In this document: positions 1 to 64,000 of the stretch, piece after piece | How positions within the stretch are numbered: position 1 is the first letter of the stretch | How the letters are laid out: the number at the start of each line of letters is the position of its first letter | From: a virus | Reading direction: 5' to 3' (one strand) | DNA length: 64,000 nt | IMG/VR virus record: IMGVR_UViG_3300037583_000003 | Span: 1 to 64,000 of that record | The notes under the pieces: model-generated | Databases searched by the model: none | What the model was told of the DNA's origin: nothing | The model's input: the letters and a program-made list of their open reading frames with translations, nothing else | Translations under genes and position numbers: made by a program

Positions 1-1307
1 CCCTGATTAAACTTAGGTTGAACTCCAGTAACAAATCTAGTTACCTTATCCCTAGCTGGTCTGATACCTTTATCCTTACTTCCAGGTTTCCTACCAAAAC
101 TAAACCAAGTACCCCTAGTTAGCATCATTTCCTCAAGTACTGGTATGAACCCTCCTTGTTGACCTGATGTCTCTATACCTACAGCTATGGGATTCCACTC
201 TTTAACATAGTCAAACAAGTCCTCTAGATTTCTCTGCATGTCTTGTCTCTTACACTGACCATCTGTGAGTAACCAATCACCATTATTGGATACAGCAAAT
301 ACCCCTATAGTAGAGAAGTCAGCACTCTTTTTAGTACTGTTTGCAAAGTCAGTTACTATATATATGTTGTATAGATGTCTGTTCTTCTTAAGTGCAGTTG
401 GATCAAACCAGTTAATCTCTTCCTTACTAACTAATAGCGTGGTTAGATCTGTTACATTCAGCATGAACTCAGTATAGAAGCTTTGAGTCTTACCAGCTGA
501 CTTGTACTGTCTGAATAGCTTAGACGCATACTTGTAGTCAAACCTATCTGGCCATACACTGTCAAAATCTTCCTCACTACAAGGGAAGTTACTACATAGA
601 GGTATTCTAACTAGGAAGTACTCACCACTGTTCTTTAGCTTATGAAGCAAGTCATCCTCACATAGTGGAGTACCTACATAGATTACTTTATGTCTAGGTA
701 CTAGTGCAGGTAGTGCTGAGTTGAACCAGTTAGTGTCTACTGTGTTTCGTACTGTAGCTGAAGTCATTACCTCGTTACTTAGTACGTCATCTGCCAGTAT
801 TGCAGAAGGCCTATGTCCACTTTTACTCCTTATCCCCCTCCAGTTAACGTTCATACCCCTACCAGCTACTATCATCTCAACACCGTCTGCATTTACAAAC
901 TCTATCTCGTTATCTATCTGCTTAGGTATAGTAATTAACTTACTAAGGAATACACTATTTTTAACCTTAGAGTCCAAGTTCTTGAAGAACGCTTTTACGT
1001 TACCATCTTGGTTAGCTCCTAGGAATACCATAAACGGCACTTTACCGAATCCTGGCCAGTACCCGAGAGCAGCTATGTAGATAACAGCGTACTCTAGTAC
1101 GGTAGACTTACCCATACCCCTTAGACACTCTATTAGCACATACTGGTCTTCTTCCCTACCTGAGAACAGAGCATCGGCTATCCTGTAATGTGCTTCTGGT
1201 GAGGTGTTCTCTTCATTACCTGTAGCCCTTATAAAGGCAATAAACTTTATAGCCTCTTTAGTAGGTATGTACCGTTTAGCTATATCTAGTTCACCTCTTG
1301 TAGTCAT
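1..1307 (-). CDS. terL: Terminase large subunit, N-terminal part (runs off the window edge)
   Basis: Absent from the ORF track because no stop lies in the window. Manual translation from ATG 1307 gives MTTRGELDIAKRYIPTKEAIKFIAFIRATGNEENTSPEAHYRIADALF...IECLRGMGKSTV (Walker A), like the N4 gp68 N-terminus. It has an ATGA overlap with the upstream gene. Confidence 0.9.
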   Translation of the reverse strand, partial: MTTRGELDIAKRYIPTKEAIKFIAFIRATGNEENTSPEAHYRIADALFSGREEDQYVLIECLRGMGKSTVLEYAVIYIAALGYWPGFGKVPFMVFLGANQDGNVKAFFKNLDSKVKNSVFLSKLITIPKQIDNEIEFVNADGVEMIVAGRGMNVNWRGIRSKSGHRPSAILADDVLSNEVMTSATVRNTVDTNWFNSALPALVPRHKVIYVGTPLCEDDLLHKLKNSGEYFLVRIPLCSNFPCSEEDFDSVWPDRFDYKYASKLFRQYKSAGKTQSFYTEFMLNVTDLTTLLVSKEEINWFDPTALKKNRHLYNIYIVTDFANSTKKSADFSTIGVFAVSNNGDWLLTDGQCKRQDMQRNLEDLFDYVKEWNPIAVGIETSGQQGGFIPVLEEMMLTRGTWFSFGRKPGSKDKGIRPARDKVTRFVTGVQPKFNQ

Positions 1308-2053
1308 CCTATAACCTCACCTTCTATAGCGTCTTCAACAACTTTCATAGCACCTAACTCCTTAAGTCCAGTTGAGCCTCTTTCTAACTCTTTCACGGAG
1401 AGGGCAGCAAACTTAGCTAACTGCTCCTGCATCTGATTGACTGCGCTACTTTCAACCACACCTACCTCTAGCTCTATCTTCTGTACCTCAACACCTTTAG
1501 TAGCTATTAACAACTCCTTAGCAGCGTTTATCTTATCCCGATCTAGTTTAGCAGACATTGTTAAGTCTGATAGTACACCTATAGCTTTATACCTAGCACC
1601 GAGGTACATAATATCTATTGGTGCTCTTGCCATAATCAGTATATCTGTTACTAATGGGGATGCTCTATACACTGTAGCTGCACTGGCTAATGTACGGTAA
1701 CCAGCCTCAGTAGACTTAGCATCCCTATGAGCAATTACAGAGTCCCTATACCTGAATACCCTTTTATACGCCTCTATAGCTATATCACCGTTAGTAGACA
1801 GATACGCACAGAACTTTAACGCGTTGAGGTACTTCTCAACACTACAACCACCTCTCTGTTTACGCATAACAGACTCAAGTGAGACTGCACTGGACAATAG
1901 ACTGACACCTTGGAATTCTGGATCTTCCAGAGAATCATTTAGTGCCATAACAGCTCCAGGCGTAACTACTACATCCTTAGATGCAAATGCTTCCTTTATA
2001 GCATCCTGTGTTACAAAACTGGTATCTGCTGGTTTACGCATGTCTATTCCCAC
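1304..2053 (-). CDS. N4 gp69-like protein, putative terminase small subunit
   Basis: 249-aa ORF coupled directly upstream of terL, in the conserved N4-like position. The true start may be the ATG at 2041. Confidence 0.6.
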   Translation of the reverse strand: MGIDMRKPADTSFVTQDAIKEAFASKDVVVTPGAVMALNDSLEDPEFQGVSLLSSAVSLESVMRKQRGGCSVEKYLNALKFCAYLSTNGDIAIEAYKRVFRYRDSVIAHRDAKSTEAGYRTLASAATVYRASPLVTDILIMARAPIDIMYLGARYKAIGVLSDLTMSAKLDRDKINAAKELLIATKGVEVQKIELEVGVVESSAVNQMQEQLAKFAALSVKELERGSTGLKELGAMKVVEDAIEGEVIG

Positions 2054-2189
2054 AACGATTTTTAAGTAGCACTAGGTACTTATCGTAGTTAATCGCTTCC
2101 TTTGCTGTATGTAACTTAGTACCAACAGTACTTGATTTCTGCTTACGCTTATCAATACCACTTACGTAACTACCCACTCTTACTTCCAT
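2034..2189 (-). CDS. Small basic hypothetical protein (51 aa)
   Basis: Manual ORF MEVRVGSYVSG...GNRHA that fills the gap between neighbours, with an AGGAG-type SD upstream. Confidence 0.5.
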   Translation of the reverse strand: MEVRVGSYVSGIDKRKQKSSTVGTKLHTAKEAINYDKYLVLLKNRCGNRHA

Positions 2190-2364
2190 CTGCTAACTCC
2201 TTAATTAATTTACTTCTACGAGTCCTTAACCCTCTAAGGTACTTCATACTACACATCCAGTAAGGTTGATCCATATCTATTTCTATAGCAGCTATTTGCT
2301 CTTCTACGGATAGGTCACTTACATCACTTACCTCTAGTCTTGTCTTCATTAACCAACCTATCAT
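2170..2364 (-). CDS. Hypothetical protein
   Basis: ORF track, tightly packed operon; the real start is probably the internal Met (MKTRLE). Confidence 0.5.
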   Translation of the reverse strand: MIGWLMKTRLEVSDVSDLSVEEQIAAIEIDMDQPYWMCSMKYLRGLRTRRSKLIKELADGSKSG

Positions 2365-2644
2365 ACTTAGTTACTACGTCATCTAGGTCTACATCAAAGA
2401 ACTCAGTAGACCCTCCAAACTTAAACTCAGTCTTGTAACTAAACCCTTTAAGCTCCTTGTGCAATGTAGCTTCTAATCTGTATACGTTATCTACTTTCCT
2501 ATACCGCTTGACATAACATTGAGGGAATATTCTATACTTCTTCCATATACCCACTAGTATCTCAGTAACCCTGTCCTCTACTTTAGATCTACAGGTCACA
2601 CCAACCTTGACAAGGGACTTACCTTCTAGGTTTACTTCCAACAC
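2324..2644 (-). CDS. T5orf172/MUG113-type GIY-YIG-like domain protein
   Basis: Motifs (GILY)VLE...VKVGVT..R...LEATLH...GGSTEFF. The frame stays open upstream of the annotated start. Confidence 0.7.
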   Translation of the reverse strand: MLEVNLEGKSLVKVGVTCRSKVEDRVTEILVGIWKKYRIFPQCYVKRYRKVDNVYRLEATLHKELKGFSYKTEFKFGGSTEFFDVDLDDVVTKYDRLVNEDKTRGK

Positions 2645-2684
2645 ATAAAGTATCCCGCTTTTAACGAGACCTATTGTAGCTATT

Positions 2685-3116
2685 TTAGACTGGATTAGTT
2701 AACTCCTTAATCCTAGCGTTAAGTACCTTATAGTAACCAACCATGTGTGTGTACTGCCAATTAAGCAACTCCCAAGATCGGTTACTTAAGTGCACTGGCT
2801 TACCATTAGTTAGGTAATTTTTTAGTTCGAGTTCTAAAACCCCTAGGTCGCTAAGTTCTGCATTTAATTTTTGTACAACAAGGTCAACTGTACTGGTAAC
2901 TTCAGAGTAACCATTGTCAAACTGCTCCTTTGGTGACCATGAAATGTAACCTTCATGCCTTGAGTCGTTAGGCTTACCGCCATCTACGTACTCTACTAGG
3001 TAACCTTCATCATCACCATTTTCATCCTCTGGCAACTCCCATCCCCTGTACTCATTGTAGTCAAGCCTATTCATAGGGTTTGCTTTTACTTCTTTGTGAC
3101 ATTTGAATATCTTCAT
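2685..3116 (-). CDS. Two-domain phage protein: GYLVEY...YISWSPK domain plus crAss001_48-like helical domain
   Basis: N-terminus PMNRLDYNEYRGW...EGYLVEYVDGGKPN...GYISWSPKEQF; C-terminus LL.WQ..HM.GY.KVL.ARI. Confidence 0.6.
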   Translation of the reverse strand: MKIFKCHKEVKANPMNRLDYNEYRGWELPEDENGDDEGYLVEYVDGGKPNDSRHEGYISWSPKEQFDNGYSEVTSTVDLVVQKLNAELSDLGVLELELKNYLTNGKPVHLSNRSWELLNWQYTHMVGYYKVLNARIKELTNPV

Positions 3117-3137
3117 ATACTGTTACTTCCTCATTAT

Positions 3138-3254
3138 TTAATCTTCAATACCGTCATCTAGTAGTTCAGCTACTTCTGCTATATCGTCTGTACCATACAG
3201 CTCTTCAAGCTCTTCTACTGTCCGACCACCATCATTTTTGTTTATTACTTTCAT
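3138..3254 (-). CDS. Small acidic peptide (38 aa)
   Basis: Manual ORF MKVINKNDGGRTVEELEELYGTDDIAEVAELLDDGIED. Confidence 0.35.
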   Translation of the reverse strand: MKVINKNDGGRTVEELEELYGTDDIAEVAELLDDGIED

Positions 3255-3306
3255 GTATACCACCAGCTTATTGAGTCTAGTATATTACATGACCTTACCA
3301 ACCAAT

Positions 3307-3564
3307 TCAACCTGACCCTAGTAGTTTAGCTACACTTGACACCCTGTTACTAGATACTCCGTCTACTGTGACCTTACATCCTTCAGCTAACTGCTCTACC
3401 ATTAGCGGTTGCCTAATAGCTATGTAAACGCAGTAACCCACTAGCCTCGGACTGCATCCCCATGAGTCAGCTGCTGATTGCTTACTAACTCCCAGCTTAC
3501 ACATATCACCATAAGCATTTACAGCTCTCTGTGAGGTAGTTAGTCCGTCTCTACTGGTTTGCAT
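3307..3564 (-). CDS. Stand-alone HTH domain of the ParB-like paralog family
   Basis: LTTSQRAV...AADSWGCSPRLV...QPLMVEQLAEGCKVTV aligns with the C-half of 5783..6496 (VAKDWGCTPRLL...EPGMFEALHAGKNATI). Confidence 0.65.
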   Translation of the reverse strand: MQTSRDGLTTSQRAVNAYGDMCKLGVSKQSAADSWGCSPRLVGYCVYIAIRQPLMVEQLAEGCKVTVDGVSSNRVSSVAKLLGSG

Positions 3565-3886
3565 TCTTTACAGCCCTAACTACAACTCGTACATCATCCA
3601 TTTCAATAACCTTACTATTAGGATTCATAGCCATTGTAGTTGAACCATTAGCTTGTAACTCTTTAGCAACCACTGGGCTATGCTTCCATAAGTACCTAGC
3701 ATTCCTTAGTAGGTTATAACCTAAGCTAGACACCTCTAACGTCTCCTTATTAGTGAGACCAGCTTCTTTCTGGTACATTATCGCATCTAATGCCATCTGT
3801 GATTCGGTTCTCGGTTGGGAACAGCTACCGTATAAGTTTACGAAGAACTCAACAACTACTTTAAATAATATTTTAAGTTTCAACAT
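3551..3886 (-). CDS. HTH-domain protein of the ParB-like paralog family
   Basis: TESQMALDA...GLTNKE...LLRNARYLWKHSPVVAKELQANG shows the same pattern as the other paralogs. Confidence 0.55.
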   Translation of the reverse strand: MLKLKILFKVVVEFFVNLYGSCSQPRTESQMALDAIMYQKEAGLTNKETLEVSSLGYNLLRNARYLWKHSPVVAKELQANGSTTMAMNPNSKVIEMDDVRVVVRAVKNANQ

Positions 3887-3962
3887 CTAAATCTCCTATT
3901 GTTAATTAGTGGGCATTATTGCATAATACTGACACCTAATCAACTACCAAGGAAACCTTTTT

Positions 3963-4535
3963 ATGGGTTACATAACAGAACACAAACGTTTAGCTAAACC
4001 GAAGAACGCTAACACCTTCTATAGGAAGTTTATATCAGAGGACATACTAGATCTACTAGAGAAGTCCTCATCAGTAGAAGCTGACGATGGGTCATTTACC
4101 TTTAACCTACCTCTTGATATAGTACCAGCTAGCCGTCCAAGACTAGGTAGAGGGATTGCCTATACAGCTGAACCTTACAACAGTTTTAAGAAAGTACTAT
4201 CAGAGTTCTTTGCTTCAACACTAGGTGATTACCTATTAACCTCATTCCATGACGTACCACTTAGGCTGGAGCTAGTAGTTGGATACAAGATACCCAAGTC
4301 CTATAGCAAGAAGAAGAGAGCTGACCTACTAGGACAATACAAGATAACTACACCAGATTGCGATAACGTAGTTAAGTGTGTAGAAGATGCACTAGAGCAA
4401 TCGGGTATAATAGGTAATGACTCAACTATAGCTATAGTCACAGTAACTAAGCTATGGGCTGAGGATTACTCATCTACTATTAAAGTAAACAAACTACAAC
4501 GCTTACCTACCACTGGAGACACTTATGACCATTAA
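3963..4535 (+). CDS. rusA: RusA-family Holliday junction resolvase
   Basis: PASRPR...Y, TPDCDNVVKCVEDAL..SGIIGNDS.I....K.W: RusA catalytic Asp/Lys pattern. Confidence 0.85.
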   Translation: MGYITEHKRLAKPKNANTFYRKFISEDILDLLEKSSSVEADDGSFTFNLPLDIVPASRPRLGRGIAYTAEPYNSFKKVLSEFFASTLGDYLLTSFHDVPLRLELVVGYKIPKSYSKKKRADLLGQYKITTPDCDNVVKCVEDALEQSGIIGNDSTIAIVTVTKLWAEDYSSTIKVNKLQRLPTTGDTYDH

Positions 4536-5127
4536 CAGGATCAACTACAGGACAGTCACTAAAAAAGATCTACCTTTCAGTTCTATACTCAAGTTTATAA
4601 ACGATAACTATGTGGTAGCTAGATCTGAGTGGCATAGTACCTGTATGCAACTACGTCTAGGCTCTAACGGTGGATTAGAACTCCTATCCGCTTCTGGTCA
4701 CTACTTGAAGAACTACGCCATACCAAGTGCTGATTGTTTAGCTACTGACTGGTTAGTACTATCAGGTGGTCCAAAAAACCCTCCTAGGGTTAGTATAGCA
4801 GTTAGGTCAAACGAATACCTACCACCTAACAAGTATGGAGGTCATCAAGATCAGATGGCTCAGTACCTAGCTATTATCACTAAAGCTAAGTCTAAAGGTA
4901 TAGAACCTCACATACTTGCAAAGAGAGCCGGTCTTAATGTACCTCTTATGAAGAGACTAGTAAAACTAATCGCACAGTGCCCTGAGATCGTTATGTTCCT
5001 TGAACTAGGTCTTAGTGTAACTATAGAGAGAGCATCAGACCTGGTTAGAACTACTACCAGATCTATCCCTCAACTATGTGCTGTAAACGCTAATAACAAC
5101 GCTTACTACAAGGCTGGTAAGGGTTAG
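4525..5127 (+). CDS. DUF2829/Tad2-like domain fused to a ParB-family HTH domain
   Basis: N-terminus F..IL......VARSEW...M.L...PSADCLATDWLV fits the DUF2829/Tad2 consensus. C-terminus QDQMA...LAKRAGLN..LMKRL..L...CPEIV.FLELGLSVTI fits the local HTH family. Confidence 0.55.
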   Translation: MTINRINYRTVTKKDLPFSSILKFINDNYVVARSEWHSTCMQLRLGSNGGLELLSASGHYLKNYAIPSADCLATDWLVLSGGPKNPPRVSIAVRSNEYLPPNKYGGHQDQMAQYLAIITKAKSKGIEPHILAKRAGLNVPLMKRLVKLIAQCPEIVMFLELGLSVTIERASDLVRTTTRSIPQLCAVNANNNAYYKAGKG

Positions 5128-5690
5128 CTACTCTTCCTATCGCGAGCAGTTACTGAGTTCACGTTGAGTTCATTGTTACTCTTAGCTATACGAAGTAACG
5201 TACCTATCCTATGAGTAGTAACTGTAATACCCTTAGTTACATCTTGGATAGTTACTTCCTTGCCATTGAACAGCATGTCCTCTACCTCTGGTACTATAGC
5301 TAACAACTCCTCTAGTGCTCTTAGGGAGTTTAGCTTAACACCAAACTCTTTACACACGGCTGGTCTGGATAACCTTGAGTTGTTATGCTTAATATACGCC
5401 ATAACTAGTTGTTGCTCTGGTAACACATCCCTTCTTACATTAAGTGCCTCTACAACCATAGCTACATCTTCTAGTGGTGTACTGCTTGGTTGTACCTCTA
5501 TTTTTAACTCTAGACCTAGCTCTATGCAAGCTCTTTGCCTAGCTCGACCATCTACTATCTCACCTCTCCATACCCTAACTGGTAGTTGCTGACCTACTGC
5601 GTCTATACTCCTTACAAGAGCTTCGTATTCTGACGTTGTTAGTTTAGGTTGGTTATTAGCTAACTGGTGTACTTTGTATGTTACTGTCAT
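5124..5690 (-). CDS. ParB/Srx-like N-terminal domain plus HTH protein
   Basis: L..SI...GQ..PV..W.GEIVDGRARQRAC..LG...LNVRRD. Confidence 0.8.
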   Translation of the reverse strand: MTVTYKVHQLANNQPKLTTSEYEALVRSIDAVGQQLPVRVWRGEIVDGRARQRACIELGLELKIEVQPSSTPLEDVAMVVEALNVRRDVLPEQQLVMAYIKHNNSRLSRPAVCKEFGVKLNSLRALEELLAIVPEVEDMLFNGKEVTIQDVTKGITVTTHRIGTLLRIAKSNNELNVNSVTARDRKSS

Positions 5691-5782
5691 TTTGTTGTTC
5701 CTATCTATTGCTGGTTACTGTGGTGTTAGTTTGTAAACAAGCTATGTCATACGTCTACTTGTTTACGATTGGTTGTCATTTA

Positions 5783-6496
5783 CTAGGAGAATATACCTTC
5801 TAGCTCTATACTAGTCCTATAGTTGTACAGTTCTACTAGTTTCACGTACAACTCTGGACTTCCTGTAGAGCCAGCTATGAGCTTAATGAACTCAGCCCTT
5901 AGCGTCACATCATCTATACACTTACTGTAGTCTATCGTGCTTGTGTCCTTCTTTAGCTTCCTGTTACTTACAGCTATCTTCAACAACTTATTTACCATAC
6001 TAGTAGCTACAACAACTCCAGTACGGTAGTCCATTATAGTAGCGTTCTTACCTGCATGAAGTGCTTCAAACATACCAGGCTCTAGTTTCATTAGTGCTTT
6101 GAAGCTAGTTAGTAGTCTAGGAGTACATCCCCAGTCCTTAGCTACAACTGCATTACTATAACCGTGACCTAAACCATGCTTATACGCCACAGCAACCACC
6201 TGAGTAGTCTTAAGGTTACGTCTAGTGTTGTAACTCTTAACTTCAGCTTTAGCCTGTTCTAACGAAAGCTCACTACCATCTGGATTCTTTAGGTTAGTTA
6301 CCTTAAGTTCTCTACCTAGTTCAATACATGACTTCTGTCTACACCTGCCATCTATAATCTCACCTTTCCACAGTAGAGCTGATTGCTTCTGTCCATTCTT
6401 CTCTATGTCCCTAGTCAAGGCTTCTTGCTCTGCTGGTCCAGCTAGAGGTACTAGGTTAGCTAGGTCGTTTATTGCGTATATCTTAGTTTTACTCAT
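5783..6496 (-). CDS. ParB/Srx-like N-terminal domain plus HTH protein
   Basis: ALTRDIEKNGQ...WKGEIIDGRCRQKSC...YNTRRNL. Confidence 0.8.
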   Translation of the reverse strand: MSKTKIYAINDLANLVPLAGPAEQEALTRDIEKNGQKQSALLWKGEIIDGRCRQKSCIELGRELKVTNLKNPDGSELSLEQAKAEVKSYNTRRNLKTTQVVAVAYKHGLGHGYSNAVVAKDWGCTPRLLTSFKALMKLEPGMFEALHAGKNATIMDYRTGVVVATSMVNKLLKIAVSNRKLKKDTSTIDYSKCIDDVTLRAEFIKLIAGSTGSPELYVKLVELYNYRTSIELEGIFS

Positions 6497-6959
6497 TGTT
6501 CTTCTTCTTGTTGGTTAACTGTTTCGCTTTATTGCTAAACTTGTGACTATCTTACACTAGATTACACTAGAATCAACTACTAATTTCACTTTTATTTGTT
6601 ACATTTTTACCTATACCCTAGCTACTGCCTAGTTTACTAGCATTAAGGTTTTTCACATTACATCGGTGTAAACACTATTCGAGCTAGTCGACTTCCAGTT
6701 CAAATAACCTAAAATCTAGAGTTCAAGAATCAGATTCTACGACTTTACTCTGACATAAACCAAAGCCAAATCTCTATCCAGACCTACAACAAAACCAACC
6801 CCTTCTTTTATCCATATATATACAATGTAAACCACACAATTTACAAGGTTATTATTTTAGCTGCTAGACCTACACCTATAGCTAGTTTGTGTGATCTATT
6901 AAAACCAATATGGGAGACCTCTTCTTTTTTAAAATTCTAGTTTTTTTCCATCGCTTCCA

Positions 6960-7113
6960 CTGGCATCCTGTGGTGTGATGGAGGTTACTTCTTCGTCAGT
7001 CGATGATTGTGTCAGCGAGATTCATTCCGTTCCGCTACGCTACACTCCAATCTCTTACGTGCCAGCAATCTTCTTCCTCCTAGAACCACCTCCAACAAAC
7101 CACAGTCAACCAG
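6960..7113. other. Long imperfect inverted repeat (hairpin), candidate terminus/origin/ssDNA promoter element
   Basis: Nested arms CTGG/CCAG, CTGTGGT/ACCACAG, TGGAGGT/ACCTCCA, GATTG/CAATC, GAGATT/AATCTC. The minus-strand apex is GC-GTA-GC. Confidence 0.7.
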
Positions 7114-7117
7114 CTCG

Positions 7118-7188
7118 CTAAGTAAAGGGTAGTTGGGGTGATAACTCCACTGCGTTCCGTTATCAATAACCATCCAGCCTTACTAGTC
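7118..7188. other. Second imperfect hairpin
   Basis: AGTAA.GG/CCTTACT, GGT/ACC, GATAAC/GTTATC. The minus-strand apex is AC-GCA-GT. Confidence 0.6.
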
Positions 7189-7212
7189 CAACCGTATCAA
7201 CCTGACCAAAGG

Positions 7213-7377
7213 AAAGTAGATCCTATATCAACAAACGCAAGCAAGGTAACAGAACTTAAGGGTTAGAATTTATTCTACGGATGGGTGGTTGAACAAGGGA
7301 GGTACAAGCGGAGGGGTCTTCCCCGTAGCTTTAACGAACCGCAGTAGACCAGCTAGACGTGTAATAAATTATATAAC
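7213..7377 (+). promoter_or_regulatory. Repeated structured element, copy A (candidate early/vRNAP promoter region)
   Basis: Shares ordered blocks AAAGTAG.TCCT, AGCAAGGT, TTAGAATT, GGGTGGTT, AGC.GAGGG..CTT..CCCG, AATTATA.AAC with 12263..12430. Confidence 0.55.
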
Positions 7378-8051
7378 CGTAGGTCTGTCTATAACTAGAT
7401 TTAAAACCTAGTTATATATGCGGAGTAACTTTAGTTTGTAACTTAGCTATACAACAACTACCCTCTCACTAGCACACCACTAGCCAGTCTAATAACTACT
7501 TAGTCCCTAGTAGTAGACTTAAAGGAGTTAACCCCGTGGTGAGGTTTACAGGAGCTATCGGTCACTACTACTTATGTATATATGTATGACTCTAGTTTGC
7601 AATCTAGCTAGGTTTCGAGTCTAGTTTATATATGCGGTATACAGTGGTACATGAGGTTATACGAGGTTATACGAGATCTAGTGTACATTGTATAGATGAT
7701 TCTACTATAGTGGTCTGTATGGGGGTGTATGGAGTTATTAGGGATATTAGAGTTATTAGTGTTATTGGGGTATAGGGATATAGGGATATAGTGGTAAAAT
7801 TCATGTAGGGAAATTATATAAATTTGTAGCGATGCAATACTACCTTCTGGGACTTACAACCTACAACACACCCCCCCTATCCACTTTATCTAGTCAAGTT
7901 TATCCAGCTACAAAAACCTACCTCGCTAGTTGTATCTCCTACATCCCATCTCTTACTACTGGATCACTTATTGTCCAAACGGTAGGATCAATTAAGATCC
8001 CTATGAACCAACTTTGGTTCGACAACAGTGCATTGCACAAAGGGACATATC

Positions 8052-8426
8052 ATGTCTAAGTTATCTAAGTACGTTAGCGTTACATTCAGAACTCAATCAG
8101 GTACAGGTATTCGTGGTTCAGTATTAAAAGGTTTAGACACTCCGTCTGAACCATTCGTACTATCTTTCAGTGGATTTGGTGAGCCTAACGAGAAAGGATT
8201 CATCTCTGCATTCTTTCGTAGTGACTCTGTACCTGGAGTTATTGTAGCTATGTTGGACACTCACCTTGAGTTACTAATCAAGGAAGGTAACGTAGTCCAG
8301 TTGGGTGATGAGCTACTATTGCAAGTTAACCCACCTAGAGGTTATAGTTTAGAGGAGTTTGACTCTGGTACTAAGCCAACAGTTGAGTTTGTCAAAGAAC
8401 TCAAGTCATCTAAAGGGAGTAAATAG
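8052..8426 (+). CDS. Early hypothetical protein
   Basis: ORF track 8028..8426; the ATG at 8052 follows an AAGGGA SD. First plus-strand gene after the non-coding region. Confidence 0.75.
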   Translation: MSKLSKYVSVTFRTQSGTGIRGSVLKGLDTPSEPFVLSFSGFGEPNEKGFISAFFRSDSVPGVIVAMLDTHLELLIKEGNVVQLGDELLLQVNPPRGYSLEEFDSGTKPTVEFVKELKSSKGSK

Positions 8427-8428
8427 CC

Positions 8429-8809
8429 ATGGCTGTTGTTAAAGAACGTGGTACTTTCGGTAAGGTTTGGGGAGCAATTGGTTCTTCAGCTCAGATCGTT
8501 GAAGCAGTTTCCCAGTCAGCAGTGATGGGAACTATGGGGGTTAGATCTTCAGCTCTAGCGTATGCTGTTAACTCAGCTACCGATACAGCTTCAGAACTTG
8601 GCCTAGTTGGATTAACCACAGAGGAAGCGTTGGCTGTGGTTGAAGTACTAACCATTCAGGTTACCAGTCCGAACAAGCTAAAAAGTGAGGAGTTGTTCAG
8701 TAAAGCAATGGCAAAGCAAGCTGAACTAGCTAAGGTTGAAACCGAGTTAGCTAAAGCTGAATCAGTTAAAGCTAAAGCTGAAGCTGAACTAGCTAAAGGT
8801 GGTGAGTAA
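8429..8809 (+). CDS. Early hypothetical protein with C-terminal AELAK coiled-coil repeats
   Basis: ORF track, GGAG SD, AELAK/TELAK repeats. Confidence 0.75.
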   Translation: MAVVKERGTFGKVWGAIGSSAQIVEAVSQSAVMGTMGVRSSALAYAVNSATDTASELGLVGLTTEEALAVVEVLTIQVTSPNKLKSEELFSKAMAKQAELAKVETELAKAESVKAKAEAELAKGGE

Positions 8810-8892
8810 TGAGAACTTACTACTTCATCCGTTACTGTTATGTAACAACCTCAATCAAGCTCAAGTCTTGGTTTAAGTAAACTAATAACTCT

Positions 8893-8919
8893 AGCCCTAG
8901 TGGTTAGGGTTTATTTTTT
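8893..8919 (+). terminator. Intrinsic terminator
   Basis: AGCCCTAG-TGG-TTAGGGTT followed by TATTTTTT. Confidence 0.75.
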
Positions 8920-9063
8920 ACTCACACTAGGATCTACACTCACACCTACACTCACACTTAAAGACAGTATCTAAGTCTGGCTTCTTCCATCTCCCTCTTC
9001 TCCTTTAATTAGTCTCGCTTTCTCCTAATGGTAGGTTAGGTTAGGTTTACTGAGGGTTACTCC

Positions 9064-9828
9064 TCATCTAGCTTGCTTAATAGCCTTATCCAGTCTAGCT
9101 TTAGTATTACTTAACAGTAGATCTCTAGACTCATCGTTATTTATCTTATCCACTAACAACTCAAAGTAATTAGCTATTGATACTGACTTACCTCTAGTGG
9201 TATCACAGAACAACTCTTCACCTGCTAGGCTACTAAGCTGACCTAGGTAGTCTTTAGCATACACAACTTCAGAAGACTCTTTAGGTACAAACTTAAGGTT
9301 TCTTTCTAGTACTGATAGTATCGTATACACCTTCTTAGACTTAACCATAACTTCTTTCTCCATATCATATACTTCTATAACCTTCTCTTCAAAGAAGTAA
9401 TCTAGGTACTTAGGTTCTAGTTTAACTATCTTATGTAGTCTAGTTAAAGCTCTACCACTGCAACCATAGTCAGCTACCATTGCTGCATTAGACTTACCAC
9501 TAGCTACTTGTTCCTTATAGAAGCTAGCTAATTGAGACTCCACACTTAGATTCCTTCTAGTATTCAGTGCTCTTACCTTATCCTTGACCTCATCTGGAGT
9601 TAGTGACTCAGATAGGTGATCAATACGGTTTTCAGGTATCTCCATATTAAGAGCTACACAAGCCATTTGTCTACATCTGCCATCTACGATCTTACCTTTC
9701 CATAGAACGATAGGTACTTCAAGACCACCTGATCTTTCAATACTTAGCTTTAGTGTTTCTTGTTCTTGTGGAGCTGGCATTCTAACTATGCTTGCAAATG
9801 GATGAATTTCGTATGTTCTGATTGTCAT
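9064..9828 (-). CDS. ParB/Srx-like N-terminal domain plus HTH protein
   Basis: HPFA...LKLSIERSGG...PIVLWKGKIVDGRCRQMAC...LNTRRNL...YGCSGRAL. Confidence 0.8.
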   Translation of the reverse strand: MTIRTYEIHPFASIVRMPAPQEQETLKLSIERSGGLEVPIVLWKGKIVDGRCRQMACVALNMEIPENRIDHLSESLTPDEVKDKVRALNTRRNLSVESQLASFYKEQVASGKSNAAMVADYGCSGRALTRLHKIVKLEPKYLDYFFEEKVIEVYDMEKEVMVKSKKVYTILSVLERNLKFVPKESSEVVYAKDYLGQLSSLAGEELFCDTTRGKSVSIANYFELLVDKINNDESRDLLLSNTKARLDKAIKQAR

Positions 9829-10452
9829 TTTGGTGTCCTTAATTAGTTGGGGTTAACATTGCAGCTAATATCAGATAATATTCCTCTATTTAAGCTGTGT
9901 TTAACAGGTGAATATTGTAGCATAATTTTGCCGTATTTTGCCGTAAATTAGAGAATATACCTCACCAGCCCACTTAAATGGTCATTTTGCCGCGCGGCAC
10001 AACGAGGTATTTGGAGTGATAAATTTAGACAAAAAAGTACCGAATTTACCACTAAATTTAATCCCCTTAATTAGTTACCTTTATCTTTGGCAAAATTGTG
10101 GAATCATTCTCATTTAGAAAAGGCTATTTGTAACCTTTTTCAAAAAGCTACATGTAACCTTTTTGAGCTACTCTTGGGTACTAATTCAGGATAGGTATAA
10201 AAGTATACATATATAGGTCTCTAAGGAAATAGCCTTTTTGTATTAATACCACAATAAACAGGCAGTTTAAATTCCCAAAATATCCAAAATAAATCGCACT
10301 ATTTTGGTGAATTCATCCAATTTTCCCACTACTAGTAATTTCAACTAGATTCTAACTAGAATCCCATAATTAACCTTTTAACAACTCTATTACTCTAGGA
10401 AAATTAACCTACTCAAAATCCAAACAAAACCTTGACTGCACCAAACAAACAC

Positions 10453-10515
10453 AAAATACCTATAAAATACCTATAAAATACCTATAAAATACCTATAAAA
10501 TACCTATAAATACCT
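10453..10515 (+). repeat. Tandem repeat AAAATACCTAT x5 plus one partial copy
   Basis: Five perfect 11-bp units at 10453-10507, then AAATACCT. Confidence 0.95.
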
Positions 10516-10532
10516 TACAAATGGAGTACTAA

Positions 10533-10781
10533 ATGTTACTAATAAAAGCACTTAATCAAATTAAAGACACCTTGAGTGTACTAACAACAGCAATTTGGAT
10601 TGTTCTAGAAGTACTCTTAGTTAAACCCGTAATTAAACCCATAATTAAGTTTCTTATTGAGTTTCTCATGGGTGTTGTAGAAGCTATTAGGGAATATAAA
10701 GGTGAGCTAGTAATACTTTGTGCAATAGCCTTTCTAGTATTCTTAGTTGTGTTTGTATTCTCACTGATACCCTGCTCTTAA
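10533..10781 (+). CDS. Small membrane protein (paralog of 10812)
   Basis: Hydrophobic helices; LNQIKD.L......IW..L....VKP shared with 10812. Confidence 0.7.
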   Translation: MLLIKALNQIKDTLSVLTTAIWIVLEVLLVKPVIKPIIKFLIEFLMGVVEAIREYKGELVILCAIAFLVFLVVFVFSLIPCS

Positions 10782-10811
10782 CCTTTAGTCTTTACCTTCT
10801 AGGAAACCCTA

Positions 10812-11048
10812 ATGAAAATATTAAACCAAATTAAAGACATTCTACTAGTCCCTGTACTCATAATATGGTTCATACTTAAAATAACCATAGTAAAACCTAT
10901 AAGTAGACTACCTAAGTACATTGGTGGATGGCATGATCTTATATGGGTAGCAATTATAACGTTAGCTATATTAGTTTTTCTTATAGATACTTATTATGAC
11001 TATAACAAAGAGTCCACCGAACAAGTAACCCAAGAGGTAACAAAATGA
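10812..11048 (+). CDS. Small membrane protein (paralog of 10533)
   Basis: Same shared motif and hydrophobic helices as 10533. Confidence 0.7.
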   Translation: MKILNQIKDILLVPVLIIWFILKITIVKPISRLPKYIGGWHDLIWVAIITLAILVFLIDTYYDYNKESTEQVTQEVTK

Positions 11049-11734
11049 AGTCTGAACAATTTAGTAAAATACTTAACAACAGTGTACTATTTGTATTATG
11101 TGTAGTAGTAGCACTTGTAGCTTTTATACTGGTATACGCAGCGGTATATAAGATAGTAGAACATTACACAAAACCATCCCTAACAGAGTTCTTCCAAGAG
11201 ATAGTAGAAGATGAAGAGCCAGTACTCTTAGACCTAGCCTTAGAACGAATACAGATACACAACAAAGCACTATTACTAGCTAACAGTACCACCTATGATA
11301 AGCTAGTTGAACTCGTATACCATGAGTGTAGATCTACCACTTGCAGTCCATACGAACAAACCTTGATATTAGAGGTTGCCTACAATAGAACCTCAAGAGG
11401 TCATTTAGGTGCTGATTCAGTAGTTTCAACTATCAATAAACCTTACCAATTTAGTTACCTTAATAATGTACCTAACAACTCTATGTCACCTCAGCCAACC
11501 ACCCTAGGAGACTACAAGTCATTAGTAGCTATACAGTCATTAGTAGCTAGTGTTATGTCCTCCTATAACTACAACAACGAAGGAGTAAACAAGTATGAGT
11601 TAACCAGTACTGGTGCAATTATGTACTACAACCCTGATAAAGTAACTACACCACCTAACTGGGTAGATCCTAAGTGCCTAATAGATACTGGAAATACCTT
11701 ACATAAATTCTACACATGCTACAAACTCAAGTAA
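11045..11734 (+). CDS. Membrane-anchored SleB-like cell wall hydrolase (Hydrolase_2)
   Basis: N-terminal TM; VYHECR, VAYNR, PYQFS, GAIMYYNP, P.W, HKFY motifs. Confidence 0.8.
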   Translation: MKSEQFSKILNNSVLFVLCVVVALVAFILVYAAVYKIVEHYTKPSLTEFFQEIVEDEEPVLLDLALERIQIHNKALLLANSTTYDKLVELVYHECRSTTCSPYEQTLILEVAYNRTSRGHLGADSVVSTINKPYQFSYLNNVPNNSMSPQPTTLGDYKSLVAIQSLVASVMSSYNYNNEGVNKYELTSTGAIMYYNPDKVTTPPNWVDPKCLIDTGNTLHKFYTCYKLK

Positions 11735-11741
11735 CCAAGGA

Positions 11742-12251
11742 ATGACAATGAAACAAGTATTAAAACTGACGAAAGAAGAACTACAGACCTTACTGGGTGG
11801 CACACCAGTAGACTCTAACAGTGTAACCGTAGAGTTGCAGAAACCTAAATGGAGTGTAAAGAGTAGTACCGTATTCGTTTTCGATAGATACGGGGTACAC
11901 AGGATAGGAACACCTACTAAGGGTATGTATGACGTTAGGGCAATAGACTGTAGAGAGACTTACGATGAAGCCTTACTCCTAAAGAAACAAGTTGATGATT
12001 ACCAGACGTTACTGAACTTCGTCTACCACAACGACATAGACGAGCAAGGTAATAGATGGGTAGCAGATTGGGATAACGAGTTACAGAAGAAGTACTATGT
12101 ACTCTTTAACTCAAGTAGGGCAGAAAACCGCACTTGGTCTAATAATTACCAGTATACGGCAGGAAAACTAACAACCTACATGTCTAAAGAGTGTGCAGAC
12201 AAGTTAGCTACCGTACTTAACTCTAGAGAACTTAAACTAACCCTCAGCTAG
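11742..12251 (+). CDS. W.(P/A)DW-family hypothetical protein (paralog of the 24371-26368 array)
   Basis: D.DEQG..WVADWDN..QKKYYV...YMSKE.A.KL...LN. Confidence 0.65.
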   Translation: MTMKQVLKLTKEELQTLLGGTPVDSNSVTVELQKPKWSVKSSTVFVFDRYGVHRIGTPTKGMYDVRAIDCRETYDEALLLKKQVDDYQTLLNFVYHNDIDEQGNRWVADWDNELQKKYYVLFNSSRAENRTWSNNYQYTAGKLTTYMSKECADKLATVLNSRELKLTLS

Positions 12252-12262
12252 TCAGCCTATAG

Positions 12263-12430
12263 CAAAGTAGTTCCTCAAACAATCACAAAAGCAAGGTCAG
12301 GACTGAAGTTTAGAATTCTAAGGGTGGTTATGTGTACTTCTGTAGGAGATTGTTATTAGCTGAGGGACTTGTCCCGATGGTAATCAACAGTTGACGAAGA
12401 ATACGCATATCTATCCGTGAATTATACAAC
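12263..12430 (+). promoter_or_regulatory. Repeated structured element, copy B (candidate early/vRNAP promoter region)
   Basis: Homologous to 7213..7377. Core GAGGGAC-TT-GTCCCGA in an extended imperfect stem, upstream of the RNAP II gene cluster. Confidence 0.55.
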
Positions 12431-12471
12431 TTTAGGAACTGTTAATTAAACTCACAACAATAGGCTTTAAA

Positions 12472-12699
12472 ATGAAACTATTAAGTAAAGTTAAAACTAT
12501 ACTCCATAACTTCTCTGACAACATGATAGCAGCTCAAGAATTAGTTAGAGACGCTAGTATCTTAGAAGCAGCAGAGCAAGCAGCTATAGCTAAAAAGTTA
12601 GAATACACTTCAACATTAAATGAACTGACTACGGAAGAACTAGAGTTTGTAGCAAACCATCTTAAACAGTATGACAAAAAAGGAGAACAAAATGGTTAA
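12472..12699 (+). CDS. Hypothetical protein
   Basis: ORF track, operon context. Confidence 0.65.
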   Translation: MKLLSKVKTILHNFSDNMIAAQELVRDASILEAAEQAAIAKKLEYTSTLNELTTEELEFVANHLKQYDKKGEQNG

Positions 12700-13018
12700 A
12701 CTACACATACTAGCTGACGGTAGCTGGATGTTAGGAGAATACGATTCACTTTCAGTAGCTACAAAACTAGACACTGTAGCATCCACAGCTGTAACAACTG
12801 AGTTAACCCAGAAGCTGGAGCACTTAGCCGATGCACACAGACCTAAGCACGTCAGCTACAACAGTAGCGGTGAGTGGTACTACAGCTCTTATAGAGAAGC
12901 AGAGCAACTAGGTTTTAGTGTAGTACTACTTCCACGAACTTTTACACCTGAGCAAACTAGATTACACATAGCTGGATTACTAGCTGAACAAAGTAACAAA
13001 GAGGAAGATCCAAAATGA
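12692..13018 (+). CDS. Hypothetical protein
   Basis: ORF track 12671..13018; the ATG at 12692 follows AAGGAG. Confidence 0.65.
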   Translation: MVKLHILADGSWMLGEYDSLSVATKLDTVASTAVTTELTQKLEHLADAHRPKHVSYNSSGEWYYSSYREAEQLGFSVVLLPRTFTPEQTRLHIAGLLAEQSNKEEDPK

Positions 13019-13263
13019 TTGAACTAGCAGTATTAATCGCAATAGTAGTAGCACTTGTAAAGTTTAGAAGAGCTATATCTGAGCTATGTTCTGTAGCTGA
13101 GACTAAGACTCAATCTATAGCTGAAGAAGTTACAACATCAGCTGTACTAGAAAGGATCGAGCTTAATAAAGAGTTTGAGAAGTCCAAAGGTGAGAACGAA
13201 ATAATCACCCACGAAGAACTAATGGCCAAACTGGAGAATAGAACTCCACGTAGATCCAACTAA
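13015..13263 (+). CDS. Small protein with N-terminal TM helix
   Basis: LAVLIAIVVALV; ATGA overlap. Confidence 0.65.
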   Translation: MIELAVLIAIVVALVKFRRAISELCSVAETKTQSIAEEVTTSAVLERIELNKEFEKSKGENEIITHEELMAKLENRTPRRSN

Positions 13264-13300
13264 CCTTAATCAACAACAACTAATTTAAAGAGAGAACAAA

Positions 13301-13948
13301 ATGACTACACTATCTATTATGGAACAACTAACTATCGCTCAAAACAACGCTAAGAAAGTAAGAGAGGATGCTTTAGCAACAGTCAAAGCTAAGGCACAAC
13401 TAAGAACGCTGTCTGTAGAGAGCATTGAGAAGCAAGTGGAGATTGAGCTGCACGAGGATACTAGTAACGCACTAGAAGCGATGTTAACTGTATGCAAAGA
13501 AGTAGTGGAGAATAACCCATTACCTAACAAAGAGGGTGGTGGCAATAGGGAGTTTAGGGTTGGCCACTTCTACGGCCTAGGTTCTCACTTGCAAGTACTA
13601 CTAGGTATGCTTAACGGTATCCAGTACTCTGCTGCTATACATAAAGAGAAGATGCTTACCGAGTTAGGCCTAACGTCTTCATTAGTAGAAAACACTCTAC
13701 TTATGGCTGGAACACTAGATTACTTTAGTGAGACAGTTGGAGAAATCAGTATTGGTTACCCACTAGATGTTAACGGCTTAGAAGCATACCTCACTATGAT
13801 CGAGTCTACATTAGACATCAACCTTAACCTTAACCAACTAAACAGCACAGTGGTAGCTTCACGGGAGTCTAAAGCAACTGCTACAGCTAAACGACTAGAA
13901 CTAGAGTTCATCAATACAGACTCTAATGCAAGATTCGTAATTACCTAG
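13301..13948 (+). CDS. Hypothetical protein upstream of RNAP II
   Basis: ORF track, SD present. Confidence 0.7.
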   Translation: MTTLSIMEQLTIAQNNAKKVREDALATVKAKAQLRTLSVESIEKQVEIELHEDTSNALEAMLTVCKEVVENNPLPNKEGGGNREFRVGHFYGLGSHLQVLLGMLNGIQYSAAIHKEKMLTELGLTSSLVENTLLMAGTLDYFSETVGEISIGYPLDVNGLEAYLTMIESTLDINLNLNQLNSTVVASRESKATATAKRLELEFINTDSNARFVIT

Positions 13949-13991
13949 TCAGTAACAAACTAAGTTCTCAGTACACCTTAGTATAAATAAA

Positions 13992-14780
13992 GTGTACTCC
14001 AAACAACTACAGGTACAGGCTATGTTAGATACAAGAAGTAACCTACTAGAAGGTAACTTAGAATTACCTATGCAGCAAGAACTACTAAAGCTACTAGGGG
14101 AAAGTACTTTAGAACCACTAGAACGTATGTGGAATGCTCTATGGTCTAACTACCTCAAAGGCAAAAAAACTATCAACTTAACATACTGGATCGAGGAGTT
14201 CCCATGTACCGCAAGGTTCAATGGGGCACTACGGTCACTGACTAACAAAGGATGGATAGTTACACAAGCATTACCAGCTAGGAACTGGTCAGACGCTATA
14301 CTGTGTGGGTCTAAGTTACTAGAGTTTGTTTCAGTACAGGAACTAGTTACCATTAGAGCTACTAAGAAATTCAACAAATATCTACCTATATTCGATAAAG
14401 CCATTGAGCCTAATCTAGCTAAGGTTAACGGCAAAGTAGTTAAAAATGGTTTAGTAAGAGAAGGCTTCGTTAAGTCAAGTAACACTCAGTATTACTTTGA
14501 TACAGCGTACCTCTCTAAGTACGAGGAAGCAATAGTAGCTAATGTAACTAAAGGTATGTCTAAGTGTAGAAAAGAGTACCCTAACATGACCTCAGATGAG
14601 GCTAGCTACGATGCAGTAGCAGAGGGAGTAGTTAAACACATCGTTGGTAGTCCTGAGATATACACATTAGGTAAAAGCTACCTCGACTCAAGAGGCAGAG
14701 CAATACACGAAGGACTGTCCAAGGTGTGTAACCCAATAGGGTTTAAGGACTTTCGAGCACTACTAACAATACCAATCTAA
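13992..14780 (+). CDS. N4-like RNA polymerase II, subunit 1
   Basis: C-terminal YLDSRGRA (T7-family DxRGR motif), followed by subunit 2. Confidence 0.85.
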   Translation: MYSKQLQVQAMLDTRSNLLEGNLELPMQQELLKLLGESTLEPLERMWNALWSNYLKGKKTINLTYWIEEFPCTARFNGALRSLTNKGWIVTQALPARNWSDAILCGSKLLEFVSVQELVTIRATKKFNKYLPIFDKAIEPNLAKVNGKVVKNGLVREGFVKSSNTQYYFDTAYLSKYEEAIVANVTKGMSKCRKEYPNMTSDEASYDAVAEGVVKHIVGSPEIYTLGKSYLDSRGRAIHEGLSKVCNPIGFKDFRALLTIPI

Positions 14781-14791
14781 GAGGAGTTATT

Positions 14792-15877
14792 ATGGAACGT
14801 TTAGCCAAAGATACTGATAAAAGAGAGATATACCTATTCATAGCAGAACTAAATGGGTACAAGTCTGGAACAGAGCAAGGTAAAGTAGATTTCGGTCTAC
14901 AGTGTCATATAGAGCGTAAGCTACATAACCTAGACCTATCATTAGAAGAGGACAGATCAGAACTCAACGAGAATATCTGGTTAGAACGCCTATACGATGA
15001 GTTAGACAACTACGCTATCGCAAAACTGAGTGGCCTACCATTCACTTGGACTGTACCGATCGAGTTAGACATGTCAGCGTCTATACTAGGCATCATTGGT
15101 ACTCTTCTAGGTGATGAACGACTCTTAACTATGACTAACATGCACGGTACGGAGTTAGTTGATCCTTGGTACATTGAGGGAGTTCCGAAGAGTCTAGTCA
15201 AAGCATCCGCTATGCAACAAATCTATGGTTCATCAAGATCTACCAAAGACATATGGGATACAGAGTGTAAAAATAGCTCACTAAGTTATACGTCTGAGAT
15301 GTTAGCTACTTTCAATAGGGAAATGACTAGCGGGGCATTAGGCCTAGCTATACAGTTTAAGAACTTTATCCTAGGTAACGTAGTAACTAAGGAGTCTATG
15401 GATGTTACTATCGCTGAGGAAACTTTCACAGTTAAGTGTAACAGGTTTAAAAACGTAGGTGATTACACAACTACCTATGATATATTTGATACCACTTCTG
15501 CTCGTATAAGACGTATCCACCATACTAAAACAAGAAAGGAAGCTGACCTTAACTCATTCACTAGATTTTGGGTAACTTGCCTTATACACAATCTAGACTC
15601 ACAAGTTATGAATAACGTAATAGGCAAGACAGTAGACAAGTATGACTTTGCAATAGACATCCATGATGCTGTAGTAACAACACCTTCAGCAGCAGTAGAT
15701 GTAAAAACCTGGTTTGCTGAAGAGATAGATAGCATCTATGAGAACAGAAAGTCCATACTAGCTAACTTCTTTAACTCTATAGGTATAACCAGTAGAGCTA
15801 AGGCAGACTGGGATAGATTGCAATCAAACATAGTCCCAGTTAGTAATTTCAAGTGTAGACTTACTGTACTAAAATAG
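14792..15877 (+). CDS. N4-like RNA polymerase II, subunit 2
   Basis: PIELDMSAS (motif A), K...M...YGS (motif B), IHNLDS and IHDA (motif C). Confidence 0.9.
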   Translation: MERLAKDTDKREIYLFIAELNGYKSGTEQGKVDFGLQCHIERKLHNLDLSLEEDRSELNENIWLERLYDELDNYAIAKLSGLPFTWTVPIELDMSASILGIIGTLLGDERLLTMTNMHGTELVDPWYIEGVPKSLVKASAMQQIYGSSRSTKDIWDTECKNSSLSYTSEMLATFNREMTSGALGLAIQFKNFILGNVVTKESMDVTIAEETFTVKCNRFKNVGDYTTTYDIFDTTSARIRRIHHTKTRKEADLNSFTRFWVTCLIHNLDSQVMNNVIGKTVDKYDFAIDIHDAVVTTPSAAVDVKTWFAEEIDSIYENRKSILANFFNSIGITSRAKADWDRLQSNIVPVSNFKCRLTVLK

Positions 15878-15892
15878 AGGAAGTACAAACAA

Positions 15893-16291
15893 ATGTTCAT
15901 ACATGAAATCAAAACCAACAAGCAGTTAGTAAGTGAAGCAGCCAGTGTACTAGCAACAACAGGTACATATAAGCACATAGACTTAAAAACTGAGACCACC
16001 AGAAGAGGAAACAAAATTAAAGTAGACATGGCGAATACCTACGCTAACTCTATGAGTACAATATCAACTGGATTAACGAGGTACGAGTTACTCGTAAAAG
16101 GCGAAGAGCACCTACGTACACTAGTAGACGAACGTGTCTCTGAGGTGTACTCAAGTAATAAACAGCTAATCAAGTTTGCTATTACGCTTATCCAAGCAAA
16201 CTTTAGCCATGAACAGTTACACCGATACGATGTAGATTACCAACTCAACAAATACGATGAGCAAATAGGAGACTATAATGACAAGAACTAA
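15893..16291 (+). CDS. Hypothetical protein
   Basis: ORF track, GAGGA SD. Confidence 0.65.
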   Translation: MFIHEIKTNKQLVSEAASVLATTGTYKHIDLKTETTRRGNKIKVDMANTYANSMSTISTGLTRYELLVKGEEHLRTLVDERVSEVYSSNKQLIKFAITLIQANFSHEQLHRYDVDYQLNKYDEQIGDYNDKN

Positions 16292-16451
16292 ACACAATAC
16301 AACTAGAGTGTCAGTAACATCAGACCTAGAAAATAGTAGGCTAACAACTCAAGAAGAAGAACACATTAGCCAAGAAGAGGAACACATCAATCAACTATTC
16401 CCAGAGATGGTTAGATTCGCGATGGAGGTAGCACAAGAGAGGTACTACTAA
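16278..16451 (+). CDS. Small hypothetical protein (57 aa)
   Basis: Manual ORF MTRTKHN...QERYY after AGGAG, with QEEEHI twice. Confidence 0.5.
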   Translation: MTRTKHNTTRVSVTSDLENSRLTTQEEEHISQEEEHINQLFPEMVRFAMEVAQERYY

Positions 16452-16463
16452 GGTCTTAACAGT

Positions 16464-16499
16464 CAATCAGAAGCTAACGCTTTTGGTTGCTTATTTTTT
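16464..16499 (+). terminator. Intrinsic terminator ending the RNAP II cluster
   Basis: CAATCAGAAGC-TAAC-GCTTTTGGTTG followed by CTTATTTTTT. Confidence 0.75.
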
Positions 16500-16581
16500 A
16501 CCTTTTGTTAGAAGAAAGAACAGAAACTGTTTATTTTTTATTAGAAGAAAGGACAGGATTAATTAACTAAAGGAAATTAAA

Positions 16582-17508
16582 ATGACAGGTAACAAGTTCA
16601 AGTTAGTAAAACCAAGTACCCGCACCTTTAAAGGTAGAAAGTTGTTCCAGATAGAGGCTTTAAAGGATTTTGCCAATGTATGTACAGGAGACCTAGGTGG
16701 TTACGTACAACATGAGTCCAACCTATCCCAGCGAGGTAGCTGCTGGATTTACAATGACGGTATAGCAATGGACACCAGCAGAGTCACCAATAGCGCGAGT
16801 ATCCACGGTCAAGCTGTTGTAAAAGACAGCGCACTGTTATCTGAGTTCTGTACAGTACAAGGTAATGCGGTTATCTCTGGGCGTGGGGACATAGCTGGAC
16901 ACGCAGACATATCTGAAAACGGAACAGTTTCGGGTGATGGTGCTGTGAGAGGTTTCGGGCGAGTAGAGGGTCACGGTTCAATATACTACTTAGGTAGAGT
17001 AGAAGGAAATGGGTGCGTTACGGATCATGCCACAGTAGGTGGTAGAACTATTATATCAGGCAGCTCTTCTGTTAGAGGTTCTGCTGAAGCAATGGGTTTC
17101 GGAGAGGTTACAGACAACGTAATTATCGACGGTGACGCATCGCTATATGGTACTTACAACCTTCAAGACAACGTAAGAATAACTGGTACTACGGTGTTTC
17201 CAGACACTGACAACTGTATTAACATTAAAGGTAATGTCGTTGTAGACAGTATTGGTATACCTGTAGGAATGACAATCACTAAAACACCTCTGAGAATCTT
17301 TGGGATGGGTGAGTACGACATAGTAGTATTCGATAACCACCTACAAGTTGGTTGTATAGCTAAAACCTTCGCCGAGTGGGAGGACACGTGTACCAAAGAC
17401 TCTAAGCGTTACACAAGTGAAGATCACGAGTATCATAACAGCTACAGTGCTGTGATAGGTAGTATAGTCCAGAAGCATTTATCTAGTATTGTACAAACTA
17501 CAAACTAA
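16582..17508 (+). CDS. Left-handed beta-helix (hexapeptide repeat) protein
   Basis: LFQIEALKDF...GDLGGYVQ.E.NLSQ.G.CWI N-terminus followed by x-V-x-G-x-A hexapeptide repeats. Confidence 0.8.
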   Translation: MTGNKFKLVKPSTRTFKGRKLFQIEALKDFANVCTGDLGGYVQHESNLSQRGSCWIYNDGIAMDTSRVTNSASIHGQAVVKDSALLSEFCTVQGNAVISGRGDIAGHADISENGTVSGDGAVRGFGRVEGHGSIYYLGRVEGNGCVTDHATVGGRTIISGSSSVRGSAEAMGFGEVTDNVIIDGDASLYGTYNLQDNVRITGTTVFPDTDNCINIKGNVVVDSIGIPVGMTITKTPLRIFGMGEYDIVVFDNHLQVGCIAKTFAEWEDTCTKDSKRYTSEDHEYHNSYSAVIGSIVQKHLSSIVQTTN

Positions 17509-17540
17509 TTAATGATATTAACACAATCAAAGGAACTACC

Positions 17541-17816
17541 ATGAACCCAATCTTAGTAACCCAACACATCCTAGCTATATTTACAGGAACAGCAGCAGTA
17601 TTCATCTTAGACGGTAACCTGACTAGCCTACTAGTACTAGTCGTATGCACCTCTTACCTATACCTAGAGACAGCAATACTAGTTGTTGGAGCTAGAGCTT
17701 TAGGTAACGATTACAGCGAGTACTTAGCTAACCTAATAGTAAAAGCAATTATGACAACTATATACCTAACACTAGGCTACCTTGTCTACTACACGTACTT
17801 CTCAATAGTAGTGTGA
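17541..17816 (+). CDS. Small membrane protein
   Basis: Three hydrophobic segments, SD present. Confidence 0.65.
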   Translation: MNPILVTQHILAIFTGTAAVFILDGNLTSLLVLVVCTSYLYLETAILVVGARALGNDYSEYLANLIVKAIMTTIYLTLGYLVYYTYFSIVV

Positions 17817-17883
17817 GTTAGGTTTTAACAACGAGCAGTGTGGTTTTACTTTTACTGGCTAAACCCAAGAAGGGGAACATAAT

Positions 17884-18066
17884 ATGAGAATAGTAGCAAC
17901 AACACTTAATGCAGTAACTGAGGAAGAACTTAGATTACTAATCGAAGAATCACCAGATGAAGAACTTACTGTTACTTGTGGTGGAGATGTTTACAACTGG
18001 AACTGTGATGCTACAAGTTACGGTAACGGTGATGCAACTGTGGCAGGTCGTTTATTGCAAAGTTAA
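17884..18066 (+). CDS. Truncated paralog of the downstream GNG-repeat protein
   Basis: TVTCGGDVYNWNCDA..YGNGDATV versus TVKCGKDVYSWNCDA..EGDGNAYV. Confidence 0.55.
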   Translation: MRIVATTLNAVTEEELRLLIEESPDEELTVTCGGDVYNWNCDATSYGNGDATVAGRLLQS

Positions 18067-18081
18067 AAAGTGAGAAATAAA

Positions 18082-18561
18082 ATGGATACGCAGACAAACA
18101 GTATAAAGATCGGTGTTGTTACAAAGTCAGTGTTAGAGATGATGCTAGCAGGGTCAACCACGGAAGCTGTCACGGTTAAGTGCGGTAAAGATGTTTATAG
18201 CTGGAACTGTGATGCTTTTGTTGAAGGCGACGGTAATGCTTATGTTTACGGTAACGGCAATGCAATTGTTAAAGGTAATGGTAACGCAACTGTCGTGGGT
18301 AACGGTGATGCTTACGTCCTAGGTAACGGTAATGCAACTGTAGATGGCGATGGTAATGCTCATGTCGTAGGCAACGGCAACGCAACTGTCAGTGGCAACG
18401 GTGATGCAGTTGTTGATGGAAATGGTAATGCAACTGTAGATGGTAACGGTAGTACAGCTGTCTGGGGTGATGGTAATGCACTTGTTAAAGGTAATGGCAC
18501 ATCTCTAGTATGGGGTGATGGTACATCCGTAGTGTGGGGTGATCACGATATACCGTTTTAG
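18082..18561 (+). CDS. Octapeptide G(N/D)G(N/D)AxVx repeat beta-solenoid protein
   Basis: About 14 tandem 8-residue repeats; ORF track 18070..18561. Confidence 0.75.
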   Translation: MDTQTNSIKIGVVTKSVLEMMLAGSTTEAVTVKCGKDVYSWNCDAFVEGDGNAYVYGNGNAIVKGNGNATVVGNGDAYVLGNGNATVDGDGNAHVVGNGNATVSGNGDAVVDGNGNATVDGNGSTAVWGDGNALVKGNGTSLVWGDGTSVVWGDHDIPF

Positions 18562-18825
18562 GTGTGGCTTCATGTGGCTCACCTGTACCCCACCAAACAA
18601 TGATTAGAATAGGTTTTTGCAAGGAAGTAGCCAGTGTAAAACCACCTCATTTTTTTGGGGTGGAGTGTTATTAAATTAGAGGAAATTGAGTATGAACACA
18701 GTGACTAAAGAAAAACTCACAGCAGACTACTGTGACATAACTAACTCTTGGAACACCAGTAACATTAACCACTATGACACGAGTGTAGTAACCTACAGCT
18801 ACGGTACTGGATTTGAGGTAGTCCA

Positions 18826-19242
18826 ATGAAAAGTCTCGAACAAATGACACCTAGGGAACTACATGAGGAAGTCCTCAGTTTAGACTTTAATAAGCTAACA
18901 GAATCTAGTAACCTTGACTTTATACTAAGGTACTCCAGACTTGCAGTAAAGCTACAAGCGTTTACATCTTTCAAGCTGTTAGAAGTAATTACCAAAGGAA
19001 ACTTAAACAATAAGTTAGTAGAAGAAAAGATCCTAGAAGGGATAATGAGTAACCACTGTGAGAACAGTCGGAGACCTTCACCAGAGGGTTTTGACACTAG
19101 ATACATAAACCAGGAGTACAGTTGGGACTTTGACAAACCTGACTATGGTTACACTCCAATACACATACCAAATTCAGCTGATCCAGATGACGTGGATAGT
19201 TACGTTGCACTTGTGACGATATATGAAGTAAACGACAACTAG
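18826..19242 (+). CDS. Hypothetical protein
   Basis: ORF track, GAGGT SD. Confidence 0.6.
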   Translation: MKSLEQMTPRELHEEVLSLDFNKLTESSNLDFILRYSRLAVKLQAFTSFKLLEVITKGNLNNKLVEEKILEGIMSNHCENSRRPSPEGFDTRYINQEYSWDFDKPDYGYTPIHIPNSADPDDVDSYVALVTIYEVNDN

Positions 19243-19257
19243 ACCTAGGGACATAAA

Positions 19258-19509
19258 ATGAAAACAATAGTTGTACTATTTAGTAATACATATGAACCTA
19301 CAGAGTTCATAACAACAAAATCAACAGACCTAGACACTATCCTATTATTAGGTAAAGACTCTCCACTATTCGAACTATATAGAATGAAGAGTAGTGCAAA
19401 GCTACCATCCGAGACTACCCTAAGAAGAGACGCAGCTAGTTGTGGTATGAGCTTTATGGAGCTTAAGTACCAACAACTCAGACTACGATCTACTAAAATC
19501 CCCTATTAA
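19258..19509 (+). CDS. Hypothetical protein
   Basis: ORF track. Confidence 0.55.
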   Translation: MKTIVVLFSNTYEPTEFITTKSTDLDTILLLGKDSPLFELYRMKSSAKLPSETTLRRDAASCGMSFMELKYQQLRLRSTKIPY

Positions 19510-19529
19510 ACTAAACAAGGAATACTACT

Positions 19530-20309
19530 ATGAGTACCAAATCGACAGTCGGTGATAAAAGCCTAGAAACACTAAAAGTACTAATCTCTCAAATATCACG
19601 TAGTCGCTTAAACAACGCTATTACAGAAAAAAACTACACAGAGCTTATGAAGAATTGTCTAAAAGTAGTTACTAGTATTTCAGGTAAGAAAGAAGCTATT
19701 GCAAACTTATCGGTAGATGGTCAGTCATGGCAATCAATTGTGAACAGTCTACTGCTTTCTTGCACCTCACCGTCAGAACCAGAACCAGTAAACTTCAAAG
19801 ACTGGCTAGCCTCAGAAGGAGTAGACACAGAGTACTTTTGGGAACAGTGTAAACGTAAGAATAACAAGTTCTCCTACAATCCTAGTAGAAAGGGTCTGGC
19901 AGGTTACAAAAGTAGGCACTGGTTAACACAATCTTTTTCATGGTATCATTCAATAAAAGGTGAGTCCTACTGGAAAGGTATTGATGATAAATGGCAAGAG
20001 CTATTAGAAACTGACCCAAAAACTACATTTGGATTCTCTACCAAACCGGTTAAAGAGTATGACGAAGACGGAGTACAGTACTTAGACGTAGACTCTAGCT
20101 ACTTACCAGACGTAGATGAAAGCATTGAATACCAAGCTACAGACGAAACTGGTAACGTATACTTATACCCTACTAAACCTACTACTAGTACTTCCGTGTG
20201 GTTGTGTAACAAAAGGGGTTTAACTTACTACTCCCACTTAGACACTAAGAAACACAAGAACCCTAACAAGTGGAAAAAGTCACTTAGACGTTTACGAATC
20301 AAGGAGTAG
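19530..20309 (+). CDS. Multidomain hypothetical protein with a C-terminal Y.ATD..G..Y.Y..KP...W..SLR domain
   Basis: The C-terminal domain matches the three MKTCKRKY paralogs at 47.5-48.9 kb. Confidence 0.65.
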   Translation: MSTKSTVGDKSLETLKVLISQISRSRLNNAITEKNYTELMKNCLKVVTSISGKKEAIANLSVDGQSWQSIVNSLLLSCTSPSEPEPVNFKDWLASEGVDTEYFWEQCKRKNNKFSYNPSRKGLAGYKSRHWLTQSFSWYHSIKGESYWKGIDDKWQELLETDPKTTFGFSTKPVKEYDEDGVQYLDVDSSYLPDVDESIEYQATDETGNVYLYPTKPTTSTSVWLCNKRGLTYYSHLDTKKHKNPNKWKKSLRRLRIKE

Positions 20310-20312
20310 TTT

Positions 20313-20891
20313 ATGTCAACAAGTAAAGAATCAAAAGTACGCAATAACGAAGGAATTACAAATGATCTAACAACAAAGATGGTGCTAGAGTTAATGGAGT
20401 ACCTAGAAGGAAAGAACACACCACCTCCACTTTTCGACTTCTTATCCGTACCTAAAGAAGAGTTATCAAAGCTTAGCTCATACAACTTCTCGTATACACC
20501 TGTACCAACAAATAAGAAGGTAGTTACGTTAGCTACATGGTTAAATCATGTGTACATGTACGGTGAAACAAAAAACCTACATCTAACAACTCTTGCATCC
20601 TTATGTGATCTACGCCTTAGATTAAATCTTCCAAATTCACACTGTTTTAGAAACCTTATTGACAGTGCGCCACTAGGTCTTTTACCCTTTATCGGAGAAA
20701 TAGAATACATTTCTTGGAATATACTCGGGGAGTGGGAAAGATCGGATCGCAGTACAACTGATATGGCATCAGCTGTAGGTGTATTTAAAGTACCTAGTGG
20801 TACAGGGATTCCAGCCATACGTTATGTAGTGGCTGCTCTACGGAGTCGTTACATTGGACAACTTAGCCCACAATTAAGTACAAATAACTAA
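20313..20891 (+). CDS. Hypothetical protein
   Basis: ORF track, AAGGAG SD. Confidence 0.65.
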   Translation: MSTSKESKVRNNEGITNDLTTKMVLELMEYLEGKNTPPPLFDFLSVPKEELSKLSSYNFSYTPVPTNKKVVTLATWLNHVYMYGETKNLHLTTLASLCDLRLRLNLPNSHCFRNLIDSAPLGLLPFIGEIEYISWNILGEWERSDRSTTDMASAVGVFKVPSGTGIPAIRYVVAALRSRYIGQLSPQLSTNN

Positions 20892-20909
20892 ACCAAAGAG
20901 GATACGAAA

Positions 20910-21122
20910 ATGGACAAACAACCTATCAATGTACTTCTACAAGACATCCCCTACCTGATTGGATTTACATCAGTTTTCCTTTTAATTCTTGCTGTAATTG
21001 CCGGTTGGATTATGAACATCATAAGCTTATTCGGTATGGAAACAGTAACAACTATTGAGGGTATCCTACGTATAGTAGGTATCTTCATCGCCCCTCTAGG
21101 TTCAATCATGGGGTATTTATAA
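20910..21122 (+). CDS. Small two-TM membrane protein
   Basis: GWIMNI...ILRIVGIFIAPLGSIMGY, a common phage small membrane family. Confidence 0.7.
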   Translation: MDKQPINVLLQDIPYLIGFTSVFLLILAVIAGWIMNIISLFGMETVTTIEGILRIVGIFIAPLGSIMGYL

Positions 21123-21131
21123 GGAGTTATA

Positions 21132-21695
21132 ATGAACCTTAACCTAGGTACAATAGCAGCAGTACTTTTTATGGTGGTATCGTTCATCTACCTACCACTA
21201 GTGGGAGCTATAGCGTTTTTCGTAGCTGTAGGTATACTGATAGCAAACGTTGAGTCAAACCATACAGAGGAGACTCCAGACACTCCAGTCAAACCTAAAC
21301 CACGTAACCTAAAACTACAATCCCTACTTACCAGACCTACTACCACTACCCCAGTAAAAGAAACTACCCAACCTAGGAGTAGTAAAACCTTTAGGGTTAA
21401 ACAAACAGCTAGGGAGCTTAATGAACTATCTCCAGACCACGTTGCAGAGTACATGGAGTCTGAAGAGTGGAAACTTCTAAGAAGCAAGGTAATAACCAGA
21501 GATAACTTTGTATGCCAGATATGTTCATCACCATATAGTTTAGTAGTTCACCATATTACCTACATCAGATTTACAAAAGAACTACTACCTGATCTAACGA
21601 CACTATGTAGATCTTGCCATCAGGACTTACACAATAACCTGGGCACTTCCAGACTAATAAGTTACCCAATCAATAGGAGTCAATACTATGAGTGA
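21132..21695 (+). CDS. HNH endonuclease with N-terminal transmembrane anchor
   Basis: W...R..V..RD...CQIC...VHHITY...LTTLCRSCH..LH, preceded by two hydrophobic helices and a Pro/Thr linker. Confidence 0.8.
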   Translation: MNLNLGTIAAVLFMVVSFIYLPLVGAIAFFVAVGILIANVESNHTEETPDTPVKPKPRNLKLQSLLTRPTTTTPVKETTQPRSSKTFRVKQTARELNELSPDHVAEYMESEEWKLLRSKVITRDNFVCQICSSPYSLVVHHITYIRFTKELLPDLTTLCRSCHQDLHNNLGTSRLISYPINRSQYYE

Positions 21696-21819
21696 CAACA
21701 ATGAATACCCTACAAACCTAACGTTAATCGAAAAACTACTACTACTCTTAGCTATAGTCCTAGCAGTTGCAAGCGTAGTTACTGGCTGTTCACTAATACA
21801 ATAGCTAAGGACATCTACC

Positions 21820-23217
21820 ATGAATTTAGTACCTACACTACCAACGGAATACCAACATTCTCTAGACTTACTGAGCCATCCAATCTTTGCTACAGACAGC
21901 TACAAACTCTCACACTTCTTACAGTACAACCCTAGTGGTGAGTCTATCTATTCTCACTACATTAACCGTACAGAAGATGAGGAGGTATACTTCACTGGCT
22001 TAGACTACATTATCAAGACATACCTAAGTGAGAAGTTTACAACTGACATGTTCTTTTTACTTAACACATGGTGCAACTTCCAGGGAATACCTTGCAATCA
22101 CTCAGGTTTTCTAAAGCTGCTTTATGACTACGACGGTTACCTGCCAGTAACAATCACAGCTGTACCAGAAAACAATTACTACCCTAGCAAGCTACCTTTA
22201 TTCACCGTAACTAACAACGGTGGAGCTGACATGCTATGGTGTGTAGGTATCGTAGAAACCCTACTTATGAAGGTATGGTATCCCTCAGCAGTGGCCACTA
22301 AAGCAGGTAGAGTACACACAAAATTAAGTCACTACTTTCGAAAGAGTTCTCAATGTCCTGAAGCTAACATTAAATACTCTTACCACAACTTTGGTGCAAG
22401 AGGTTCATGTACAGAAGAACAATCACTACTAGGAGGTATGGCTCATCTACACGTATTCTCTGGTACAGACAACTTCAAGTCTGTAATTGCCTACGACCTA
22501 TACTACAAAAGTAAAGAGTTCCCATCCCTATCCATTCCAGCTACTGAACACTCTACAACTTGTTCTGTAGGTAAAGAAAACGAATTCCAATTCGTACTAG
22601 ACCATGTAAACACTTGCATCAGTCTCGACTACCACCTAATGGCAGCTGTTGTAGATACATACGACACAGAAAAACTAGTTAACCTAATTACAGCACCAGA
22701 TTCACCTATCAGAGCAGCCTTAGAAGAGTCTAGATCTAAACTAGTACTAAGACCAGACTCAGGTGATCCAGTAACAGAAGTCACTAACGTATTCCGCATT
22801 CTCAAAAACAACGGTTGTCTACACGTAAACAGTAAGGGTTACTGGACTAGTGATCATTTCTCAGTATTATGGGGAGACGGAGCTACATTAGAAGTAATAG
22901 ATGCCCTAGCTAATAACTGGGTTTACAACCTTCAAGCCTCTATGGATATCCTAGCTTTCGGATCAGGTGGAGACCTAATACAATCTGTATCAAGAGACAC
23001 ACATAAGACAGCAATCAAGGCTTCAGCTATTCTAGTAAACAACAAGTGGGAGGGTATCAGCAAAGAACCAATTGCAGAACCATTTAAAAAGTCTCTAAAG
23101 GGTAGAGTAGTCACCTGCAAGGTTAACAACAAACTAGTAGTTATGGACATGGACTCACCAGAGTACGACCAATCCACTAACATTATGAAAGTAGTGTACA
23201 ACTACGATAAGGATTAG
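21820..23217 (+). CDS. nadV: Nicotinamide phosphoribosyltransferase (NAMPT)
   Basis: TDSYKLSH, VWYPS.VAT, HNFGARG, F.GTD, SIPATEHS, VDTYD, LRPDSGDP, WGDG, AFGSGG, KKSLKG. Confidence 0.93.
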   Translation: MNLVPTLPTEYQHSLDLLSHPIFATDSYKLSHFLQYNPSGESIYSHYINRTEDEEVYFTGLDYIIKTYLSEKFTTDMFFLLNTWCNFQGIPCNHSGFLKLLYDYDGYLPVTITAVPENNYYPSKLPLFTVTNNGGADMLWCVGIVETLLMKVWYPSAVATKAGRVHTKLSHYFRKSSQCPEANIKYSYHNFGARGSCTEEQSLLGGMAHLHVFSGTDNFKSVIAYDLYYKSKEFPSLSIPATEHSTTCSVGKENEFQFVLDHVNTCISLDYHLMAAVVDTYDTEKLVNLITAPDSPIRAALEESRSKLVLRPDSGDPVTEVTNVFRILKNNGCLHVNSKGYWTSDHFSVLWGDGATLEVIDALANNWVYNLQASMDILAFGSGGDLIQSVSRDTHKTAIKASAILVNNKWEGISKEPIAEPFKKSLKGRVVTCKVNNKLVVMDMDSPEYDQSTNIMKVVYNYDKD

Positions 23218-23220
23218 ATC

Positions 23221-24420
23221 ATGTCAAGAAACGTGGTATTTATAGGACGTATGTCAATTCCTCACAAAGGACACATTGACACTATCATTGACGGCTTACA
23301 CCTACTAAGTGAAGGGGGAACTCTACACATAGTACTAGGGAGCAGCTTAGCCTACCGTACACACAAAGACCCATTTGGTTCAGTTCTAAGAAAGATTATG
23401 ATCCGTAGTTCACTAATGGCCGTGGGTATCAACACAACGTACCAAAAGTTATCACCTGATACCTACTTAGTACCTATAAACAATACAAACCTAACACTTA
23501 AGTTCCACCACGTACCAGATCAACACTCCTACGACAGATGGGTATCTAGTATTGAAGATCTTATCAGCCTAGAAGATACAATAATTATTGGTCATGACAA
23601 GGACGGGAAAGGTGATCACCTAACTAAGTTCACCTCATGGGAATTCCATGATACAGGACTAAAACGACCTAGAGCACACGAGGTTTACAATTCCTCTGAC
23701 TCAAGAGCTTCTATGTACCGCAGCAAGCTAGCTAGAGCAGATACACTACCTAGGTTACCAGAGCTGTCTTCCCCTTACCTACCCCAATCAGTAGTGGAGA
23801 ACCTAAACCACTTCTACACAACAGATGAGTGTCAAAGACTAGCAGAGGAGTGGCAACTACTAAAAAACTACCACTCCATCTGGGGTACAGGACCATTCCA
23901 GACTGCTGACATCATCTTGAAGTGTGGACCAGACATAGTGTTCATAGAACGCAGTACACACCCAGGCAAGGGATCTTTAGCACTTCCAGGTGGCTTCATA
24001 GAGGAATCAGACAAAGACTCCCTAGATGCAGGCTTACGAGAGCTTATAGAGGAAACAGAGTGTTCACTTCCAATTGAAACTTTAAGACTATACGCAACTA
24101 GATCTAAACACTTTACTCAAGAAGGTAGATCAGAACGTAACATCCAAACTACAGCTCACTTAATAGAGTTGCCAGACGACAAGTATTGCTTCGTAACAGA
24201 AGAATACCCAGAAGGTACTACTAGCCTAGATAGCGTAACTCTAAGTAGAACTAGTGAGGCAACTACAATCAGTCTAGTCCACGAGAGTCTACTAGAACAA
24301 TACTGCTGCCGTTTCTTTAGTGACCATAAAGAAATAGTACAAACACTGCTTAAAAAGCAAAGGAGTACCTATGAACAATACAATCGAGCTAACAAAACAA
24401 CAAATGAAAGACTTCACTAA
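23221..24420 (+). CDS. Bifunctional NMN adenylyltransferase / Nudix hydrolase (NadM-Nudix, NatV-like)
   Basis: FIGRMSIPHKGH (HxGH), KDPF...R; Nudix box ALPGGFIE...AGLRELIEET; FFSDH. Confidence 0.9.
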   Translation: MSRNVVFIGRMSIPHKGHIDTIIDGLHLLSEGGTLHIVLGSSLAYRTHKDPFGSVLRKIMIRSSLMAVGINTTYQKLSPDTYLVPINNTNLTLKFHHVPDQHSYDRWVSSIEDLISLEDTIIIGHDKDGKGDHLTKFTSWEFHDTGLKRPRAHEVYNSSDSRASMYRSKLARADTLPRLPELSSPYLPQSVVENLNHFYTTDECQRLAEEWQLLKNYHSIWGTGPFQTADIILKCGPDIVFIERSTHPGKGSLALPGGFIEESDKDSLDAGLRELIEETECSLPIETLRLYATRSKHFTQEGRSERNIQTTAHLIELPDDKYCFVTEEYPEGTTSLDSVTLSRTSEATTISLVHESLLEQYCCRFFSDHKEIVQTLLKKQRSTYEQYNRANKTTNERLH

Positions 24421-24835
24421 CGGTAAGTCTATCACTTTAGTACCTCCAACTAAGAAACCTTGGTGTCCTTTAACAGATGGCTATTGGACTTTTAACCACA
24501 GTGTCACACTTAACAAAAACCTAAGACGAAAAACATGGGAGGATTCAACAAAACTAGAAAAAATCATCCTTGAAAATTCAAGGCTGAGCCAGTACCAGTA
24601 CATCCACGACCGTGATGAAAACGACGTTTTATGGAAACCAGACTGGGATAACATCAGACTCCCAAAATGTCATATCTTTTTTGCCCATGACTTACAAAAG
24701 TACGAAGCACGACAAAACAACTTCATGGAAACCTCAACTACCGTCTATTTCTCAGAAGAAGCAGCTGCTACTTTACTAGAGAAACTCAACAAAGGCGAGA
24801 TCGACTTCTACACCGGTAAAGGATGTCCAGTATGA
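24371..24835 (+). CDS. W.PDW-family paralog 1
   Basis: RL.QYQY..D...WKPDW...YFSEEA...LLEKLN.G....TGKG. Confidence 0.75.
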   Translation: MNNTIELTKQQMKDFTNGKSITLVPPTKKPWCPLTDGYWTFNHSVTLNKNLRRKTWEDSTKLEKIILENSRLSQYQYIHDRDENDVLWKPDWDNIRLPKCHIFFAHDLQKYEARQNNFMETSTTVYFSEEAAATLLEKLNKGEIDFYTGKGCPV

Positions 24836-25338
24836 GTAATACAATTACGCTAACAACAGAACAAATGAAAGAATTCGAGCTAGGTAACAGTATCACCTTG
24901 ACTCCACCTAAGCCTACAAAAGCTAATTGGGATCCTATTGAGAATGAAGGTTACTTCTACGATCTAGTGGCAGAACAAACTAATTTCTCACCACGAAGAG
25001 TAACCCAAAAACAACTTATTCCTTTTGTGAGAAGAACTTACCATGAAGCTCTTGAGCTAGGTCGAGACATGCAAGAGTACTCACGTCTCAAACAGTACCA
25101 GTACCTCAACGATCTGCTGAGTGACGGTACAGTGTGGACACCAGATTGGAGTAATGACGACCAAGACAAGTACTACTTAGCGTTTAGTCCTACGGACCAA
25201 AAGTACCTCAGATACAACAGTTACACTGTAAAAACCGCAAGCACCGTGTTCTTCTCAAAACAAGCAATAGATACTCTAATAGTAAAACTTAACAACGGCA
25301 CTATTAACTTCAGATCAGGTAAAGGATGTATAGCATGA
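24832..25338 (+). CDS. W.PDW-family paralog 2
   Basis: Same motifs; ATGA overlap at 24832. Confidence 0.75.
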   Translation: MSNTITLTTEQMKEFELGNSITLTPPKPTKANWDPIENEGYFYDLVAEQTNFSPRRVTQKQLIPFVRRTYHEALELGRDMQEYSRLKQYQYLNDLLSDGTVWTPDWSNDDQDKYYLAFSPTDQKYLRYNSYTVKTASTVFFSKQAIDTLIVKLNNGTINFRSGKGCIA

Positions 25339-25850
25339 GTAGTATAAGTATAAAACTTACGGCAACACAGGTGAAAGCTTTAAAGAAACAACTAGAGGAA
25401 TTAGAGGGGAGTGGGGAGATTACCTTACCTACTAAAACTTGGAATCCAGTTACAGACGATGGCTACTACTACGACCTAAAAGAGGAAAAAAGTTTCTTTA
25501 CCATCGGAGAAACAATTACTTCAAGGTTTGTACCTATTATGAGAGAAACTTCTATAGAGGCTGGTGTCCTGAGCAAGGACACCTTAGAATTTTTAAGAAT
25601 GAAGCAGTACCAAAGTTTAAACGACCTTTTAGGAGACGGTACTACTTGGAAACCAGATTGGAATGACTTAGATCAATTAAAATGTTGTGTAGTATACGAT
25701 GTTAGATACAGTGAGTATGTAATCATTCGGAATCAAGCTTTACAACACAAATGTACTCCATATTTTTCAGAGGAAGCAATCACTACCTTACTAGCTAAGT
25801 TAAATAGCGGGACAGTATGTTTCAAGACAGGTAAGGGGTGCGTAGCATGA
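25335..25850 (+). CDS. W.PDW-family paralog 3
   Basis: Same motifs; ATGA overlap at 25335. Confidence 0.75.
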   Translation: MSSISIKLTATQVKALKKQLEELEGSGEITLPTKTWNPVTDDGYYYDLKEEKSFFTIGETITSRFVPIMRETSIEAGVLSKDTLEFLRMKQYQSLNDLLGDGTTWKPDWNDLDQLKCCVVYDVRYSEYVIIRNQALQHKCTPYFSEEAITTLLAKLNSGTVCFKTGKGCVA

Positions 25851-26368
25851 ACAGTATGAGTAATACAGTCACAATTACAGCAACAGTAACAGTTAAACAA
25901 ATGGAAGGCTTTGCCAACGGTAAACACATAGTTTTATCCCCTACTACAGAAGGTACTTGGAATCCCTTTAGTAGTACAGGTTACTTCCATTCTCCTAGAG
26001 CTAATGGTGTAGTATTTTCCGCCAAAAACAGTATACACCCTAAACTTGTACTACTTAAGAGACAGCAAACCAATGAGGCAGAAGAACTAAACCAATGTTT
26101 ACAGGAGTACTTACGACTTAAGCAATACCAGTACATGTATGATCGTGATGAGAACGGTGTTGTATGGAAACCAGATTGGGATAACACCAGCCTCCTAAAG
26201 TACTCCGTCTTTTTTGACCACGAATTTCAAAAATACGAAAAACTACAAAACAACTCCATGGAAACCTTAACTACCGCCTATTTCTCAGAAGAAGCAATTA
26301 GTACTTTACTAGAGAAACTCAACAACAGTGAACTATGTCTAGTTACTGGTAAAGGATTCTCACAGTGA
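25847..26368 (+). CDS. W.PDW-family paralog 4
   Basis: Same motifs; ATGA overlap at 25847. Confidence 0.75.
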   Translation: MNSMSNTVTITATVTVKQMEGFANGKHIVLSPTTEGTWNPFSSTGYFHSPRANGVVFSAKNSIHPKLVLLKRQQTNEAEELNQCLQEYLRLKQYQYMYDRDENGVVWKPDWDNTSLLKYSVFFDHEFQKYEKLQNNSMETLTTAYFSEEAISTLLEKLNNSELCLVTGKGFSQ

Positions 26369-27102
26369 AGTACCACGTAGTACCTCCATCTGAGCCTAGT
26401 GACTCATCCCTATTTATAACAGACATCATCAGTCCTAACTCTGTACCTCTATCAGAAGCAGAAGTAGTAGTTTGTGTAGGTGGAGATGGTACACTCTTAA
26501 GAACAGCACAACAACCTAGCTATAGAGAACTACCTATCTATGGTATCAATGGTGGAACAGTGGGTTTCTTAATGAACCACTTACACACCAAAGACTTACC
26601 ATATCTAGAAAGCATATTAGATTTAGCTACTACTATACAAACCAATATGATGACCGTGTCAATTGACTACGGTAAACCTTATCAAGTATTCAACGAAGTT
26701 ATGGTAGGTGGTGATATGTCTACTTGGGCAAACTTCTCTATAAACAACAAAGAAGACTTAGTAGGTGACCTTAAAGGTGGAGGTATCATCGTATCTACAG
26801 CCCAAGGGTCTACAGGTATAAACAAAAACAATGGTGGAGCTGTACTACCCATAACATCTAACCTATGGTCTTTGACTGGTGACAAGACTGATCGTAAGAT
26901 TAACCACGTAACTACACCAACAACTTTAGACATAACAGTAACATCAAGGTCACCTATATCAGTATGGGTTGATGGTAAACTAGTATCAGATGCAAGCTAC
27001 AACTTCCCTCTAGTCGTAAGCGTAGAACCTTCAGACGAGAAGGTAACACTCCTATTCAGTGATGACAGAGGATTCCTATTAAAACGGAGGGATGGCAAGT
27101 AA
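26365..27102 (+). CDS. nadK: NAD kinase
   Basis: GGDGTLL, GINGGTVGFL, FNEV, GGIIVSTAQGSTG.N...GG, VDG motifs. Confidence 0.9.
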   Translation: MKYHVVPPSEPSDSSLFITDIISPNSVPLSEAEVVVCVGGDGTLLRTAQQPSYRELPIYGINGGTVGFLMNHLHTKDLPYLESILDLATTIQTNMMTVSIDYGKPYQVFNEVMVGGDMSTWANFSINNKEDLVGDLKGGGIIVSTAQGSTGINKNNGGAVLPITSNLWSLTGDKTDRKINHVTTPTTLDITVTSRSPISVWVDGKLVSDASYNFPLVVSVEPSDEKVTLLFSDDRGFLLKRRDGK

Positions 27103-28216
27103 ACTAACCAAGGAGACCGTAATGGCACAACTATTTTGGAACAAAGAAAACCGTACGCTAGTAGACTGCCCTCTAACAACAGCTTACACCTACGCTAACA
27201 TAGCTCACCTGCACCAAGTAAGAAAGTACACAGGTGAGCCGTACATTACTCATCCAGTAGCAGTAGCAACTATCCTTGAAGACTACAAGAAGACCTGTAA
27301 GGTAGACATTAACATGCAGGTAGCTGCACTACTACACGACACTATAGAAGACACTTGTGTCACACTTGACGATATAGTAGAGCTATTTGGTATTGACGTA
27401 GCTTACCTAGTAGATGGGCTAACAGACCCATCATCACAAATCCCTGAACTTGAGCAAAAGAACAGAGTCACTAGGAAATTAGCTGATGGAATCCATACTT
27501 CTAATGGTGATGACAGAATCAAACTAATCAAGTCAGCAGACAGACTACACAACCTAGGCTCTATCATACAACACGGTAAGCCTGACTATGTGCGTACATA
27601 CATAGAAGAAACAAGGAAGCTAGTAGCTTATATTGGGGATAATCCTATAACACGAGCTATTAAACTCAAGATAGATAGATACAATGGTAAAAGTAGATTC
27701 CACTACCATCTAACCCTACAAGATGTAACAGTAGAAGAATTACAAAAAGCAGCTAAGCTTATAGGTGGTAAGGCTACACCAATAGACCTTCAGAAGGGTA
27801 CTAAAACCCAATCCGATAAGATGATCACTAAATACCACAGGTGTTATAAAGAGTGCTACTGGGAACGTAAGGCAGTCACATTAGAACTGGAGGGTGCTGG
27901 TTACAAAGTAATTAGAGTAAAAATCGAGGAAGTAGTTGACCAACTAAACATACACAACCTAGAGGATAATCCTGGGGCATACCTAGAACTACACATAAAG
28001 GTAGACAGTAGCTACCGTAAAGAACACGAAGGGTTTAGGCATTCAACCAATAGACTAGACAGTAACACTAAGATGTTAAATGCAAGAATCCACAATGAAC
28101 AGGAGTTTACTGCTATCACATCAGAGTTGCAAAACATCAAAAGCCCATTAAGTACTCAGTACGAGGTTGTACACTTAGATACAAACTACAAACTAGACTA
28201 CTGGTGGGCTGAATAA
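27092..28216 (+). CDS. RelA/SpoT-type HD hydrolase (SAH/Mesh1-like) fused to an uncharacterised C-terminal domain
   Basis: AH..QVRKYTGEPYITHP, ALLHDTIEDT, IKSADRLHN; plus about 175 extra aa (HYHLT...RVKIE...YLELHIKV...DTN..LD.W). Confidence 0.85.
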   Translation: MASKLTKETVMAQLFWNKENRTLVDCPLTTAYTYANIAHLHQVRKYTGEPYITHPVAVATILEDYKKTCKVDINMQVAALLHDTIEDTCVTLDDIVELFGIDVAYLVDGLTDPSSQIPELEQKNRVTRKLADGIHTSNGDDRIKLIKSADRLHNLGSIIQHGKPDYVRTYIEETRKLVAYIGDNPITRAIKLKIDRYNGKSRFHYHLTLQDVTVEELQKAAKLIGGKATPIDLQKGTKTQSDKMITKYHRCYKECYWERKAVTLELEGAGYKVIRVKIEEVVDQLNIHNLEDNPGAYLELHIKVDSSYRKEHEGFRHSTNRLDSNTKMLNARIHNEQEFTAITSELQNIKSPLSTQYEVVHLDTNYKLDYWWAE

Positions 28217-28228
28217 CACAACAAATTA

Positions 28229-28303
28229 GTGCCTTTAATGTAACGGATAACATACTAGCCTCCTAAGCTTGTTATAGAGGTTCGAGTCCTCTAAGGCACA
28301 CCA
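28229..28303 (+). tRNA. tRNA-Arg(CCU)
   Basis: Acceptor GTGCCTT/AAGGCAC, anticodon loop CTCCTAA, T-arm AGAGG-TTCGAGT-CCTCT, encoded CCA. Confidence 0.9.
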
Positions 28304-28308
28304 CACAC

Positions 28309-28385
28309 GCGCCAGTAACTCAACTGGTCAGAGTATCCGTCTCATAAACGGGAAGTTACTGGTTCAAGTCCAGTCTGGCGCACCA
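28309..28385 (+). tRNA. tRNA with CAU anticodon (Ile2-like or elongator Met)
   Basis: Acceptor GCGCCAG/CTGGCGC, loop CTCATAA, T-arm ACTGG-TTCAAGT-CCAGT, CCA. C4/C5 and the T-arm resemble tRNA-Ile2. Confidence 0.9.
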
Positions 28386-28418
28386 TACAATAAGATTTAC
28401 CTAACAAGGAGACTTAAC

Positions 28419-28595
28419 ATGACAGTGTTTAATACACTACTACTCATGCTTATCTCTCTTGGAAGACTAGAAGACTTAGTAACGGCTTTATCAGGCTTAG
28501 TGGTAGTTCAACCACTGACTAAGAAATTTAGTCTCATACGAAAAGGTCTAATAGTTTCGTACAGGAGAGACAGGCGAATAACGAGGTTCAGTTAG
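28419..28595 (+). CDS. Small ORF (58 aa) with an Arg-rich end
   Basis: AAGGAG SD; MTVFNTLLLMLISLG...SYRRDRRITRFS. Confidence 0.5.
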   Translation: MTVFNTLLLMLISLGRLEDLVTALSGLVVVQPLTKKFSLIRKGLIVSYRRDRRITRFS

Positions 28596-28701
28596 GATGT
28601 CACCTAGCTAACCTCGCCCAAAAACCCATGAACACAGGGTGACTAACTGCGCTTAGTCATCCCCATTCGCAAGTACATTCCACAATAGTGTATTTACGAA
28701 T
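28574..28701 (+). other. Multi-hairpin structured segment
   Basis: CGAGGTT/AACCTCG, GGGTGACTAA/TTAGTCATCC; ATTCG can pair with upstream GCGAAT or downstream CGAAT. Confidence 0.55.
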
Positions 28702-28714
28702 TAAGAGGTATACC

Positions 28715-29455
28715 ATGTTTTTTACAAACAAGAATATAAGCAACTCTATAGCTTTACAAAAGAACTACTTCACGCTAGTAGACAAAGTACTATACATAAT
28801 AGATAAGAGATACAAAAGTGCAGCATCTAGAGCACTAGTAATGCAGATAAACCAAGAGCTAATCCTACTATCTGACCTATTCTACCACTCAACAGAAGAG
28901 CTATCAGACAGTGAGCTAGACTCCCTACTAAAGAAGCTATGGCGCAGAGGCAAGGTAGGTATAGCAGAAAAGTACAAGAATATCACAACTATACCTCAAC
29001 CTATAGACCAAAGAAGATTAGTTCTCCCAGCTACTGTCAGAACTAACCCAAGTATAGCTAGGGTATCTGAAGCAGTATTTAACTTAAAAAGTGGTATTAA
29101 TGAACACCAACCTACGTCTATGAACATAGAACGTAATACGCTAACCAACAACTACAACCGATTTGAGTTATCCTGTTTAAGACTAATGGCAGAAGTATCC
29201 AAAAGTAAAGACCGCATAATTACTGAGGATATGGTAGAAGCTTTAGCTTACTCAGAGCACACAAAGTACATGCACCTATACGTACCATTTTGGAATCCAA
29301 TCGAGGATACGTTAGGTGTACTAAGTGCAGTAGCGAGTACTGACCACGTTTGTTTTATAGAAGCGTACTATGTGCAAACAACACTACCTTATAGGTCTTA
29401 TATGCATACTTTCATACCAGACGTAACCAATAGAAATAACAGATCTATGTCTTAA
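28715..29455 (+). CDS. Hypothetical protein
   Basis: ORF track 28688..29455; the ATG at 28715 follows AAGAGG. Confidence 0.65.
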   Translation: MFFTNKNISNSIALQKNYFTLVDKVLYIIDKRYKSAASRALVMQINQELILLSDLFYHSTEELSDSELDSLLKKLWRRGKVGIAEKYKNITTIPQPIDQRRLVLPATVRTNPSIARVSEAVFNLKSGINEHQPTSMNIERNTLTNNYNRFELSCLRLMAEVSKSKDRIITEDMVEALAYSEHTKYMHLYVPFWNPIEDTLGVLSAVASTDHVCFIEAYYVQTTLPYRSYMHTFIPDVTNRNNRSMS

Positions 29456-29474
29456 CTCCATACAAGGAATCAAC

Positions 29475-30485
29475 ATGACACTACCTACTGCTAGTCAAAC
29501 AGAGTCACCTACCACAGACAGCAAACTAATATCCCTAACCACAGCACAAGAAAACTACAGTAACATCATCTCAGAACTAAACGAAGTATCATCAGGTATC
29601 TCAGAATCAGTACTATTCTCCGAGACAGAATTTAGCCAAGCTAAGGCTGATCTACAAGACTTCGTAATCAAGTCACAACAGCTAGCTAACCGTAGCACTA
29701 TAAAAGAAAGAGCTATGAGAGGACTAGCTAAAGTACCTCTAATCGGCCAACATGCAGAAGAATCTCTTAGAAGTATCCAAAGAGACAAGATGAACGATAC
29801 CTCTATCTCAGAGATTGTAGATCAGTTATACAGTGGCATCGAAGCTAGAGGTGTATCTCTAACAAACACTATTAACCAATGGTACAACCTAGTAGACAAG
29901 TCTACCTCATTAGTAGCCAACCTAAGTACACTAGACGCTCAACTAGACACAGTACTAGCTACTGAGCTAACTGGCAAGGAACGATTCAACCTAACTAGTG
30001 TGTCTTCCGAAACTAAGATGACCCTAGCAAGTAACCTAGGAACTATCCAGGAACTGCAAGTACTTACAACTGTAGGTGAAGGTATTCTGAAACGTATCAA
30101 ACAAACAATGCCAGCTAGCAGAGCAGTACTCCTCAACAGACTAGTTATGGACGCTGGTGTGTCTCAGATTAACAACATCCATGATGAGATCCAAGACATC
30201 GTAGCAATTTCAGATGACATCAACAAAGTAATGCAACAAAACAGTCATACTGCTGTAATGAAAATGATCTCATCCCAAGTAACTTCAGAAAAGGAAATCA
30301 AGAGTCTAACTCAAGGTTACGACAACAGAGTAAAACTGCATGAGGACGTTAACAGAGAAGTAGTGAAAATGATTGATAACATGCAAACTACACACACAGC
30401 TATATCTGAATCTATGGCTAAAACCTCCAAGGCTCTAGCGGCTAATGCCTTAATAGACCTATCATCAAGAGAGACAGTACAATGA
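29475..30485 (+). CDS. TelA/KlaA-like coiled-coil (toxic anion resistance) protein
   Basis: All-helical, LAKVPLIG motif, size and pattern of TelA-like proteins. Confidence 0.5.
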   Translation: MTLPTASQTESPTTDSKLISLTTAQENYSNIISELNEVSSGISESVLFSETEFSQAKADLQDFVIKSQQLANRSTIKERAMRGLAKVPLIGQHAEESLRSIQRDKMNDTSISEIVDQLYSGIEARGVSLTNTINQWYNLVDKSTSLVANLSTLDAQLDTVLATELTGKERFNLTSVSSETKMTLASNLGTIQELQVLTTVGEGILKRIKQTMPASRAVLLNRLVMDAGVSQINNIHDEIQDIVAISDDINKVMQQNSHTAVMKMISSQVTSEKEIKSLTQGYDNRVKLHEDVNREVVKMIDNMQTTHTAISESMAKTSKALAANALIDLSSRETVQ

Positions 30486-30949
30486 TCCAATCCACATTCA
30501 CCGTAGAGACCACCAGTAATGTAGTCACCTTCGCGTTAGGAAACGTAGCTTTTATCTCTTTATCCGAAAGCCTAGGTAACATTCGAGTTACCCTAAACAA
30601 GGAAGGTAACGACTCCGTAGTATTAATAAGTCTAATCCGAGATACAAAAAAGGTATTCAACGAATTCCAGACTGCACTATCCAAGTACAAATCTAAGTCA
30701 CTAGAATCTGTACCTTCTAGGTTAGCAAAATCAGCTACTGAAATAGTAGAAACTCTTTCTTATATGAAAGAGAGTATGGCAGAAAACGCACGTATGGTAG
30801 ATTCTATGGAGTGGAAAATACCTATGTTAGTAGAGAAAGGTATTGAAGAAAAACTAGCTCTAGTAGATCCACACCTCGATAAAATCCTACGAAAGCTAGA
30901 TAACATTAACAAAGGCTTTACTGCACCTATTGTCATCAAAGGTTTATAA
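30482..30949 (+). CDS. Hypothetical protein
   Basis: ATGA overlap. Confidence 0.65.
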   Translation: MIQSTFTVETTSNVVTFALGNVAFISLSESLGNIRVTLNKEGNDSVVLISLIRDTKKVFNEFQTALSKYKSKSLESVPSRLAKSATEIVETLSYMKESMAENARMVDSMEWKIPMLVEKGIEEKLALVDPHLDKILRKLDNINKGFTAPIVIKGL

Positions 30950-30975
30950 CCCTAACCTAAACAAGGAACTAACTA

Positions 30976-31377
30976 ATGGGCTTTAAAATAACAGAAGAAC
31001 ACTACACAACAAAGCTACTGCAAGCAAACCCAAACAACATCTACGTCTTTGGTGACAACCTATGTGGCTATGGTTTAGGGGGTCAAGCTTGTATCAGACT
31101 TGAACCTAACGCTTTCGGTTTACCAACTAAGGTGTACCCAAGCACTACAGTAACCTCATACTTCAATGAGGAGGACAAACACCAGATTAAGCCACATCTA
31201 GCTGCCAAATTTAAGTACCTAGAGGAGCTAGCTACTACACACACAGTAGTATTCCCTTCTGCTGGCTTGGGTACTGGGCTATCACAACTAGACGTCAGAG
31301 CACCTAGCATCCTCGAATTCATTGACGACTGGGTATTCTCAGTTACAGGAGAACACTATGAACAATACAGAAATTAA
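30976..31377 (+). CDS. Conserved phage protein, possibly macrodomain-like (YVFGDN...GGQA.IR...NAFG.PTK...FP..GLGTG)
   Basis: Recognisable motif family; the macro-like assignment rests on GG and GLGTG and is inference. Confidence 0.55.
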   Translation: MGFKITEEHYTTKLLQANPNNIYVFGDNLCGYGLGGQACIRLEPNAFGLPTKVYPSTTVTSYFNEEDKHQIKPHLAAKFKYLEELATTHTVVFPSAGLGTGLSQLDVRAPSILEFIDDWVFSVTGEHYEQYRN

Positions 31378-31813
31378 ACCACTACCAACTACCAAAAGGG
31401 AACTACTCACTGCTCTCCTTGAAGATAGGAAATTCCTAACACTTGGTGGACACACTCTCTACTACGATGACTCAGCTCCTTGTTACCCTTTCAAGCAATC
31501 ACTAAACCCTACTAAAAATCCCTCATCCTATGCCTCACTAGGTAGCTGGACTCCAAAAGACCTACTAGACTTAAAGGAAGTACTGCCCCCCAAGTGGTAT
31601 GAAAATATCCCATCAGATGGAGTACTCTGTGAGGTTTGGGATGAGGATACGGACACTAAAGTAACCACACTAATACATAAGTACTCATCAAAACAGACCT
31701 ACCCGTTCCAGACTAGCAATTACTCCTACTACCTTAATGCAACACCTCTGTCAAAAGAACGTATGGACGTACTAACAAACAACACACTAGAGGCACTACT
31801 ATGCGACAGTTAG
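31358..31813 (+). CDS. Hypothetical protein
   Basis: ORF track 31322..31813; the ATG at 31358 follows AGGAG. Confidence 0.6.
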   Translation: MNNTEIKPLPTTKRELLTALLEDRKFLTLGGHTLYYDDSAPCYPFKQSLNPTKNPSSYASLGSWTPKDLLDLKEVLPPKWYENIPSDGVLCEVWDEDTDTKVTTLIHKYSSKQTYPFQTSNYSYYLNATPLSKERMDVLTNNTLEALLCDS

Positions 31814-32772
31814 CAACTACACAACAAATCGAAGAAGTAAGACCTATTGAGGGAGCAGACTTAATTGCTGCTTACAAGATAAAAGGTTGGTGGGTTGTAG
31901 CACGTTTAGGTGAATTCGAGGTAGGTGACTACTGTACTTACATCGAGATTGACTCATGGATTCCAACAGAAGTAGCACCATTCCTATCCAAAGGTAACGA
32001 ACCTAGAGAGTACAACAAGATTAGAGGTGAGAGACTTAAAACTATCAAGTTAAAAGGTCAAATCTCACAAGGTCTAACCTTACCTACAACCTTAAGAGTT
32101 GTTGGAGAAGACGTCACAGACTCTCTAGGTATTACCTTATGGGAAGCAACTATCCCTGCTCAACTAGCTGGTTTACAGAAAGGTAACTTCCCTTCATTCA
32201 TCCCAAAAACTACACAAAGTAGAATCCAAAACCTACATAGACTACCAGAGGGTAAACTATTCGAAGTTACAGAAAAACTACATGGGACTTCTTGCACTAT
32301 ATACAGTACAGACGGTGAGTGGGGAATATGTTCCAAAGACACGGAATTCAAACTCGACGGTAATGATAAAAACACCTTCGTTAACACATTACAGAAGCTA
32401 CTACATAAGTTACCTCTAGATGGTCCAGATTTAGCTATACAAGGAGAGATCATAGGTTACGGTATCAATGGTAACCAGTACAAGATTGATGGCTCTAGGT
32501 TCCTAGTATTTGACATCTACAACATCACAACAGCTACCTACATGTTACCAGAAGAGAGACTACGTTATTGTCACAAGAACCAACTTACACATGTACCTAT
32601 AATTCACAAGGAACTATCCTTAGAGGGTGAAACAGTAGAATCACTACTCTTAACTGCTGACACGACTAGTACGCTACATACATGCAAGGCTGAAGGACTA
32701 GTCTTCAAGTCTACAACAGACGACACCTCGTTTAAGGTGATTTCCAATAAATGGCTACTAAAGGAGAAATAA
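31801..32772 (+). CDS. RNA ligase, Rnl2/DRB0094 family
   Basis: N-terminal PIEGAD...EIDS...LKGQISQGL domain; motif I TEKLHGTS, IQGE, FLVFDI, EGLVFK, FKVIS. Confidence 0.9.
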   Translation: MRQLATTQQIEEVRPIEGADLIAAYKIKGWWVVARLGEFEVGDYCTYIEIDSWIPTEVAPFLSKGNEPREYNKIRGERLKTIKLKGQISQGLTLPTTLRVVGEDVTDSLGITLWEATIPAQLAGLQKGNFPSFIPKTTQSRIQNLHRLPEGKLFEVTEKLHGTSCTIYSTDGEWGICSKDTEFKLDGNDKNTFVNTLQKLLHKLPLDGPDLAIQGEIIGYGINGNQYKIDGSRFLVFDIYNITTATYMLPEERLRYCHKNQLTHVPIIHKELSLEGETVESLLLTADTTSTLHTCKAEGLVFKSTTDDTSFKVISNKWLLKEK

Positions 32773-32850
32773 CTAACATCTAGTATTTACAAATACAAAT
32801 TAATACAATCAACAAGTAGGGGTACGCTACTATAAAACGTACCAACTTAT

Positions 32851-33040
32851 GGAAGTACTGGTGTTTGTGAATGTGGGTTCGATTCCTACGCTGTAGCGTG
32901 TAGTACCTTAACTGGTATTGGGCGGTGCAGTCTTGTAGGCAAGTTAGAGACTCAATACTGAAGGTTCGATTCCTTCCACTTCCTAGAGTAATCTACCATT
33001 AACTAGCTATAACTAGTTAATGGATTATACCAGTACTTCC
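32851..33040 (+). ncRNA. Putative tRNA-like (Y-RNA/YrlA-like) structured RNA with two T-arms
   Basis: Closing stem GGAAGTACTGGT/ACCAGTACTTCC; T-arms GTGGG-TTCGATT-CCTAC and GAAGG-TTCGATT-CCTTC; D-loop-like AACTGGTA. Confidence 0.55.
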
Positions 33041-33199
33041 AGGTTTATAGGCCTGTAAACTACGTCTCAGCATGAGTTGAGAGAATCCAGCCTAGCATGA
33101 CTGGTACGACTTAACAGTTGTATAGTATAAAGGTTTTGGATTACTCTACCTAGAGAGCTTATCACCTGAGTACTCCAGATAGAGTAATTAACTAATCAC

Positions 33200-33275
33200 G
33201 GCTTCGTAGTTTAAAGGGTAAAACATTCCTCCCCTAAAGGAAAGCTTTCGGTTCGATACCAGAATGAGGCCACCA
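33200..33275 (+). tRNA. Atypical second tRNA-Arg(CCU) (C33, bulged T-stem), possibly a pseudo-tRNA
   Basis: Acceptor GGCTTCG/TGAGGCC, D-arm GTTT/AAAC, anticodon arm TTCCT-CCCCTAA-AGGAA, GGTTCGATACC, encoded CCA. Confidence 0.7.
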
Positions 33276-33294
33276 AACAACTAAAGGTAACACA

Positions 33295-33777
33295 ATGAAA
33301 ATCCTAACTAGTCCATTACAAATGTTTCTAGCTACACTAAACCCATTCGTAACTACTTGTGAAACTACAGAGTTCCAGTTCGTAACCCACCCAGACTTCT
33401 ACCTAGATGGCGTTAACAAGTTCTCTGTAGATCGTACAGAGTTTGAAAACATGAGATTGTTCTCTAGTACGCCTAGTACTGTAGCACTACCTATTACGGT
33501 GGAATACCCGAACACTAGAGTGGTCTTAACTCTAGAGTACGACCAAACAGACTTACTCGGTTTACGTAAAATCTCAGCAGGGAGAGCTAGTCCCAACAAT
33601 CTAAGCTCCAGATTTCGCTACTTAAACGTACTAAGCCTAGTCATAGCCAAAGTAAACTCTCAAACAGAAGATGCAGTAGGTCTACATAGATTTGTAGATG
33701 AACTGCTTAAACCCTACCCTATTAACTGTACAAACCTAGTTATGGTATCAGTTAGTAGCCAAGAGACACAACCATAG
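33295..33777 (+). CDS. Hypothetical protein
   Basis: ORF track, AAGGT SD. Confidence 0.65.
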   Translation: MKILTSPLQMFLATLNPFVTTCETTEFQFVTHPDFYLDGVNKFSVDRTEFENMRLFSSTPSTVALPITVEYPNTRVVLTLEYDQTDLLGLRKISAGRASPNNLSSRFRYLNVLSLVIAKVNSQTEDAVGLHRFVDELLKPYPINCTNLVMVSVSSQETQP

Positions 33778-33909
33778 TGATAGGATTAACAAAAAACGCC
33801 AGTATCGCTATAACCACTTGGGCAGGACACGACCCAGCAGTTACTGTACTACTACTAGTTTACCTAATACACAAAGCACTATTCTAACCAAACAATTAAA
33901 GGACTACCA

Positions 33910-36138
33910 ATGCAACTTTCCACTGGACAAGAAGCAGTAAACAACACTGGACTAGCTTCTAACGAACTAACCATGCAACATTCAGCTAGTGCATTTGAGA
34001 TTGTATTCAGTTCTCTCTACGAACGTAAGGAAGAGGCTGTACTAAGAGAACTAGCTTGTAACGCACTTGATGCACATATCGTAGCTGGTATCCCTAATGT
34101 ACCTATCCACATCAAGTTACCTACAACACTAAACCCCAACTTAGTAGTTACAGACCAAGGTGATGGTATGTCTCTATCTACCGTAAACAAAGTGTACTTC
34201 GCTATGTTTGCATCAACTAAACGAGACAACAATAACGAGATTGGTGGTTACGGTATCGGATCTAAATCTCCATACGCTATCACCGAATCATTCACAGTAA
34301 AAACGATCCACAAGGGTCTACGAACAGACATCATCATGTCATTAGACAAAGGTATCCCTAAGTCTCTAATTGTAGCTTCTGAAGTACCTACAGACGAACC
34401 TAATGGGACTACAGTAACCGTCCCAGTATCTTGTAGCTATAAACAAAGTAAACTAACACTTGTAGCCGAGAAATTATTCACCTACTGGGATACACTACCT
34501 GAGTGCAGTGAAGTAACTTTAAATAGTAAAACAAAAACTAAGCTATTCTCAACAAACCACTTCACGTACACATCACTTGGGTTTAGAACAATAGGAAGTA
34601 TATTTGGGTACATACTAGTTGGTCCTGTAAAATACGCAGTACCTGACGAAATAATGAATTCACTAAAGTTTCCAAAGACAATGAACTCATCAAGGCTTAG
34701 AGACTTACTAGGTAACGCTGTAAGGGTACTACTAACATCCGAGATTGGTAAAGTAAAAATAGCTCCATCAAGAGAGAGGATTGACGTAACCACGGAAAAC
34801 AAAGACTACATTCAAAGTCTAGTGGACGAGGTTACAAGCTCTTTAGAGGAAGATTTCCGTGTCAGCTCGTTAGACGTTCACGAGATCATATACAAGCACG
34901 TTAAGGATGTACCACCGTCAGAAAACGGCTTAAGCTACAATCAGATAGCTGCCTTACAGACAGAATTACATAGTAAACACCTAGAAAGTACCTTACACCG
35001 CTTGTGTGTAGAAACACCTGAAGCCTTATCAAAAACAAAAAGAGATTACTTAATTGCTTTCTCTGATGCTACGTACTACGCTAGTTGTTATCAAAATAAC
35101 AAAATCCCAGAAGTATTCGTGCTTAGTTTAAATGCTGGTTACATGCACAGACTAAATAGCTTAGGAAGTCTTAAACGATTCACGAATGACCAAAGCAGCA
35201 TCATTAGGAGGTACACTAGATTAAAACTTAACGCAGAGGATAAAGTCACTATACTTGTTGAAGCAGAAAGCCTAACCAACCAGCAAAAAAGCTTAATAAC
35301 CTACAACAGGAGACTTGCTTACACAAGTGGTGATTCATCTACGTTCTTGGAACTGTACTCCTGCGAAGATATAGACCTATACAAACAATTAGCCAAGGAC
35401 TACTTGCCTTACGAGGTAGAGTTCTTAACCTTCAAGGAGCTGAGTAAAACATTAGTAGCTAAACCTAAAGTAAGCAGATCAACTAGTGGTACAAACAAAC
35501 CTAGAGGTACTCCCTCAATAGAGTCATGGAGTACTCACGAAGGTTGTGCAAATAAAAACCTAACACCAGAAGATGTATACTCTGATACTGAAGGTGTAAG
35601 GACTATCTTCATAGTGGAAGTTAAACCATCAGATGTGCACCACATTGTGAGAAATATATCAGACTTGGTAAGTAAGATACCTACTAGAATTGTCTATATA
35701 ACAGCAACAGAAAAACACACAGCTAGGTACAAAAACCACAACCTCAAGAACTTCACTACTTGTAGTAGTACATCATTGTCTACAAAGAAACTCCAATGGG
35801 TGATTGGAAAAAACTATAAGTTACTAAAAGCACTAGCTACAACTTGGAAGCAATCATGGGCTTTTGATAAAGCAAACCTAAGTACTAGCTACGCTAAGGT
35901 AGAAGAAGCTTACGGCTTAGGGGAGGTATCTTGGGAATTCCGCAGTACCTTTAACAGACGCCCAGACACCTACCTAATACATGAAATTTTTGGGGACGGT
36001 AACTACAAACAAATAGAAATAGCTCATGCTATAGTATCATCTAATAAACAAGCAGTAGCAATTGCTAACCTATACTCCAAAACTACAGTATCCAAGGTAT
36101 TAAATAAACTACTAAACCACGCAAAAGAAGAGGAATAA
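33910..36138 (+). CDS. rIIA: rIIA-like protein (GHKL ATPase N-terminus)
   Basis: LY..K..AVLREL.CNA.DAH, D.G.GMS, STK, IGGYGIGSKSP, NGTTV, PSRE. Confidence 0.92.
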   Translation: MQLSTGQEAVNNTGLASNELTMQHSASAFEIVFSSLYERKEEAVLRELACNALDAHIVAGIPNVPIHIKLPTTLNPNLVVTDQGDGMSLSTVNKVYFAMFASTKRDNNNEIGGYGIGSKSPYAITESFTVKTIHKGLRTDIIMSLDKGIPKSLIVASEVPTDEPNGTTVTVPVSCSYKQSKLTLVAEKLFTYWDTLPECSEVTLNSKTKTKLFSTNHFTYTSLGFRTIGSIFGYILVGPVKYAVPDEIMNSLKFPKTMNSSRLRDLLGNAVRVLLTSEIGKVKIAPSRERIDVTTENKDYIQSLVDEVTSSLEEDFRVSSLDVHEIIYKHVKDVPPSENGLSYNQIAALQTELHSKHLESTLHRLCVETPEALSKTKRDYLIAFSDATYYASCYQNNKIPEVFVLSLNAGYMHRLNSLGSLKRFTNDQSSIIRRYTRLKLNAEDKVTILVEAESLTNQQKSLITYNRRLAYTSGDSSTFLELYSCEDIDLYKQLAKDYLPYEVEFLTFKELSKTLVAKPKVSRSTSGTNKPRGTPSIESWSTHEGCANKNLTPEDVYSDTEGVRTIFIVEVKPSDVHHIVRNISDLVSKIPTRIVYITATEKHTARYKNHNLKNFTTCSSTSLSTKKLQWVIGKNYKLLKALATTWKQSWAFDKANLSTSYAKVEEAYGLGEVSWEFRSTFNRRPDTYLIHEIFGDGNYKQIEIAHAIVSSNKQAVAIANLYSKTTVSKVLNKLLNHAKEEE

Positions 36139-36140
36139 CC

Positions 36141-37091
36141 ATGTATCCACATATCGTCACAAACTCAACATTAACTATTATCCTAGATGGTGTACCTAAC
36201 ACTATTGAGGATAGCCATACAAACTACCTAGAGGCACTAGAGATTGCCCGTATAGAAACCCCATCTAAGGAATTAGACGAACACCTACTAGAACTAGTCA
36301 AACCAATCAAACAATTCACTCGTATCTTTGGCTCTGACGTTACTGGCTTCTACATGGTCAATGACGTCCTACAGTGCAAGGTACAAGGGAAGGTTTTCAC
36401 TTTACCAGAAACACTTTACGCTCAAGTACTAAGTATCTACAGAGAAGGTGGAAACTTACAACCACTCTACAACTTTGTAGTTAAGCTATCTAAAAACCCA
36501 AGACAAGAGGTAGTACGTGAGTTATGGGACTTTATCTACTCCTGTGGTCTAGCTCTAACCAAATCAGGAAACTTTCTAGCTTACAAGAATGTTAATACCA
36601 ACTTTAAGGACATCTACACTAACACTATGGACAATTCTCCAGGATCTACCCTCAAGATGGATAGATCAGAAGTAGAACACAACCCTGATGTAACTTGTGC
36701 TAGAGGCTTACACTTTGCTGCTTGGGGTTACTTGAAACACTATGCACATGGAGGAAGAACAGTAATCTTGTCTATCTCCCCTAAAAATGTAGTATCTATT
36801 CCTACAGACTATAACAACATGAAAGGTAGAGCTTACAAATACAAGGTACTCCGTGAAGTAGAACAGCCAGAGGAGTTAAAAGCAAAGTCTGTATGGTCTG
36901 ATTACCACACTAGGCTTGACGAATGGCAAGACAACATGGATGTTAAACCAGACTTCAATGGTTTAGTAGAGGTAGAATTTGTCAATGGCTATAGTATTAA
37001 GAGTGAAATAACCCCTCTTACTTGGGGTATTTGCCCAGATACCGAATGGGACGTTGCTAGGTTCAAACTCTTAGAACTCTACAACGAATGA
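36141..37091 (+). CDS. rIIB: rIIB-like protein
   Basis: KNP, GNFLAYK.V, M.R..V, TCARGLH, VVSIPTDYNNMKGR; follows rIIA. Confidence 0.9.
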   Translation: MYPHIVTNSTLTIILDGVPNTIEDSHTNYLEALEIARIETPSKELDEHLLELVKPIKQFTRIFGSDVTGFYMVNDVLQCKVQGKVFTLPETLYAQVLSIYREGGNLQPLYNFVVKLSKNPRQEVVRELWDFIYSCGLALTKSGNFLAYKNVNTNFKDIYTNTMDNSPGSTLKMDRSEVEHNPDVTCARGLHFAAWGYLKHYAHGGRTVILSISPKNVVSIPTDYNNMKGRAYKYKVLREVEQPEELKAKSVWSDYHTRLDEWQDNMDVKPDFNGLVEVEFVNGYSIKSEITPLTWGICPDTEWDVARFKLLELYNE

Positions 37092-37900
37092 TAGTCCAAC
37101 CACTATCAGATCTACACTTAGATAGCTACTTCCCCTCGTTGACACCAACAGACGAGGAGTTAGCTTACTTCTGTAACCAAAAGCTTACCTCAACAGGCAA
37201 CATCGACGTATTCACAATAGCTGGTGACTTAAGCCATTCTGACACTCTAACAGGTATATTCCTCAACTACCTAGTAAGGCAATACAACGCTCATGTAGTT
37301 TTCACCTACGGTAACCATGATCTATACCTAATAGGTGAACACAAAGACCTAGCTGATTCTTGGGAACGTATCATCAATCTACAGGTTATGTTCCACAAGT
37401 CACCTAAGATACATTTCCTAAATGGAGACTACGTAGATATTGATGGAATTAGATTCGGTGGACTATGCAACTGGTATGACGGTGGTTCTAGAAAGTACCA
37501 TCCACTACTAGACTACTTCTGGAGACAAGAAATCAATGACTTCAGGTACATAAAGCTAGGTACTAGAGGAGACGTTAGCATTCAAGGTATTCGTACAGCT
37601 ATGTCGCCCAAAGACCAACTAATGTCCTTACGCAACGCTAACTGTGACTACCTACTAGCTCACGTCTGTCCTATACAAGACACAGATCTAGTAACTGAGG
37701 AATACAGAAGATCACTCACTAACGGATTCTTCTTCTCAGACGACCTAAACCTATTAGGCAACCCTAAGTTACGCTACCTACAGTTTGGACATACTCACAG
37801 TAGGGTATCAAAGCAATACGACAACTTCATAGCCTTTAATGCAGCCATCGGTTACAAGGGAGAGTGTCGTTTTCAACCACCCCAAACAATAACCCTTTAA
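37088..37900 (+). CDS. Calcineurin-like metallophosphoesterase
   Basis: SDLH, AGD, GNHD, H..P, FGHTH. Confidence 0.9.
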   Translation: MIVQPLSDLHLDSYFPSLTPTDEELAYFCNQKLTSTGNIDVFTIAGDLSHSDTLTGIFLNYLVRQYNAHVVFTYGNHDLYLIGEHKDLADSWERIINLQVMFHKSPKIHFLNGDYVDIDGIRFGGLCNWYDGGSRKYHPLLDYFWRQEINDFRYIKLGTRGDVSIQGIRTAMSPKDQLMSLRNANCDYLLAHVCPIQDTDLVTEEYRRSLTNGFFFSDDLNLLGNPKLRYLQFGHTHSRVSKQYDNFIAFNAAIGYKGECRFQPPQTITL

Positions 37901-37910
37901 GGAGCATACT

Positions 37911-38429
37911 ATGGCAACTATTATAGCAGCAATGACATTAGATGGAGGTATAGGCTACAAAGGCAACCTACTAGTAGATGACCCTATTGACATGTACCAA
38001 TTCAGGCTACAAACCACTAATCAAGTAGTCATAATGGGACGTAACACCTATGAGTCGTTACCCAATGGATTTCTGCCTAACAGAGTAAACTTAATCGTAA
38101 CATCCTGCAAGGAGCTACATAAGAAGTACCCTGATCAAACCTTTACCTCCCTAACTAAAGCCCTATACTACGCTGGAACTATACCTGAAAAGGAAACTTT
38201 CATCATAGGTGGGGGGCAACTATACAAAGAAGCAATCACATTACCTCACGCACACAAACTCATCCTAACTGAACACTACACATACCCAGACAATAGTGAT
38301 ACATTCTTTCCGCCTATACCTAAGAACTTTAAACTAACCAAATCTATACCTTACTACCTAGCAGACGAAGACAATGGTTGTGGCATACACGCTAAGATAA
38401 ACTTCTATACCCGTAGGTACAACGTATGA
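37911..38429 (+). CDS. folA: Dihydrofolate reductase
   Basis: IAA....GIG, D...F, VIMGRNTYESLP..LPNR, FIIGGGQLY, DTFFP. Confidence 0.93.
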   Translation: MATIIAAMTLDGGIGYKGNLLVDDPIDMYQFRLQTTNQVVIMGRNTYESLPNGFLPNRVNLIVTSCKELHKKYPDQTFTSLTKALYYAGTIPEKETFIIGGGQLYKEAITLPHAHKLILTEHYTYPDNSDTFFPPIPKNFKLTKSIPYYLADEDNGCGIHAKINFYTRRYNV

Positions 38430-38665
38430 CAGCTCATAACCATCTAACCCCTAGAACTCCTAGTAAACCATTCTTCGATGTAGGTAACTACGCTGTACTT
38501 TGGTACAACAAGGAGTTCAAGCACGTAGCTACAGAACTTAGTGAACTTAACCGTATTGACCTAATAGCTCAATCTAACGAGGTACTTAAGCGTTACTCTA
38601 CAAGACATAGCTTTGTTATCGTCTTAGTATGCCACAGCTCTCTAACCTCACCTTGGTGTCCCTGA
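38426..38665 (+). CDS. Hypothetical protein
   Basis: ATGA overlap. Confidence 0.55.
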   Translation: MTAHNHLTPRTPSKPFFDVGNYAVLWYNKEFKHVATELSELNRIDLIAQSNEVLKRYSTRHSFVIVLVCHSSLTSPWCP

Positions 38666-38666
38666 T

Positions 38667-38912
38667 ATGCCTAAGCAAATTGGAACATTCCGTACAGAGA
38701 TAACTGGGATACCTTGCCAAGTTAAGGTACTACACCACTTCCGTCAGCTACCTTGGACTGGACTAACTCCAGCACCTAGTGACCTAGACTACACTGGTTT
38801 CGTAGAGTTCGACTACTACATACTAGATCGCCTAGGCTACAGAGCTGACTGGCTAAAGTCTAAGATCAACCCAGCAATCGAACGGAGACTACTAGAGGAG
38901 TACGAATCATGA
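38667..38912 (+). CDS. Hypothetical protein
   Basis: GIPCQ...SD.DY.G..E..Y.ILDR.GY.A.WL, a common phage family pattern. Confidence 0.65.
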   Translation: MPKQIGTFRTEITGIPCQVKVLHHFRQLPWTGLTPAPSDLDYTGFVEFDYYILDRLGYRADWLKSKINPAIERRLLEEYES

Positions 38913-39400
38913 GTACAAATAAAGAATCTACTGCTGAACTAGCCTCAGAGTACATTATCGTAGACTACGTATCCTGTGCAGAACCTGATGGTTGTCCTAG
39001 ATCTAGCTACCTACACTTCGCCACACTAGAGGAATGTGAAGAATGGGTAGGCAGTAAGAAAGGTACTATGAACTCTAATGACTTTCAGATAATGAAAGTA
39101 CACCATCTAGAAAGTAGCACACCCTCTAGGAAACTAGTGACTTACGATCCAGTAGTAATCCTCGACGTAGAGAGTAACTTAATTGGGTTTTCTATATTCA
39201 CTAGGTTTGAAAACCAACAGGTACACTACTTAGATGACAATGTAAAAGGTGCTAGTACCACTAAGTACTGGCAGTACCTAGACCACTGGGAGCTACAGCA
39301 TACGGAGTTACTAAAGTCTACTAAGCCTAATAGGCATTGGGTACGACACGTAAGTGACACATTCAAAGGAGGAGACTTTAATAAAATAGCTAGTTTATAG
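38909..39400 (+). CDS. Hypothetical protein (paralog of 39451)
   Basis: EY.I.DY....DGC...T.EECE.W...RKL..(Y/F)DPVV. Confidence 0.7.
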   Translation: MSTNKESTAELASEYIIVDYVSCAEPDGCPRSSYLHFATLEECEEWVGSKKGTMNSNDFQIMKVHHLESSTPSRKLVTYDPVVILDVESNLIGFSIFTRFENQQVHYLDDNVKGASTTKYWQYLDHWELQHTELLKSTKPNRHWVRHVSDTFKGGDFNKIASL

Positions 39401-39450
39401 TTACTAAGTCAGCCACACTTCCCCAAAGCCAAATCAAAAAGGAGCTATCT

Positions 39451-39951
39451 ATGGATCTTATAGAAGACAAATCAGAAACTACTGAGTATCAAATACACGA
39501 TTACACAGGGGTAGACTTTGATGGTTGCCAAGAAACCATAGTATCTTGCACTACTAAAGAGGAGTGTGAAGCTTGGATCAGAAGAAACAACGGTAGAGTT
39601 GGCGCACTAGACTACGACATTATCAAGCTAACTTGTATGTCAAGTAGTATTGAATGCAGGAAACTTGAAAGGTTTGATCCTGTAGTAGTACTGTTTTCTG
39701 ATACTGATCTTGTTAAGTTCACTACTGCAATCGTAGTCGAGGGTGACTATCTATATTACGAGCATAATCCTGTTAACACCTGCTCTAGGTGTAGACTTAG
39801 GACTCGTACAAAAAACTGGGAGTTTATGGACGTATGGGAAGAAAACAACGTAGACAGACTACTTGACACAGCTGGAGACAGGGAGTTCATAAAAGCAGTG
39901 TCTAAAAGACGTAAAGTTATGAGTGGTAAACTATGCTCCGAACTAGTATAA
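39451..39951 (+). CDS. Hypothetical protein (paralog of 38909)
   Basis: Same motifs as 38909. Confidence 0.7.
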   Translation: MDLIEDKSETTEYQIHDYTGVDFDGCQETIVSCTTKEECEAWIRRNNGRVGALDYDIIKLTCMSSSIECRKLERFDPVVVLFSDTDLVKFTTAIVVEGDYLYYEHNPVNTCSRCRLRTRTKNWEFMDVWEENNVDRLLDTAGDREFIKAVSKRRKVMSGKLCSELV

Positions 39952-40307
39952 CTAACAAAGTACTAACTCACGATAACTACAGCGACTGGGAAAACGTATG
40001 TCCTCATAAAAGTAGGTGGGTAGTTTCCTACTACAACAAGAACAACCCATACTGGACTTACCCTCAAGCACTAGTACTCGCCAAAAGTTTACACCTAAAC
40101 TATACATTAGCTGAGTCTTGTTACAACGAGCTAGAGGAACTTAAACAATTCAACAACCCTGTCAAAGGATACTACCCCATAAGAGTAGTAGACTTTCTAG
40201 GTAACGAATACACAACCATAGCTGCTAGTCTTAACAACAACAGTAGAGCAGTCTACCTAAACCCCTTCACGATGGACATACCACCGTCACTAGGAGAACT
40301 AATTTGA
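39933..40307 (+). CDS. Hypothetical protein
   Basis: ORF track. Confidence 0.55.
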
Positions 40308-41137
40308 AACAATACCATGAACTACTAACAAACATCAAACTACACGGTACACCTAAAAGTGACCGTACTGGGACTGGAACTACTTCTCTATTTGGGACTC
40401 AGATGAGGTTTGACTTATCTCTAGGATTCCCTCTAGTTACTACAAAGAAACTCCACTTCCCCTCCATCTTACACGAACTACTGTGGTTTCTTCGAGGAGA
40501 CACTAACATCTCCTACTTGAAGGAAAACAAAGTACGTATCTGGAACGAGTGGGCTACAGAGAATGGTGACATAGGTCCACTATACGGTAAGCAATGGACT
40601 TGTTGGGCTAACCCAGATGGATCTACAATCAACCAAATCCAGCAAGCAGTTGACCTAATCAAATCTAATCCTAACAGTAGACGAATTATAGTAACAGCTT
40701 GGAATCCATCAGATCTACCAGACGAATCTATAAGCCCACAGGAGAACGTACACAACGGCAAGATGGCTTTAGCTACCTGTCACTCATTCTTCCAGTTCTA
40801 CGTATCCAACAATCAACTATCCTTACAACTGTACCAACGTAGTGGTGATGCATTTCTAGGTATCGCTTACAACCTAGCCTCATACTCCATACTTCTACAT
40901 ATGATGGCACAACAAACTAACCTAGAGGTAGGTTGCTTCATACACACCATAGGTGATGCACACATCTACAATAACCACCAAGAACAGGTTGACCTACAAC
41001 TATCTAGAACCCCAACAAAACTACCAACGTTAACAATCAATCGCAAACCTAATAGTATCTTCGACTACAAGTTTGAAGACTTCACATTACACGATTACAA
41101 CCCTCATCCTCATATAGCAGGTAAGGTAGCAATCTAA
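40304..41137 (+). CDS. thyA: Thymidylate synthase (TTG start)
   Basis: [25 protein letters not shown]...AWNP, MALATCH, YQRSGD..LG..YN, GDAHIY. Confidence 0.95.
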
Positions 41138-41152
41138 CTACAGGAACAACTC

Positions 41153-43429
41153 ATGCTAGAAATACTAAGAGATGAGCTAACAACCCTAGGTGCATTTAAC
41201 TCACCCTCAAACAGGATAGTAGCTAGCTTAACAGACACAATAGCCGAAACTAACATCCCTGAGAAGGTTAAGATAACTATTGCACTATCCCACCTAACAA
41301 ACTTTGCTGGGCAATTCAGACGTAACCTAGAGTTATGGGATGGAACTCCAGTACCTATTAACAGTATCTCTTTCATATTCCTAGGTTCTGGTGGAGGTAA
41401 AGACTTATGTAACGGAGCTATCAAGAAGTGTTTCTCAGATGCATACAAACACATCAACGAAGTATTAGAAGAAGAGACTAAAGCAGAAGCAATCTCCCTA
41501 GCTACTAAAGCAGGAGAGGATTCACCTAACCTTCCACAAGTCTACAACGACTACTTAACACCAATCCCTCCACTACGTACTAGCATCACTACAGGACCTG
41601 GACTAGTTCAACTAGCTAATGACGTAAGTAAACTCCCTCTAGGCAGTACATTCGTATACTCTGGTGAGTTTGCAGACGAACTAGCCCACAATGCTAATAC
41701 AACAGAGAACATCAAGATACTATCAGAAGTCTACGATCTAGGTAACAAGGAAGCTACATACAACAAAGGTATAGAATCCAGAGCAGGTGAGATCAACGGA
41801 GCTTCTATGTCAGCACTCTTCGTTAGCTCACCTGACCAACTACTCTATGACGAGAATACAAGAAAACGTTTTATGGTTGCATTCTCCTCAAAGCTAGCTA
41901 GACGTTCTTGGTTAGCCTTCCACCCAGAAGATGTACCAGCAGAGTCTTTCTCCTCCAGCAAGAAACTTATAGCTCATGTCTTTGAGACAGAGAAACGTTC
42001 ACAAGTAGCTAGAGACAAAACTAAACTCTTAGTGGAGGACATTACTAACTTCGGTCTAGAGACTAACAACACACTCATAACTTTATCTGATGACATATTT
42101 GGTACATTCACCATATACAAAAGATACAACTACGAGCTAGTATCCAAACTACCTAACAAAGAATCTATCTACGCCCTAATCAGAACCCATCTCCAGTGGA
42201 AAGCCCTAAAACTAGCTGGAGCACTTGCATTCATGGATAGATCAGACGTTGTAGAACTAGAACACTACGTAGAAGCTATTAGATTCTGTGAGCTACTAGA
42301 CAGAGACATGGAGGCGTTTGAGACTGTACTAAACAAGTCACCTCACGAACAATTTGCAGACTACGCTAAAACAACTGTAGTACTTCACGATGACTCATCA
42401 CTGCCTTACTCAGTAATCACAGCACATGAGTTAAAAAAGAGAGGATTCCTGACAGGGGTAACAAAAACAAAACTACAAGAACTAGTTAGTTTAGCTACAG
42501 GTTATAACTTAGATGGAGTATACACGTTACATAATAACGAGACCTCTATCAGATATGAGCCTATAGTAAAAACTGATGAACTAGTAGTCTCATTCAAACC
42601 TATAGACAACTCCAGACTAAACAAAGCAATCCTGGATAACGAGCCTACCGAAGTAGTATCCAAGATCAAGCAATCAATAGCTTCAACTACGTCTACAGGT
42701 TTAGTTACAGAAGAGAGTACTTTCTCAGAACTTATTTACCTACTTCAAGGTGACTACGCCTACTCCCCCTTTAAGTTCACTAACGGTACTAGAGGTAAGG
42801 ATAACGTAGTAGGTGGAACTAAGTGGTTAGTACTTGACGTAGACAAGTCTTCCTTATCTTACGAAGAAGTTCACTTCATGTTATCTGACATTAACCACCA
42901 CGTAGCACTGTCTAGTGATCCTGCTAACGAATACAAATTCAGAGTCCTAATAGAACTAGATGCTACCGTAGAGCTACCTAATGTAGACTGGAAGATTTTC
43001 TACTCCCTAATAGCTAACGATCTAGCTATAGTAGTAGATCCATTACCCCAGTCACAGATATTCTTCAGTTACGCTGGTAGACCAACCTTATCAGTTACAG
43101 ATGCTACCCCATTAGCCGTTAGACCTTACCTAATAACCACTAGCGAAACTCTAGTAACTAAAGCTAAACCAACTGCTAGTCTATCCACTAAACAACAGTC
43201 AGCTCTCCTACAAGACAGCTTAGAGACATTCCACTACGCTTTTAACGCAGAGAACGGTAGTGGCTCTAGAAACCTAATAAGAGCAGCTTACCACTCCCAG
43301 CACTTAGGAGCTTCACTAGACGAGACACTCACATTACTGCAAGACGTAAGTAACTACTGGACTGTCCCTATGGAGGAATCTAGACTGGACAAAATACTAT
43401 CACAAGTTAGGAGATTCTATGACAACTGA
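41153..43429 (+). CDS. Primase/helicase-like replication protein (P-loop N-domain, AEP-like C-domain)
   Basis: GSGGGKD P-loop; C-terminal WLVLDVD and KFRVLIEL, as in AEP/RepA-type primases; replication cluster context. Confidence 0.65.
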   Translation: MLEILRDELTTLGAFNSPSNRIVASLTDTIAETNIPEKVKITIALSHLTNFAGQFRRNLELWDGTPVPINSISFIFLGSGGGKDLCNGAIKKCFSDAYKHINEVLEEETKAEAISLATKAGEDSPNLPQVYNDYLTPIPPLRTSITTGPGLVQLANDVSKLPLGSTFVYSGEFADELAHNANTTENIKILSEVYDLGNKEATYNKGIESRAGEINGASMSALFVSSPDQLLYDENTRKRFMVAFSSKLARRSWLAFHPEDVPAESFSSSKKLIAHVFETEKRSQVARDKTKLLVEDITNFGLETNNTLITLSDDIFGTFTIYKRYNYELVSKLPNKESIYALIRTHLQWKALKLAGALAFMDRSDVVELEHYVEAIRFCELLDRDMEAFETVLNKSPHEQFADYAKTTVVLHDDSSLPYSVITAHELKKRGFLTGVTKTKLQELVSLATGYNLDGVYTLHNNETSIRYEPIVKTDELVVSFKPIDNSRLNKAILDNEPTEVVSKIKQSIASTTSTGLVTEESTFSELIYLLQGDYAYSPFKFTNGTRGKDNVVGGTKWLVLDVDKSSLSYEEVHFMLSDINHHVALSSDPANEYKFRVLIELDATVELPNVDWKIFYSLIANDLAIVVDPLPQSQIFFSYAGRPTLSVTDATPLAVRPYLITTSETLVTKAKPTASLSTKQQSALLQDSLETFHYAFNAENGSGSRNLIRAAYHSQHLGASLDETLTLLQDVSNYWTVPMEESRLDKILSQVRRFYDN

Positions 43430-43635
43430 TTCACAAATAACCATCTACACTGGAAACAACCCTACTTTCAGGTTCACTGTCTTTCCTCTGACCCTAGTAA
43501 CGTATTCACCATTAGTGATACAGGTGATTTTATCTCACAAGATCCATCACAAGACCTAGAACTACTAAACTCTGGTTTTAGTGAAGTAGTAGACAGAACT
43601 ATAGCTCTAGGTTTAGGCACATATAAAGGAAAACA

Positions 43636-44463
43636 ATGAAAGAACATGACTATTTTGGCTACAACAGCGGCAAGGGTATTATCCCTGAAGAAGACTTCCG
43701 AATCTCACCATCACAGGTATCTAGGTACTTCAGCGAAACAACTAACTGGTTTCGTGAATTCCTACTAGGTGAGGAGGGTTTCGTAGGTAACACAGCAAGC
43801 AACCTAGGTAACTGTGTACATGCAGGAGCAGAGATGTACGTTAGAGAAGGTGTTGTCCACCACAACCTAATTACAGACTTCATCACTAACCTACCAGAGG
43901 ACATAGACAAGCAACGTATCTTGACTAACTACCCTATCATGTTAGATACGCTGATCTCAGAATACCTACGTTACAACGTACCATCACAAACTGAGTTATT
44001 CCTAACCCACAAGCTAGTTGAAGGTGTATGGGTTGCTGGATCTGTAGATGCTATCAGAGGGTCTAGAATCGTAGACTACAAGACTACATCAGCACTAACA
44101 GCACCAACTAAGATCTCCAGACCCTACTGGTTTCAACAGTGTCTATACGTATGGCTAGCAAGGAAGAATGGTTATTCAATCGACTCCTTTAGTCTAGTCT
44201 TCATAACAGCACCACAAGTGGGTAGGATATCAGAGAAAACTGGTAAGCCACTAAAGGACTACCCTTCTAAGGTAACAGTGTTAACTCACCTAGTTACAGA
44301 CCTAGACATGGAGATCATAGATAACACAGTAAAACTCATAGCTGGATCTGTCAATGTATGGAAATCTAACCCTGAGCTACACTACATTTTAGCTCAAGAC
44401 TACCGTCTAAAACTTCCAGACAAACCAGTAAAATTCATAAGGAGAGCTAAATGCAAGGACTAA
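43636..44463 (+). CDS. PD-(D/E)xK nuclease (RecB/Cas4-like)
   Basis: ISPS, GNCVH, E, GSVD, IVDYKT, QQCLY. Confidence 0.85.
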   Translation: MKEHDYFGYNSGKGIIPEEDFRISPSQVSRYFSETTNWFREFLLGEEGFVGNTASNLGNCVHAGAEMYVREGVVHHNLITDFITNLPEDIDKQRILTNYPIMLDTLISEYLRYNVPSQTELFLTHKLVEGVWVAGSVDAIRGSRIVDYKTTSALTAPTKISRPYWFQQCLYVWLARKNGYSIDSFSLVFITAPQVGRISEKTGKPLKDYPSKVTVLTHLVTDLDMEIIDNTVKLIAGSVNVWKSNPELHYILAQDYRLKLPDKPVKFIRRAKCKD

Positions 44464-44621
44464 CACACCACCCTAAAGGTTCAATGTGTATGGTTTGCTC
44501 AAACAACAAACTTGATGATTGTAAGCACCTAGATTTCCATAAGATGCCAGTCATAGAAAAGTATGACGACATAAAGGTAGTTAGGTGTACTAACTTCAAA
44601 CAAGAAAAACCACACAGGTAA
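44451..44621 (+). CDS. Small Cys-rich protein (56 aa)
   Basis: Manual ORF MQGLTHHPKGSMCMVC...C..LDF.KMPVI...VRCTNF after AAGGAG. Confidence 0.6.
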   Translation: MQGLTHHPKGSMCMVCSNNKLDDCKHLDFHKMPVIEKYDDIKVVRCTNFKQEKPHR

Positions 44622-44651
44622 ATTAACACAACCAACCAAAAGGAGTACTAT

Positions 44652-45317
44652 ATGGCAGTAAAACTGTTAATCTCAGGATTATCCAATACTGGTAAAACAA
44701 CCCTAACTAAGGACTTACAGAATGCCCTAGTTATTAACCACGATGGTAAGGACTACAGCCTTCCTATCCCACACGCTACTATCAAGGAATTCTCACTAGC
44801 ATCTGATATGGTTACATTCATTACAGACAAGATAGAAGCTTACAACAACAAGTTCGGGGATTACCCTGAAACAATTGTAATTGACTCAGCTAGTAGGGTC
44901 TTCAACAGCCTCTATGATGCATGTATTGGAAAATACTCAGGTTTTGACGTCTACACTACCCTAGACAAAGAAATAAAGGAGTTTATTAACTTCCTTGAGT
45001 TGTCTTTATTAGAATCAGACATCAACCTAGTTATCATTAGTCACGCAATATTTGACGATAAAACCAACAGGTTCATCCAAGTAGGTAAAGGTAACTTCAG
45101 TAAGACAGGTGGATTCACATCTATTGTAGACGAAGCTATATTCATTGATGTAAATGGTACTAAACGTACAATCTACTATCGTGAACCTAAGTACTCAGCT
45201 AGAACATTCATTGACGAATTACCTGATAAATGCAAGGCATCAGAATTCAACTTACAAAACCATTTAGACTTATTAACCAAAAGTAGCAATTCAGCTGCGG
45301 AATACGAACTTCAATAA
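44652..45317 (+). CDS. AAA_24 / Sak4-like ATPase
   Basis: GLSNTGKT, IVIDS, VIISH. Confidence 0.85.
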   Translation: MAVKLLISGLSNTGKTTLTKDLQNALVINHDGKDYSLPIPHATIKEFSLASDMVTFITDKIEAYNNKFGDYPETIVIDSASRVFNSLYDACIGKYSGFDVYTTLDKEIKEFINFLELSLLESDINLVIISHAIFDDKTNRFIQVGKGNFSKTGGFTSIVDEAIFIDVNGTKRTIYYREPKYSARTFIDELPDKCKASEFNLQNHLDLLTKSSNSAAEYELQ

Positions 45318-45330
45318 CAGGAATAACAAC

Positions 45331-46020
45331 ATGCAAACTAAAATCTCAACATCAGCAGACACAATCGAAGAAACAACAGGTGCTAACTTTATTGGTAGTT
45401 CTGGGGTATACCCAATCCATATTAACTTCGCCAACTTAACTCCTAGTAACACCAACGGTAGTAAAGCAGAGCAAGTAAACTTCAATATCGACTACAACGG
45501 AAACTCACAAGTACTGTACGGTCCATACGTACAGAAAAAAGATGGTAACGTTAACGAAATCGGATACGGTTTACTAGTAAAACTAGGCGTTATCGCTGGG
45601 ATGGTAGATGGTGATGACTTCCAATTCTCAGAAGAAACTCACCCTGTAGGGAAGGATAACAAACAAACAGACTTCACCGTTATCGACCAATTGTCAGACT
45701 TTTCTGTGTACGTACACGTCCAAGAAGAATACTCACGATACGAAGGCAAAATCAGACAAAACTTAGTCATTAAGGCTTTCTTTGATGAAAATGGAGCTTC
45801 AGCTGAAGAGTTAGTAAATGACGCAGAAATCGGAGCAAGGTTTGCACTTGTAGAAGAGAAGTATGCCAACAACATCACCTACAAAGATGACTTGACAGAA
45901 GATGACATCAAGAAGTGGATTGCAGGTGGTCGTGGTAAGAACTCAGCCACAGACACAGCTACAGCTACAGCCACAGCTAAAAAACCAGCACGAGCTAGCT
46001 TCAAGAGAAACACTAACTAG
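45331..46020 (+). CDS. Putative single-stranded DNA-binding protein
   Basis: Follows the AAA ATPase, acidic, beta-rich N-half, low-complexity tail. Call is by synteny only. Confidence 0.55.
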   Translation: MQTKISTSADTIEETTGANFIGSSGVYPIHINFANLTPSNTNGSKAEQVNFNIDYNGNSQVLYGPYVQKKDGNVNEIGYGLLVKLGVIAGMVDGDDFQFSEETHPVGKDNKQTDFTVIDQLSDFSVYVHVQEEYSRYEGKIRQNLVIKAFFDENGASAEELVNDAEIGARFALVEEKYANNITYKDDLTEDDIKKWIAGGRGKNSATDTATATATAKKPARASFKRNTN

Positions 46021-46030
46021 CAGTTAAACT

Positions 46031-46060
46031 AAGTCTACTTTAGCGAGTAGGCTTACCTTT
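46031..46060 (+). terminator. Hairpin, possible terminator after SSB
   Basis: AAGTCTACT-TTAGCG-AGTAGGCTT with a weak U-tract. Confidence 0.45.
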
Positions 46061-46088
46061 AACAACTACATCAGGAACTAGTTTTAAC

Positions 46089-47522
46089 ATGAGCACAACT
46101 TCAGAACAACAAGCACCAATAGATTATCTACTAAAGCATGAAGGTCTAGTAATGGTTAACGCTATAGCTGGATCAGGAAAAACCCACCTACTAGTAGAAG
46201 CATCTAAGCAACTCCCTGTACAGAAAGCGTTATACCTAGCATACACCAAGTCAATAGCTACGGAGGCATCACGAAAGTTCCCCTCAGCTACAGTAGAGTG
46301 TAGAACTACACACTCTCTAGCTTACCAAAGAACTGTGAACCTACTAGGCTTAAAGCTAGGCTACTTCAACTACAAGGCTATCAAAGACCGTATCACATAC
46401 GAAGACAAACTTACAGTGATAAGCCACGTTGAGAAGTTTTGTCTATCAAAACACCTAGACTTCGACAGCTACACAGAAGAGTACCAAATAGACCCAGGGT
46501 TAGCAGACATAGCAGTCAAACACCTTGACTACATGTACTCTGCTAAAATAGATTGTACTCACTACTTCTACCTGAAGGTATTCCACCAACTACTAGCATC
46601 TGGTCACATTGTATACGATGAACTAGACCTATTAATGTTAGACGAAGCTGGTGACCTAAACGAGGTAACTCTAGAGATCTTCCTACTACTACCCGCTAAA
46701 CGTAAGATAGCTGTAGGTGACAAACATCAAAACATCTTTAGCTTCAACCACACAGTTAACGCTTTCAAACTACTAGAAGGTCAAGGAAAGGAGTTTAGCT
46801 TAACCAAATCTTGGAGAGTATCTTCACACATAGCTAACGACATCCAACGATTCTGTAGTACCTACATGGATTCCAACATGGAGTTCTCTGGTATCACCTA
46901 TAGCAACCTTAATTTAATAGAGTCTAAAGGTTACATAACCAGAACTAACTCTGCCCTCATTGGTAAGATGATCGAGCTAAACGCTAGCAACACACCTTAT
47001 GCCCTAGTAAGACCAGCCTCAGCTATATTCAAAACAGCACTAATGGTTTGCTACTTCAAGAAAGGTGGCGAGATCAAGGACAAGGAATACAGTCACCTAC
47101 AAGAAGAACTAAACGATTGGTACAAAACCAACCCAACAGGTTCTTATGGTAAGCTACTGACCTACTTAAAGATACAACACTCCGACGACATAGGGTTAAC
47201 TACTGCATTATCCGTGGTACTAACCCATACCTCCAGTGCTGTAATCGAAGCACACAAAATAGCTAAGTCCCATGAGAAGTCTCACTGCAACTACATCCTA
47301 GCTACCGCTCACTCTGTCAAAGGACTAGAAATGGATGAAGTTTACATAGCAGATGACCTAAACAGCTCAGTAGAAGACCTTCTACCAGAACTCATTGGTA
47401 ACCCAAACTACGTTAAGGATCAAGAGGAGATTGACTCACTTAATCTATACTACGTAGCTTGCTCAAGAGCACGTAAGAACCTAGTTAATGCAATCCACCT
47501 AACAAACTTAAAGGAACTCTAA
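46089..47522 (+). CDS. Superfamily 1 (UvrD/Rep-like) helicase
   Basis: AIAGSGKT, LDEAGD, VGDKHQNIF, LTKSWR, TAHSVKGLE, YYVACSRA. Confidence 0.9.
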   Translation: MSTTSEQQAPIDYLLKHEGLVMVNAIAGSGKTHLLVEASKQLPVQKALYLAYTKSIATEASRKFPSATVECRTTHSLAYQRTVNLLGLKLGYFNYKAIKDRITYEDKLTVISHVEKFCLSKHLDFDSYTEEYQIDPGLADIAVKHLDYMYSAKIDCTHYFYLKVFHQLLASGHIVYDELDLLMLDEAGDLNEVTLEIFLLLPAKRKIAVGDKHQNIFSFNHTVNAFKLLEGQGKEFSLTKSWRVSSHIANDIQRFCSTYMDSNMEFSGITYSNLNLIESKGYITRTNSALIGKMIELNASNTPYALVRPASAIFKTALMVCYFKKGGEIKDKEYSHLQEELNDWYKTNPTGSYGKLLTYLKIQHSDDIGLTTALSVVLTHTSSAVIEAHKIAKSHEKSHCNYILATAHSVKGLEMDEVYIADDLNSSVEDLLPELIGNPNYVKDQEEIDSLNLYYVACSRARKNLVNAIHLTNLKEL

Positions 47523-47749
47523 TGAAAACTTGCAAACGTAAGTACCTAAAACATGAAAAGAGATGGGAGTACAAAGCCACCGACAAGAATGGTTATACTT
47601 TCTACTACACAGAAAAACCAATTACTGTGTATTACAACCTAGGTGTATGGCACTGTGAAAATGGTATCTATTCCCCTATAGGTATTTCTAATAAAGTAGC
47701 TTCAGGTAAAAAAGATTGGGAAAAATCACTCAGAAAAATTAAGGACTAA
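47522..47749 (+). CDS. MKTCKRKY-family mini-protein, copy 1
   Basis: W.YKATD.NG..FYY.EKP...KVASGKKDW.KSLRKIKD. Confidence 0.75.
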   Translation: MKTCKRKYLKHEKRWEYKATDKNGYTFYYTEKPITVYYNLGVWHCENGIYSPIGISNKVASGKKDWEKSLRKIKD

Positions 47750-47751
47750 CT

Positions 47752-48414
47752 ATGGATCAACTAGTCAAAGTCAGCTACGAGAGTACTTCAGACCTAACTG
47801 TAGCTCGTAGGTGGTTAAAGGAACTAAACTCCTTCTCTACCATAGCTTGTGACTTAGAAACCTCTACAAGGTACTCAGACGAGGACAGAGTTGAGCTACT
47901 AGCTACATCGCTAGACGAGTCCCTACCCAAGCAAGTTAGACGTGCAGCTAAAGCTAAACTGCACTCTTCAGCACTAAGCCATCCAATGCACACAGTACTA
48001 ACTCACTTCCAAGTAGCATGGAACGAAGAAGAAGCAAAAGTATTCATACTCGACAGTGTAGAAATCACAGAACTAATCCTAAACTTCATAGTCACAACTA
48101 AAGTAAAACAGATATGGCATAACTACTCTTTTGATGGTAAGCATATCTATTTCTATACACTAAGACACCCTATAGACTTCGAGGATAGCCAGATACTAGC
48201 TAAAACACTAGCTAACCACGTAGACATACAACATGCTACAACAGGGCTAAAGGAACTAGCTGGTTGTGCTTATGGAGCTTGGAGTGTGTCTGATGAGTTA
48301 TTCCACTTCGATAACCTAAATGACCCTAAGCTACTACTCTACGCTGCAACAGACCCATGTGCAACTATGTGGATATGGAATGTAATGCAACACAACTTAA
48401 AGGAATCACAATGA
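47752..48414 (+). CDS. Stand-alone 3'-5' exonuclease domain of the family A DNA polymerase
   Basis: ExoI CDLET, ExoII HNYSFD, DSQI...LKELA, ExoIII YAATD. Confidence 0.85.
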   Translation: MDQLVKVSYESTSDLTVARRWLKELNSFSTIACDLETSTRYSDEDRVELLATSLDESLPKQVRRAAKAKLHSSALSHPMHTVLTHFQVAWNEEEAKVFILDSVEITELILNFIVTTKVKQIWHNYSFDGKHIYFYTLRHPIDFEDSQILAKTLANHVDIQHATTGLKELAGCAYGAWSVSDELFHFDNLNDPKLLLYAATDPCATMWIWNVMQHNLKESQ

Positions 48415-48662
48415 AAACTTGCAAACGTAAATACCACAAACATGAGTTAGTGTGGAATTACAAGTCTACTGATAAGGATGGTAGCGTTTTCTACTTTAAA
48501 GAAAAACCACATATAGCCACTTGCGCTTCAAGATTTTGGAGTAGTGAGTTTTCTTCCCACTTTCCTTCAGGTTTCATTGACTCCATCCGTGTAGGTTTAT
48601 CCTACAAGGTAGTGTCAGGTAAGAAAGATTGGAAGAAATCATTAAGAAAAATTAAGGACTAG
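48411..48662 (+). CDS. MKTCKRKY-family mini-protein, copy 2
   Basis: ATGA overlap with the exonuclease stop; same motifs. Confidence 0.75.
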   Translation: MKTCKRKYHKHELVWNYKSTDKDGSVFYFKEKPHIATCASRFWSSEFSSHFPSGFIDSIRVGLSYKVVSGKKDWKKSLRKIKD

Positions 48663-48664
48663 TT

Positions 48665-48892
48665 ATGAAAACTTGCAAACGCAAATATTTAAAACAAGAG
48701 ACTATCTGGAACTACAAAGCTACTGATCCCAACGGTTACATTTTCTACTACGTGAGAGAACCAGTCATTACTGATTACGATCCGGATATATGGGATTGTG
48801 GGTTTGGTAGCTATTCCTCTGCAGGCTTGTCCAAGAAAGTAGCTTCAGGTAAGAAAGACTGGACTGAATCACTCAGGAGAATTGTAGACTAA
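48665..48892 (+). CDS. MKTCKRKY-family mini-protein, copy 3
   Basis: Same motifs. Confidence 0.75.
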   Translation: MKTCKRKYLKQETIWNYKATDPNGYIFYYVREPVITDYDPDIWDCGFGSYSSAGLSKKVASGKKDWTESLRRIVD

Positions 48893-48894
48893 CT

Positions 48895-49952
48895 ATGAAA
48901 CCTAAATACCTTAACCCTACAACATCAGACCCTCATTCACCTTGGGACTTACTACCTGCTCCTAACCCAAAGGACTCAACCTATCCAGATGACTTCTTCT
49001 ACAAACAAGTAGCTAAGCACCTACTTAAGGACACTGTACGTATGATGGACAATGGTCTACATATAGACATGGACAAGGTTGAGGCACTAGAGGAAACCTT
49101 AATCGAGGTACTAGCTTCAGTATCTACTAGATTAGAAGATAACAAGACCATTCGTAATTTCCTTGTACTTCGTCATGCAGATCTAAAACTAGACTACGTA
49201 GCTGACAGAAAAACTAAACTAAGAGAACCTAGCTACTACACTAAAGAGTTTAAACACAAGGATATGGTACACCGTAGCTACTTTATGAGAGAGTTCCTAT
49301 TAAGAACTAGTATAGACCCTCCAGAAGAACTACTACCTACTGGTATACCTAAGTGGTCAGCTAACGAGGTAAAGAAACTCCAAGGAAAATACCCAATACT
49401 ACAGAAGCTACTACTTGGAACATTACCCCTAACAAACGTTGACGTTATAACAGCTATGTCCAGGTTAGACAAAGATAAGTCTGACATGTACAACGTAAAG
49501 TACCTAGAGCAGATCAAACAGTTACCTGTAGAATTCCCTAAGTTCAATCCAGGTAGCACACTTCAACTACAAAAACTATTTAACTACCTAGGCATTGAGT
49601 CAGAGTCATTCTCCAAGAAGACTGGTTTAGCTAGTTGGGACAGAAAGCAAGTTGAGCGAGTTAACAAACTAACCAACAAACCAGATGTAACTAACTTCAC
49701 TCAAGCCTTCATAGATCACTCATATGCAGCCATAGTTAAGAATAACTTCATAGAGGGATTCTACAACTACAGCATAGACGGTAGATTGTACGGGACTGTA
49801 AAACTCCTAGGAGCTAAGTCAGGTAGACCTACATCAGCTAACCCTAACATGTTGAATTTCCCTTCATCAGGATCTATATTCTCCAAACCTATAAAGGAGT
49901 GTTTCACAGCACCACATGGTTTTGTTATAGGAGCTATAGATTACGCCGCCCT
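48895..49952 (+). CDS. polA: Family A DNA polymerase, exon 1
   Basis: FNPGSTLQL, GAKSGRPTSANPNMLNFP, IKECF, IDYAAL (motif A interrupted). Confidence 0.9.
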
Positions 49953-50442
49953 TAATATATCGGGGGTCTTACCTAGTAACAGGTGAGTAATAATGGAATT
50001 TAATTGCTGGAACGCTAAGGGGAAACCTAAGCCAATCAGCAGCGAAAGATAGTTAATTTAATAGTCCCGTAATCGTACTTAGACTATACTTTAATCAATA
50101 AAGGAGACTGTATGAAAATGTACAATTACGCTTACATAGAATGTAAGGATTACATGAAAATAGTTATCACAAAGTTAGACGACGACTCTTTCTACAAAGA
50201 GGGTTACTGTGATAACGACGTAAAACCACAAGTAAAAGCTACTGGTGTAAGATACGCAAATACTGGGTACTTATACCTGGCACGAAAAATTAACTGGACG
50301 CGTTCAGAGACTATCTACGCACGTAGAGTAGGCTTCAAGTGAAGTCGAAACAGTTCCTACCCTATCCTACACGGAGGGTAAAGATATAGTCCGATACCAC
50401 AATAAATTGTGGAGTAGTCTAACGAACTACATAACATATAAG
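49953..50442 (+). mobile_element. Group I intron 1 in the DNA polymerase gene
   Basis: 5' exon ends in U and pairs with the GGGGGT guide; AATTGCTGGAA, AATCAGCAG, GTTCAGAGACTA, AAGATATAGTCC core elements; terminal G. Splicing restores DYAAL-EDR. Confidence 0.9.
50112..50342 (+). pseudogene. Intron-encoded ORF, probable truncated homing endonuclease remnant
   Basis: Strong AAGGAG SD, 76 aa, no HNH or GIY-YIG motif, runs into the intron core. Confidence 0.45.
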
Positions 50443-50699
50443 CGAAGATCGTGTAATAGCTAACCTATCTGGTGACAAAAACAAACTTGGTATATTCACT
50501 CAAGGGCTAGATGGTCATTCACTAGCTGCCTGTTACTATGTACCAGACAGAGTAGCCGTTATTCTAGGTATTACAACCAAAGAACTACTAGATGACATAA
50601 CTAAGGCATCTAGATTACTAAAGAAGCTTGTAGACGACAAAGTACCTGCTGCTGTAAAAATCAGAGGGTTCTTTAAAGCAACAAGCTTCGCATTAGCGT
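50443..50699 (+). CDS. polA: Family A DNA polymerase, exon 2
   Basis: EDRVIANLSGD...DGHSLAA...IRGFFKATSFALA (motif B). Confidence 0.9.
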
Positions 50700-51752
50700 A
50701 GACGTACATGCGCCTTTATGGAGTAATCCATATCGAACAACTATATAAATGCTGGGACTTCCAGTTAAACTAACCTATAACCTATTACAGGCCATGAACA
50801 AGCGGTTAGTTATGGAAAATCAGCAGGTTAAACTTTTATATTTATCTAAGTAAGCAACCTGGTACACTATAACAAACAAAGGAATCTTATATGATAAAGG
50901 TAATAGAAAATTTCCCGAACTACACAATAAGCACAGAGGGTAGTGTAACAATGACAGTATCAAACGTAACTAAGAAGCTCTGGGTTGGTGCTAATGGCTA
51001 CTTGCACGTAGACCTAAGTTCTAATGGTTTTACTAAGAAAGTTTCACTCCATAGACTACTAGCAAAACACTTCTTACCAAATTCTGGTAACAAACGTACT
51101 GTAAACCACATAGATGGTAATAAGTTAAATAACAGCTTGTGTAACTTAGAGTGGTCTACTGACTCAGAAAACCTAAAGCACGCTTACGACACAGGTTTAA
51201 GATCTTGTCAGGCTACTTACACGAATTGCCAACTAGAGGACATACTCACTAACATGTACCTTAAAGGTATAACCTTAGTAGACATTTCTTTCTACGTTGG
51301 TCTAAAGTGTTCAGCACTTAGTGTGTCACTTCGTAAAGCAGCTGCAAGACTTGGTCTAACAGAGGAATACAAAAGTTCCTCTGCCGACAATATAAAGGCT
51401 AGGCATAAACTTGTAGGCGTACTCAACACCAAAACCATCAGGTTACAGATGATAAATGAGCCTACTGGTGACGTGGTAAGAACGTTTAGATCTCTTAAAG
51501 AGGCTAAAGATTTTCTTGGTGTTAGCTCATCAGGTCCTATAAGTAATGTACTTTCAGGTAGGCAGAAAAGAGCTTACAAGTATTTGTGGAAAAAGGTTTA
51601 ACCCCAACGACTATCCCGTAAGGGAGTACACTCAAGTGAGTGGAAACGTATAGTACCCTGAAAAGGGTAATGATATAGTCTACTCTGTTTAGAGATAAGC
51701 AGAAGTTCATAAGCGAACTGGTACTACTTAACGACTAGTATTGAATACAACG
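50700..51752 (+). mobile_element. Group I intron 2 in the DNA polymerase gene
   Basis: GCGT|...TGCGC P1; AAATGCTGGGA, AATCAGCAGG, CAACGACTA, ATGATATAGTCT; terminal G. Splicing restores T|AT GGC = YG of motif B. Confidence 0.9.
50891..51601 (+). CDS. Intron-encoded NUMOD4-HNH homing endonuclease (I-HmuI-like) with C-terminal NUMOD1/IENR1
   Basis: Y.IS..G.V, GYL.V.L, HRLLA.HF, VNHIDGNKLNN...NLEW....EN..HA; F.SLKEA..FLG...AYKYLW. Confidence 0.92.
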   Translation: MIKVIENFPNYTISTEGSVTMTVSNVTKKLWVGANGYLHVDLSSNGFTKKVSLHRLLAKHFLPNSGNKRTVNHIDGNKLNNSLCNLEWSTDSENLKHAYDTGLRSCQATYTNCQLEDILTNMYLKGITLVDISFYVGLKCSALSVSLRKAAARLGLTEEYKSSSADNIKARHKLVGVLNTKTIRLQMINEPTGDVVRTFRSLKEAKDFLGVSSSGPISNVLSGRQKRAYKYLWKKV

Positions 51753-52300
51753 ATGGCTCATTCCCACCAAACATAGCAGCTACAGCAGGTATACCACTTG
51801 CGGATGCAGAGAGAATTTTCAATGCTTACCACAACGACATGTATCCTGGCATTACTCGCTACAGGGAAGAGTATGTGCTACCAACTGCCATAGAACACGG
51901 CAAACTTCATCTAGCACTAGGATTCTCTATATGGACTGACAACCCCTCTAAAGACATCCGAACACTAGCTAACGCAACCTGTCAGGTATGGTCAATACTT
52001 ACACAGATTGCAATCAACAAAATACACCAACTAATCGACCAAGCTGGTTACCAAGATGACATCAAAGTAACCTCTACCATCTACGACTCTATCTACTTTG
52101 AGATAAGAGATGACCCTAAGATCATACAATGGCTTAACAACCGTATAGTACCAATCTTAGAGAAAGACTTTATGGAAGACCAGGTAGTACCTAACAGTGC
52201 TGACCTAGAGCTAGGTTCTGATTGGGCTACTCTCCACACGTTAACGCACAACGCTAGCATTAGAGAGATTACAGGTGTACTTAATAAACTAGAAAGGTAA
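51753..52300 (+). CDS. polA: Family A DNA polymerase, exon 3
   Basis: YGSFP, YH..MYPGI, RTLANATCQ, TIYDSIYF (motif C), ELG.DW. Confidence 0.9.
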
Positions 52301-52304
52301 AACT

Positions 52305-52544
52305 ATGGCAAGACTTACAACTAAGCAACTAGCAGATGCACTAGTAAACAATGGCTCATTTCCAACCAGAGCAGCAGCTCGTTACGCATTAGACGAAGTA
52401 AATCAAGCAATCATCGAAACTTTAGAGAATGGCTCTGCTGTATCTATTGTAGGCTTCGGTAGATTTGAACCATTCACTCTACACAGTGGAAAAATCAAAG
52501 CTAAGTTTACTGCTTTTAAAGCATTCAAAGACGCTATCAACTAA
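52305..52544 (+). CDS. HU/IHF-like DNA-binding protein with shortened arms
   Basis: I.ETL.NG..VSIVGFGRF...KF.A.KAFKDAIN. Confidence 0.8.
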   Translation: MARLTTKQLADALVNNGSFPTRAAARYALDEVNQAIIETLENGSAVSIVGFGRFEPFTLHSGKIKAKFTAFKAFKDAIN

Positions 52545-52553
52545 GGGTTACCT

Positions 52554-52925
52554 ATGGAAGAACCACAACCACTCCCACAAGATTCAGTAAAAGAAACTCT
52601 AGATCAACGTGGGAAAAGGTATGGGTCATTCGAGAAGCAAGCTGAGTTATCTCAAGCACTATCTCAGACAATGATCCGTCACTATTTCAATAACCACCAA
52701 CAACCAACTACGCCCTTACCACCCTTCATAGTCGAAGCAATCAACAACATCTGCCACAAGCTAGCTCGTATAGCTAATGGTGACCCACTCTACGTAGATT
52801 CATGGAGAGATATTGCAGGTTACTCATCGTTAGTAGCTGAGATCTTAAAGACTACAGAGGGTGCTACAGACGCTAAGGTTACCAACACTAAGTTCACAGA
52901 CGGTAAGTGGACTGATACTACCTAA
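52554..52925 (+). CDS. DUF6378-like phage protein
   Basis: L.QRG.RYG.F...KLARI.NG...DSWRDIAGY. Confidence 0.75.
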   Translation: MEEPQPLPQDSVKETLDQRGKRYGSFEKQAELSQALSQTMIRHYFNNHQQPTTPLPPFIVEAINNICHKLARIANGDPLYVDSWRDIAGYSSLVAEILKTTEGATDAKVTNTKFTDGKWTDTT

Positions 52926-52941
52926 ATACAAGGACTACCTA

Positions 52942-53544
52942 ATGTCAGATCTACAATTTGAGTTACCAAAAGAACCAACACGGGTATGGGACTTGTATGT
53001 ACCTGTAGTTGTGAGAGGTAAGTTCACTACTGGACTTAACTACTGTCCTGATAGGAAGTACGTGAACATCTACATTACAGATACCATCGTAGAACCCCAC
53101 CTGTACAATGAACTCCAGTACACTCTATCTCAGTGTAACGAAGGTGATGATGTAAAAATGCACATAAACACCCCTGGTGGTGACCTAGATACTACAATAG
53201 CCGTTATGGACTCTATGAAAAAGTGTAAGGCTAACATAACTGGTTACATCACTGGTACAGTTGGTTCAGCTGGAACTATGATAGCTATGTGTTGTACCTC
53301 AATAGAAGTATCAGATCACTCTAGTTTTATGGTACACACCTATAGCACGATTATCCAAGGTAAGGGTAATGAGGTCAAAGCACAACAAGACTTCTCTGAC
53401 GTAGCAACTGATCGCCTAATAAGAGATGTATACAAGGACTTTATGACACCAGAAGAACTAACCCTCTTAATCGAAGGTAAGGATTACTGGTTCAATAAAG
53501 AACAACTACTTACTAGGTGGGAGAATAAAACTAATGTCAACTAA
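52942..53544 (+). CDS. ClpP-family protease
   Basis: INTPGG, GSAGTMI (Ser), FMVH (His), DYWF; the ATG at 52942 follows AAGGA. Confidence 0.85.
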   Translation: MSDLQFELPKEPTRVWDLYVPVVVRGKFTTGLNYCPDRKYVNIYITDTIVEPHLYNELQYTLSQCNEGDDVKMHINTPGGDLDTTIAVMDSMKKCKANITGYITGTVGSAGTMIAMCCTSIEVSDHSSFMVHTYSTIIQGKGNEVKAQQDFSDVATDRLIRDVYKDFMTPEELTLLIEGKDYWFNKEQLLTRWENKTNVN

Positions 53545-53932
53545 CATAGACAAGTTTATATGCCAACACCAGCTAGATACAGACCAACTAAAGGCAATAG
53601 CTCTAGGCAGGTACTTAGAACTAGAACCTGAAGTGTTATTACTAAGTGAAGAGTTTACTACAAACGGTAACGAGTTCCACTATGGTACTCAAACCTATCT
53701 CGTACTACTTGAACATGAGCTGTTTGAAGTACTAGAGAAAAGGCTAGATAGTTGCATTGATGATATTATGTTACACGACATACCTAAAGGGTTACACGAC
53801 TACTTTGATGAAGAGAAGTGGAAGTCAACCGCTAAACTAAAAGGAGCTGGTCATTTTATAGCCAACTACGATGGTGAGGAACATAAGTACTACTCTGGCT
53901 ATCAAGAGTTTCTAATATACAGAATTAACTAA
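53534..53932 (+). CDS. Hypothetical protein
   Basis: YLVL...YFD...G.GH..A.YDGEE...IYR.N, a common phage family pattern. Confidence 0.65.
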   Translation: MSTNIDKFICQHQLDTDQLKAIALGRYLELEPEVLLLSEEFTTNGNEFHYGTQTYLVLLEHELFEVLEKRLDSCIDDIMLHDIPKGLHDYFDEEKWKSTAKLKGAGHFIANYDGEEHKYYSGYQEFLIYRIN

Positions 53933-53949
53933 CAATAAAGGATTTACAA

Positions 53950-54174
53950 ATGGAAAATAATAAAGAACTACCAGAAATGGATGACCTATTCGGAGCACTT
54001 AAAGGAATGATGGGTAAATCAGAAGAAACAGCAAGTTCAAAGGAACGTGGAGAACTTATCGACTCTATTACACACAAAGTCTTAACATCACTAGAAGACT
54101 TACCTGTATCAGATCTAGCCTCTCACTACGTGCTAGTTAAGGTACTCGCACAACTCAACAAAGGAGTCCGTTAG
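53950..54174 (+). CDS. Hypothetical protein
   Basis: ORF track, SD present. Confidence 0.6.
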   Translation: MENNKELPEMDDLFGALKGMMGKSEETASSKERGELIDSITHKVLTSLEDLPVSDLASHYVLVKVLAQLNKGVR

Positions 54175-54617
54175 TGCAAAACCCAATCAAACAGATTCAC
54201 AAGTTCAATCTTGATGCTGGACTCATCACTAAAGGTTACGATGACTTCTTAGAATCTAGCTTCCAAATTGAGGAAGCATTAGAGGATTTTAACCTAGCTG
54301 AACTAGCTCACGCAGTTGGTTCAGAGTCTACATCAGCTAAGGACGTATCAAGAGCTATCTTAGACCTAGCTCCTGGTGAGTTAACTGATGTACAGCGTCT
54401 AGACAAGGCTTGTGATGCATTAATCTTCTCAGTAGGCTCTATGGCAAAGTTAGGACTAAACCCTAACCAAATCACTAAAGCTGTTAACCTAGTTATGCAG
54501 GCTAATAACCAAAAACTAGTAAACAAAAAATTTGACTCTCTAGGTAAACTAATCAAAGATCCGTCTTTCATTGGTCCTGAAGCCAAACTACAACTAATCT
54601 TAGACGAGAGAACTTGA
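54174..54617 (+). CDS. MazG-like / PRA-PH NTP pyrophosphohydrolase
   Basis: F..EEALE, LD..CD..IF..G, V..AN..K, D..GK..K...F..PE. Confidence 0.8.
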   Translation: MQNPIKQIHKFNLDAGLITKGYDDFLESSFQIEEALEDFNLAELAHAVGSESTSAKDVSRAILDLAPGELTDVQRLDKACDALIFSVGSMAKLGLNPNQITKAVNLVMQANNQKLVNKKFDSLGKLIKDPSFIGPEAKLQLILDERT

Positions 54618-54618
54618 C

Positions 54619-54864
54619 ATGGATCTAATCCCATTCATCATAGTGGGGTTGGCTGTTGCATTCAACTTCTGGATAATCAAGGTTAAGTTTGAGCGTAAGA
54701 GATACTTAGATGCACTACTAGATCTATTTGTCCTTACCTTTATATCATTTCTATTTGCAGGATCATTTGGTGGTCTAATAGTAGCTACTGTAGCATCAGC
54801 TATCATAAGTGTACTACTCTACATTTTCCCACCAAAACTACCTAAACTTAGTGACTACATCTAG
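54619..54864 (+). CDS. Small three-TM membrane protein
   Basis: Hydrophobic helices, D......LF.GSFGG motif. Confidence 0.65.
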   Translation: MDLIPFIIVGLAVAFNFWIIKVKFERKRYLDALLDLFVLTFISFLFAGSFGGLIVATVASAIISVLLYIFPPKLPKLSDYI

Positions 54865-54941
54865 GTAATCTTACCCTTGATAATACAATTACAAACCTAT
54901 ACAGTAGTTGACCCTAAAAAACTTAACTACTAGAGGAACAC

Positions 54942-57626
54942 ATGACTAAACACATCCAAGTAACCAAACGAGATGGTAATACAGAACCACTAGACCTAGA
55001 CAAAATCCACAGAGTTATATCTTGGGCTGTAAAAGGACTAGAGGGAGTATCTGTATCAACAATAGAGCTACAGTCACGTATCCAGTTCTACGATGGCATA
55101 ACGACTTCAGATATCCACGAAACAATCATAAAGTCTGCTGCTGATCTCATATCTACGGAATCACCAGATTACCAGTACGTAGCTGCTAGGTTAGCTATGT
55201 ACCACTTACGTAAACGAGCATTTGGCAGTTTTACTCCTCCATCATTAGAATTACACATAAACACCTTAGTAAAGTCTAACCACTACGACAAGCACATACT
55301 TGAGGACTACTCTAGTGCAGAGCTATCAGAGTTAGAGGACTCTATTAACCATGCACGTGACTTCACCTTCAGTTACGCTGGAGTTAAACAACTTGAGGGC
55401 AAGTACCTCCTACAGAACAGGGTAACAGGTCAAATATATGAGTCTCCACAGTTCATCTACATGCTAGTTTCCCTGTGCTTATTCGCTAGCTACCCTAGAG
55501 AAACTAGACTACAGTATGTAAAGGATTTCTATGAAGCAACATCTACATTCAAACTATCTTTACCTACACCAATACTAGGTGGAGTCAGAACACCATCTAG
55601 GCAGTTCAGCTCTTGTGTACTCTTAGACACTGATGACTCACTTGACTCTATCAACTCGGTATCATCAGCCATAGTTAACTATATCTCCCAACGTGCAGGT
55701 ATAGGCGTAAACGTAGGACGTATTCGTGCTTTAGGTAGTGAGATACGTGGAGGTGAAGCTAAACATACAGGATTAATTCCCTTCATCAAACTATTTCAAG
55801 CCTCAGTAAAATCTTGCTCTCAAGGTGCTATTAGAGGTGGAGCTGCTACCTTATTCTATCCGCTATGGCACTTAGAGGTTGAGTCACTTCTAGTACTTAA
55901 GAACAACCGTGGTGTAGAAGAGAACCGAGTTAGACACCTAGACTACGGTGTACAAATCAACAAGCTTATGTACCAACGTATGATTGAGGGTGGGACTATT
56001 ACCCTATTTAGTCCATCTGATGTACCTAACCTATATGACTCCTTCTTCTCAGACCAAGACGAGTTCGAGAGACTATACAAGATCTACGAATCTGATCCTA
56101 GTATCCGTAAAAAGTCTATACCAGCAATTGATCTATTTGTGCAACTAGCACAGGAACGAGCACAGACTGGACGTATCTACATACAGAACGTAGACCATTG
56201 CAACACCCATAGCCCATTTGACCCAAATGTAGCACCTATCAGACAATCAAATTTATGTGTTGCTCCAGAAACCCAAGTACTAACTACTAACGGTTACATA
56301 CCTATAGCTGAGTTAGATGGTACAAAAGTACAAGTATGGAATGGTATAGAATGGTCTAGTGTACACGTACATAAGACAGGAACTAACCAAAAGTTACTTA
56401 AAGTTACTACCTCTAGTGGGCAGACTTTAGAGTGTACTGAGTACCATAAGTGGTACATATATGACGAGTACTCTGGCTTACTGAAAGTTAAGCGAACGGT
56501 TAACCTAGAAGCTGGTGATAAACTAATCAAGGCTAGTCTACCATCAGGGGAGCTAGTACCTGAAGAGTTCAATAAAGTCATCAGTGTCACAGACGAAGGT
56601 AGAACAGATGACACCTATTGTTTTACTGAGCCTAAACGAGGTATGGGTATGTTTAACGGCATACTAACTGGTAACTGTTTAGAAATAGCTTTACCAACTA
56701 CTCCACTGGGTCGAACTGAATACGAAGGTGAGATTGCTTTATGTACACTATCTGCTTTCAACCTAGGAGCTATAGATTCTCTAGATGAACTAGAACACCT
56801 ATCTAACCTAATCGTTAGAGCTTTAGATAACCTATTAGACTACCAGAACTACCCTGTATCAGCTGCTGTAAAGTCTGGACAAGGACGTAGACCTCTTGGT
56901 GTTGGTGTAACTAACCTAGCCTATTACCTAGCTAAGAACGGTGTTTACTACTCTAACGGTTCAGCTAACAACCTAGTCCATAGAACCTTTGAGGCAGTAC
57001 AGTTCTACCTTTTAAGGGCATCTAACAAACTAGCTCGTGAAACAGAACCTTGTGAGTACTTTCATGAGACTACTTATGCTACTGGTGTGCTACCTATCGA
57101 CACTTACAAGTCTGATGTAGACACCGTATGTAATCAACCACTTCTACTAGACTGGGAGAGTTTACGCTCTGACATAACGGAGCATGGTTTACGTAACAGT
57201 ACACTAAGTTCACTAATGCCCTGTGAAAGTAGTTCGATCTTGTCTAACTCCACTAACGGTATAGAACCTCCTAGAGGCTACGTATCTGTGAAGTCTAGTA
57301 AGGATGGTGTCCTAAAACAAGTAGTCCCAGAATACCTCAAACTAAAGCAAAACTATGAGCTTCTATGGGACATACCAAACAACACTGGATACCTAGAGTT
57401 AGTAGCTATTATGCAAAAGTTTGTAGATCAAGCTATCTCAGCTAACACTAACTATGACCCTACTAAGTTTATAGACTCTAAAGTACCAATTAAGCAAGTA
57501 CTTCAAGACATCCTATACAGCTACAAGCTAGGTCTTAAGACACTCTACTACCACAATACTAGAGATGGTGCTTCAGACCAAGCAGAAGTAGATGACGGAT
57601 GTGCTAGTGGTGCATGTAAACTTTAA
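54942..57626 (+). CDS. nrdA: Class Ia ribonucleotide reductase alpha subunit with intein
   Basis: ATP-cone VTKRDG, FSSCVL, QSNL-[intein]-CLEI, ALCTL, TLYY, C-terminal CASGACKL. Confidence 0.97.
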   Translation: MTKHIQVTKRDGNTEPLDLDKIHRVISWAVKGLEGVSVSTIELQSRIQFYDGITTSDIHETIIKSAADLISTESPDYQYVAARLAMYHLRKRAFGSFTPPSLELHINTLVKSNHYDKHILEDYSSAELSELEDSINHARDFTFSYAGVKQLEGKYLLQNRVTGQIYESPQFIYMLVSLCLFASYPRETRLQYVKDFYEATSTFKLSLPTPILGGVRTPSRQFSSCVLLDTDDSLDSINSVSSAIVNYISQRAGIGVNVGRIRALGSEIRGGEAKHTGLIPFIKLFQASVKSCSQGAIRGGAATLFYPLWHLEVESLLVLKNNRGVEENRVRHLDYGVQINKLMYQRMIEGGTITLFSPSDVPNLYDSFFSDQDEFERLYKIYESDPSIRKKSIPAIDLFVQLAQERAQTGRIYIQNVDHCNTHSPFDPNVAPIRQSNLCVAPETQVLTTNGYIPIAELDGTKVQVWNGIEWSSVHVHKTGTNQKLLKVTTSSGQTLECTEYHKWYIYDEYSGLLKVKRTVNLEAGDKLIKASLPSGELVPEEFNKVISVTDEGRTDDTYCFTEPKRGMGMFNGILTGNCLEIALPTTPLGRTEYEGEIALCTLSAFNLGAIDSLDELEHLSNLIVRALDNLLDYQNYPVSAAVKSGQGRRPLGVGVTNLAYYLAKNGVYYSNGSANNLVHRTFEAVQFYLLRASNKLARETEPCEYFHETTYATGVLPIDTYKSDVDTVCNQPLLLDWESLRSDITEHGLRNSTLSSLMPCESSSILSNSTNGIEPPRGYVSVKSSKDGVLKQVVPEYLKLKQNYELLWDIPNNTGYLELVAIMQKFVDQAISANTNYDPTKFIDSKVPIKQVLQDILYSYKLGLKTLYYHNTRDGASDQAEVDDGCASGACKL
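56256..56675 (+). mobile_element. 140-aa mini-intein in NrdA, no endonuclease
   Basis: Starts CVAPETQVLT, block B CTEYHKW, ends TYCF...NGILTGN before the extein Cys. Confidence 0.92.
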
Positions 57627-57663
57627 CTAACCCGTGGGCTAATAACCCACACAGGAGTAACAA

Positions 57664-58785
57664 GTGACAAACACTTACTCAACTTTTAACAGTACTAAGA
57701 ACAACCAACTACTAGAGCCAATGTTCTTTGGTCAGAATGTGAACATAGCTAGGTATGATCAACAAAAGTACCCTGTATTTGAGTCTCTTACTGAGAAACA
57801 ACTATCGTTCTTCTGGAGACCAGAGGAGATTGACCTATCTAATGATAGAGCTGAATTCGCTAACCTACCAGAGAATGAGAAGCATATCTTCCTTAGTAAC
57901 CTTAAGTACCAGATACTACTAGATTCTGTTCAAGGTAGATCACCTAATGTAGCATTCCTACCTATTGTATCTATCCCTGAACTAGAGTCTTGGATCGAAA
58001 CTTGGTCATTCTCTGAGGGTATACACTCTAGATCATACACTCACATCATTCGTAACATCGTAGCTGATCCATCTATCATCTTCGACTCAATACTAGATAA
58101 TGACGAGATCATCAAAAGAGCTGAGAGTGTCACTAAGTACTACGACAAACTCATAGCTCTAACAAACCATATGTATGCTAACCACATAGACATTAGCCTA
58201 GATGCTCCATTCCGTAAGGAGATCAAGACTGCACTATATCTAACAATGGTATCAGTTAATGTACTAGAGGCTATTAGATTCTACGTATCATTCGCTTGTA
58301 GTTTTGCCTTTGCTGAACGAGGTGTTATGGAAGGTAATGCTAAAGTAATCAAGCTTATAGCTAAGGATGAAGCAATCCACCTATCAGGTACTCAGCACAT
58401 ACTCAGCATCATGTCTGAAGGTACTGATGATCCTGAGATGGCTGAGATTGCCTTAGAACAGCGTGAAGCTACTTACTTTATATTTATGGATGCAGCTGTA
58501 CAAGAGAAGCAATGGGCTGACTACCTCTTTAAGGATGGCTCTATGATAGGACTTAACAGTGTCATACTGAAGAACTACATAGAGTACATCACTAACGTCA
58601 GACTGAAGGCACTTAAACTAGACCCAATATTCCCTAAGACAGTTAATCCCTTACCTTGGATGAACCATTGGTTAGTTAGTGACAACGTACAGGTTGCACC
58701 ACAAGAGTCTGAAATCACCTCCTATCTAACTGGTCAAATCGACTCTAGTGTCAACGTTAGTGATTTCAGTGATATGTCTATCTAA
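57664..58785 (+). CDS. nrdB: Class Ia ribonucleotide reductase beta subunit
   Basis: [45 protein letters not shown]. Confidence 0.97.
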
Positions 58786-61700
58786 TAGGATAAGTTAATG
58801 CCTCCAATCCAGATGGAGTTATAGCCCTAACTAAGGTCTCGAATGGGTTGTACACCATACCTCCTAGGTTCTTAGTTATCATTGACTGGTCTGTTACATC
58901 CTCTACGTCACCTACAATATACTCTTGGCCAAGTATAGCTATCAGTAGTTTAGCTGGATGACCCTTAGCTAGTTCGGCTATAGCTTTCTGTATCCTTGTA
59001 AAGTACTTAGTGAACATAATGAACCCCATCTGGTTAAACCACTCTACCAACCTACTATTAGGCTTGTTATAGTTAATAAATGCATCCCTAACAGTTTTTA
59101 AAGCCTTGTCCTTACTTATACCTTTCCTAAGCATTAAGTGGTACTGGGCATACCTAGCTACAAAATCCGAGTACTGTGTAGCTGTACTCATCATCTTAAA
59201 TACACTCGTCTTCTCATTCAAATACAACAAGTTAACACCATCCCTAACAATAGTAGGTGCTCCTTTCAGCCTATCATCTAAGATGTCTGTAAACATACTA
59301 GAGTTGTCACCTTCCCCAATATCAAGTTCTTCCACTATAGAAGTGTAGAACCCCCCGTCTATCAAATCCTTAACTGGACTACTCTTAATATCCCCTTCTA
59401 ACGCACTCAATCTCCTAATCTCAACACTACTAGCTAACCCAGCTTTTTCCTTTCCCTTTAACCTTATAACTTCTTTCTGGCTACTAATAAAGTCATTCAA
59501 GTCCCTAACCCCTTGCAACTGCAACTTAGCTATCTCTACTGGTGAATGTCCAGTCATTACTGAATACATCAGGTTTGACACTACATTACCTACAAGAACA
59601 GTTGGTGTTCTTAATATCACATCTACCTTAGCTACTTTAACTATCTCTTTCCACACTTTCTCAGCTACTCTTAGACCATAGTTCATACCTTCAGGCAATA
59701 TCTTACCTCCAGGCACATCACTTAATCCTAACTCTCGGTAACCCATAATACTATGTAACATATCTCGTCTCAGTGTGATCCCGTCTTTAAACTCTAACTT
59801 TATCTCAGTAGGTACTAATCCCCACAACTCATTCAACTCTTTATCATTAGATTTACCATCAAGTGTCACATACTCCATAGAGTTAAGTTTACCCATCATG
59901 TGTTTCTTACTCTTATTCTTATCTGCGTCCTCTTTAACATACTTCAGTAACTCTTTATTGAACGTACTAGACTCCATCTTGTCATAGGTACTCGCGTACA
60001 TACTTCCTATAACATTAGACACTCTCCTATCCATCTTCAGTATCTTCACTTTGTTCTTCTTACTCATATTATAACTATACCCAACAATCCTACCACTATT
60101 GTTCAGCTTAGGTGACAGCAGCTTATCATCAGCAGTTGCTACATAAGTACCTGCTTCCATTTCCCTTACAATCTCTTCTGCCCTAACATTTATAGCCCTA
60201 ATCAACTTATCAGCTTTAACTCGTTCCACTACATTGTCACCATCTAGTCCTACCTTACCAGTAACCGATGTACCTCTTGTATTCTTACCAGTAGTTCTCA
60301 GTGCCACCCTATGGAATGTCTGTGTTACCTGTAAACTAGACACATAGTAACCTAGCTCACCTTCTGAGGCATCCAAACTGTATCTAGGTACTTTGTGTGA
60401 CAACTTGTAACCTAGACGCTTCATACGCTTCTCATCAGCTATTGGTGCTGTAGTTCCCTCTATATTCTGATCTAGTACTGGCTTACTGTAACCCTTAATA
60501 ATCCTCCTCTTATCCGCATGTGTAGTGAATAACTCTTTCTCAGACATCTCTTTATGTGCAACTTGATAAGCTACTACCTGTTCTACTCCTGACTTCTCAT
60601 TCTCCATCAAGTCTAGGAATATGTCCTTATCTGTTTTACTACTCACTTGCAACCCTCTTAGAGTAGCTAACGTATCCACTATATCCACTAACTCCTTAGT
60701 ATTATCAGGATACCTAACCCCTTCAACACTTACTCTATCTACTATATTCTTAGCATTGGTCATCTGAACTATTCCACCATCACCATCCACCATGTACCTA
60801 GCTAAACCATCTATTTGTGCTATGTAGTAGTTATACGATCTCTTATCCGTTTCACCCTTAAGCTTATCCTCTAAATTCTTAATCTCTTGCTTCAACCTGT
60901 TAGGATACTTTATTAGATCAACCACATCATAGTCATAGGCTATAGTACCTAGATCAATATCTACAACTATAGACGTTAAACTATTCTCTTCATCTACGTC
61001 TAACTTCCTTGTAAACCCAGACTTTATCATCTGTATCTTATCTAACCTAGTTAGTGCTCTATGCTGATCTATTTGGTTACTGTAGTACCCTAGTTGCTCT
61101 ATCATATCCTGATAGTCGTCACTCTCTGACATATCCCTTATAGTAGACCATAGTGTACCTTCAGGCTTCAATGACTTAACTCCAGTAGTACTAGATAGAA
61201 ACTGTATTGTTCTTTTAGCCTCCTGACTAACTAACGACTTAGCTATGGTTGCCACTATGTGGTAACCTTGTTTCACTACACCACCTCCCACAAGTTTACT
61301 AGTATCTTGTCGCTTACCCGCTTTATCCTTCATCTTATCTATTCTAGTCGCTAGGTTATCTTCAGCTTTATTGAACTGACCTATAAGCTTACCTAGTATA
61401 CCCTCTCTTTTACGTACTACTTGCTTCTTGTTAGTCTCTGCTAACCTAGCTACTAACCACGCCATCTCTTGGTAGTCACTACCAGTAGGTATCTTCCTAT
61501 TCCATACCACTAACCTATCAAACAACTCCCTCACATACCCTATAAGCTTAGTTACCAGATTAGTCTCATCAGTAGTCACCCTATTAGTCCTACGATCAGC
61601 CAAGGCTTTCATAGTAGCTTTATTAGTCCTTGCAAACGCTATGAACTCATGTAGTCCTACAGCAGTATCTGCGAAGTAGTCCAAGTCAGCTTGAGCTTGC

Positions 61701-62686
61701 ACCAAGTCAGGCTTATCCATGTACTTTGATAGCTCCTCTGGTGTCATACTAAGGAAACTATTCTTTATAGCTACTATTCTCCTTCTTACGCTTGCTATGG
61801 CTGGGTCTCTACTGTTAAGTGCATACGCTGTTACTACATGGTACAACTCATGTGTATAAGCTTCTAGTGCTGACCTATTAGTATCTCTCGGTCCTAAACC
61901 AACATACACATCTGCTTTGTTACCGTCAAACTTAACCATACCACCATTCCTGGTTGTCCTACCTAGATGTACAGTTACATCAGGCATTAAGCTAACTAGA
62001 GGTGCTACTATACCTGATAGGTTATCTAGCAGTGTAGCCTTATGCCACTCACCAGTATCTGTTGGATCTAACTTATCTACTTCCTCAGCTAACTCCATGA
62101 TCTTATCAGGGTTACTTATCAAGTCTCTAGCTACTACCTCGTACTCCTCGTAACCCCTATTCAGAAAGTCCTTATCAGACCCTAGGTTATCTAACTCTTC
62201 ACTCGTTACTTGGAAGTCTACACCATCTAGCTGTATAAACGCTTTACCTCTTAACTTTCTAGTGACAGTCCTACCTGTAGTACTACGGGTAAACCTAACA
62301 CTGTAACCATCATCCACTTTAACTATGTCCTCAACTACTACACTAACCCCGTCAACAGTAGGACTATTAGCATTTATCATATCTTTAGTTGCTGCAACTA
62401 CACTCCCTAACTTACTCTCAGGAGACCTACCCTCATCTACACCCCCTTCATCCACTTTAGTTTCTTTAACTTCCTTAGCTTTAACTATGGGTTTAACGTC
62501 TACCATACCTTCTTTAGGTGGTTGCAGTTGTCTTAGATTATATGCAAACTTATCTACGGTATCCTTTACTTCCTTAGTGGTAGTTCCCTTCTTACCCTTA
62601 ACTAACGCACCTAGCTTACCTTTTACAACAGGAGAACTTAAGAACCCCTCCATTTCTTTTTTGAACACATCTACATTACAGCTCAT
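58778..62686 (-). CDS. Large virion protein resembling the C-terminal domain of N4 vRNAP, with a HExxH zincin-like motif
   Basis: AYTHELYH...HEFIAF; C-terminal QYSDFVAR...FINY...MGFIMF.KY..RI resembles, from memory, N4-type vRNAP C-termini. The ATG at 62686 follows GGAG. Confidence 0.7.
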
Positions 62687-64000
62687 AAACAATCTCCTGC
62701 CTTATCCAATTTCTTTTTCAGTACACTAGAGTCAAATAACTTCCTTATAGCTATACCGTCTTCTTTACTACCAAGCTTAACCAAGCTTTCTACCAGTGCA
62801 TTATACTCTTTCTTTACAGCTTTCCTATTACGATCTCTTATAACGTCAGGAGTAACCTCGTAGGCAGACCCTATCGGACCTACAAACTGACCAGCCCTAG
62901 CGGTAGTACTAAATAGCTCCTTACGTCTTGCTCTAACGTCATCAACAAATACCTCAAGTTTACCTACAGCTTCTTGCAGTTTCTCACTACCACTTAGTTC
63001 ATAAGCTTTCGTTCCCATGTCTAGTAGTGCTTCTGCTGGTGTGTACTGTCTAACATCCTCATACCAATTCTTATTCAGTATGTTTATCTCTCCCATCTGA
63101 CCTATACCTAGTACTGCTGCATCATGTACAGACAGGAATCCCTTATCACTATCCACCAACGACTGTCCCATAGTATTACCGTCACTGGTCTGTACAGGTA
63201 GAACTAACGCAGATGCTCCAGGAGATCTAAACCCTCTAGCTAATAGTGATGTAGTTAGGAACTCTCTATCACCAGTTAGCTCTATCTTAGAGGTTTCTGT
63301 GTGTACATCTTTATCTAACGCTCTCTGGTACAGAAACAGTTTATCCTTAGCTGACGTACTAGATGCTGTATCTATTGCAGGAGCTAACCCACTCTCTATT
63401 AACTTCTTAACTATACCATTCTTATCAGAACTTGTTACTTTCAATCCAATCTTGTCTACCTCCTTATCATACTCCTTCTTGAACACAGCAAATACTTGCT
63501 CTGACAACTCAGACATAGCCTTGTTCATTATCAGGTAGTCTCCAAATACCTCATCAAGTGTCTCTATAAACTCTACCTTATACTTAGCTTCTAGGTAGTT
63601 AGTTAGAACTGCATCAAGCTCACTCAAGCTATCCAAGGACTTCTCAGTTAACTCAGCTCTAGCTTCTACTATCCAGTTAGTGTCCTCCTGCTGTGTGCTA
63701 CCACCACCAGCTACCTCTCTTAGTTGCTTGTCAGTTACAACGTAATTACCATCTCTACCTACTTCAAGCAATCCAGCAACCATAACTTCCTTCTCTCCAG
63801 ATATTACATCATCTACAATCTTGAACAATCCAGCACCATAGTTGAATATCATTACAGGAGTCTTCATTATATTACGTAAACCCTTAGATACTGTGAGATC
63901 CGAGGTTAGTCCTAATCTATCCCAAGCTACATCTATCGGTGACACATCAACCTCTATTGATTTTTCAGGGTCATTAGGATTTACTGTAGACTTCATACCA
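62683..64000 (-). CDS. Virion-encapsidated RNA polymerase, catalytic C-terminal part (5' end outside the window)
   Basis: RNIMKTPVMIFNYGAG (motif B), QTSDG, SVHDA (motif C); frame open to the window edge. Confidence 0.88.
   Translation of the reverse strand, partial: GMKSTVNPNDPEKSIEVDVSPIDVAWDRLGLTSDLTVSKGLRNIMKTPVMIFNYGAGLFKIVDDVISGEKEVMVAGLLEVGRDGNYVVTDKQLREVAGGGSTQQEDTNWIVEARAELTEKSLDSLSELDAVLTNYLEAKYKVEFIETLDEVFGDYLIMNKAMSELSEQVFAVFKKEYDKEVDKIGLKVTSSDKNGIVKKLIESGLAPAIDTASSTSAKDKLFLYQRALDKDVHTETSKIELTGDREFLTTSLLARGFRSPGASALVLPVQTSDGNTMGQSLVDSDKGFLSVHDAAVLGIGQMGEINILNKNWYEDVRQYTPAEALLDMGTKAYELSGSEKLQEAVGKLEVFVDDVRARRKELFSTTARAGQFVGPIGSAYEVTPDVIRDRNRKAVKKEYNALVESLVKLGSKEDGIAIRKLFDSSVLKKKLDKAGDCL

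Follow-up and report, generated by a model that had tools for sequence, protein, structure and literature searches.

Results

Six open reading frames of one ParB-like family lie clustered over 6.5 kb at the early/late gene boundary of a 93-kb contig (IMG/VR record IMGVR_UViG_3300037583_000003), which derives from a marine, AD45-P1-like distant relative of phage N4 and follows an N4-like, lytic genome plan. All coordinates refer to the window, i.e. the 64,000-nucleotide stretch (positions 1 to 64,000 of that record) that we analysed, and ORFs are designated by their first coordinate in it (o3307, o3551, o4525, o5124, o5783, and o9064). The source phage is uncultured. All six ORFs were recovered where a preliminary description of this DNA had placed them; the cluster also includes RusA and orphan genes, and 2.2 kb of it is non-coding. 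The N4 genome ends at the early/late gene junction, and the position of the ParB-like cluster matches this site; the contig break itself falls within the gene for the large terminase (TerL), not at the cluster.

Three of the ORFs, all on the minus strand, encode full-length proteins composed of an N-domain and a helix-turn-helix (HTH) module. In o5783 (5783..6496; 237 aa; AF2 model with pLDDT 82), the HTH with its β-hairpin is followed by a conserved C-terminal helical tail (Ctail HMM, E = 6e-7), and this copy is the most ortholog-like, with 35–43% identity to the orthologs of relatives. The tandem gene downstream of it, o5124 (5124..5690; 188 aa), ends without the tail and matches ParB-like PHROG families (E = 5e-5 to 1e-4) as well as phrog_21315 (E = 5e-10), while o9064 (9064..9828; 254 aa) carries a divergent C-terminal extension. 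The three proteins share 30–36% identity over ~180 residues (BLASTP, E = 1e-26 to 1e-34), and their alignment contains the motifs (I/V)(V/I)DGRxRQxxC and NxRR(N/D), as first noticed in the preliminary description.

Two further minus-strand ORFs encode the HTH alone. The product of o3307 (3307..3564; 85 aa), which has a weak ribosome-binding site, begins at the Box III position and stops after the last helix of the module. o3551 (3551..3886; 111 aa) is preceded by the Shine-Dalgarno sequence AGGAG, has a hydrophobic 26-residue N-terminal leader, and heads the terminase-side operon, the place taken by the single ortholog in relatives. The sixth ORF, o4525 (4525..5127, plus strand; 200 aa; GGAG upstream of its start), carries the family HTH at residues ~118–187 (DNA 4876–5085) behind 100 residues that are unlike the family and give a Tad2-like match below threshold (E = 0.032, 15 bits versus a cut-off of 25). 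A six-frame scan of 2600–10600 returned exactly three N-domains and six HTH modules, with no decayed N-domain beside the HTH-only genes, and open frames of at least 40 residues across the whole 93-kb contig gave these three and six and none elsewhere.

An HMM of the HTH segment built from 47 homologs, window sequences excluded, scored o3307, o3551, and o4525 with 50.9, 31.3, and 18.6 bits, values reached by none of 1000 shuffled sequences per ORF (best 5.0, 10.5, and 3.2 bits, respectively). hhalign against the family profile likewise placed all three in the family (E = 9e-12, 5e-5, and 2e-3). For o4525, BLASTP matched o5124 (E = 5e-5), the AF2 model of residues 100–200 (pLDDT 89) has its secondary-structure elements ordered as in residues 97–183 of o5783, and the nearest Atlas clusters are labelled 'ParB HTH domain', with a score of 0.86 that serves as a lead only. 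The HMM, hhalign, the profile alignment, and the o4525 and o5783 models confirm the previously suggested C-terminal HTH common to all six ORFs.

In the C-terminal segment, the ParB-type HTH continues into a β-hairpin. It immediately follows Box III and is alignable to the DNA-binding domain of ParB/Noc, the alignment of the family profile to Noc and Spo0J continuing through the HTH up to residue ~150. PF17762 matched one of 50 homologs (E = 6e-5), and the KorB DNA-binding domain (1r71) aligned weakly with the o5783 model (Z 4.1). A Foldseek search with the isolated HTH module returned nothing significant (best E = 0.22, DtxR/MarR-type winged helices), with the KorB DNA-binding domain at rank 30. 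In one related locus, L016, this HTH forms part of a fusion with a GIY-YIG nuclease, so that the module appears to act as a portable DNA-binding unit, and stand-alone 'ParB HTH' proteins form clusters in the Atlas. All six modules keep the hallmark HTH positions. Their recognition helices differ strongly, which favours separate targets rather than competition for one site and speaks against the earlier view of the HTH-only forms as competitors.

For the N-domain, the closest structural matches were proteins of the ParB-CTPase type. Residues 3–94 of the o5783 model superimposed in VIA on Myxococcus xanthus ParB (7bnk; Z 10.7, rmsd 1.9 Å, 84 aa), Noc (7ng0; Z 10.2), and Caulobacter crescentus ParB (7bm8; Z 9.8), with an rmsd of 1.9–2.2 Å over 84 residues across ParB and Noc N-domains; sulfiredoxin scored lower (Z 5–7). 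Foldseek matched the model to Noc, Spo0J, ParB, and KorB (E ~1e-4, probability 1.00), and the family profile matched Noc among PDB sequences over both N-domain and HTH (E = 5e-6). The nearest Atlas clusters of o5783 are viral, with PF02195 in 64–84% of their members, and its Atlas structure neighbours include ParB_N-N6_N4_Mtase fusions (TM 0.60–0.67). PF02195 itself gave no match above its gathering score for o5124, o5783, or o9064, in the genome, or in 50 homologs, and the assignment to ParB therefore rests on the profile-versus-PDB search, the PHROG ParB families, and structure. The Pfam ParB_N and NCBIfam models also stayed below their thresholds (TIGR00180, 15 bits versus a cut-off of 58), and PF18763 (ddrB-ParB), a model of ParB-like nucleases, matched 1 of 50 homologs (E = 0.0036). 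Profile, Foldseek, and VIA comparisons thus bear out the ParB/Srx-superfamily fold proposed for this domain, closest to ParB-CTPase proteins.

D49, G50, and R53 are shared by all 50 family members, and conservation reaches at least 90% at R51, R92, and R93. The G-x-x-R arginine pocket of Box II is present, and HMMER pairs it with the GERR of Noc. The family sequence is GRCR, which retains only the G and the last R of the canonical motif and replaces both the catalytic Glu and the first Arg. Box III reads N-T-R-R instead of E-N-L-Q-R, with N and R kept, and Box I (canonically Q-P-R) lies outside the alignable part, the HMMER alignment beginning after this region. Because Box I is unalignable and Box II is reduced to two residues, a canonical CTPase is doubtful and, as far as motifs can tell, a canonical ParB CTPase cycle is unlikely in this N-domain. 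A CTP-gated clamp, as put forward in the preliminary description, is not implied for N-domains without the CTPase-ParB Box I and catalytic Glu. The related proposal of interchangeable nucleotide-sensing inputs fared no better: one N-domain is common to three proteins, two have none, and only o4525 differs, with its sub-threshold Tad2-like match.

The survey of related N4-like genomes suggested earlier yielded one conserved ortholog and an expansion limited to this lineage. In ~20 related contigs, a single ortholog heads an operon with the order ParB-like, T5orf172, gp69-like, and TerL, located at the point of divergence from the early genes, and four of five whole contigs carry one copy. The ParB-like gene is a single-copy core gene, conserved in this phage clade upstream of the terminase operon, a context that the preliminary description had not recognised. 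In Alteromonas phage vB_AmaP_AD45-P1, gp028 (YP_008125999; annotated as 'ParB N-terminal domain-containing protein') is 26% identical to o9064 over 192 aa (E = 3e-10) and lies upstream of a T5orf172/GIY-YIG-like gene, a gp69-like gene, and TerL. More distant loci (L017, L018, and L025) have the ParB-like gene divergent from TerL and outside its operon, and L013 and L014 show spacers of 4–7 kb. In the tree, o5124, o5783, and o9064 group together (SH-aLRT 92), nested in the clade of closest relatives, a grouping that unites long branches (1.6–2.2 versus 0.1–0.5 for the orthologs) and that the tree tool flags as a possible artefact. Given the single ortholog in ~20 related contigs, the six-member set represents a lineage-specific, fast-diverging expansion, and the six ORFs are very probably ParB-superfamily DNA-binding paralogs that arose from it.

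The reported absence of ParA, integrase, and methyltransferase partners extends to the whole 93-kb contig, in which neither PF13614 or PF01656 (ParA; positive controls detected in 14/14 genomes) nor PF00589 (integrase) or PF01555 (N6/N4 methyltransferase) gave a match. A search for TET/JBP, run without a positive control, also returned no match.

Repeats in the non-coding DNA offer plausible candidate binding sites, in keeping with the targets suggested before. A 0.7-kb AT-rich (~30% GC) junction (9829..10532) separates o9064 from the first plus-strand gene and contains an 11-bp array (AAAATACCTAT, 5.8 copies, 10453–10515). A candidate site cluster at 9925..10096, 97–270 bp upstream of o9064, comprises four copies of the half-site ATTTTGCC, arranged as two tandem 10-bp units, one 18-bp near-palindrome (TTTTGCCGC|GCGGCACAA, 9985–10002), and one inverted copy; the repeat TTTTGCCG occurs four times upstream of o9064, the near-palindrome included. 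ATTTTGCC has six copies in the window, four of them within 172 bp, where 0.88 per 64 kb are expected (0/100 shuffles reach six). The 1.5-kb non-coding region that extends from the o5783 start to the 8028 operon (6497..8027) matched nothing in Rfam and resembled neither relatives nor any other part of the genome. It has short tandem repeats at 7653–7675 and 7728–7791 and, 56–75 bp upstream of the o5783 start, a perfect 10-bp tandem of TTACACTAGA (two copies, 6552..6571; TRF, 100% match), a candidate operator that counts as weak evidence because non-coding DNA here often carries short tandem repeats. Among relatives, an 8-mer with at least three copies in both orientations within 250 bp upstream of the ParB-like gene was present in 8 of 21 loci, or in 7 of 20 distinct loci since L017 and L025 are near-duplicates, and its motif differs from phage to phage. 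Such 8-mers occur in typically ~2–10% of background windows (17% in one locus). As these windows are mostly coding and short repeats of all kinds abound in the phage's non-coding DNA, the sites are candidates only.

Discussion

Our analysis upholds the ParB fold, the shared HTH, the missing partners, and the candidate sites of the original interpretation, not its interchangeable sensors and competitors. The likeliest reading, to which we give an even chance, is that the family consists of site-specific DNA-binding regulators of the junction region. The set is best explained as having multiplied, in this lineage, from the one ParB-superfamily DNA-binding protein that AD45-P1-like and marine N4-like podophages retain where the early genes meet the terminase-side (late) operon. 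The full-length copies combine a ParB-fold N-domain with a ParB-type HTH and its β-hairpin, and two of them add a C-terminal helical tail. We infer that these proteins occupy phage-specific short repeats of the junction's non-coding DNA, for example TTTTGCCG upstream of o9064 or the TTACACTAGA tandem upstream of o5783, and that, once bound, they could act on promoters, both their own and those of neighbouring genes, or on local DNA organisation, as the ParA-less ParB relatives KorB, VirB, and BisD do. The copies diverged fast after duplication, above all in the recognition helix, and their target sites probably differ (sub- or neo-functionalisation). Of the six, the three HTH-only products are domain-clean derivatives that may still bind DNA, minus the self-association or nucleotide function of the N-domain.

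That o3307, o3551, and perhaps o4525 are instead non-functional leftovers of decayed duplicates is possible, if on balance improbable. Close homologs of o3307 or o4525 were not found in viral contigs, o4525 is without a close homolog among 5.8 billion proteins, and just two other short HTH-family forms turned up, on contigs <2 kb that may hold fragments; the weak ribosome-binding site of o3307 fits as well. However, the ORFs are intact and end exactly on domain boundaries with no N-domain debris alongside, hallmark HTH positions are retained, o3551 and o4525 have good Shine-Dalgarno sequences, and stand-alone proteins of this type cluster in the Atlas.

The linkage to the terminase operon suits a packaging role as well as it suits regulators. 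In this rather unlikely scenario, the ParB-like protein would mark or process the concatemer junction or terminal-repeat region for terminase, maybe together with the GIY-YIG-related T5orf172, and its ParB fold might be a nickase. The order ParB-like, T5orf172, gp69-like, TerL is kept in most related loci, the gene always borders the non-coding junction where termini are expected by analogy with N4, and nicking or DNase activity has been reported for ParB-fold domains (PMC5512222). Yet the gene is divergent from TerL in the more distant L017, L018, and L025, long spacers occur in L013 and L014, the invariant residues (D49, G50, and R53) include no acidic or His residue of nuclease type, gp69-like is a more obvious candidate for the small terminase, and a single packaging site sits poorly with three diverged copies.

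Less likely still, the extra copies could be mobile, homing-endonuclease-like or anti-defence (host-takeover) ParB-fold nucleases or NTPases that proliferate and evolve fast in a variable end region. Several diverged, long-branched paralogs in one genome, their location in a variable region rich in insertions and next to RusA and orphan genes, and the GIY-YIG fusion in L016 would fit, and phage ParB-fold proteins have been linked to conflict roles (PMC5512222; bioRxiv 10.1101/2025.10.10.680097). No nuclease motif was identified in the family, however, and the ortholog is positionally conserved and slow-evolving across phages whose TerL proteins are only 25–67% identical, which differs from the sporadic occurrence of homing genes.

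It is quite improbable that all six proteins interact as a single network on terminal or junction DNA, in which full-length NTP-gated clamps would load at distinct sites and the HTH-only paralogs and the o4525 fusion, with its putative small-molecule-binding-like head, would occupy or cap those sites, timing the early-to-late switch or protecting genome ends. If true, this would be a ParA-free multi-paralog ParB system undescribed for any lytic phage. Plasmid-like partition of a carrier-state or pseudolysogenic genome, via a host ParA or without ParA, is very hard to credit despite the ParB-type architecture and clustered repeats as a possible centromere, in a contig without ParA or an integrase and with no replication-initiator gene noticed, from an N4-like lytic phage whose ParB-like proteins lack, on inspection of their N-termini, the ParA-binding motif LG(R/K)GL.

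For the regulator reading, the closest known systems are KorB (RK2), VirB (Shigella), BisD (ICEclc), and Noc, which are ParA-less ParB-family regulators. Like these, the phage proteins carry an HTH DNA-binding domain behind their N-terminal ParB-fold domain, with no dedicated ParA and with candidate palindromic or repeated sites near promoters. Unlike them, they have an unalignable Box I, GRCR rather than GERR in Box II, a β-hairpin after the HTH, and a shorter length (188–254 aa); their source is a lytic N4-like phage, in which the family numbers six paralogous pieces. Two other kinds of phage-encoded ParB fold without ParA are the ParB_N-methyltransferase fusions and the 5mYOX-activating ParBs; the source phage differs from the former in having no fused or genomic methyltransferase and from 5mYOX-associated ParBs, which lack an HTH (PMC13229309), in that the HTH is the constant element of its family. 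AD45-P1 gp028 is a distant homolog in the equivalent position upstream of the TerL operon genes, single-copy where the source phage has three full and three truncated copies.

A six-member paralog family in an N4-like phage

The three full-length ParB-like genes o5124, o5783 and o9064 (minus strand; named, like the genes below, by start coordinate) share 30-36% mutual identity over about 180 residues (BLASTP E 1e-26 to 1e-34), and the sequence motifs quoted for them in the preliminary description are present exactly in all three. The shorter genes, comprising the HTH-only paralogs o3307 and o3551 and the plus-strand o4525, in which the HTH lies behind a different head, were scored with an HMM of the C-terminal module that was built from 47 homologs, window sequences excluded, and controlled with 1000 shuffles per ORF. 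While o3307, o3551 and o4525 scored 50.9, 31.3 and 18.6 bits, their best shuffles reached 5.0, 10.5 and 3.2 bits, respectively, and profile-profile comparison with the family led to the same verdict (E 9e-12, 5e-5 and 2e-3). A six-frame scan of 2600-10600 with stops read through recovered three N-domains and six HTH modules; the short genes had no remnants of an N-domain next to them, and across the whole contig no additional copy turned up among open frames of ≥40 residues. BLASTP, HMM scores against shuffles, profile-profile comparison and six-frame scan therefore all bear out the proposed family of six, which is real and statistically solid. Translation starts are plausible for all six ORFs; for o4525, a GGAG preceding position 4525 makes the 200-aa protein more likely than the 160-aa version called in public collections. 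Close homologs of o3307 or o4525 were not found.

The source contig (93,182 bp, IMG/VR viral, CheckV completeness 93%), whose first 64 kb make up the window, encodes a large terminase (TerL) with 52.6% identity to TerL of the Alteromonas podophages vB_AmaP_AD45-P1 to P4; identity to TerL of classical N4-like Pseudomonas phages is about 39%. Its virion RNA polymerase-sized ORFs are split (1304 + 2442 aa), as is typical of the AD45 group (PMC3821669). These features show that the phage was rightly called N4-like and lytic; no integrase was found in the contig.

The family combines a ParB-type N-domain with a ParB-type HTH

Searches of the six proteins against Pfam, NCBIfam and PHROGs gave no match above curated cut-offs: Pfam ParB_N did not match the family, TIGR00180 reached 15 of the 58 bits required by its cut-off, and PHROGs returned only weak ParB-like matches. 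An 11-sequence profile (A2) likewise found no match among PDB sequences, and a 50-member profile was needed, which matched Noc over both N-domain and HTH (E 5e-6). The AF2 model of o5783 (pLDDT 82) retrieved Noc, Spo0J, ParB and KorB with Foldseek (E about 1e-4, probability 1.00), and its residues 3-94 superposed on ParB/Noc N-domains with Z 9.8-10.7 and an rmsd of 1.9-2.2 Å over 84 residues, whereas superposition on sulfiredoxin was clearly poorer (Z 5-7). A sulfiredoxin-like catalytic cysteine was ruled out, as the conserved Cys of DGRCR lies one position off the Srx Cys in the alignment and is Ala in o5124. Structure and wider profiles together settle the domain identity, which the curated libraries miss: the family consists of a ParB-superfamily N-domain and a ParB-type HTH.

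In the o5783 model, a β-hairpin and one further helix come after the HTH. The same order of elements was seen in the model of the C-terminal half of o4525 (pLDDT 89), which leans on the family alignment; compared with the PDB, this model alone had no significant match, the best being winged-helix repressors (E 0.2) and the KorB DNA-binding domain ranking 30th.

When the family profile was aligned to Noc, Box II (GERR) corresponded to G-R-C-R and Box III (ENLQR) to N-T-R-R, with N and R kept, and Box I was not alignable. The pocket arginines are retained (D49, G50 and R53 invariant; R51, R92 and R93 ≥90% conserved), and the CTP-hydrolysis residues of ParB are absent. A ParB fold can accommodate ATP, GTP or CTP, or work without its NTP residues (PMC13229309; bioRxiv 10.1101/2025.10.10.680097). 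The idea of interchangeable nucleotide sensors was not sustained, its basis being one sub-threshold Tad2-like match.

A conserved single-copy junction gene is expanded in the window phage

In metagenomes, an exhaustive HMMER search counted 3,727 representatives of the family at E≤1e-10, of which 89 remained at E≤1e-30. Neither the region 3000-10600 (megablast) nor o5783 (tblastn) had a match among 50,697 phage records. In about 20 viral contigs, a single ParB-like copy sits at a strand switch and heads the operon ParB-like → T5orf172 → gp69-like → TerL, divergent from homologs of the window genes 13301-15877. AD45-P1 gp028, annotated as 'ParB N-terminal domain-containing protein', occupies the equivalent position. 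Four of five whole related contigs carry one copy, and one contig of 113 kb carries two. This survey of related N4-like genomes adds a context absent from the preliminary description, namely a family represented mostly by a single ortholog at the junction. In a widespread group of marine N4-like phages, the ParB-like gene belongs to the core and keeps its position; it is a single-copy junction gene in the clade, and its expansion to six members in the window phage is unusual compared with relatives.

In the window, the minus-strand terminase-side operon extends up to 3886, and the ancestral slot directly upstream of it is now occupied by o3307 and o3551 (both minus strand), which precede a RusA-type Holliday-junction resolvase gene (3963-4535, plus strand; Pfam E 2e-16). 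This RusA gene is inserted mid-cluster among the paralogs on the opposite strand and is translationally overlapped by o4525. Next come o5124 and o5783, 1.5 kb of non-coding DNA, two plus-strand orphan genes (8028-8809), o9064, and 0.7 kb of AT-rich non-coding DNA before the first plus-strand genes of the other side, from 10533.

In a quick maximum-likelihood tree, for which the program warned of possible long-branch attraction, the three full-length window copies clustered together (SH-aLRT 92) inside the clade of their closest relatives, on branches of 1.6-2.2 compared with 0.1-0.5 for orthologs. This placement fits a duplication within the lineage followed by rapid divergence. The most conservative copy is o5783, with the top identity to orthologs and the sole clear match to the family C-tail.

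Candidate DNA sites and possible function

Four of the six copies of the motif ATTTTGCC in the 64 kb (expected 0.88; six reached in 0/100 shuffles) lie within 9925-10096. Two of the four form tandem 10-bp units, one an 18-bp palindrome (9985-10002, one mismatch), and the last is inverted; they are located 97-270 bp upstream of o9064, adjoining a promoter-like site; sigma-70 and terminator scans gave hit counts not above those of shuffled sequence. A perfect 10-bp tandem duplication is located 56-75 bp upstream of o5783. On this basis, the TTTTGCCG sites and TTACACTAGA are candidate DNA sites for the full-length proteins. An almost perfect 11-bp tandem array of AAAATACCTAT (5.8 copies, 10453-10515) ends 18 bp before the first plus-strand gene (10533); units spaced by a helical repeat suggest an iteron, an UP-element or an array for protein binding.

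Among 21 loci of relatives, 8 (7 of 20 when only distinct loci are counted) have an 8-mer repeated at least three times in both orientations in the 250 bp preceding the ortholog. Such repeats are seen in typically about 2-10% of background windows (maximum 17%, at a single locus), and each phage has a different motif. These repeats weakly suggest co-evolving operators, since the background windows were mostly coding and the non-coding DNA of the window is full of short repeats. The window non-coding stretches are not conserved, as judged by blastn against genome and relatives (no similarity at E≤1e-3); the same search did not reproduce a second copy of element 7213-7377 at 12263-12430, and Rfam had no match in 6400-12600.

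Recognition helices differ markedly among the six HTH modules, which argues for different specificities and lends no support to a competitor role of the HTH-only forms. As anticipated, no ParA, methyltransferase or integrase partner is present in the genome. The family is a variant of a protein type already known; for its function, we infer that family members bind the junction repeats site-specifically and, once bound, would regulate junction promoters or DNA organisation, like ParA-less ParB relatives.

To our knowledge, phage ParB-fold proteins with an HTH but without ParA are essentially unstudied, and domain-based surveys would miss this family because it escapes the Pfam ParB_N model. 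The expansion offers a natural series (full-length, tail-less, HTH-only, HTH with another head) on what the N-domain contributes to the HTH, and its locus supplies concrete candidate DNA sites. If the proteins merely autoregulate, the outcome is a tidy annotation and no new principle. More broadly, ParB-fold proteins are now regarded as versatile NTP switches well past chromosome segregation (bioRxiv 10.1101/2025.10.10.680097).

Contig ends and neighbouring genes

TerL at window 1-1307 is incomplete (435 aa compared with 520 aa in AD45-P1) as the contig starts within the gene, and the opposite contig end (92431-93182) carries genes that come after TerL in related phages. It follows that the contig is a near-closed circular permutation broken in TerL, and its ends are not physical termini. 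AD45-P1 was ruled out as a guide to physical ends: the CDSs at both ends of its RefSeq record (NC_021532.1) are flagged partial, so the 437-bp 'terminal repeats' reported for it leave the termini undefined and may instead be an assembly overlap.

The T5orf172/MUG113-domain gene (2324-2644, minus strand; Pfam E 2e-10) is kept in most related loci, where it separates the ParB-like gene from the gp69-like/TerL pair and completes a conserved block of four genes. Between it and the HTH-only genes lies a protein with a crAss001_48-related domain (2685-3116, minus strand), matching PF21825 in its C-terminal half (E 3e-7) and phrog_872 in its N-terminal half (E 5e-26). The orphan gene 8429-8809 contains a 21-nt tandem repeat (3.9 copies, 8718-8798) coding for an (A/E)LAKAE-type heptad-like repeat, which probably forms a coiled-coil tail. 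In the 113-kb contig, the ParB-like ortholog is directly followed by a gene (L016:10741-11529, plus strand) that fuses a GIY-YIG nuclease (Pfam E 8e-5) to the family-specific HTH (HMM E 1e-12), an I-TevI-like design of a nuclease with a borrowed DNA-binding domain.

Follow-up and report, generated by a model that had tools for sequence, protein, structure and literature searches.

To our knowledge, Tad2 proteins have been known only as free-standing sponges for bacterial immune signals. The gcADPR pocket of SPO1 Tad2 consists of W25, N26, W73, S76, T78 and D79 (SPO1 Tad2 paper), and that of HgmTad2 of W21, N22, G23, W87, S90, T92 and D93 (HgmTad2 paper); gcADPR binding is lost in the HgmTad2 mutants W21A/N22A and S90A/T92A/D93A. 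In HgmTad2 and SptTad2, cyclic dinucleotides are bound by 35-41 extra residues inserted between beta2 and beta5. Tad2 pockets form at protomer interfaces, all solved relatives being homotetramers, and a broad range of signals is bound by the family at two such pockets (10.1101/2025.08.24.671296). Proteins with a ParB-type helix-turn-helix (HTH), for their part, can be nucleotide-switched regulators, as documented for KorB and VirB (PMC11790492, PMC10770331).

The present analysis concerns a gene of a lytic, marine, N4-like phage whose predicted product carries a divergent Tad2-like domain, a linker and a ParB/KorB-type HTH module in one chain. It lies in a window of 64,000 nucleotides, this term denoting the whole stretch of DNA analysed (positions 1 to 64,000 of IMG/VR record IMGVR_UViG_3300037583_000003). 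A Tad2-type fold joined to a DNA-binding domain would provide a natural test of whether phages, beyond absorbing host immune messengers, also sense them, or whether the fold is reused simply for oligomerisation.

Gene organisation

An open reading frame (hereafter the ORF) is present at exactly 4525-5127 on the plus strand, encoding 200 aa followed by a stop codon. It forms a two-gene plus-strand unit with a RusA-like resolvase gene, which comes first and runs 11 nt into the ORF; at the other end, its stop codon overlaps that of a convergent gene encoding a 188-aa ParB-like protein. The relevant features are the following:

3307..3564, minus strand: 85-aa protein, HTH module alone (alignments A1 and A5; its addition raises the HMM score of the ORF)
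3551..3886, minus strand: 111-aa protein, HTH module alone (alignments A1 and A5; paralogue HMM)
3963..4535, plus strand: RusA-like Holliday junction resolvase, 190 aa (Pfam RusA 61 bits, E 2.2e-16; phrog_140 E 5e-26)
4515..4518, plus strand: Shine-Dalgarno core GGAG (sequence; 6 nt before ATG 4525)
4525..5127, plus strand: Tad2-like/HTH fusion ORF, 200 aa (sequence, ORF call)
4555..4764, plus strand: minimal, divergent Tad2-like (DUF2829) domain, residues 11-80 (PF11195, hhalign, own HMM, model)
4765..4839, plus strand: linker, residues 81-105 (5 Pro in 25 residues; pLDDT <50 for 85-105 in both models)
4840..5094, plus strand: helical module of DNA-binding type, residues 106-190 (BLASTP, paralogue HMM, model, KorB/ParB likeness)
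5124..5690, minus strand: 188-aa ParB-like protein converging on the ORF, with a ParB N-domain followed by the shared HTH module (ParB-like PHROG matches; BLASTP)
5783..6496, minus strand: 237-aa ParB-like protein that also contains the HTH module (ParB-like PHROGs, alignment, HMM)
9064..9828, minus strand: 254-aa ParB-like protein (phrog_4715 ParB-like, E 5.7e-6)

The two-gene unit is preceded by a divergent intergenic region (3887-3962) with sigma-70-like hexamers. In a promoter scan, promoter-like sites were no commoner than in shuffled sequences and no terminators were found. A repeat search near the operon returned no convincing palindromic operator, and upstream only a 5-bp AT-rich inverted repeat.

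The C-terminal module, its paralogues and the linker

The phage encodes a family of ParB-like and HTH proteins around the ORF. The 188-aa and 254-aa members match each other (E 2e-25), the ParB-like PHROG matches of the paralogues span both the N-domain and the HTH, and the DGR.RQ motif is found in the 188-, 237- and 254-aa proteins only. The ParB CTPase N-domain, with its GxxR-type box, is absent from the ORF, where the Tad2-like domain occupies that position.

The C-terminal module of the ORF was aligned by BLASTP with the 188-aa paralogue at E 1e-4, the comparisons with the 237-aa and 254-aa paralogues not being significant. An HMM of the three ParB-like paralogues scored the ORF at 14.2 bits, the best of 20,000 shuffles reaching 9.3; with all five paralogues in the HMM, the score was 18.6 bits and the best of the same number of shuffles 11.6; hhalign against the paralogue profile gave a probability of only 8.9%. 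The module was modelled as five helices (107-124, 128-134, 139-151, 154-160 and 167-190), with pLDDT >90 for residues 110-150 and confident helices without alignment support. Its structural matches included KorB (8QA8, Z 4.0 over 77 residues; 1R71, 3.4), pNOB8 ParB (5K5D, 3.4) and Spo0J (1VZ0, 3.3), values that Mu transposase and TrpR-like HTH domains equalled, a Z of about 4 lying in the range of common helical arrangements. The nearest ESM Atlas clusters were HTH_ParB/KorB (0.93), a result to be read as a lead only. Apart from a chance-level Tnp_DNA_bind hit, residues 101-200 had no Pfam match at E <=10, including HTH_ParB (PF17762) and KorB (PF08535), and the module gave no match in NCBIfam, in the PDB by profile, or by tblastn in phages even at E 10. 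As judged from the BLASTP and HMM comparisons, the module and the HTH/C-terminal portion of the neighbouring ParB-like proteins are paralogous.

The linker (residues 81-105) is predicted to be disordered. Both the Pro-rich linker and the local ParB-type HTH that the original prediction had placed downstream of the N-domain were thus recovered, the former by its composition and low pLDDT, the latter by paralogue scores above those of every shuffle.

A probable modular DNA-binding protein

The reading towards which we lean, on balance, is that of a modular DNA-binding protein in which a ParB/KorB-type HTH is combined with a Tad2-like domain in place of the CTP-binding domain, acting as a regulator or DNA organiser and using its N-domain for oligomerisation and possibly as a ligand site. 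The C-terminal module would have been copied from the phage's own ParB-like gene family, and the CTP-binding ParB N-domain of the paralogues would have been swapped for a minimal Tad2-like domain, with the disordered linker between the two. The HTH would bind specific phage or host DNA, making the protein a regulator or a DNA organiser, and the Tad2-like domain would supply oligomerisation and possibly a small-molecule site. From its domain content, the ORF product is probably a DNA-binding regulator. Of this reading, the analysis shows the two domains, what each is related to, the linker and the start codon.

Fold of the N-terminal domain and ligand pocket

An alignment-guided model of the N-domain reached pLDDT >90 for residues 11-80 and comprised a strand (11-16), a helix (18-26), strands 30-33, 42-45 and 51-54, a short helix (68-71) and a final strand (76-79). 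The original prediction was staked on this domain modelling as a Tad2 fold, which it does: compared with the Tad2 structures 8KBI and 9EIB, the model gave VIA Z values of 9.6 and 9.5 (65-66 residues superposed at an rmsd of 1.8-1.9 A; next unrelated match 5.5), a result that is partly circular in that the model was built on an alignment of Tad2 family members. A Foldseek search with the same model returned only Tad2 proteins among its best 24 matches. AlphaFold run on the single sequence gave a low-confidence model (pLDDT 42), which already showed the same helix and strands. Two mixed alignments of Tad2 members and HTH paralogues (A4, A6), in which the paralogues were placed on the wrong domain, were left out of the modelling. 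Helix alpha2, which belongs to the dimer interface in SPO1 Tad2, is absent from the model, a loss that may also abolish the Tad2-type dimer.

The canonical gcADPR pocket is incomplete in the ORF. W36 and D70 are retained and the second Trp is replaced by Y64, near which the alignment is uncertain by one residue; the Asn, Gly, Ser and Thr positions are occupied by H37, S38, P67 and A69, respectively. Of the pocket residues whose absence would have told against the original prediction, about half have therefore been kept or exchanged for a similar one, and the other four replaced. The gap between W36 and Y64 is 27 residues, compared with 65 between W21 and W87 of HgmTad2 and 47 in SPO1. The dinucleotide-binding insertion is absent, and the model has a tight hairpin there (42-45, 51-54).

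The Thr-to-Ala change at A69 is one of the changes in the binding-dead HgmTad2 triple mutant.

With half of its gcADPR pocket altered and no insertion to bind dinucleotides, the domain is unlikely to act as a classic sponge for gcADPR or cyclic dinucleotides. The N-domain possibly binds some other nucleotide-derived ligand: the changed pocket lowers the case for a ligand and does not abolish it, because the Tad2 family accepts so many different signals.

Possible sensing or sponging of immune signals

The original prediction was that the fusion could let the phage read a host immune second messenger and change its DNA binding or transcription. In the form considered here, gcADPR, His-ADPR, N7-cADPR, cCMP/cUMP or a cyclic dinucleotide would engage the N-domains and thereby alter how the HTH binds DNA, much as CTP acts through the N-domain of ParB/KorB. 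The domain arrangement would suit such a mechanism, with the Tad2-like domain exactly in place of the nucleotide-switch domain of the paralogues, pockets located at protomer interfaces in Tad2, and KorB and VirB as precedents for ParB-type HTH regulators switched by nucleotides (PMC11790492, PMC10770331); no regulator of this kind, however, was found described in the literature searched, no operator was found near the operon, and the promoter scan did not rise above shuffles. The pocket itself points in both directions, as W36, Y64 and D70 are kept or conservatively changed, whereas the Asn, Gly, Ser and Thr positions are taken by H37, S38, P67 and A69, and the HgmTad2 mutants W21A/N22A and S90A/T92A/D93A lose gcADPR binding. 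The versatility of the family in ligand choice would favour the idea, as would the NAD-reconstitution genes of the phage, which suggest pressure from NAD-depleting, TIR-type defences, against which weighs the lack of both the dinucleotide-binding insertion and alpha2. Taken together, we regard this mechanism as unlikely, and sensing of host alarm molecules by the ORF product as rather doubtful on sequence grounds. A switch operated by a nucleotide of host immunity, or by some different ligand derived from ADP-ribose or a nucleotide, with binding at the interface driving oligomerisation and altering DNA binding, and with the lytic phage reading the alarm and reprogramming its own genes, is in our judgement quite unlikely.

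That the ORF product has two anti-defence functions in the manner of AcrIIA1/AcrIIA15 seems improbable as well. Here the N-domain would sponge a Thoeris-, Pycsar- or CBASS-type signal, and the HTH, independently of any ligand, would auto-repress its own strong early promoter in the manner of Aca proteins. Anti-CRISPRs are known to unite an HTH and an anti-defence domain in a single polypeptide (PMC10901769, PMC9410906), but the pocket losses that weaken the sensor weaken the sponge equally. The location of the gene, in a short unit of two genes that follows a divergent intergenic region containing sigma-70-like hexamers, would suit such a protein, except that the operon partner is the RusA resolvase and not an anti-defence gene, that no palindromic operator was detected, and that promoter-like sites were no commoner than in shuffles. 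In favour of the idea, the phage has no other Tad2-like gene, whereas a standalone one is present in Alteromonas phage AD45-P1, the nearest relative known.

Should the N-domain of the modular DNA-binding protein be structural only, anti-Thoeris activity should not be deduced from a PF11195-like domain in a protein.

Sequence evidence for the Tad2-like family

The assignment of the N-domain to the Tad2-like family (DUF2829, PF11195) rests on several comparisons of divergent sequences. The Pfam profile aligned with residues 18-78 over positions 3-72 of its 73 (15.2 bits, E 0.032), below the gathering cut-off of 25 bits, and when all six frames of the 93-kb genome were scanned, the ORF was the sole PF11195 match (15.9 bits, E 0.0018). 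An HMM built from 84 other Tad2-like domains scored the N-domain at 19.0 bits, a value that none of 50,000 shuffles of the same composition reached (highest 12.3), and when run over the 408 open frames of the window it ranked the ORF first (16.0), with a runner-up at 3.4. By hhalign, residues 13-80 matched the family alignment with a probability of 92.9% (E 3.6e-7). In tblastn searches of phage DNA (2.3 Gb) and plasmid DNA (7.3 Gb), the top weak matches were bona fide PF11195 proteins, aligned over the Tad2-like domain.

The core motifs of the family (F near the start of alpha1, V-A-R..W and the terminal D.LA.DW) are all found in order in the ORF, the retained residues being F18, V31-A32-R33, W36, M41, D70, L72-A73 and D75-W76. 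All of these except M41 fall, with the right order and spacing, on columns 90-100% conserved among 73 family members, a conservation inflated by the use of motif patterns in choosing that sample. The original prediction of a Tad2/DUF2829-like stretch at about residues 16-80 is borne out by the hhalign, shuffle and tblastn results, with boundaries at about 11-80.

The ORF product is an orphan. A word-index search of 5.8 billion clusters retrieved only the protein itself, and a full HMMER search of 1.84 billion cluster representatives likewise found no relatives, only the protein itself and the spurious P0002. Megablast of the locus against phages gave no match, and related-locus searches started from the ORF protein, a query-first alignment and the 237-aa paralogue, whose alignment was too divergent for use as a query, gave no confirmed relatives. 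For the N-domain, no match was obtained in PHROGs, NCBIfam or the PDB sequence search, and no usable one in the ESM Atlas.

P0002 was rejected as a relative: it is a translated tandem repeat, and its score is the sum of 15 short stretches.

It is very unlikely that the likeness to Tad2 arose by chance or convergence, leaving a plain HTH paralogue with an unrelated N-terminal extension. The Pfam score would allow this, lying below the cut-off and carrying an expectation >1 after correction for all window proteins and all Pfam families, as would the blank results in PHROGs, the PDB sequence search and the ESM Atlas; that no shuffle attained the real score, and that hhalign gave so high a probability, argue the other way. 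Likewise, the single-sequence model is of low confidence and the good one was steered by the Tad2 alignment, but three separate databases returned PF11195 proteins as best weak matches, motif aligned to motif, and the most conserved residues of the family occur in order with the right spacing.

Start codon

The Shine-Dalgarno core GGAG at 4515-4518 stands before ATG 4525 with a spacer of 6 nt, and a core of this type precedes 28 of the 40 long ORFs in the window; a sequence check of the internal start candidates M41 and V30 found no such core upstream. The public gene call (P0001), the sole form in the public collection, comprises 160 aa and starts at M41; it is probably too short, because the Tad2-like domain would be cut in half. 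That translation nevertheless begins there, yielding a 160-aa HTH protein with the Tad2-like stretch as a decaying remnant untranslated as a domain, is highly improbable, for the exclusive presence of the 160-aa form in the public collection is outweighed by the GGAG core before ATG 4525 and its lack before M41 and V30, by a frame that is open with Tad2-like homology already from residue 3-13 on, and by an overlap of ATG 4525 with the RusA stop region that resembles translationally coupled genes. Even with a purely structural N-domain, the public gene call would be corrected from 160 to 200 aa.

Comparison with known systems

The ORF was compared with the Tad2 sponges SPO1 gp34.65 (8SME/8SMF/8SMG), HgmTad2/AcrIIA7 (8KBI), ModTad2 (9EIB, 8V3E) and SptTad2 (8WJD). 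Like them, it has F..(A)L, VAR..W and D.LA.DW and, in the model, alpha1, an antiparallel sheet and a short alpha3. Unlike them, it falls below the Pfam cut-off, lacks alpha2 and the dinucleotide-binding insertion, and has an altered pocket; its Tad2-like domain also stands at the N-terminus, with an HTH after it. Among 80 sampled viral Tad2-like genes, 77 end with the domain and only three have sequence after it, and none of the N-terminal extensions read was DNA-binding-like, which makes the architecture of the ORF unusual. No description of a Tad2-HTH fusion was found in the literature on Tad2, helix-turn-helix and Thoeris, covered in part. The standalone DUF2829 gene of Alteromonas phage AD45-P1 lies in another context, and that phage carries no relative of the ORF.

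The closest sequences found were the Serratia phage Parlo gp009-like proteins (P0003-P0006, 239-245 aa), with 30% identity and a pairwise E of 1e-7. They share with the ORF a Tyr at the second aromatic pocket position, the absence of WNG, the ATDW motif, a similar strand before alpha1 and a multi-domain build. They differ in passing the Pfam cut-off, at 44 bits, and in carrying the Tad2-like domain C-terminally, after a region of 150 residues, with no ParB-type HTH; the N-terminal region of Parlo gp009 gave only a non-significant TrpR-like match (E 0.81).

AcrIIA1, AcrIIA15 and the Aca repressors resemble the ORF in uniting an HTH with a domain of an anti-defence family in one polypeptide (PMC10901769, PMC9410906). 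Their HTH is N-terminal and of another class, and any anti-defence activity of the ORF N-domain is doubtful.

The ORF lacks the CTPase N-domain of the ParB/KorB-type HTH proteins (PF17762, PF08535; KorB 1R71/8QA8, Spo0J 1VZ0) and any match to Pfam HTH_ParB, and neither a ParA partner nor a parS site was identified for it. With these proteins it nonetheless shares the order of its parts: an N-domain, a linker, an HTH and a C-terminal helix.

Gene structure and neighbours

An architecture that is both real and unusual, a Tad2-like domain (DUF2829, Pfam PF11195) joined to a helix-turn-helix (HTH) module, is encoded by a 200-codon ORF among the following window features:

3963-4535 (+): RusA resolvase gene, upstream (Pfam RusA, 61 bits)
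4515-4518 (+): Shine-Dalgarno core GGAG, with a 6-nt spacer to the ATG of the ORF
4525-5127 (+): the ORF, 200 residues, confirmed as real from sequence
5124-5690 (-): convergent 188-aa ParB-like gene, its stop overlapping that of the ORF

The ATG of the ORF falls within the final codons of the RusA gene, and such a Shine-Dalgarno core precedes 28 of the window's 40 long ORFs, with none at the internal candidate starts M41 and V30. The public protein collection holds the product solely as a 160-residue form beginning at M41, a start that would delete helix alpha1, strand beta1 and Trp36 from the N-terminal domain (N-domain); this call is considered a mis-called start, and a product truncated by translation from M41 is highly improbable. 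At the other end, the stop codons overlap (TAG of the ORF, 5125-5127; TAA of the 188-aa gene, 5124-5126 on the minus strand) and, since window 3300-7000 yielded no terminator-like hairpin, the convergent transcripts should overlap.

Homology and modelled fold of the N-domain

Sequence comparison upholds the Tad2/DUF2829-like N-terminal domain of the original prediction as very probably homologous to that family. PF11195 matched ORF residues 18-78 at 15.2 bits (E 0.032), short of the Pfam cut-off of 25 bits, with positions 3-72 of the 73-position profile covered; when all six frames of the genome were scanned, the ORF was its sole match (E 0.0018). As this score is not significant after correction for all proteins and families, four further tests were applied. 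Using residues 1-95 as tblastn query, five weak matches were obtained in 2.3 Gb of phage records. Two of them span the domain, and in both the matched stretch coincides exactly with the Tad2-like domain of a true PF11195 protein: gp009 of Serratia phage Parlo (44 bits) and gp19 of Vibrio phage 1.127.O (92 bits). In 7.3 Gb of plasmids, the top match (E 0.04, pairwise E 2e-8) was to a DUF2829 protein of Klebsiella oxytoca (81 bits). Comparison by hhalign with a family alignment built without the ORF gave 92.9% probability (E 3.6e-7, residues 13-80). Finally, an HMM of 84 Tad2-like domains (80 IMG/VR loci and four Parlo-like proteins) scored the N-domain at 19.0 bits, against a best of 12.3 in 50,000 shuffles, and the ORF at 16.0 over the 408 open frames of the window, where the runner-up reached 3.4. 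A chance resemblance, despite the sub-cut-off Pfam score, is very unlikely.

AlphaFold run on the single sequence gave a poor model (pLDDT 42), which nevertheless contained helix 18-28 and strands 40-45, 51-54 and 76-80. A second model, guided by an alignment of the ORF with 77 family members, exceeded pLDDT 90 for residues 11-80.

Modelled regions of the ORF product
N-domain (alignment-guided model): strand 11-16, helix 18-26, strands 30-33, 42-45 and 51-54, helix 68-71, strand 76-79
Linker, residues 81-105: five prolines, modelled as disordered
C-terminal part, residues 107-190: five helices, pLDDT >90 for 110-150 despite no alignment coverage

Foldseek returned Tad2 structures in all of places 1-24 (rmsd ~2 Å to SPO1 Tad2), and exhaustive VIA-align comparison gave HgmTad2 8KBI (Z 9.6, rmsd 1.9 Å over 66 residues) and ModTad2 9EIB (Z 9.5), with the first unrelated chain following at Z 5.5. 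The N-domain thus models as a Tad2 fold, a match with some circularity, since Tad2 family contacts are imposed by the guiding alignment; the model shows compatibility of the sequence with that fold, not its adoption.

A stripped Tad2-like domain

The N-domain is a stripped Tad2-like domain. The structural motif residues F18, V31-A32-R33, W36, M41, D70, L72-A73 and D75-W76 are retained. The published pockets for gcADPR, the Thoeris signal bound by Tad2 sponges, comprise W25, N26, W73, S76, T78 and D79 in SPO1 Tad2 and W21, N22, G23, W87, L88, S90, T92 and D93 in HgmTad2 (numbering tied to sequence via PDB alignment), whose mutants W21A/N22A and S90A/T92A/D93A lost binding. In the ORF these residues are present in part: W36 and D70 are kept and the second tryptophan is replaced by Y64 (placement uncertain by one residue), whereas N, G, S and T are replaced by H37, S38, P67 and A69. 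The W36-to-Y64 spacing is 27 residues, versus 47 in SPO1 and 65 in HgmTad2, so that helix alpha2, which belongs to the dimer interface, and the 35-41-residue cyclic-dinucleotide-binding insertion are absent. Near-invariance of the family at the pocket columns is inflated, as the sample was drawn with motif patterns.

The standalone DUF2829 protein of Alteromonas phage AD45-P1 (78.5 bits) also has a non-canonical pocket (WDD and W-S-P-K-Q-V-D). Its gene encodes 90 aa (L086:6483-6755; NC_021532.1 50482-50754); the window's phage has the fused, stripped copy only. Members of the family bind gcADPR, His-ADPR, N7-cADPR, cCMP/cUMP and cyclic dinucleotides through two different interface pockets (10.1101/2025.08.24.671296), and given this variety the changed pocket lowers, without ending, the case for a ligand.

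C-terminal module

The expected Pro-containing linker and local ParB-type HTH were both supported. By sequence, the C-terminal part is related to the HTH/C-terminal part of neighbouring genes: BLASTP against the 188-aa ParB-like protein gave E 1e-4, with 29% identity across 62 residues, and HMMs of the three ParB-like paralogues and of all five local ParB-like/HTH paralogues scored it at 14.2 and 18.6 bits, against maxima of 9.3 and 11.6 in 20,000 shuffles. The three larger paralogues are firmly interrelated (E 2e-25) and match ParB-like PHROGs over N-domain and HTH. The module is probably a ParB/KorB-type HTH. Structural matches were weak but consistent (KorB 8QA8 Z 4.0, 1R71 3.4, pNOB8 ParB 3.4, Spo0J 3.3), with Mu transposase and TrpR-like HTH domains in the same range; a language-model search placed HTH_ParB/KorB clusters nearest (0.93), which is a lead only. 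Curated domain libraries did not recognise this part, nor did tblastn match it in phages.

The sole non-self match of an exhaustive HMMER search, a 1693-aa protein (P0002), was rejected as a translated tandem DNA repeat; its score summed 15 short matches to ORF residues 110-145, a case in which repeats inflate summed scores.

Rarity of the fusion

The Tad2-like domain forms the protein end in 77 of 80 sampled viral genes, its usual partner being an N-terminal phrog_872-type domain; none of the extensions read in this sample looked like a DNA-binding domain. No whole-protein relative of the ORF was detected among 1.84 billion cluster representatives, and no description of a Tad2-HTH fusion was found in the literature searched.

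A 143-aa ORF at window 2685-3116 (-) carries an N-terminal phrog_872 domain (E 4.9e-26, profile positions 13-90), and the C-terminal domain fused to it is crAss001_48-like (Pfam, 30.6 bits). Fusions of the phrog_872-type and canonical Tad2-like domains occur in many other phages (e.g. the protein P0024 and many of loci L010-L056); here, with crAss001_48-like as partner, the two lie in separate genes 1.4 kb apart.

Phage genome

The virus record (93 kb, estimated completeness 93%) encodes a virion RNA polymerase, RIIA, primase, NAMPT and an NMNAT/Nudix protein, and its closest known relatives are the Alteromonas podophages AD45-P1 to P4 (~100 kb; primase identity 47%). On this gene content and these relatives, the source is a distant, marine N4-like phage; it is taken to be lytic. 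Further window features were as follows:

10442-10518: 11-nt unit AAAATACCTAT five times in tandem, in the non-coding DNA that separates the third ParB-like gene from the following plus-strand cluster
21820-24420 (+): nicotinamide phosphoribosyltransferase gene (phrog_448, E 4.6e-97) adjoining a cytidylyltransferase/Nudix gene (phrog_395, phrog_1198)
28229-28385 and 33200-33275 (+): two tRNA-Arg(CCU) genes and one tRNA(CAU)
58778-63996 (-): N4-type virion RNA polymerase (phrog_2206) split over two or more ORFs in succession, one of 1304 aa and the next of 437 aa, which extends past the window edge

The tandem copies look iteron-like and could serve one HTH paralogue as an array of binding sites. 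The genes at 21820-24420 are an NAD-reconstitution pair, of a kind used by phages against NAD-depleting defences, and are relevant context for the Tad2-like gene.

Functional interpretation

The ORF product is, on balance, predicted to be a DNA-binding regulator or DNA organiser, in which the Tad2-like domain would serve for oligomerisation and might also offer a ligand site. The immune-signal-responsive regulator originally proposed is attractive but unlikely, the sequence being partly against it. ParB, KorB and VirB are nucleotide-switched via their N-domains (PMC11790492, PMC10770331, PMC12704722), and a sensor gains rationale from the Tad2-like domain occupying the position of that switch; it loses ground through the changed pocket residues. 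By analogy with AcrIIA1 and AcrIIA15, the nearest published design (PMC10901769), the protein might instead act as a sponge plus autorepressor, a distinctly unlikely reading.

The nearest sequences to the N-domain are those of the Parlo gp009 group (239-245 aa; gp009 at L002:1057-1773), which resemble the ORF in having Tyr at the second aromatic pocket position, no WNG, and the domain within a multi-domain protein. The unassigned 150-residue N-terminal region of these proteins has a non-significant TrpR-like PDB match (E 0.81), and the second gene downstream of gp009 encodes an HTH protein. The group may represent another regulator-linked divergent Tad2-like domain. The layout of the ORF product, N-domain, linker, HTH and C-terminal helix, is that of the ParB-like paralogues, from which it differs in carrying a stripped Tad2-like domain where they have the CTP-binding ParB domain.
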